From Candidatus Thorarchaeota archaeon (lineage in GTDB: Archaea > Asgardarchaeota > Thorarchaeia > Thorarchaeales > Thorarchaeaceae): a stretch of 14,988 bases of DNA. The translations under genes were made by a program, and so were the position numbers. The stretch covers positions 1 through 14,988 of the forward strand of contig JAEOTX010000132.1 of the NCBI GenBank assembly GCA_016839605.1, written 5' to 3'. The notes beneath the pieces are model-generated. The model saw nothing but the letters and a program-made list of their open reading frames with translations, ran no database searches and was not told the DNA's origin. Positions 1 to 14,988 of this stretch are shown one piece after another; within the stretch, counting starts at the first letter, position 1, and each line of letters starts with the position of its first letter.

Positions 1-1231
1 AAAACGCTTCGACCAGAAACTGGCCCCATTTTTCACTACATCTCTTCTTTGCCAAGGCCAAGGCAGAGCCTATGTGAGCCACATCAGACTTTTTTGACAT
101 CCGTTCTGTCACATTCCCAATCAAGAATTCAATTGCATTGTGCATTTCGTCCAAATCCAATGTTGACATACTATCATTAATCTCACATTGTATATTGAGT
201 GGGCTGATTATCCTGACTCTTACTGTCCAAGGGTTCAATTTGACTCCGGTTTCCAAGGTAGATGTGAAGAATTCGTTCATTCTTGCAGAGCCAAGAATGG
301 ACTTGCCAAGCTGCAACAACTCATTCAATACACACTCATTTGCCAGTAGCAGTCGCCGCTCAGTAGAGATTCTCTGAACATATCCTCTGTTCACGAGGTC
401 ACCAAGTTCCAGAGGTATACTCCCTTCTCCAGTCAATTGAAACATCTCCAGAAATGCAGACAAGGGGCTGCGCCCGTCGAACGCACCAATGACTTTCATA
501 GTAGGGGTAGATATTCCCAATGGATTTTCTCGACTCAAGAGGGGTGATAGTGATCCCTCCGAAAGAGATAGTATATCATTGCCCGTGGGAACATATACTA
601 CTCGGATGGCATTATGCCAAAAAGCAAGTGCCACAACATCCTTGACTTCAGTGAGGGTCATGCGCTGTTTCTTTGCAATCATGTCAATAGTATGCCCACT
701 CTTGATCCGCATCAGGAACTTCATCACATGCATCAAAACTTCAGATGATTCAATAGGCAGCATTACCGATTCCCAGTCTGCGTTTCTAATGACAACTGAC
801 TTCTCAGATAATCTATCAAGTACTATGACACGCATGACGAATCTGTCGAAATCGGAGAGAGCCAATGCATCTATTCTGTCAAAGCTTCTGAAACTTCGGT
901 AATTCTCCTCAAATTCGCGGACTATTCGGCGGAGTTTGCTTCTGACCTCATTGGTCTCTCTTGATATCGCCATCACGCCTATAGCCCATTCCCCGCCTTC
1001 CACCAGAAGAACGATGTCCTCACCATACTCGGTCTTCCATTGAGTCTGTTCTCCCCCGGCCAATGTTCCAATGAAACTTGTCATCGCAGAAACAAAACCA
1101 GATAGGAGCTGTGGATCTAGACCGCCTGGAATGAACTCGTGAGAATACAAAGCCGCGCTGGTTTCCCGGTGAAGAATAAAGAGGACTTTCTCATTAGACA
1201 GCTCTTCATCATAGGTTATGGGGGAGGTCAT
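1..1231 (-). CDS. Longin-domain protein (about 410 aa, runs off the window start), Asgard-type, with probable C-terminal helical/winged-helix domains
   Basis: Not in the ORF track because it has no stop in the window. Manual translation from the ATG at 1231 gives MTSPITYDEELSNEKVLFILHRETSAALYSHEFIPGGLDPQLLSGFVSAMTSFIGTLAGG...EVRSKLRRIVREFEENY, open to base 2. The 'LFILHR..LYSHEF..DPQLLSGFVSAMTSF' pattern is typical of longin beta1-beta2-alpha1. A TATA-like TATAAA lies about 25-30 nt upstream on the minus strand. Confidence 0.8.
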   Translation of the reverse strand, partial: MTSPITYDEELSNEKVLFILHRETSAALYSHEFIPGGLDPQLLSGFVSAMTSFIGTLAGGEQTQWKTEYGEDIVLLVEGGEWAIGVMAISRETNEVRSKLRRIVREFEENYRSFRSFDRIDALALSDFDRFVMRVIVLDRLSEKSVVIRNADWESVMLPIESSEVLMHVMKFLMRIKSGHTIDMIAKKQRMTLTEVKDVVALAFWHNAIRVVYVPTGNDILSLSEGSLSPLLSRENPLGISTPTMKVIGAFDGRSPLSAFLEMFQLTGEGSIPLELGDLVNRGYVQRISTERRLLLANECVLNELLQLGKSILGSARMNEFFTSTLETGVKLNPWTVRVRIISPLNIQCEINDSMSTLDLDEMHNAIEFLIGNVTERMSKKSDVAHIGSALALAKKRCSEKWGQFLVEAF

Positions 1232-1407
1232 CTCACGTGATGAGCAGCAACCATTGTTTATACAAGTTGTTCATACCAATCACAAAAGCAGACACTATTT
1301 CACATCTTGAGTCAATGAATATTCTAGCAGGACTCTGTGCAAAATTGACAAATCAGATAATACGACAGATTGAACTGGCTCTATGTTGGAGTTCAGATGA
1401 AAGCGAT

Positions 1408-2226
1408 ATGAGAGTCAGCTCGGTCGAAGCCAAGAGTATCATTACGAAGAGCAATATTCCCGGAATTGACTATGTGATCAATCCATATATCGGATGTCAG
1501 CATGCTTGCCTCTATTGCTATGCGGAATTCATGAAGCGGTTCACTGGTCATGGTGGAGAGACCTGGGGAGAGTTCCTTGATGTAAAACAGTTTGGACTGG
1601 ATAAAATCAAGCCGGAGAAGTATGATGGAAAAACGATTCTTCTGAGCTCTGTCACAGACCCATACACGCCTTTGGAAGCTAAATATGAGAATACTAGAAG
1701 AGTATTGGAGCGTCTCATAGGTACGAAGGCGAAGATAGAGATACTAACCAAATCCCGTCTTGTAGAACGTGATATTGACTTGTTCAAGCAAATTGCACAC
1801 ATTCAGGTTGGTGTGTCTCTAAGCACTCTGAATGAGCAATTTGCCAAGAAGATCGAACCACGGGCATCTAATCCACACGACCGATTGCGCGCTTTGAAGA
1901 AGGTTGCAGATAGCGGCATTTCGACCTATGTCTTTCTGTCACCTATATTTCCCAAGATAACAGACTGGAGAGAGATAATTAGAGCCTCCGAATCTATCAC
2001 GAACGAATTTCACTTTGAGAACCTCAATTTCCGGGGTCATAATATAACTCGCATCATGGGCTTGATTGCAGAACAGTATCCAGAATTGGTGGAATACTAT
2101 GATCAAGTAAGGAAAGATACCACACTGTGGGATGTAATAGAGGAAGAAATCAAAGATCATTGCACGGGTCTGAACCTGCATTGCAAAATCGAGTTTCATC
2201 ACGGTGGCTTCACTAGAAGCAAGTGA
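1408..2226 (+). CDS. Radical SAM protein, spore-photoproduct-lyase-like (SplB-related) family
   Basis: 'INPYIGCQHACLYCYA' carries the CxxxCxxC motif, followed by 'SSVTDPY', 'ILTKS', 'RDIDL' and 'IEPRAS', typical of this family. The start is placed at the ATG at 1408 (MRVSSVEAKSII) because the extension from 1237 has no family-like sequence and overlaps the divergent promoter. Confidence 0.88.
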   Translation: MRVSSVEAKSIITKSNIPGIDYVINPYIGCQHACLYCYAEFMKRFTGHGGETWGEFLDVKQFGLDKIKPEKYDGKTILLSSVTDPYTPLEAKYENTRRVLERLIGTKAKIEILTKSRLVERDIDLFKQIAHIQVGVSLSTLNEQFAKKIEPRASNPHDRLRALKKVADSGISTYVFLSPIFPKITDWREIIRASESITNEFHFENLNFRGHNITRIMGLIAEQYPELVEYYDQVRKDTTLWDVIEEEIKDHCTGLNLHCKIEFHHGGFTRSK

Positions 2227-2266
2227 AAAGACTGGAATCTTTCAACGAATACGGGGTATCAATCTT

Positions 2267-2401
2267 CTAGTTCGCTTCTTTATGCCATCTATTGTTGTAC
2301 AGCACCTCTCCTAAAAGCCCTTGAGTCATTGGATTATCTGGGCTCTCCTTAGCCTGTCTCATGGCATCTTCGACTGAGAATCTATCTTCAAACTTCATCA
2401 T
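2267..2401 (-). pseudogene. Short ORF or truncated TPR-like fragment (44 aa, MMKFEDRFSVEDAMRQAKESPDNPMTQGLLGEVLYNNRWHKEAN)
   Basis: GAGGTG Shine-Dalgarno-like motif directly upstream. 'PDNP....LG.VLY.....EA' resembles a TPR turn plus helix A. The ORF stops early. Confidence 0.35.
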
Positions 2402-2545
2402 GCACCTCATATTCCCTAAGCATTGATGCATGCACTCAGATGTTAGCCTAGTAGCTCAAGAAGACGCGCCCACGCAGAGAGGGCAAATTGCGCTAAATCT
2501 ATATTAGAAATGGAGATTGTATGAGTATCTAGCTTTGGTGGAATC

Positions 2546-2884
2546 GTGTTGACGGGTTGGTGGTCAAGTACCCCAAGAGGTGTAGGAATTCTCGCAGATT
2601 TAGAGATTCTAGTAGGTATTGCGTATATCTTCCTAGGCGTAGTTTTCCTATTCTCCTTCTTAATTTCTGGCGTAAGTGTAATAGCTCTTGGCCTGATTCT
2701 GATATATATGGGATGGGCACTTGCCAGACTGGAAATTTGGGCATGGTGGGGTAGTCTATTGCTCAATGGGGTGATATGTGTGGGCAATATCATATTTGCC
2801 GGGGAATATCTTCTCATCATCCTATCTATCGCGATTATTGTCTATCTCCTGACTCCAGGAGTTCGTAACCGGTTCTTTCAATAA
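2546..2884 (+). CDS. Small integral membrane protein (about 4 TM helices)
   Basis: Four hydrophobic stretches and a C-terminal 'YLLTPGVRNRFF' motif of the kind common in small archaeal membrane proteins. GGTGG lies upstream of the GTG start. Confidence 0.75.
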   Translation: MLTGWWSSTPRGVGILADLEILVGIAYIFLGVVFLFSFLISGVSVIALGLILIYMGWALARLEIWAWWGSLLLNGVICVGNIIFAGEYLLIILSIAIIVYLLTPGVRNRFFQ

Positions 2885-2889
2885 TGAAA

Positions 2890-2915
2890 TGGGGCCCGAA
2901 GGGGGAATCGAACCC
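2890..2915 (-). pseudogene. 3' fragment of a disrupted tRNA-His (T-loop, acceptor 3' strand, C73, CCA)
   Basis: The minus strand reads GGGTTCGATTCCCCCTTCGGGCCCCA, 22/26 identical to the 3' end of the spliced tRNA-His at 7411-7515. Its acceptor strand TTCGGGC pairs with GCCCGAG of the 5' half at 14916-14922. Confidence 0.85.
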
Positions 2916-2980
2916 AGCGTTCATGGCATCTTTCGATTGATGTCATTGTATTTTGAAGGAGGTTTTTTTAAAATGAAATC

Positions 2981-3394
2981 ATGGAGGAGCTCAGAGAGAG
3001 TTTCCCTCTCGCCGCAAGTAGCATGGATGAACACTTGAAGAAGGTGCAGGAAAGAAGAGGCTTGGTGATGAGCATGGTGTCCAAGACCTTTCGTGATGAG
3101 GTGATGTCTAAACTGGATGATTTGGGAGTATTGGATGCGCTTGTTTATGAGAGATGGATAGAGGGAAGCAATGTCCCGTTTCCAAGAAACACTGAGGCGA
3201 TCAACATATTTCGAAACTCATTTGGTGATGACGAGCCTGTCAACGGGAAGCCCAGGAGTCCAACAAATGAAGCTGTGTCCAAGGAGATAGATGAGCAACT
3301 GGGTCGAATTCGAAAGGCCGCCGCCAATCTCATCATAGGGAAGGATGATCTAGTCAAGGAATTGATGACAAATAGAACTCAGCTATCACTCTAG
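2981..3394 (+). CDS. Hypothetical protein (helical, possibly a fragment)
   Basis: 137-aa ORF with protein-like composition and GGAGG upstream. No motif recognised. Confidence 0.6.
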   Translation: MEELRESFPLAASSMDEHLKKVQERRGLVMSMVSKTFRDEVMSKLDDLGVLDALVYERWIEGSNVPFPRNTEAINIFRNSFGDDEPVNGKPRSPTNEAVSKEIDEQLGRIRKAAANLIIGKDDLVKELMTNRTQLSL

Positions 3395-3655
3395 TCACAC
3401 CAACAGATGTATTGTCGGTGAAGCTGCCTTATTCATAGCGGGTGCAGTTTCGTTTTGGACATGTTCATAAATCGCTTAATCTCCAATACTCCAATATGGT
3501 CACCACCCCCTATTTTTCTTCTACGAGAATCTAGCAGGGCAATTGAATTGTCTTCTACCCATCAATTATTGTAGTCAAAGTCATTTTGTGAAGACTGAAA
3601 TTCTCCACAAACCTCATTATCGAGATATCATACGGTATAGAGAAGGGAAGCTTCC

Positions 3656-4129
3656 GTGAATCATCTATTTGAAGAAACAAGCATCAGGAGTAGTCCAAGA
3701 GTCGGCTCCCTATCCAAAGTGGCTATAATTGTACTGATTGCATTCATATTGTCCTCTGTATTTATCTTCTCACGTCCGACTGACAATGGTTCATTCGATG
3801 GCACCTTTACACATCAGTTCGACATATGGATGGAACCAAGAGACCACGAGTTCGTCATTCAAGTATCCTTCTACGAAACACGTTTTGATGCTGAGGAATC
3901 TGAGAATCGTCTGATTGCCGCGGGAGAGGTGATTACTCCCAACACCGATCATCAGACAATGTATCTGTATGATATACCCCTCTCATTGAACGGAGTGTGG
4001 ATCTCTATCTTCTGCAGATATGATACTGGGATTGTAACGGATACTGTGATTGACCAACTGCCCCTATCTGCTTCGAAGGTCATCATTGTTGATACTTTTG
4101 AGTTGACTCTCAGACTCACACTGTTCTGA
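3656..4129 (+). CDS. Membrane-anchored hypothetical protein (N-terminal TM, beta-rich exported domain)
   Basis: Hydrophobic segment VAIIVLIAFILSSVFIF followed by an acidic beta-strand-like region. Confidence 0.7.
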   Translation: MNHLFEETSIRSSPRVGSLSKVAIIVLIAFILSSVFIFSRPTDNGSFDGTFTHQFDIWMEPRDHEFVIQVSFYETRFDAEESENRLIAAGEVITPNTDHQTMYLYDIPLSLNGVWISIFCRYDTGIVTDTVIDQLPLSASKVIIVDTFELTLRLTLF

Positions 4130-4364
4130 TGAATGAGCAAAGCAGTTCCCAATAATGAAGAGAAGATGAATCGATATACACAGCAATTCCCATTGCCAAT
4201 GCCGATGATAGTAGTAGGAAGCACAATAAAGTGACGCACTTTCGTCGGAAGCTGTGAAACGCCTCGTAACCAGCGGGATGTGCTCAAGAGTTTGCTTTGT
4301 GTGGTTTGCCAATCCGTCCTCTGGAATTGAGTGCTTCTTCACTTAGAAGTTCATTATTAAAGTT

Positions 4365-4817
4365 CTAAGCCCATGGTGAGGCGGTTTCCTCAACTCGTTT
4401 GGGTGCGAAAAACAGAGCAAGAATCCCAGTGACTGTTGTAGGACTGCATAGGTGTGGTGTTTCTGAGATAGGACATGGAAATCCTAGCCACACAACAAGC
4501 AAATGAACCATCTGTAAGGCCAATACAATCTCCACATATCTCATTCTGGTCATATTCTGATCCGTGGTACTGTGCCATGCGAACCAAGCGATGGCTAATC
4601 CGGGTGCGTAGAAAGGAATCATGAGCAGGGTGTAGAGAATGTCAACGACAACTGGTGATGGATAGATGGGATTTCCCGGAGCATATGTCCATAGAGCAGC
4701 GTAGATGCCTGTAACGTGCATTGGTGTGAATCTGGTTACTATAATGACCTTGAATGGTGTTGCGAGGGTCCATGTTGTTAGAAATCCTGCTACTCGTCTA
4801 GGAGACCACCATGGCAT
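4365..4817 (-). CDS. Integral membrane hypothetical protein
   Basis: Strong GAGGTGA Shine-Dalgarno motif upstream of the ATG; 3-4 hydrophobic segments. Confidence 0.7.
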   Translation of the reverse strand: MPWWSPRRVAGFLTTWTLATPFKVIIVTRFTPMHVTGIYAALWTYAPGNPIYPSPVVVDILYTLLMIPFYAPGLAIAWFAWHSTTDQNMTRMRYVEIVLALQMVHLLVVWLGFPCPISETPHLCSPTTVTGILALFFAPKRVEETASPWA

Positions 4818-4886
4818 TATTACATCACCTCATAAGAAGCCTGGACTTGTATGACTTTCCAAATATTTTTGCACTCATCCAGCTTT

Positions 4887-5855
4887 TCAGAGTTCCGTAT
4901 CGCTAGGACTCTGTTCAAACAGACAATAGCCTGAGCTTAAGACTTTGCAGGTTTTCCTAGATTTCCGTTTGTGTTGAGCTTTGTGGGGCTTCTTTGATGT
5001 CCCTCCAGATCGCTGTGTTTTGTACAATGCTATATACAGTACACCGAATGCTCCAAGAGCTGCAAATCCCACGACGTTCGATGGCCCAGTGGATGGTCGA
5101 GCAATTGGGGGACCAAGATCGATGTTCGTGTCCACCAGTGAGATATCCCCTACCGCATAAGAGATGTTACCCAGTCCCAGCAGAACCAAGTCTGCGACAC
5201 CACCATTAGCTCTCAGAAGAACTCTTGCGTCCTTGTCGTACATCCTATGATGTGTCACATTTCCGTCTACGATGTGTAGGAATTTACATGCATATTGTAA
5301 GCCCTCCTGCTGTTCTTCCATCACAATTCCCTGGTACTCGTCATCAACAAGTTCCGCGGTGGCATTGAAATCAGCAATTGCAGATATTATCGACTCTCCA
5401 TCATCCCACTCGCCTAAAAAAAGACGAAGAATACCTGTCTGGCCTACAAGAGTGCCGCTTTCTATCACACATCTTCCCGATTTCATTGAGTAGTAGACGA
5501 GTTGGGAATGGTTCCAATTGTATCCAAGAGAAGTGTTACCATTGTAGCGTATTAGAACCCTAGCATCATCGGAGTCTACCCAGTCAAGAAACTCAAGCCG
5601 AATCAGTATCTCACTTTTCACTGCATGCCCTTCTTCATCCTCGTGAAGGACTTTGCCAGGTACGGACTGAATCAGGCCGTCATTAATAGTATAGTTCCAG
5701 AGCACAATGATAATGCTACTCAGAAGATACTCTAGATACAACCCCTCAATCTGATCCGATATTTGAAAGGGGAAGCAGCTATGGAGTGCAGAGTGAACTT
5801 GGGTCGTACACATATTTGCAAGCAGCAATGTGCTTATGATGATGACGAGCCTCAT
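4887..5855 (-). CDS. Secreted or cell-surface protein with signal peptide, C-terminal TM anchor and basic tail
   Basis: Start placed at MRLVIIISTLLLANM (ATG 5855), which removes the overlap with the upstream gene. The C-terminal VVGFAALGAFGVLYIALY is followed by a K/R-rich tail. Confidence 0.7.
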   Translation of the reverse strand: MRLVIIISTLLLANMCTTQVHSALHSCFPFQISDQIEGLYLEYLLSSIIIVLWNYTINDGLIQSVPGKVLHEDEEGHAVKSEILIRLEFLDWVDSDDARVLIRYNGNTSLGYNWNHSQLVYYSMKSGRCVIESGTLVGQTGILRLFLGEWDDGESIISAIADFNATAELVDDEYQGIVMEEQQEGLQYACKFLHIVDGNVTHHRMYDKDARVLLRANGGVADLVLLGLGNISYAVGDISLVDTNIDLGPPIARPSTGPSNVVGFAALGAFGVLYIALYKTQRSGGTSKKPHKAQHKRKSRKTCKVLSSGYCLFEQSPSDTEL

Positions 5856-5947
5856 TCTGTGGCCACTGCGTTTGACGGAGAAACCAATCCCGAACCCACG
5901 TTTGGCTAAACGATTTCTCGGCATTCCAAGCTGCCTCCAAACACACA

Positions 5948-6421
5948 TCAGAGCTCGTACCCGTCTGTGAAGGTGAAGCTTCCGCCGCCTGTGTGTGTTA
6001 CAGTTGTCTTCAGTTTTGGAAACTGTGTTCGAATTCTGAAGATGAACCACCATTCTATACATTCGAACTGAGCCCATGCGATGCGCTGGTCAGCATTAAC
6101 ATACGTTACTCCACTATCATGATCCCAGACAGTGTAGACCCCCTCAGCACCTCCGTAGTCAGTCGAATATTCGACATCATCAAGATCATCACCATCGCTA
6201 TAGGCAGTAGTTGTGATTTTTATCCAGGCGGGATGATCCCAGCCTGTATATAACTTATCTACGTCCCAGTCGTAAGGGTGCGGGTCTGATTCATACGTGT
6301 AGGCATTCACCGTCGGGATATATACTAGACCAACCAGAAAGGCTGCGAAGGCAAGACTCAACATGAGGGAATTGCGATGCGCCTCCCATCTGCTCATCCT
6401 TGGTTTTTCGTTCTTATTCAT
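5948..6421 (-). CDS. Small secreted protein (signal peptide, acidic/aromatic mature domain)
   Basis: AGGAG upstream. The hydrophobic signal LMLSLAFAAFLVGLVYIPTVNA is followed by a D/Y/W/T-rich domain. Confidence 0.75.
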   Translation of the reverse strand: MNKNEKPRMSRWEAHRNSLMLSLAFAAFLVGLVYIPTVNAYTYESDPHPYDWDVDKLYTGWDHPAWIKITTTAYSDGDDLDDVEYSTDYGGAEGVYTVWDHDSGVTYVNADQRIAWAQFECIEWWFIFRIRTQFPKLKTTVTHTGGGSFTFTDGYEL

Positions 6422-6712
6422 TTACATCTCTCCTTGTAGATTGTTCACGCAGCCATGAGATCTACGAGAGTCAACTTGCTCGCAGATTACGTCGCTGCGC
6501 GCTCCTCGGTCACCATTTGACTCAAGAATCAAAGGAACCTTGGATACTTACATAGCGCCGGTCGTACAATATATTGCCATTAATCAACTTTCCGACACTA
6601 TATTAGTACTCTTCGGTGGGAGGTGATGCTATTTAAACATATCGTATGACGATAAGTTTGACAAAGATTATTAGGGGCAGAAGACCCACAAATTCCAATT
6701 CGGAGTACTACG

Positions 6713-7039
6713 GTGAACATGATGACCGATCACAGACTGAGTTGGTTGGAGCAGCCAGGTGCACCACTCTTGCTCCTGAAACTTCTGGAACGAGATGAGT
6801 TCATCACAAGACTCCTCAGAAGTGCGGTCAATCCCGGTGGAGTGGCAACCCAGGACGGACTCAGAACGCTCAGAAACTTGCTTGGGAGTGAGAGGGGAGT
6901 TGGCCTCATTGATGAAGAGGAACGAAAAGGAGCGGGGCCCAGACCACGCCTGTACGTCTTTCTCACTCCATTGGGTCGGCAAGTAGCTGAACTACTAAAG
7001 CAGATCACTGATACCCTCGCAGAGAATGCTCAGGCTTAG
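6713..7039 (+). CDS. Winged-helix (MarR/HxlR/PadR-like) transcriptional regulator
   Basis: 'GLIDEEERKGAGPRPRLYVFLTPLGRQVAELL' is a classic wHTH wing with the LT..G motif. The gene is divergent from the secreted-protein genes. Confidence 0.8.
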   Translation: MNMMTDHRLSWLEQPGAPLLLLKLLERDEFITRLLRSAVNPGGVATQDGLRTLRNLLGSERGVGLIDEEERKGAGPRPRLYVFLTPLGRQVAELLKQITDTLAENAQA

Positions 7040-7269
7040 ATGTTGTACTGCTCCCGCACGGCACGAACAATCTCTGCTTCTTCTTGGAGACCTGCCTTTC
7101 TAAGCTTGACAGTGAACTCGGAGAGGATGGTCATCACCGGGCACTCCGGGCATTCTATTCGGTGCTCTCCGTACTTCTCCATGAGATCGTTCAGAATGTC
7201 CTCAAATGTCCTGATGAGTGCATCCCGGACAGCGGTCCGCGTGTCGTCACCGTTTCCTGCAGATGTCAT
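7036..7269 (-). CDS. Small hypothetical protein with HxxxCxxC motif (77 aa)
   Basis: MTSAGNGDDTRTAVRDALIRTFEDILNDLMEKYGEHRIECPECPVM..., with a TTTAAA TATA-like box about 25-30 nt upstream. The longer track ORF (to 7497) runs antisense through the tRNA and is rejected. Confidence 0.65.
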   Translation of the reverse strand: MTSAGNGDDTRTAVRDALIRTFEDILNDLMEKYGEHRIECPECPVMTILSEFTVKLRKAGLQEEAEIVRAVREQYNI

Positions 7270-7354
7270 CGCATGTGTGTCCTCGCGTCGGGATTTAAAC
7301 ACCCCCAAGAAGTTGCTACCATCAAGATATTGGACCCGGACACAGTTTGACGGG

Positions 7355-7376
7355 TACGGATAAGCTAATAAGACAA
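7355..7376 (+). promoter_or_regulatory. tRNA-His promoter element (copy 1)
   Basis: TACGGATAAGCTAATAAGACAA, identical to 14959-14980 (minus) and at essentially the same distance (35 vs 36 nt) from G-1 of each tRNA-His. Confidence 0.75.
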
Positions 7377-7410
7377 CGGCGAAAATCGGCTTCTTCGCCA
7401 CAAAAATCAT

Positions 7411-7515
7411 GGCCTGGGTGGTGTAACGGTAGCATAAGGGATTGTGGCTCCCTTGACGCGGGATTACACCTCCTTTTGAGGTGTGACGCGAATTCAATTC
7501 CCGCCCCGGGCCCCA
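7411..7515 (+). tRNA. tRNA-His(GUG) with encoded G-1, C73 and CCA, and a 30-nt intron (7463-7492) at position 53/54
   Basis: Acceptor GCCTGGG/CCCGGGC; anticodon arm AGGGA-TTGTGGC-TCCCT with GTG at 7444-7446; T-arm GCGGG-TTCAATT-CCCGC after splicing. Full hBHBh motif: TTGA/TCAA outer helix, CGCG/CGCG central helix, bulges GG^A and AA^T, inner helix TTACACCTC/GAGGTGTGA. Confidence 0.95.
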
Positions 7516-7530
7516 CTTTCTTCTTCAATT

Positions 7531-7700
7531 TCCCCTGACGCGGGTTCCTGACCCTGTTCTCATAGTGAGCGAACTCTAACCCATGAGCACTTCTATGTTT
7601 CACCCTTCTCATGCCAGGTGTCGCCACCAATTGCGACGTCACTCGCAATCCAGCATGAGCTTTGTCTGACATCATTGGGATGGGATCCCTCCCTCAGACT
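7531..7700 (-). ncRNA. Putative TnpB omega-RNA (reRNA); scaffold about 7548 to >7700, guide 7547->7531
   Basis: Lies downstream of and overlaps the tnpB 3' end, the established omega-RNA position. Nested stems on the minus strand: GTCTGA/TCAGAC; CTCATGCTGG/CTGGCATGAG enclosing ATTGCGA/TCGCAAT and GGTG/CACC; and CTCATGG/CTATGAG enclosing GAG-TTCG-CTC. It ends in GAACCCGCGTCAGGGGA, antisense to tRNA-His. The 5' boundary is unknown. Confidence 0.7.
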
Positions 7701-9342
7701 TGGCTTCTGTTTCCTGTTCATATCCAGATGCATCAGTTCTGGGAACAGAGAAGGTTTCCATAGAATTTTCCACGGCGGGGTCATTATCACTCATCCCCGG
7801 TTTGTCGCCAAAACTGAGAAGACTCGTTTGAGTAGTGTGAACAGCCGCGGACTCCCCAGGATGTGATACTTCATCTTTGGAGGGGAGTAAGGACTTCTTT
7901 TTGGAAGGATTTGCCTTCCTCCGAGCATTCGGAGCTGGAGGTCGCGCTGGCGTACTCCAACGTCCTAGTCCGTGGGTCTCATTCTTTAGTGATGGAATGA
8001 GCTTGATTAGGCGGCGAGCTATGTTTAGAGAGCCATTTCGGTCAGCATTAGTTTTGAATCCACATGAACAGGTGAAGAGATTCTGCTTTGGTCGGTTTCC
8101 TTTTCGGCCGCATTTCCAACACATAATGGAAGTCCACTGCTCTGGAATTGCGCGGAAACGTGCTTCTGAACCCTCAACCTTCCATCCTGACTGAGCTAGA
8201 GCATGTTTTAGTGACTGAGAAATTCTACCAAAGGACCAAGAATGAACCAACGCTCGAAACTTAGACCCCCTTGTGTTTCCTCTTCGTGCACTGCTTCTGA
8301 TGCCCTTTACTCTGCCAAGAGCTATGTACAAATCAAATCGCGAAGACAGTTCCTCGATATAATCGAGGATATCCCGAACCAGTACTCGGTCGTACTCCTT
8401 TGCCGCGTTTTCCCTCTTGGACCCCATTGCTTTGAGTCGTTTAGTCACAGAACTGGACTTCAGTCCTTTCTTAGTTCTGATGGCTTGAACTCGTTGAAGC
8501 TCAGCTACGCGGCTATCATATTTGGAAATGACAGCAACCTTTTCTTTCTGAACGAAATATCTTGTTTCAGAAACCTTACTCTCAGTAAGAAGAGTTGTGC
8601 ATGCAGCCTTCTTGACTCCGAGGTCGATACCGAGAACAGCTTTTGGTTTTGGAGGTGTGCTTCCAAAGACAACTTCAACCTTGACAGATAGGGTAGCCCA
8701 CCATTTCCGATTGCCATCGGTGTAGATTTGAAGAGCCCGTGGCTCACCTCTTCTCAACTGTTTTGTATGGAAGGGGGATATCTTTAGAGGAATCCTAAGT
8801 CTTTGGTGCACTTTCAATCCCAAGAGATTAGAATCAAGAGAGTCACGAAGATCTAACCAGAGTCGAGCTGCCTTGGTGGTCCTCCAAACCAGTTTAAAAC
8901 ACTGAGGAAAAGTCCATCGCGGAACCCTTCGCGAGCTGTTGATGGCACGAGGGCGTGAAGCACGCATCCCCTTCTTGCTTCTTAAAGCTAAATAGCTCTC
9001 ATAGAGTGCAACTGCAGTTCGACGACAGTCAGAGATTTCATTTGCTGAAATTCTTGGAAAGCGGGTTTTCATATCATGAGGAACATTCGTTCGTGGGAGG
9101 TTGCCCTTCTTTCCCCATGAGGTAGGGACAGTCAGAGCATCAAGTTTAGTTTGGTCAATCCGCTTTCGTTTCTTTCCTCGAAGGAGAACAGCTTCTTGCT
9201 GCTCAATTATCCCAAGATATGCTTGAATAACACGAGAGTCACGGGAAGCAATCTGCTTCAATCTCCGCTTAGCTCGTTTGGTCATTGACTCCCAGTTTAT
9301 AGGAATCTTGACACTAATCGTAATAGCTTGGGTGCGAGCCAC
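7672..9342 (-). CDS. tnpB: TnpB-family RNA-guided endonuclease with rearranged RuvC-II and a long disordered C-terminal tail
   Basis: RuvC-I 'VLGIDLG' (D240); RuvC-II 'YIALGRVKGIR' with G343 in place of the usual E; alternative E401 in 'IPEQWTS'; zinc finger C408/C411/C425/C427; RuvC-III 'NADRNGSLNIA' (D434). No tnpA nearby. Confidence 0.93.
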   Translation of the reverse strand: MARTQAITISVKIPINWESMTKRAKRRLKQIASRDSRVIQAYLGIIEQQEAVLLRGKKRKRIDQTKLDALTVPTSWGKKGNLPRTNVPHDMKTRFPRISANEISDCRRTAVALYESYLALRSKKGMRASRPRAINSSRRVPRWTFPQCFKLVWRTTKAARLWLDLRDSLDSNLLGLKVHQRLRIPLKISPFHTKQLRRGEPRALQIYTDGNRKWWATLSVKVEVVFGSTPPKPKAVLGIDLGVKKAACTTLLTESKVSETRYFVQKEKVAVISKYDSRVAELQRVQAIRTKKGLKSSSVTKRLKAMGSKRENAAKEYDRVLVRDILDYIEELSSRFDLYIALGRVKGIRSSARRGNTRGSKFRALVHSWSFGRISQSLKHALAQSGWKVEGSEARFRAIPEQWTSIMCWKCGRKGNRPKQNLFTCSCGFKTNADRNGSLNIARRLIKLIPSLKNETHGLGRWSTPARPPAPNARRKANPSKKKSLLPSKDEVSHPGESAAVHTTQTSLLSFGDKPGMSDNDPAVENSMETFSVPRTDASGYEQETEAKSEGGIPSQ

Positions 9343-9356
9343 ATCATTCGCCGCCT

Positions 9357-9464
9357 AGGTATATAAAGTTCTGACCTGTGCAGGTCATTAGAGTTCACTC
9401 CCTGTCTTGTCTGACAGGAAGCTTTTGAACTCGTATTGAATTCTATATGGAGGTATATAAAGTT
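9357..9464 (-). promoter_or_regulatory. Two identical 14-bp TATA-containing elements (9357-9370 and 9451-9464) flanking a structured segment
   Basis: AACTTTATATACCT (minus strand) occurs twice, 94 nt apart. The TATA of one copy is about 18 nt before the tnpB GTG. The other sits a similar distance before the hairpin that begins at 9432. Confidence 0.65.
9368..9432 (-). ncRNA. Structured element upstream of tnpB (small RNA, 5' leader, or transposon left-end relic)
   Basis: GAGTTCA-aaag-CTTCCTGTC-agacaa-GACAGGGAG-TGAACTC hairpin, then a TGACCTG/CAGGTCA inverted repeat. Shares motifs with the downstream omega-RNA. Confidence 0.5.
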
Positions 9465-9589
9465 ATAAAGCGAATATTTCAAACGTTTGTTTAATTTGAG
9501 AATTTATACATTAGGAACTGAAATATTCCCATTTTTTAATAAGACGAATAATTAATATGGTCACAATAGAATAAAGAAAATGTTGCGGC

Positions 9590-12500
9590 ATGACAAGGAA
9601 ACGAGGGAGGCCAAAGCGGCCATTACCCATGCACCCCAATCGGGTTCTAGCTCAATCCATTAAGACTGGGCTATCTACAGGACTGTACATCCAACGCATG
9701 GTGGAAAACCGCGTTACCAATCATATCTATGAGAGCTCTAAGCGAATTTGGAGAACTGCGAAAGCGCGCTACCAACAATCCTTGCGAGATGGAAAACCAG
9801 ATTTCAGTCATATCACTGAAGCTGAGAATAATATCAGGAAGAATTCGCAACAGATACTCTTCGAAAAAGCAGCAGTCTATGGAAATGTAGAGGTACAGCG
9901 AGCAAAAAGTAGAGACGACACTGTAGGCCCTATGAATCAGCTCCACAATATTGGAGGAGCGGCTATGCGGGAATTCGTCATAGCAAATTATCCGCAGCCT
10001 GATCTTCAACAAGTCCTTTCAGAAGATGGTGAAGTACGATTTGTGTATCCAGCTTCTTCCTTCGGGCCAGAAATTGAGCCGATTCATGTAACACTCCCAG
10101 AAATGGACTTCATTGACTCCTGCAGAGAGCATATCCAAGTACTTGATACTCATAGTTTCATATATGATGTCGAGAATAGAAACGCAAGCAGATATTGCAA
10201 TCTATTTCTCTTAAAGGCCAGACCATATCTTGATTACATCTACTCTGAACACATCTATGGGAAGGCTGGTTTCCGTGAAGGCACTCTAAGAACTCTAAAA
10301 GAACTAAAGGAAAGAATAGCTAGGACTCACAGTATACGAATAGGAAAAACGTCCACCGTGACGACTCATAGAAAAACCCATCATCCAAAATTCGATGTTG
10401 GTTTCTTTCAAGAGCAGATTAATGATGCAATATCTGCAAGAGTGTCGAGTATTGCCATTGATGAGATTCAACGTGTATTGGATGGCGGGTCGATAACAGA
10501 AACTGTTCTGGTAACGGATTCCGAGGGGAATATTGAGGGAGAAGAACCCGCACCTTGCTTGACCAAGAATGATGTTGAGTTCCTCTGGAAATCAGCGAGC
10601 GCCCTGGCACGGAAAAGAGGCACTCAGGTGCATCGTCTGATCTGCAGTCAGTTCCCCAGCTTCTGGAGTATCAAACGCGCTATTCTCAATGATGAGCCTA
10701 CGATTCATAATGATGGGTATCTAATGACCGCAGAAATTCCTGTGGATACAGAAAGAGGGAAGGGTCGTGTGGACCTGGTACTACTTCGAAGGGAAGCAAC
10801 AGCTGACGGGCTCAGGATTCTTTGGCGTCCAATATTTCTTCTCGAGATTAAGAGTAAACTTGGATTCTATTGGGAACTTGATGATATACTGAAAGAATCT
10901 GAATCAAGGAGAAGATATGGTCTTGAACAGCGAGTGGTATCTAATTTTCCGATTTCAACAAGACCACTCGACGATAATGAATGGCGCGCAATAATAGAGT
11001 CACAAATAGATGACGAGCTTTTGATTCAGGTTAACACTTACGCTAATGCGGTATGCAACGAATACATGTCGATATCCGGAGATGAAAGCAATAGTCCGAT
11101 TCTTAGAGGAACTCTGTTCATAGATGCTGAAGACGATGTCGACTGCCATAGATCTTTGATACGAGGATTTGCCATTCGCGTCTACGAATCAGCTTCCAGC
11201 ATTAGTGGCGAGATTCAGAATGCATTATATGAGCCAATAGTTGGTGGTGATGTACCGAAACTTGCCATCGTTCTTCACAAGCAGGAATTGGAAAAAGATA
11301 GCACCAAAGTGTTCATTTCACCCCCTCGGATTCATACATATAATCCACTCACTGAATCCAACATTCTAAAACGCCATTTCATTCTCTATCTTTCTGCGAG
11401 TTCTGCAACTTCTGGTGGCAAATCAGCTGCATGGATTTCCCAATACTACAATGGTCTTCAAGAAATTCATGAGATGGCGAAAGAAGCTAATCCATCCAAT
11501 TTGATATGGCTAGATTTGGCGGATGAATTCACTAAGCCTCGACTTGCTGAAACACGCCTGCGACTTCTACCTTATTCCAAATCTGAGGATGATAAGTATA
11601 GAAGCCATCCAGATGGCATCCGCAAATTCTTCGAGTCATTCGAAATTCATGGCTTCTACAAAGAGATTGGGAGGTTCCTAATGAATGATGGCCCACTCCC
11701 ATCTATAGAAAGCATGTTTCATAAAATCAGAGGAAAGAGCATTGTCGTTGTTAGTGGATGGGAATGGATTAAGAAATCGACGCCGGAACCATATCGGTCA
11801 AACCTCAACAAGCTGTTGGGGTATATTCTGGATCAGCTTCCTAGAAGTGAGGGAACTACCATAATCTGGTTTGACACACCTGAGGTTACTGAGAGTTCGT
11901 CACCCATCTATCAAACAAGGACTTTGGTGCCATTCCATGAATCTTCCCCCCTCTATGGAGAGGTGAATGAAATTATATGGAACATGCCATCAGCGCCTAG
12001 AAGAGAGGTCAATCCAGATGAATGGATACTCCCAGTTGTTCCTGCCGCTCCTGTATACGATGACATAAGAGTGATCATAACTCAGACTTTGCAAGGGTAT
12101 GGAGTGGAGCTGACTCACATACCAGCACTCATGGGTTGGTCCGATAAATTTCGGAGTGAGGGGCTTAGATTCTGGCAACGACAATATCCAAAGCCTGTTG
12201 ACATTCAGCTAGTTCCGGAGAAAGGAATTCGAGATAGAATCAAGATTCTTGCTTTCGAGTTAATACCCTGGTTGCCAGACCTTTGGCCAGATTTTTCAGC
12301 CATAGATTCTCTGAAAGATTCAGATTCGGAATTGCTTTGGAGCATAAGATCAAACCATGACAGAAACATAGGTGATATCAAAGTTGCTAAGCGAATTTTG
12401 AAAGATGGAGGTTCCGTAGAGCTTAGTATTCTTCAAAGGATGAAATACAGGCCGAAAGGCATTCGTGGTGGAAAATCGTATCAATCATTGACAGCAAATA

Positions 12501-14710
12501 GAATCAACTCGCAGCGTTTCTATCGTGGACCCAATGAGCTGAAAACGAATCTGAAGCCTTCCTATGAATCAAAATCGGAAACAACTGAGCCAGTTCTTGG
12601 CAAACAAAAAGATGTAGCATTTGGTAGGATAATATCAACTGATGATTCGCAACATCAAAGTGAAGCGATTGTAGTCGAAAATCCGTATCAGCCGGGTAAT
12701 GTCCTCGTAGGAGTATTCACAGAAAGAGTCAGACCAAGTCAATCCGGTTTTGTCTGGTCGGTTCATGATTCAGAACGTCTAGAGGAGTTTCTGCAAACAG
12801 GTTCTTCGACAAGAGAAATTGATCTCTTATTGAGGAAAACTGGAGATAGGTGGGAATCGTGGAGTTGGGACTCAAAGAATAAGGAATGGAATTATCGAGG
12901 AATTGCAGAGCTAATTACAGGAAGAGAAGGCCGAGTTTCAGAACTCAAAGCAATAAGGGAAATGCCTGAAAGTTCTAGCCACAAGAAACCAGTTGTGAAG
13001 ATACCAGAGTGGTTCAACAAGACAGTGGACATGGCTCTGAAAAGGCTCGCATTCCAACATCAGTCATTGAATAGGGTTTCTCTAACTTTGCACAGCGTTT
13101 CTGATCAATGTAAAGTAAGTTTCACTAGTGAGAAGGCAGCTGACATCTTGCATGAGGTAACTGTTCAAGGCACAGCAGACCTCATCGATCTCCTACGATG
13201 GCCCTTGAAGAATGGGGGACCAATGCCTATCAGGAATTCAGCTCGGTTGTATTGGTCCCCATTTGAGGATATAGAATATGGTGAATTTGACGCAATAAGA
13301 CCGTTTGTGGAAACAAAAGCGCCCCACGATGTAAAGAGAACATTGCCGCCGCTAGTCAAAGACCTTCACGAGCTTTCTGAGACCTTGACTGTAACAGCAG
13401 TATTAACCCATGATGAAGAATTATGCCCATTAGTAAACCGTGAGATATCCGATCATAGAAAATGCTGGCGCGTCGAAATGCGTTCAAAATCAACAAAGGT
13501 TCAGGACAAGAAATTCGCAATGCCATTAAATGGCAAGCAAGTCTTTGGACTCTTATCGTCAAAGCAAATCATAATCGATGGAACTCAAAGACCACTTCAA
13601 ATTGAGATGACGTCTAACCCAGATGCGCCTGAATCTATTGTGCTACACGAAAACTATTGGATACGCAGATTGATGAAAGAATATGGCCGATCCTTACCGC
13701 GCTTAGCTTCTGGCACCTATCTAAAGGTCAGAAACCAGAAATGGGTGATTTCCTTTTCTTTCGAAGGAAATTGGATCGTGTGGACTGCTAGGTCTGATGT
13801 AACAGGACTTCTTAGAGGGAAACCAACTTTCGATTACAGACTTAATCCATCCCTAACTTTGAATCAAGCTACAAAACAGTTCATAGAATCTCTAACGGAC
13901 ATTGTACCAAAAGCAAGCATAAAGGGATTCAGTGAACTCAAGACAAGGATTAGGGGAGCACTTGAAAAGAAAGGCTACAGCAAGTCCACTCCTGATTGTA
14001 TCTTAGAATTAAGTACAAGCAAGAATCAGATTACAATTGCACTGACTCGAGCAGATGGCAAAATCGGAGGAGTCATTGCTGAGAACAAATTCGTGTATGA
14101 CAGAAATGTCTCTATTGAGATGGTTTTAGAACGTGTCCAAGAATGGCTGGAATTTGGTCCTCCTATAAATTGCACTATTGCTAATGAAACGGAAATAATT
14201 GAGGAGCTTCAGTCGTATCTTATCGATTTGGGTGATTTTAAGGAGGATGATGAAAGCGAATCTCAGATGGATTTTGAAACTGAACTCAAAACTGTAGTGA
14301 AAGATCTTAGAGAAGAAGCTGAAATCGATTCCAGCAAACTGGAACTGCTGGCACACTCTTTATCCCAGTTAGCGCATTTGCACCTTGAGAAGCAAGATTT
14401 TGAAAATGCCTTTAGATTCATCGACGAAAGCATTAGCATATTGGAAAACCAGATTCAATTGCTAGATCCTTTTGAATGGGGTTCATCTCTTAAACGAAAA
14501 TTCGTTAGGGCTTTGATTACTAAGAGGAAGATTCTAAATCGCGCTGGTCAAGAGCATTATCCAGATGACATCAAGAAAGTCATGCAAGAAAAGTTTGAAT
14601 TCGCCAAAGAACAGATGCTCTCTCTGGGAAGACACCTCTCTGATGAAGACCGAGTACTCATTGACGAGATGAATCATGTATTTTCTGAGAATCCACAAGA
14701 TTCTCTCTGA
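9590..14710 (+). CDS. Giant (1706 aa) protein with a PD-(D/E)xK (RecB/Cas4-like) nuclease domain, possible degenerate P-loop domain and C-terminal TPR-like helices
   Basis: 'AEIPV..GRVDLVLL' (D395), 'LLEIKSK' (E419/K421) and 'QVNTYA' (Q480, QxxxY motif). 'SATSGGKS' (about 605-612) is Walker-A-like. 'LAHSLSQLAHLHLEKQDFENAFRFIDESISILE' near the C-terminus is TPR-like. Confidence 0.75.
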   Translation: MTRKRGRPKRPLPMHPNRVLAQSIKTGLSTGLYIQRMVENRVTNHIYESSKRIWRTAKARYQQSLRDGKPDFSHITEAENNIRKNSQQILFEKAAVYGNVEVQRAKSRDDTVGPMNQLHNIGGAAMREFVIANYPQPDLQQVLSEDGEVRFVYPASSFGPEIEPIHVTLPEMDFIDSCREHIQVLDTHSFIYDVENRNASRYCNLFLLKARPYLDYIYSEHIYGKAGFREGTLRTLKELKERIARTHSIRIGKTSTVTTHRKTHHPKFDVGFFQEQINDAISARVSSIAIDEIQRVLDGGSITETVLVTDSEGNIEGEEPAPCLTKNDVEFLWKSASALARKRGTQVHRLICSQFPSFWSIKRAILNDEPTIHNDGYLMTAEIPVDTERGKGRVDLVLLRREATADGLRILWRPIFLLEIKSKLGFYWELDDILKESESRRRYGLEQRVVSNFPISTRPLDDNEWRAIIESQIDDELLIQVNTYANAVCNEYMSISGDESNSPILRGTLFIDAEDDVDCHRSLIRGFAIRVYESASSISGEIQNALYEPIVGGDVPKLAIVLHKQELEKDSTKVFISPPRIHTYNPLTESNILKRHFILYLSASSATSGGKSAAWISQYYNGLQEIHEMAKEANPSNLIWLDLADEFTKPRLAETRLRLLPYSKSEDDKYRSHPDGIRKFFESFEIHGFYKEIGRFLMNDGPLPSIESMFHKIRGKSIVVVSGWEWIKKSTPEPYRSNLNKLLGYILDQLPRSEGTTIIWFDTPEVTESSSPIYQTRTLVPFHESSPLYGEVNEIIWNMPSAPRREVNPDEWILPVVPAAPVYDDIRVIITQTLQGYGVELTHIPALMGWSDKFRSEGLRFWQRQYPKPVDIQLVPEKGIRDRIKILAFELIPWLPDLWPDFSAIDSLKDSDSELLWSIRSNHDRNIGDIKVAKRILKDGGSVELSILQRMKYRPKGIRGGKSYQSLTANRINSQRFYRGPNELKTNLKPSYESKSETTEPVLGKQKDVAFGRIISTDDSQHQSEAIVVENPYQPGNVLVGVFTERVRPSQSGFVWSVHDSERLEEFLQTGSSTREIDLLLRKTGDRWESWSWDSKNKEWNYRGIAELITGREGRVSELKAIREMPESSSHKKPVVKIPEWFNKTVDMALKRLAFQHQSLNRVSLTLHSVSDQCKVSFTSEKAADILHEVTVQGTADLIDLLRWPLKNGGPMPIRNSARLYWSPFEDIEYGEFDAIRPFVETKAPHDVKRTLPPLVKDLHELSETLTVTAVLTHDEELCPLVNREISDHRKCWRVEMRSKSTKVQDKKFAMPLNGKQVFGLLSSKQIIIDGTQRPLQIEMTSNPDAPESIVLHENYWIRRLMKEYGRSLPRLASGTYLKVRNQKWVISFSFEGNWIVWTARSDVTGLLRGKPTFDYRLNPSLTLNQATKQFIESLTDIVPKASIKGFSELKTRIRGALEKKGYSKSTPDCILELSTSKNQITIALTRADGKIGGVIAENKFVYDRNVSIEMVLERVQEWLEFGPPINCTIANETEIIEELQSYLIDLGDFKEDDESESQMDFETELKTVVKDLREEAEIDSSKLELLAHSLSQLAHLHLEKQDFENAFRFIDESISILENQIQLLDPFEWGSSLKRKFVRALITKRKILNRAGQEHYPDDIKKVMQEKFEFAKEQMLSLGRHLSDEDRVLIDEMNHVFSENPQDSL

Positions 14711-14884
14711 ACTGAACTACCTTGAAAAGGCGTAGATGATTCTAAGCGTAAATGGTTGTACTATTATTGTGGATTACGGATGTCTGACCATAGTAAGGAA
14801 AGCTTGAATGCCAATAGCAAACAACCCTTGTTTTACTAGGACTAGTAATTGATGCATTGCATGGAACAAGACCTTCAGAATCCT

Positions 14885-14923
14885 ATCCACAATCCCCTAT
14901 GCTGCCATTACACCACTCGGGCC
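14885..14923 (-). pseudogene. 5' half of a disrupted tRNA-His(GUG) (G-1 through position 39)
   Basis: The minus strand reads GGCCCGAGTGGTGTAATGGCAGCATAGGGGATTGTGGAT, 32/38 identical to the 5' part of the tRNA-His at 7411. The anticodon GTG is at 14888-14890. tRNA similarity stops right after the anticodon loop. Confidence 0.9.
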
Positions 14924-14958
14924 ATAGCTGTGTGGCCAGCGATGTCATGCTCATGATT

Positions 14959-14980
14959 TTGTCTTATTAGCTTATCCGTA
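14959..14980 (-). promoter_or_regulatory. tRNA-His promoter element (copy 2)
   Basis: Exact 22-nt match to 7355-7376, located upstream of the tRNA 5' half. Confidence 0.75.
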
Positions 14981-14988
14981 GAATATCT

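Follow-up and report, generated by a model that had tools for sequence, protein, structure and literature searches.

The tRNA-His gene of a Candidatus Thorarchaeota archaeon is interrupted by a 12-kb insertion, and 12 bases (38-50) are lost from the target. The window, meaning the entire stretch of 14,988 nucleotides that was analyzed, is the whole contig C57 from an 80%-complete genome. The inserted island holds an intact tRNA-His, a tnpB gene with a predicted guide against tRNA-His, and a divergent gene for a large fusion protein. Judged from the sequence, the island is probably a natural selfish element that would cut an essential gene and supply a resistant copy of it. We consider it moderately probable that the island represents a copy of a mobile element of Thorarchaeota, which uses a guided cut, is inserted at the break, and lets the cell survive by means of the resistant spare gene.

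The two halves of the host tRNA-His are located on the minus strand. By comparison with the intact genes of same-genus relatives, the 5' remnant covers G-1 to G37 (14923-14887) and the 3' remnant covers G51 to CCA (2915-2890). The initial annotation, which was made from the sequence alone, had placed the 3' half at these same bases and had noted that the acceptor strands of the two halves pair (GCCCGAG/TTCGGGC); both points are borne out. Its 5' half was assigned to the correct strand, but the true limit is 14887 and not 14885. The bases 14886-14885 are not tRNA, since the intact relatives have other sequence at these positions and the contig joint is located at 14887. The two halves together with the 12 missing bases equal the intact gene of L060, L078, and L082. 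The 22-nt promoter block of the host gene (14959-14980, minus strand) is identical to the 22 nt upstream of the spare copy (7355-7376, plus strand), and the core of the block is kept upstream of every His gene in the element family. A reading of the shared block as an att duplication was rejected. The host flank (2-2884) contains a 410-aa ORF, a radical SAM gene, and a gene for a 112-aa membrane protein, which lie beside the intact tRNA-His in relatives as well. The radical SAM gene (1237-2226) has a weak spore-photoproduct-lyase match and is ordinary. The bases just inside the 3' junction (2916-2920) resemble the guide-type allele with a 1-nt insertion, maybe by chance or microhomology.

A search for the empty site in relatives, proposed in the initial annotation, was successful. 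An intact, intronless tRNA-His was found between the same flanking genes on both sides in L078, L080, L082, and L059, with variable genes of 0.8-3.9 kb on the 3' side of the tRNA. Such an intact empty allele at the same locus in relatives is expected of a cleave-and-rescue element. Contigs in three of four runs, which are from one study and of which two may be the source samples, connect 2915 with 14887 through precisely the 12 missing bases; the short side of the joint is 23-31 nt, so the joint may come from another species. The intact allele may coexist with the island in the samples.

Mis-assembly, or a functional trans-spliced split tRNA, would also produce two separated halves. No single contig in the sample assemblies spans the window, and the 3' half is a branch point of the graph with 30-nt overlaps, which would suit a wrong joint. 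However, the flank and island depths agree in three runs (island depth 83-93% of flank depth), and the same layout is present at the same 5' flank in another genome, G056. The trans-spliced tRNA was rejected because positions 38-50, comprising 12 essential bases, are in neither half; pairing leader and trailer sequences were not seen. Both accounts are extremely improbable.

The second intact tRNA-His inside the island was confirmed. The spare (rescue) tRNA-His(GUG) extends from G-1 to CCA at 7411-7515 on the plus strand, with an Rfam match at 7412-7512 (41.6 bits) and a 30-nt insertion. No other intact His gene was found in the 80%-complete genome. ARAGORN missed this tRNA and gave noise at a low threshold. 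The insertion (7463-7492, plus strand) is located at 53/54 and interrupts the guide target after guide position +3. The predicted fold of 7450-7503 has two 3-nt bulges around a 4-bp helix (z -3.3), and excision restores the cloverleaf. On this model, the insertion is classified as an archaeal bulge-helix-bulge tRNA intron with predicted splicing.

Three differences separate the spare copy from the guide target: the intron follows +3, position +13 is substituted, and the TAM side is changed. The intron and the substitutions in the target would make the spare copy resistant. A copy altered in the target and supplied by the element is the other feature expected of cleave and rescue. The earlier proposal of immunity by the intron is right in that an intron lies in the target; however, substitutions are at least as common among the resident copies of the family, and introns are only one route. 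Non-canonical introns are frequent in Asgard tRNAs (PMC11291895). His genes with an intron but no element within 10 kb were found at L244, L245, and L247.

The tnpB gene (7672-9342, minus strand) encodes a TnpB of the RuvC-II-rearranged (RIIr) type with a Pfam match to Cas12f1-like_TNB. Residues D240, G343 (the canonical E position), E401, and D434 are each invariant in 66/66 homologues, giving the Gly at the canonical Glu, the alternative Glu before the zinc finger, and the RuvC-I and RuvC-III Asp of this type. RuvC-II-rearranged TnpB proteins are described, and predicted to be active, in PMC10691335. The predicted omega-RNA scaffold (7548-7900, minus strand, 5' limit approximate) overlaps the 3' end of tnpB and ends in GGTCAG. 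The predicted 17-nt guide (7531-7547, minus strand) directly follows GGTCAG and is antisense to tRNA-His 56-39. The initial annotation had reported a 17-nt segment matching an intronless tRNA-His at this place. The guide position stands, but the local empty-site allele is matched at only 16/17, with a mismatch at position 50 (guide position +7), and 17/17 is reached only with the His alleles of other genera (L045 and L083). Ongoing drive at the window locus is uncertain because of this mismatch. For the other tRNA guides of the source genome, 15-16 of 16-17 positions agree with same-genus alleles.

The break in the host tRNA is at +18/+19 from the TAM side. This is where TnpB would be expected to cut, and it falls within the range of 15-21 bp in which ISDra2 TnpB cuts (PMC8612924). 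The host halves in the window are opposite in orientation to the guide and are 4.6 and 7.3 kb away. Upstream of tnpB is a divergent promoter region (9343-9589) with a conserved block at about 9368-9435. In this block are a second GGTCAG and, in reverse complement, the omega-RNA motif GTTCACTC. It may serve as a left end or an operator, or may encode a separate tracr-like RNA.

The initial annotation had described TnpB as stand-alone, with no TnpA and no integrase. No Y1 or serine TnpA was found by Pfam among the window ORFs, in agreement with that description. The other two statements have to be revised. The conserved divergent partner of tnpB is a 1706-aa aCas1-type fusion (9590-14710, plus strand; domains from the model and motifs), and its N-terminal fold is Cas1-like with conserved acidic and His residues. 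The name aCas1 reportedly comes from Makarova and colleagues, in the CRISPR J in 2020. Of the 87 genomes of the order, 51 have homologues of the 1706-aa ORF, and most of these genes are arranged head to head with tnpB. The homologues are almost only from Ca. Thorarchaeota, with one Lokiarchaeota label, and the pair of the large gene and tnpB is kept in dozens of loci.

The model of aa 1-900 of the fusion is confident (pLDDT 88.9, pTM 0.88). Within it, aa 6-234 form a Cas1-like helical catalytic domain by structure match to Cas1 and casposase (Z 11-13). The best Cas1 match has Z 13.2 and rmsd 3.5 over 178 aligned residues (aa 9-223), the seven best rows are all Cas1 or casposase, and casposase 6opm is matched at Z 11; helical models can reach Z about 13 by chance. 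E101, H166, D173, D176, and R179 are kept in at least 90% of 43 homologues. The Pfam PF01867 (Cas1) profile gave no match to the large protein. HHalign against 14 Asgard Cas1 proteins gave a non-significant E=0.2, with the E, N, and D..E motifs in register and the His out of register, and the N-terminal beta domain of Cas1 is absent. Searches of the large protein by Pfam, PDB sequence, ESM Atlas features, and phage sequences gave nothing useful. The 1706-aa ORF is a candidate integrase, and its likeness to Cas1 is structural only. A RecB/Cas4-like PD-(D/E)XK domain follows at aa ~380-490, with the motifs E-D-ExK-QxxxY at 382-484 and weak PDDEXK_1 leads, and a RecA/RAD51-paralogue/KaiC-like fold with a degenerate P-loop is located at aa ~591-850. 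The C-terminal half is variable, and its model matched generic helical repeats only.

The cargo (2981-7299) consists of seven ORFs without a significant Pfam match, three of which have paralogues on contig C20. No PolB ORF was found in the window. Terminal repeats, inverted repeats, and a target duplication were searched for at the island ends and none was found, the comparison of the ends being no better than that of shuffles; no shared motif was found among 21 island ends. In the source samples, the commoner haplotype lacks 2035 bp of the cargo (5239-7273), with a depth of 13-67 at the joint versus 7-10 over the stretch itself. The window represents the minority longer form there, and the two ORFs crossing the joints are intact. 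Contigs with a second, more divergent haplotype cover parts of the core at 9229-9280 and 14218-14737. The depth over the large gene is ~60% of that of the island, and two alleles may coexist or have been exchanged.

The guide position was further examined across ~65 homologous loci. With the conservation profile anchored on the end motif itself, the RNA downstream of tnpB ends in GTTCACTCA ... GGT(C/T)A(G), after which conservation is at background. GTTCACTCA, the consensus across the homologues, is present downstream of the window tnpB with one mismatch. RNAalifold on the 3' part of the omega-RNA gave no consensus pairs, hence no covariation support for the published 'hypervariable region' as a scaffold. 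Of 56 distinct family guides, 19 match a tRNA library at 13/15 or better, compared with 1.2% of 250 random segments. The library is partial, about two thirds of the guides are without a tRNA match, and these counts are descriptive and carry no P value because related genomes are not independent. The guides without a tRNA match gave no convincing second match in their own locus.

The guide targets are His, Thr, Pro, Gln, Asp, Arg, Ser, Leu, and Tyr, and they look scattered over the TnpB tree (FastTree). No TAM consensus could be inferred across the loci. Most matches between guide and tRNA stop at 13-20 nt, the length of a guide. Five matches run for 26-43 nt to the tRNA end and are true flanks (L121, L123, L124, L098, and C80-Pro).

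Guides to tRNA, split host tRNAs, and altered resident copies co-occur for many isotypes, as the initial annotation had suggested looking for. The recurrent layout is a host piece, the large gene, tnpB, the guide, a resident full tRNA, and the other host piece. The source genome alone has four tRNA-guided elements, namely His (window), Thr and Pro (C80), and Gln (C7). The resident copy has an intron inside the target in C80 Pro, L098, L107, and the window, and is recoded by substitutions in C7, C80 Thr, L108, L122, L139, L140, and L241. In L093/L094/L100, L113, and L131, the resident copy is the same as the guide at all but 0-1 positions and differs on the TAM side only or hardly at all.

The island of G056 is an independent His insertion with an intronless recoded spare, a large gene 26% identical to that of the window, and no tnpB left. 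Across seven genomes, there are eight His 5' remnants whose ends fall within counts 32-39 and whose adjoining DNA is unrelated. The junctions vary: one side lies at +6 to +10 or in the TAM, the other at +19 to +54; in L139, as an exception, the deletion does not cover the predicted cut. In the loci read by eye, the guide and the host have the same orientation in five and the opposite in five. The remnants may have been eroded after insertion.

Elements L150 (1-532) and L151 (18366-18999) adjoin the 3' end of 16S rRNA, and L145, L097, and L104 are related cases. The guides of L150 and L151 resemble 16S 3' sequences. The element family appears to target rRNA genes too, since elements adjoining 16S carry 16S-like guides. 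Two or three tandem units of the omega-RNA 3' end with a guide are present in L140, L093, L094, L006, L143, L145, and L151. L140 has three Leu-TAG guide variants in tandem, a minimal array-like arrangement beside a Cas1-like gene.

In the proposed mechanism, the element core is composed of tnpB, the omega-RNA, and the divergent aCas1 fusion gene. The guide would direct TnpB to an essential and conserved RNA gene, which is tRNA-His in the window, and TnpB would cut this gene about 15-21 nt from the TAM. The nuclease and Cas1-like domains of the fusion may then process the break and join the incoming DNA, presumably in either orientation, with the loss of some target bases and without visible defined ends. 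[quoted passage not shown] After insertion, the island may also be spread or maintained when empty alleles are cut and then repaired from an occupied copy. The +7 guide mismatch, the lack of a conserved TAM, and the lack of ends for an integrase to recognise count against this model. So do the purely structural likeness to Cas1, the share of about two thirds of guides without a tRNA match in the partial library, the nearly unaltered resident copies of L093/L094/L100, L113, and L131, the deletion in L139, and the possible erosion of the remnants.

The initial annotation had proposed that the island is copied in by homologous repair alone, and in such a model the large protein would merely help resection or strand exchange. 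RecB-like and RecA-like domains suit repair, the island depth relative to the flanks is compatible with spread in a population, and restoration by repair driven by TnpB is discussed in PMC10691335. Homing, however, predicts identical junctions, and the window, G056, G062, G035, and G020 differ in junction, adjoining DNA, and core. Since the independent His insertions also differ in cargo, copying alone is insufficient; it cannot found new sites of other isotypes, and it leaves the conserved Cas1-like site unexplained. Guided cutting with end-joining insertion is favoured over pure homing because of the either orientation, the variable deletions, and the absence of conserved ends. Homing as the sole process is unlikely.

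Alternatively, the core could have been inserted in the manner of IS200/IS605/IS607, with the guide as a former flank, TnpB removing empty alleles later as an addiction, and the islands arising from rearrangement or erosion at a tRNA hotspot. This is rather unlikely, even though the right end adjoins a tRNA half that reaches the gene end in the five loci with flank-type guides and serial remnants are present in G042. The window host halves are inverted relative to the guide and kilobases away from it, the orientations in the family are 5:5, and the His breaks are grouped around the predicted cut and not the TAM junction. A quite improbable account takes the window element as a relic, whose guide is tuned to the allele of another lineage and cuts nothing here, and whose spare is an ordinary intron-bearing Asgard tRNA that was carried along. 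The +7 mismatch, the perfect match to His genes of other genera, the commonness of non-canonical introns, the intron-bearing His genes without a nearby element, and the possible coexistence of the intact allele in the samples all fit a relic. Against it, neither core gene is disrupted and both have full catalytic motifs, the break is at the predicted cut of the window guide, and the other tRNA guides of the genome match same-genus alleles closely.

The guided insertion model was compared with known systems. The window core belongs to the aCas1-TnpB loci of Altae-Tran et al. 2023 (PMC10691335), because it has the Cas1-like, PD-(D/E)XK, and RecA-like folds and the GTTCACTCA motif. In that paper, Cas1H-Asgard-1 and -2 are a gene pair known from computation, aCas1 is proposed as the transposase, the possible guide is put upstream of GTTCACTCA, and the word tRNA is absent from the main text. 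The window is like Cas1H-Asgard in the Asgard host, the divergent Cas1-like gene beside TnpB, the downstream GTTCACTCA, and the rearranged RuvC-II. In contrast, the guide here follows GGTCA(G) and matches tRNA/16S genes, and the loci show split hosts, spare copies, and empty sites. Flanking repeats, a published feature of Cas1H-Asgard, have no counterpart in terminal repeats at the ends of the window island.

The OMEGA systems of IS200/IS605 and IS607 (ISDra2; Karvelis 2021, PMC8612924) share TnpB, an overlapping omega-RNA, and a 3' guide with the window. The window has no Y1 or serine TnpA, its guide is not the present flank, and it has cargo and a spare tRNA; instead of precise insertion at the TAM, there is a 12-bp deletion splitting an essential gene, with flank-type guides in some relatives. 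In tRNA-dependent lysogeny (Guerrero-Bustamante and Hatfull 2024, PMC10865867), an essential tRNA gene is destroyed on integration and replaced by a gene of the same isotype that the element carries. That system uses a tyrosine integrase and a defined att core, and has no RNA guide, cutting of the empty allele, or immunity recoding. In tRNA-homing CASTs (V-K, and I-F with delocalised crRNA), a stand-alone guide matching a tRNA directs a mobile element (PMC8730458). There, nuclease-dead effectors and a Tn7 transposase insert beside the gene without breaking it. At the Caldiarchaeum tRNA-Thr(GGU) locus, insertion of a mobile element is associated with a tRNA fragment and with the gain of an intron by the copy that survives (Sugahara 2012, PMC3293823). 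The element there is 1.8 kb and encodes a recombinase, and an RNA-guided nuclease is not described. Casposons use a Cas1-family enzyme as the mobility protein, and some target tRNA genes. The window differs from them in having no PolB, no terminal inverted repeats, and a deletion in place of a target-site duplication, and in having a guide RNA. Homing endonucleases and synthetic ClvR drives cut the empty or essential allele and survive via an immune copy. The window element is, in contrast, RNA-guided, natural, and retargetable across isotypes, with a separate rescue gene and not a self-splicing intron of the host.

The initial annotation knew of no description of such a system. The gene pair is already catalogued, but targeting of tRNA by TnpB in Asgard archaea was not found in the literature searched; Makarova 2020 or the supplement of Altae-Tran may mention a tRNA association. 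Guided disruption of essential RNA genes with an immune replacement was likewise not found in the literature searched. As far as sequence comparison can indicate, what is new relative to the catalogued gene pair is the apparent match of guides to tRNA/16S genes, the hosts split near the guide site, the resident copies that are mostly recoded or broken by introns, and the insertions in either orientation with variable deletions and unconserved ends. The contributions of the window locus are its clean empty sites, the deletion of exactly 12 bp, the intron within the target, and the finding that the same gene received a second, independent insertion. With a concrete guide position, targets, empty sites, and a predicted cut site, the Asgard aCas1-TnpB elements are now assayable.

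A broader proposal is offered tentatively, as possible and no further. The family may be a natural RNA-guided transposon, in which TnpB, as an active ancestor of Cas12, and a Cas1-Cas4-RecA-like fusion insert cargo at guided breaks without defined ends or homology. It would be retargeted across tRNA/rRNA genes, sometimes with several guide units, and its cut-and-rescue cycle would select for recoding and non-canonical introns in Asgard tRNA genes. If true, RNA-guided DNA insertion would have a route that needs neither Tn7 nor IS110 enzymes, and a single element would unite the Cas1-like protein and TnpB, the two ancestors of type V CRISPR. It would also provide a natural cleave-and-rescue system and a testable reason for the introns at odd positions in Asgard tRNA genes.

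Several further arrangements were observed among the relatives. The Gly(TCC) elements L126, L129, L132, L134, L135, L136, and L137 do not have the usual end motif. Their omega-RNA runs directly into an antisense resident tRNA-Gly, and host halves are present at both island ends. In L246 (G042:C162), an intact His gene that has a T-loop intron is preceded by two tandem tRNA-His 5' remnants, which suggests serial insertions. In G000, contig C39 carries at about 8620-8760 a 3' remnant of tnpB with the omega-RNA end just before a putative 5S-rRNA-like sequence.

Follow-up and report, generated by a model that had tools for sequence, protein, structure and literature searches.

The reasons for which archaea acquire introns in their tRNA genes, and retain them, are still unsettled. 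One idea, in discussion since 2008, is that the introns protect against mobile DNA, and we know of no direct test of it. The question takes a concrete form in the 14,988 nucleotides of Candidatus Thorarchaeota archaeon analysed here (contig JAEOTX010000132.1, positions 1 to 14,988 of the forward strand; the window), in which a tRNA-His gene with an intron in its T-arm lies close to a gene for TnpB whose predicted guide matches the same tRNA. A sequence-only reading had regarded the intron as self-immunity that splits the target of the adjacent nuclease in the DNA, with the nuclease as both its selective reason and its route of spread. Is the intron such a shield? The explanation that we consider probable is an ordinary Asgard intron at position 53/54, residing in the spare His gene of an element of known type and interrupting the guide match mostly as a by-product. 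The intron is probably not a purpose-built shield, and the case for self-immunity is weak.

The tRNA-His(GUG) gene is located inside the element at 7411-7515(+), with exons at 7411-7462 and 7493-7515. No tRNA was reported in the window by default ARAGORN, this gene included, and the output of relaxed genome-wide ARAGORN was mostly noise. The gene was recognized by an Rfam tRNA match at 7412-7512(+) (E 4.8e-6) with an insertion in the T-arm, and displays the landmarks of tRNA-His: G-1 at 7411, the GUG anticodon at 7444-7446 and an encoded CCA at 7513-7515. Excision of the 30-nt intron (7463-7492(+), delimited by Rfam alignment, folding and shuffles) yields the 5-bp T-stem, the T-loop and the acceptor stem of a full cloverleaf, with exons shared by intron-less relatives. 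The region 7450-7500 folds into a strict hBHBh' structure (z = -3.57), composed of a 4-bp exon helix (7453-7456/7494-7497), a 4-bp CGCG central helix (7457-7460/7487-7490), a 9-bp intron helix (7464-7472/7478-7486) and two bulges of 3 nt each (7461-7463 and 7491-7493) with the cut sites after the second bulge nucleotide. Both helices were obtained in 0 of 200,000 shuffles of the intron insert. On the restored cloverleaf, the strict motif and the shuffles, the bulge-helix-bulge intron at 53/54 described by the sequence-only reading is real. It has no coding capacity. The host assembly encodes the catalytic subunit of EndA (PF01974 match above the cut-off at G000:C93), and from established BHB/EndA biochemistry both bulges would be cut by EndA and ligation would give a normal tRNA-His.

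No other intact His gene was found in the assembly (80% complete), and the allele at 7411-7515 differs from that of the genus. The helices of the BHB motif would be kept because the carried copy is the working His gene. A block of 22 nt upstream of it (7355-7376(+)) is identical, in inverted orientation, to 14959-14980 upstream of the 5' half of the resident gene, and this sequence identity makes it a probable tRNA-His promoter. Just upstream of the carried tRNA, a segment of 2035 bp (5239-7273) is missing in contigs of three runs, which show the joint 5238-7274; this polymorphic insert holds the ORFs 5948-6421 and 6713-7039 and most of 7036-7290.

The neighbouring TnpB (7672-9342(-), 556 aa) possesses a RuvC domain and a C4 zinc finger. 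It matches PF07282 above the cut-off, and NF040570 with an E value of 1.9e-24 that is yet below the cut-off. Its RuvC residues are D240, G343 at the usual glutamate site, a relocated E401 and D434. The relocated-glutamate motif is present in all 73 of the TnpB homologs compared, and this rearrangement has already been described (PMC10691335). The 3' part of the predicted omega-RNA scaffold was placed at 7548-7740(-) by family alignment, with conservation extending into the coding end of tnpB. It carries a GTTCACTCA-type motif at 7574-7565, with one substitution in this copy, and terminates in GGTCAG (7553-7548); the GTTCACTCA motif downstream of tnpB is likewise known (PMC10691335). On the other strand, a giant ORF of 1706 aa (9590-14710(+)) has an N-terminal region of about 240 aa whose model folds like the Cas1 catalytic domain (aCas1-type). 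Neither profile search nor PDB sequence search recognized the giant protein, whose homologs are labelled Thorarchaeota, in line with the host group. Every one of the best 12 structural matches of its N-terminal model is a Cas1 or a casposase, with Z of 8.2-12.2, rmsd of 2.9-4.4 and 141-197 aligned residues; Z alone is only moderate because the model is helical, and Foldseek gives a weak agreement with Cas1 (E 4e-3). The Cas1-fold giant, the TnpB and the GTTCACTCA-type motif together fit the aCas1-associated Asgard TnpB elements (PMC10691335). After the Cas1-fold domain, a PD-(D/E)xK-like nuclease motif was seen by eye at residues ~380-425 of the giant protein, and D395 and K421 are invariant in 27 homologs.

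The resident tRNA-His gene is found in two pieces, a 5' half (G-1 to G37) at 14887-14923(-) and a 3' end (G51 to CCA) at 2890-2915(-), both identical to the genus allele and with 12 nt absent between them (positions 38-50). High-depth contig pieces, probably from the source run, start sharply at 2886, which fits an element boundary; the depth of contigs is not a copy number. A contig joining 2915 to 14887 through 12 letters was considered as the empty site and rejected, since these letters match the allele of another relative (L014 type). A second tRNA half was looked for just upstream of tnpB and none was found there, because the other element end lies beyond the giant gene. Similar layouts, in which one side bears a broken piece of the His gene and the opposite side an intact copy in inverted orientation, were found in G017, G032, G058 and G003, and split-tRNA layouts also at Arg and Thr genes of other genomes. 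The arrangement is thus one in which a spare His copy lies within an aCas1-TnpB element that interrupts the resident His gene and is presumably mobile.

Conservation among 77 homologous loci (57 of them readable) stops at RGGTYA plus one base, which places the predicted guide of this copy at 7547-7531(-). This guide has 17 nt and is antisense to positions 56-39 of tRNA-His. The boundary that the sequence-only reading had assumed is upheld by the family alignment and by the leader mimic described below. The guide matches the intron-less tRNA-His alleles of G045, G080 and G017 at 17/17 positions, the resident genus allele at 16/17 (mismatch at nt 7) and the spliced carried tRNA-His at 16/17 (mismatch at nt 13). 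Alignment of the guide to the carried tRNA also confirms that the intron splits the predicted protospacer between guide nt 3 and 4. A register of 14/17 is retained in the intron-containing DNA (mismatches at 1, 3 and 13, with an altered 5' flank), so the site is damaged in the seed and not destroyed. Among sites in the rest of the assembly that share the first six bases of the guide, none matches with fewer than three mismatches, and no exact match was found in the viral contig collection. At the level of the family, 12 of 53 distinct guides score at least 11 against an incomplete tRNA catalogue, compared with 4 of 265 shuffles, and further guide-tRNA matches were found by hand. Shuffles are the only control for these matches, as a control at +60 nt picked up neighbouring tRNAs (5/52). 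This excess over shuffles, together with the recurring split-tRNA layouts, bears out the relation of TnpB-family guides to tRNA genes. In G058, two repeated units follow tnpB, each followed by a piece of the tRNA-His anticodon arm.

Some variation around this theme was observed. The units of the G058 array (L158:860-970) copy different His alleles, and the resident His gene of G058 is broken after position 35, within the first guide match. Repeated guide units likewise occur in L033, L036 and L103. In a TnpB subgroup (L044, L113, L115, L119, L121, L122 and L126) the scaffold, mostly without the usual RGGTYA end, runs directly into a convergent tRNA-Gly 3' end. The guide after the scaffold end of L048 (G083) has no match in the tRNA catalogue, and presumably resembles a 16S rRNA stretch in antisense.

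The position of the intron lends itself to a local exaptation, which we regard as possible though rather unlikely: the intron arose independently, and the element kept or preferentially captured an intron-bearing His allele, because the intron takes away the seed match and its sole working His gene would thus be spared from cutting or guided re-insertion by its own TnpB. It is favoured by an intron that falls after guide nt 3 and is accompanied by only one other mismatch (nt 13), by closest His alleles that are intron-less, by a nuclease that appears from its sequence to have the conserved relocated-glutamate catalytic set, and by family guides that match the type of tRNA that is split, including the two-guide array of G058 with its His anticodon-arm alleles. 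Against it stands the 14/17 register that persists in the intron-containing DNA. The loss of TnpB from the G003 element, whose spare copy is intron-less, fits either view; there, L145 keeps the arrangement of split His gene, giant gene and intron-less spare His gene, and has no tnpB.

A further constraint on exaptation comes from the tnpB leader. This structured region (9357-9432(-)) contains a hairpin with a GGTCAG end (9432-9371) and, next to it, 14 nt (9370-9357) that exactly copy part of the upstream TATA region (9451-9469(-); matched part 9464-9451, 5' flank TTTAT at 9469-9465). In 49 of 60 homologous loci, a hairpin of this kind, again with the GGTCAG end, precedes an exact copy of the upstream TATA region of that locus. 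The copies are 9-17 nt long (median 13 nt), and their match to the own locus is 13.2 nt, versus 2.8 nt across loci. In front of the copied TATA site stands TT[A/C]AT, whose T at -4 and T at -1 are invariant (49/49). These patterns suggest that the leader copy is a second guide with TT[A/C]AT as its TAM, and it looks like a short one that would serve self-repression of tnpB. The TAM is derived from a promoter flank that overlaps promoter elements and is maybe conserved for transcription. The flanks of the His site are GAATT in the spliced copy and GAATC in the resident allele, and against the putative TT[A/C]AT only the T at -1 of the spliced copy fits. The motif is missing at this tRNA-His with or without the intron, which speaks against exaptation; if the TAM is right, the carried His gene would not be cut in either state. 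The full motif was also found at 0 intact cognate tRNA sites of related elements, and these sites have nothing TAM-like in common beyond a frequent T at -1.

We further compared related elements for introns in guide-matched tRNAs. The sample is small and was paired by hand; it comprises 15 independent elements in which both a guide and its intact cognate tRNA were identified, plus G038 (16). Of the 12 introns in the 15 elements, 3 fall within the matched 16 nt, with 2.4 expected (P = 0.45, which leaves room for a weak effect); when G038 is added, whose intron is outside the match, the count is 3 of 13 with ~2.6 expected. The lack of enrichment is evidence against exaptation. Among the 15 elements, only the carried tRNA-His (7463-7492) has its intron in the seed. 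In G058 and G084 an intron also lies within the match, in its distal part, a point in favour of exaptation. Most intact cognate copies bear at least two substitutions relative to the guide, and near-perfect matches with no intron inside were found at G022 Leu, G026 Ser, G020/G003 Asp and G038 Tyr, the last with a guide crossing an intron-less 53/54 junction. Since the tolerated matches are mostly of 13-14 nt, danger from a 16/17 match is not fully excluded by them.

The 53/54 intron was then placed among those of other Asgard genomes. Out of 301 Asgard genomes, 52 have its 3' junction pattern; within the family the figure is 37 of 76, and the reversed control gave 0. Both junctions are present in 28 of the first 30 junction loci, and TnpB lies within 1.5 kb of none of them. 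A total of 32 distinct introns of 28-33 nt were obtained from His, Thr, Ala, Lys, Leu and other tRNAs, all with a central helix of 4 bp, a feature that is in part imposed by the search pattern. In 25 longer regions there were one intact TnpB (1.5 kb off), one distant TnpB fragment and 0 aCas1 giants; by eye, the guide region of the lone intact TnpB has no match to the tRNA at that locus. The intron of tRNA-Thr(GGU) is retained in many genera of the family, which suggests vertical inheritance. With respect to tRNA-His, the 53/54 intron occurs in G029 (91% complete), where both the TnpB protein of the window and the TnpB family profile find nothing, so that presence of the intron does not follow presence of tnpB, an outcome that the sequence-only reading had itself named as refuting; the G029 assembly is incomplete, and loss of TnpB there is possible. 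It also occurs in G012 and G099, where the fetched flanks contain neither TnpB nor aCas1; both genomes have TnpBs elsewhere, and the four G012 loci that were read show no His match.

By our own count, the intron is present in 3 of ~40 intact His genes of the family and in 3 of the 10 His alleles with a CGCG T-stem. About a quarter of comparable alleles are thus intron-bearing and chance capture is not unlikely, which weakens exaptation. Six His genes share an identical T-arm context, and the carried copy is the only one with an intron; against a background of about 1/4, this is modest evidence for protection. No close copy of the 7463-7492 intron was found elsewhere; of its 24 unconstrained positions, other introns share 14 at the most. 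The three His introns were considered for common ancestry, which is not borne out, as a Lys intron reaches the same 14/24. Taken against the sequence-only reading, the widespread junction, the His introns at loci without TnpB, the lack of enrichment at guide sites, the tolerated near-perfect matches and the missing putative TAM give no support to the adjacent nuclease as the selective reason for the intron, and a junction that is not tied to TnpB loci, with no close copies of the intron, gives none to TnpB as its route of spread.

The explanation by an ordinary intron would accordingly run as follows in its steps. Introns of the 53/54 class would recur in T-stems that provide the central helix through a self-complementary CGCG, and the element would have picked up a His allele when a fair share of the alleles with such a T-stem already bore an intron. 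Lying across the guide match, the intron would make pairing weaker, most likely as a by-product. Across the family, it is mainly by substitutions that a carried or neighbouring tRNA departs from the guide, and the tRNA sites lack the putative TAM. Against the by-product view, the carried copy has one distal mismatch, and the intron is its sole large difference from the guide. The wider claim that Thorarchaeota aCas1-TnpB elements land in and split tRNA genes by means of tRNA-derived guides and carry a guide-resistant spare, with the seed intron conferring resistance here, is tentative and held at well under even chances.

Far less probable is that the 17-nt segment is an integration-site remnant at the element end and not a working guide, in which case there would be nothing to be immune from. 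It would accord with the whole tRNA half that occupies the guide position in G052, G041 and G033, with tRNA sites that share no TAM beyond the frequent T at -1, and with the placement of the guide upstream of the GTTCACTCA motif that PMC10691335 proposed. Most matches, however, are internal pieces of 13-19 nt, of the same length as in the co-varying leader copy, and each of the two repeated units of G058 is followed by a His piece. A remnant is compatible with the ordinary-intron explanation and is largely counted within it.

In collaborative homing, a free-standing homing endonuclease acts together with an intron that interrupts its recognition site. The present locus is alike in that the intron breaks the matched site of an adjacent nuclease, and differs in showing no sign of joint spread and a target that was split and not converted. 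RNA-guided homing, in which TnpB would cut intron-less His alleles and repair would spread intron and nuclease together, is very improbable despite a guide that is perfect against intron-less alleles of other genera and a distance of only 180 nt between nuclease and intron, since the intron has no close copy elsewhere (at most 14/24 unconstrained positions shared), other His-targeted elements have 37/38 introns or none, the resident gene is split with a loss of 12 nt, and 53/54 introns are unlinked to TnpB.

Both the intron and its host element have known counterparts. Position 53/54 is a listed non-canonical position of archaeal tRNA introns (review PMC4090602), and T-arm introns are common in Asgard according to a census that found no general mobile-element route for them, with limited power (bioRxiv 10.64898/2026.10.13.758758). 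The present intron resembles those of both sources in position, length (~30 nt), strict BHB motif and lack of coding capacity. Nothing intrinsic sets it apart; what distinguishes this copy is only the guide match next to it. The hypothesis of Randau and Soll (2008), as summarized in PMC4090602, holds that tRNA introns block the integration of viruses and mobile elements. In that summary, as here, the intron hides the tRNA sequence in the DNA and leaves the mature tRNA unchanged; it concerns integrase att sites in host genes, whereas the locus described here has an RNA-guided nuclease as the candidate attacker and an intron in the element's own spare gene. The Cas1H-Asgard-1/-2 elements (Altae-Tran 2023, PMC10691335) share the divergent Cas1-fold giant, TnpB, the GTTCACTCA motif and flanking repeats. 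They were suggested to have the guide upstream of the motif, whereas here the variable tRNA-matching segment follows the GGTCAG end, 10-20 nt downstream; the flanking repeats are here pieces of tRNA, which the main text of that paper does not mention. At the Caldiarchaeum tRNA-Thr(GGU) locus (Sugahara 2012, PMC3293823), a mobile element also has a fragment of the tRNA beside it, along with an intact copy that bears an intron. It differs as a recombinase-encoding insertion of 1.8 kb, and its abstract does not refer to an RNA-guided nuclease.

The kind of intron and the type of element are therefore already known. In the mostly open-access literature, neither guides of Thorarchaeota TnpB that match tRNAs nor guides of TnpB against its own promoter were found to be reported. 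As to why 53/54 introns exist in general, the comparison across genomes argues against TnpB as the cause. The locus nevertheless offers a defined nuclease, a guide and a substrate pair for a direct test of the protection idea, and if the seed intron does give resistance, it would provide an example, open to direct test, of DNA that a tRNA intron shields from an RNA-guided enzyme.

The wider element is worth attention apart from the intron, and this setting is of more interest than self-immunity. A Cas1-fold protein, a TnpB whose guides match tRNAs, a spare tRNA and a candidate guide to the tnpB promoter itself may together constitute an RNA-guided integration system. On other contigs of the host assembly (G000 C47, C120, C106, C109, C156, C31 and C75), many isolated copies of tRNA 3' ends were seen, with at most three per contig, which suggests frequent integration at tRNA genes. 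At the junction past the resident 5' half (14860-14886(-)), 13 bases recur in a TnpB scaffold remnant on G000 C70, a recurrence that may be due to chance. Outside the element, the window encodes a radical SAM protein with weak similarity to spore photoproduct lyase (1237-2226(+)).
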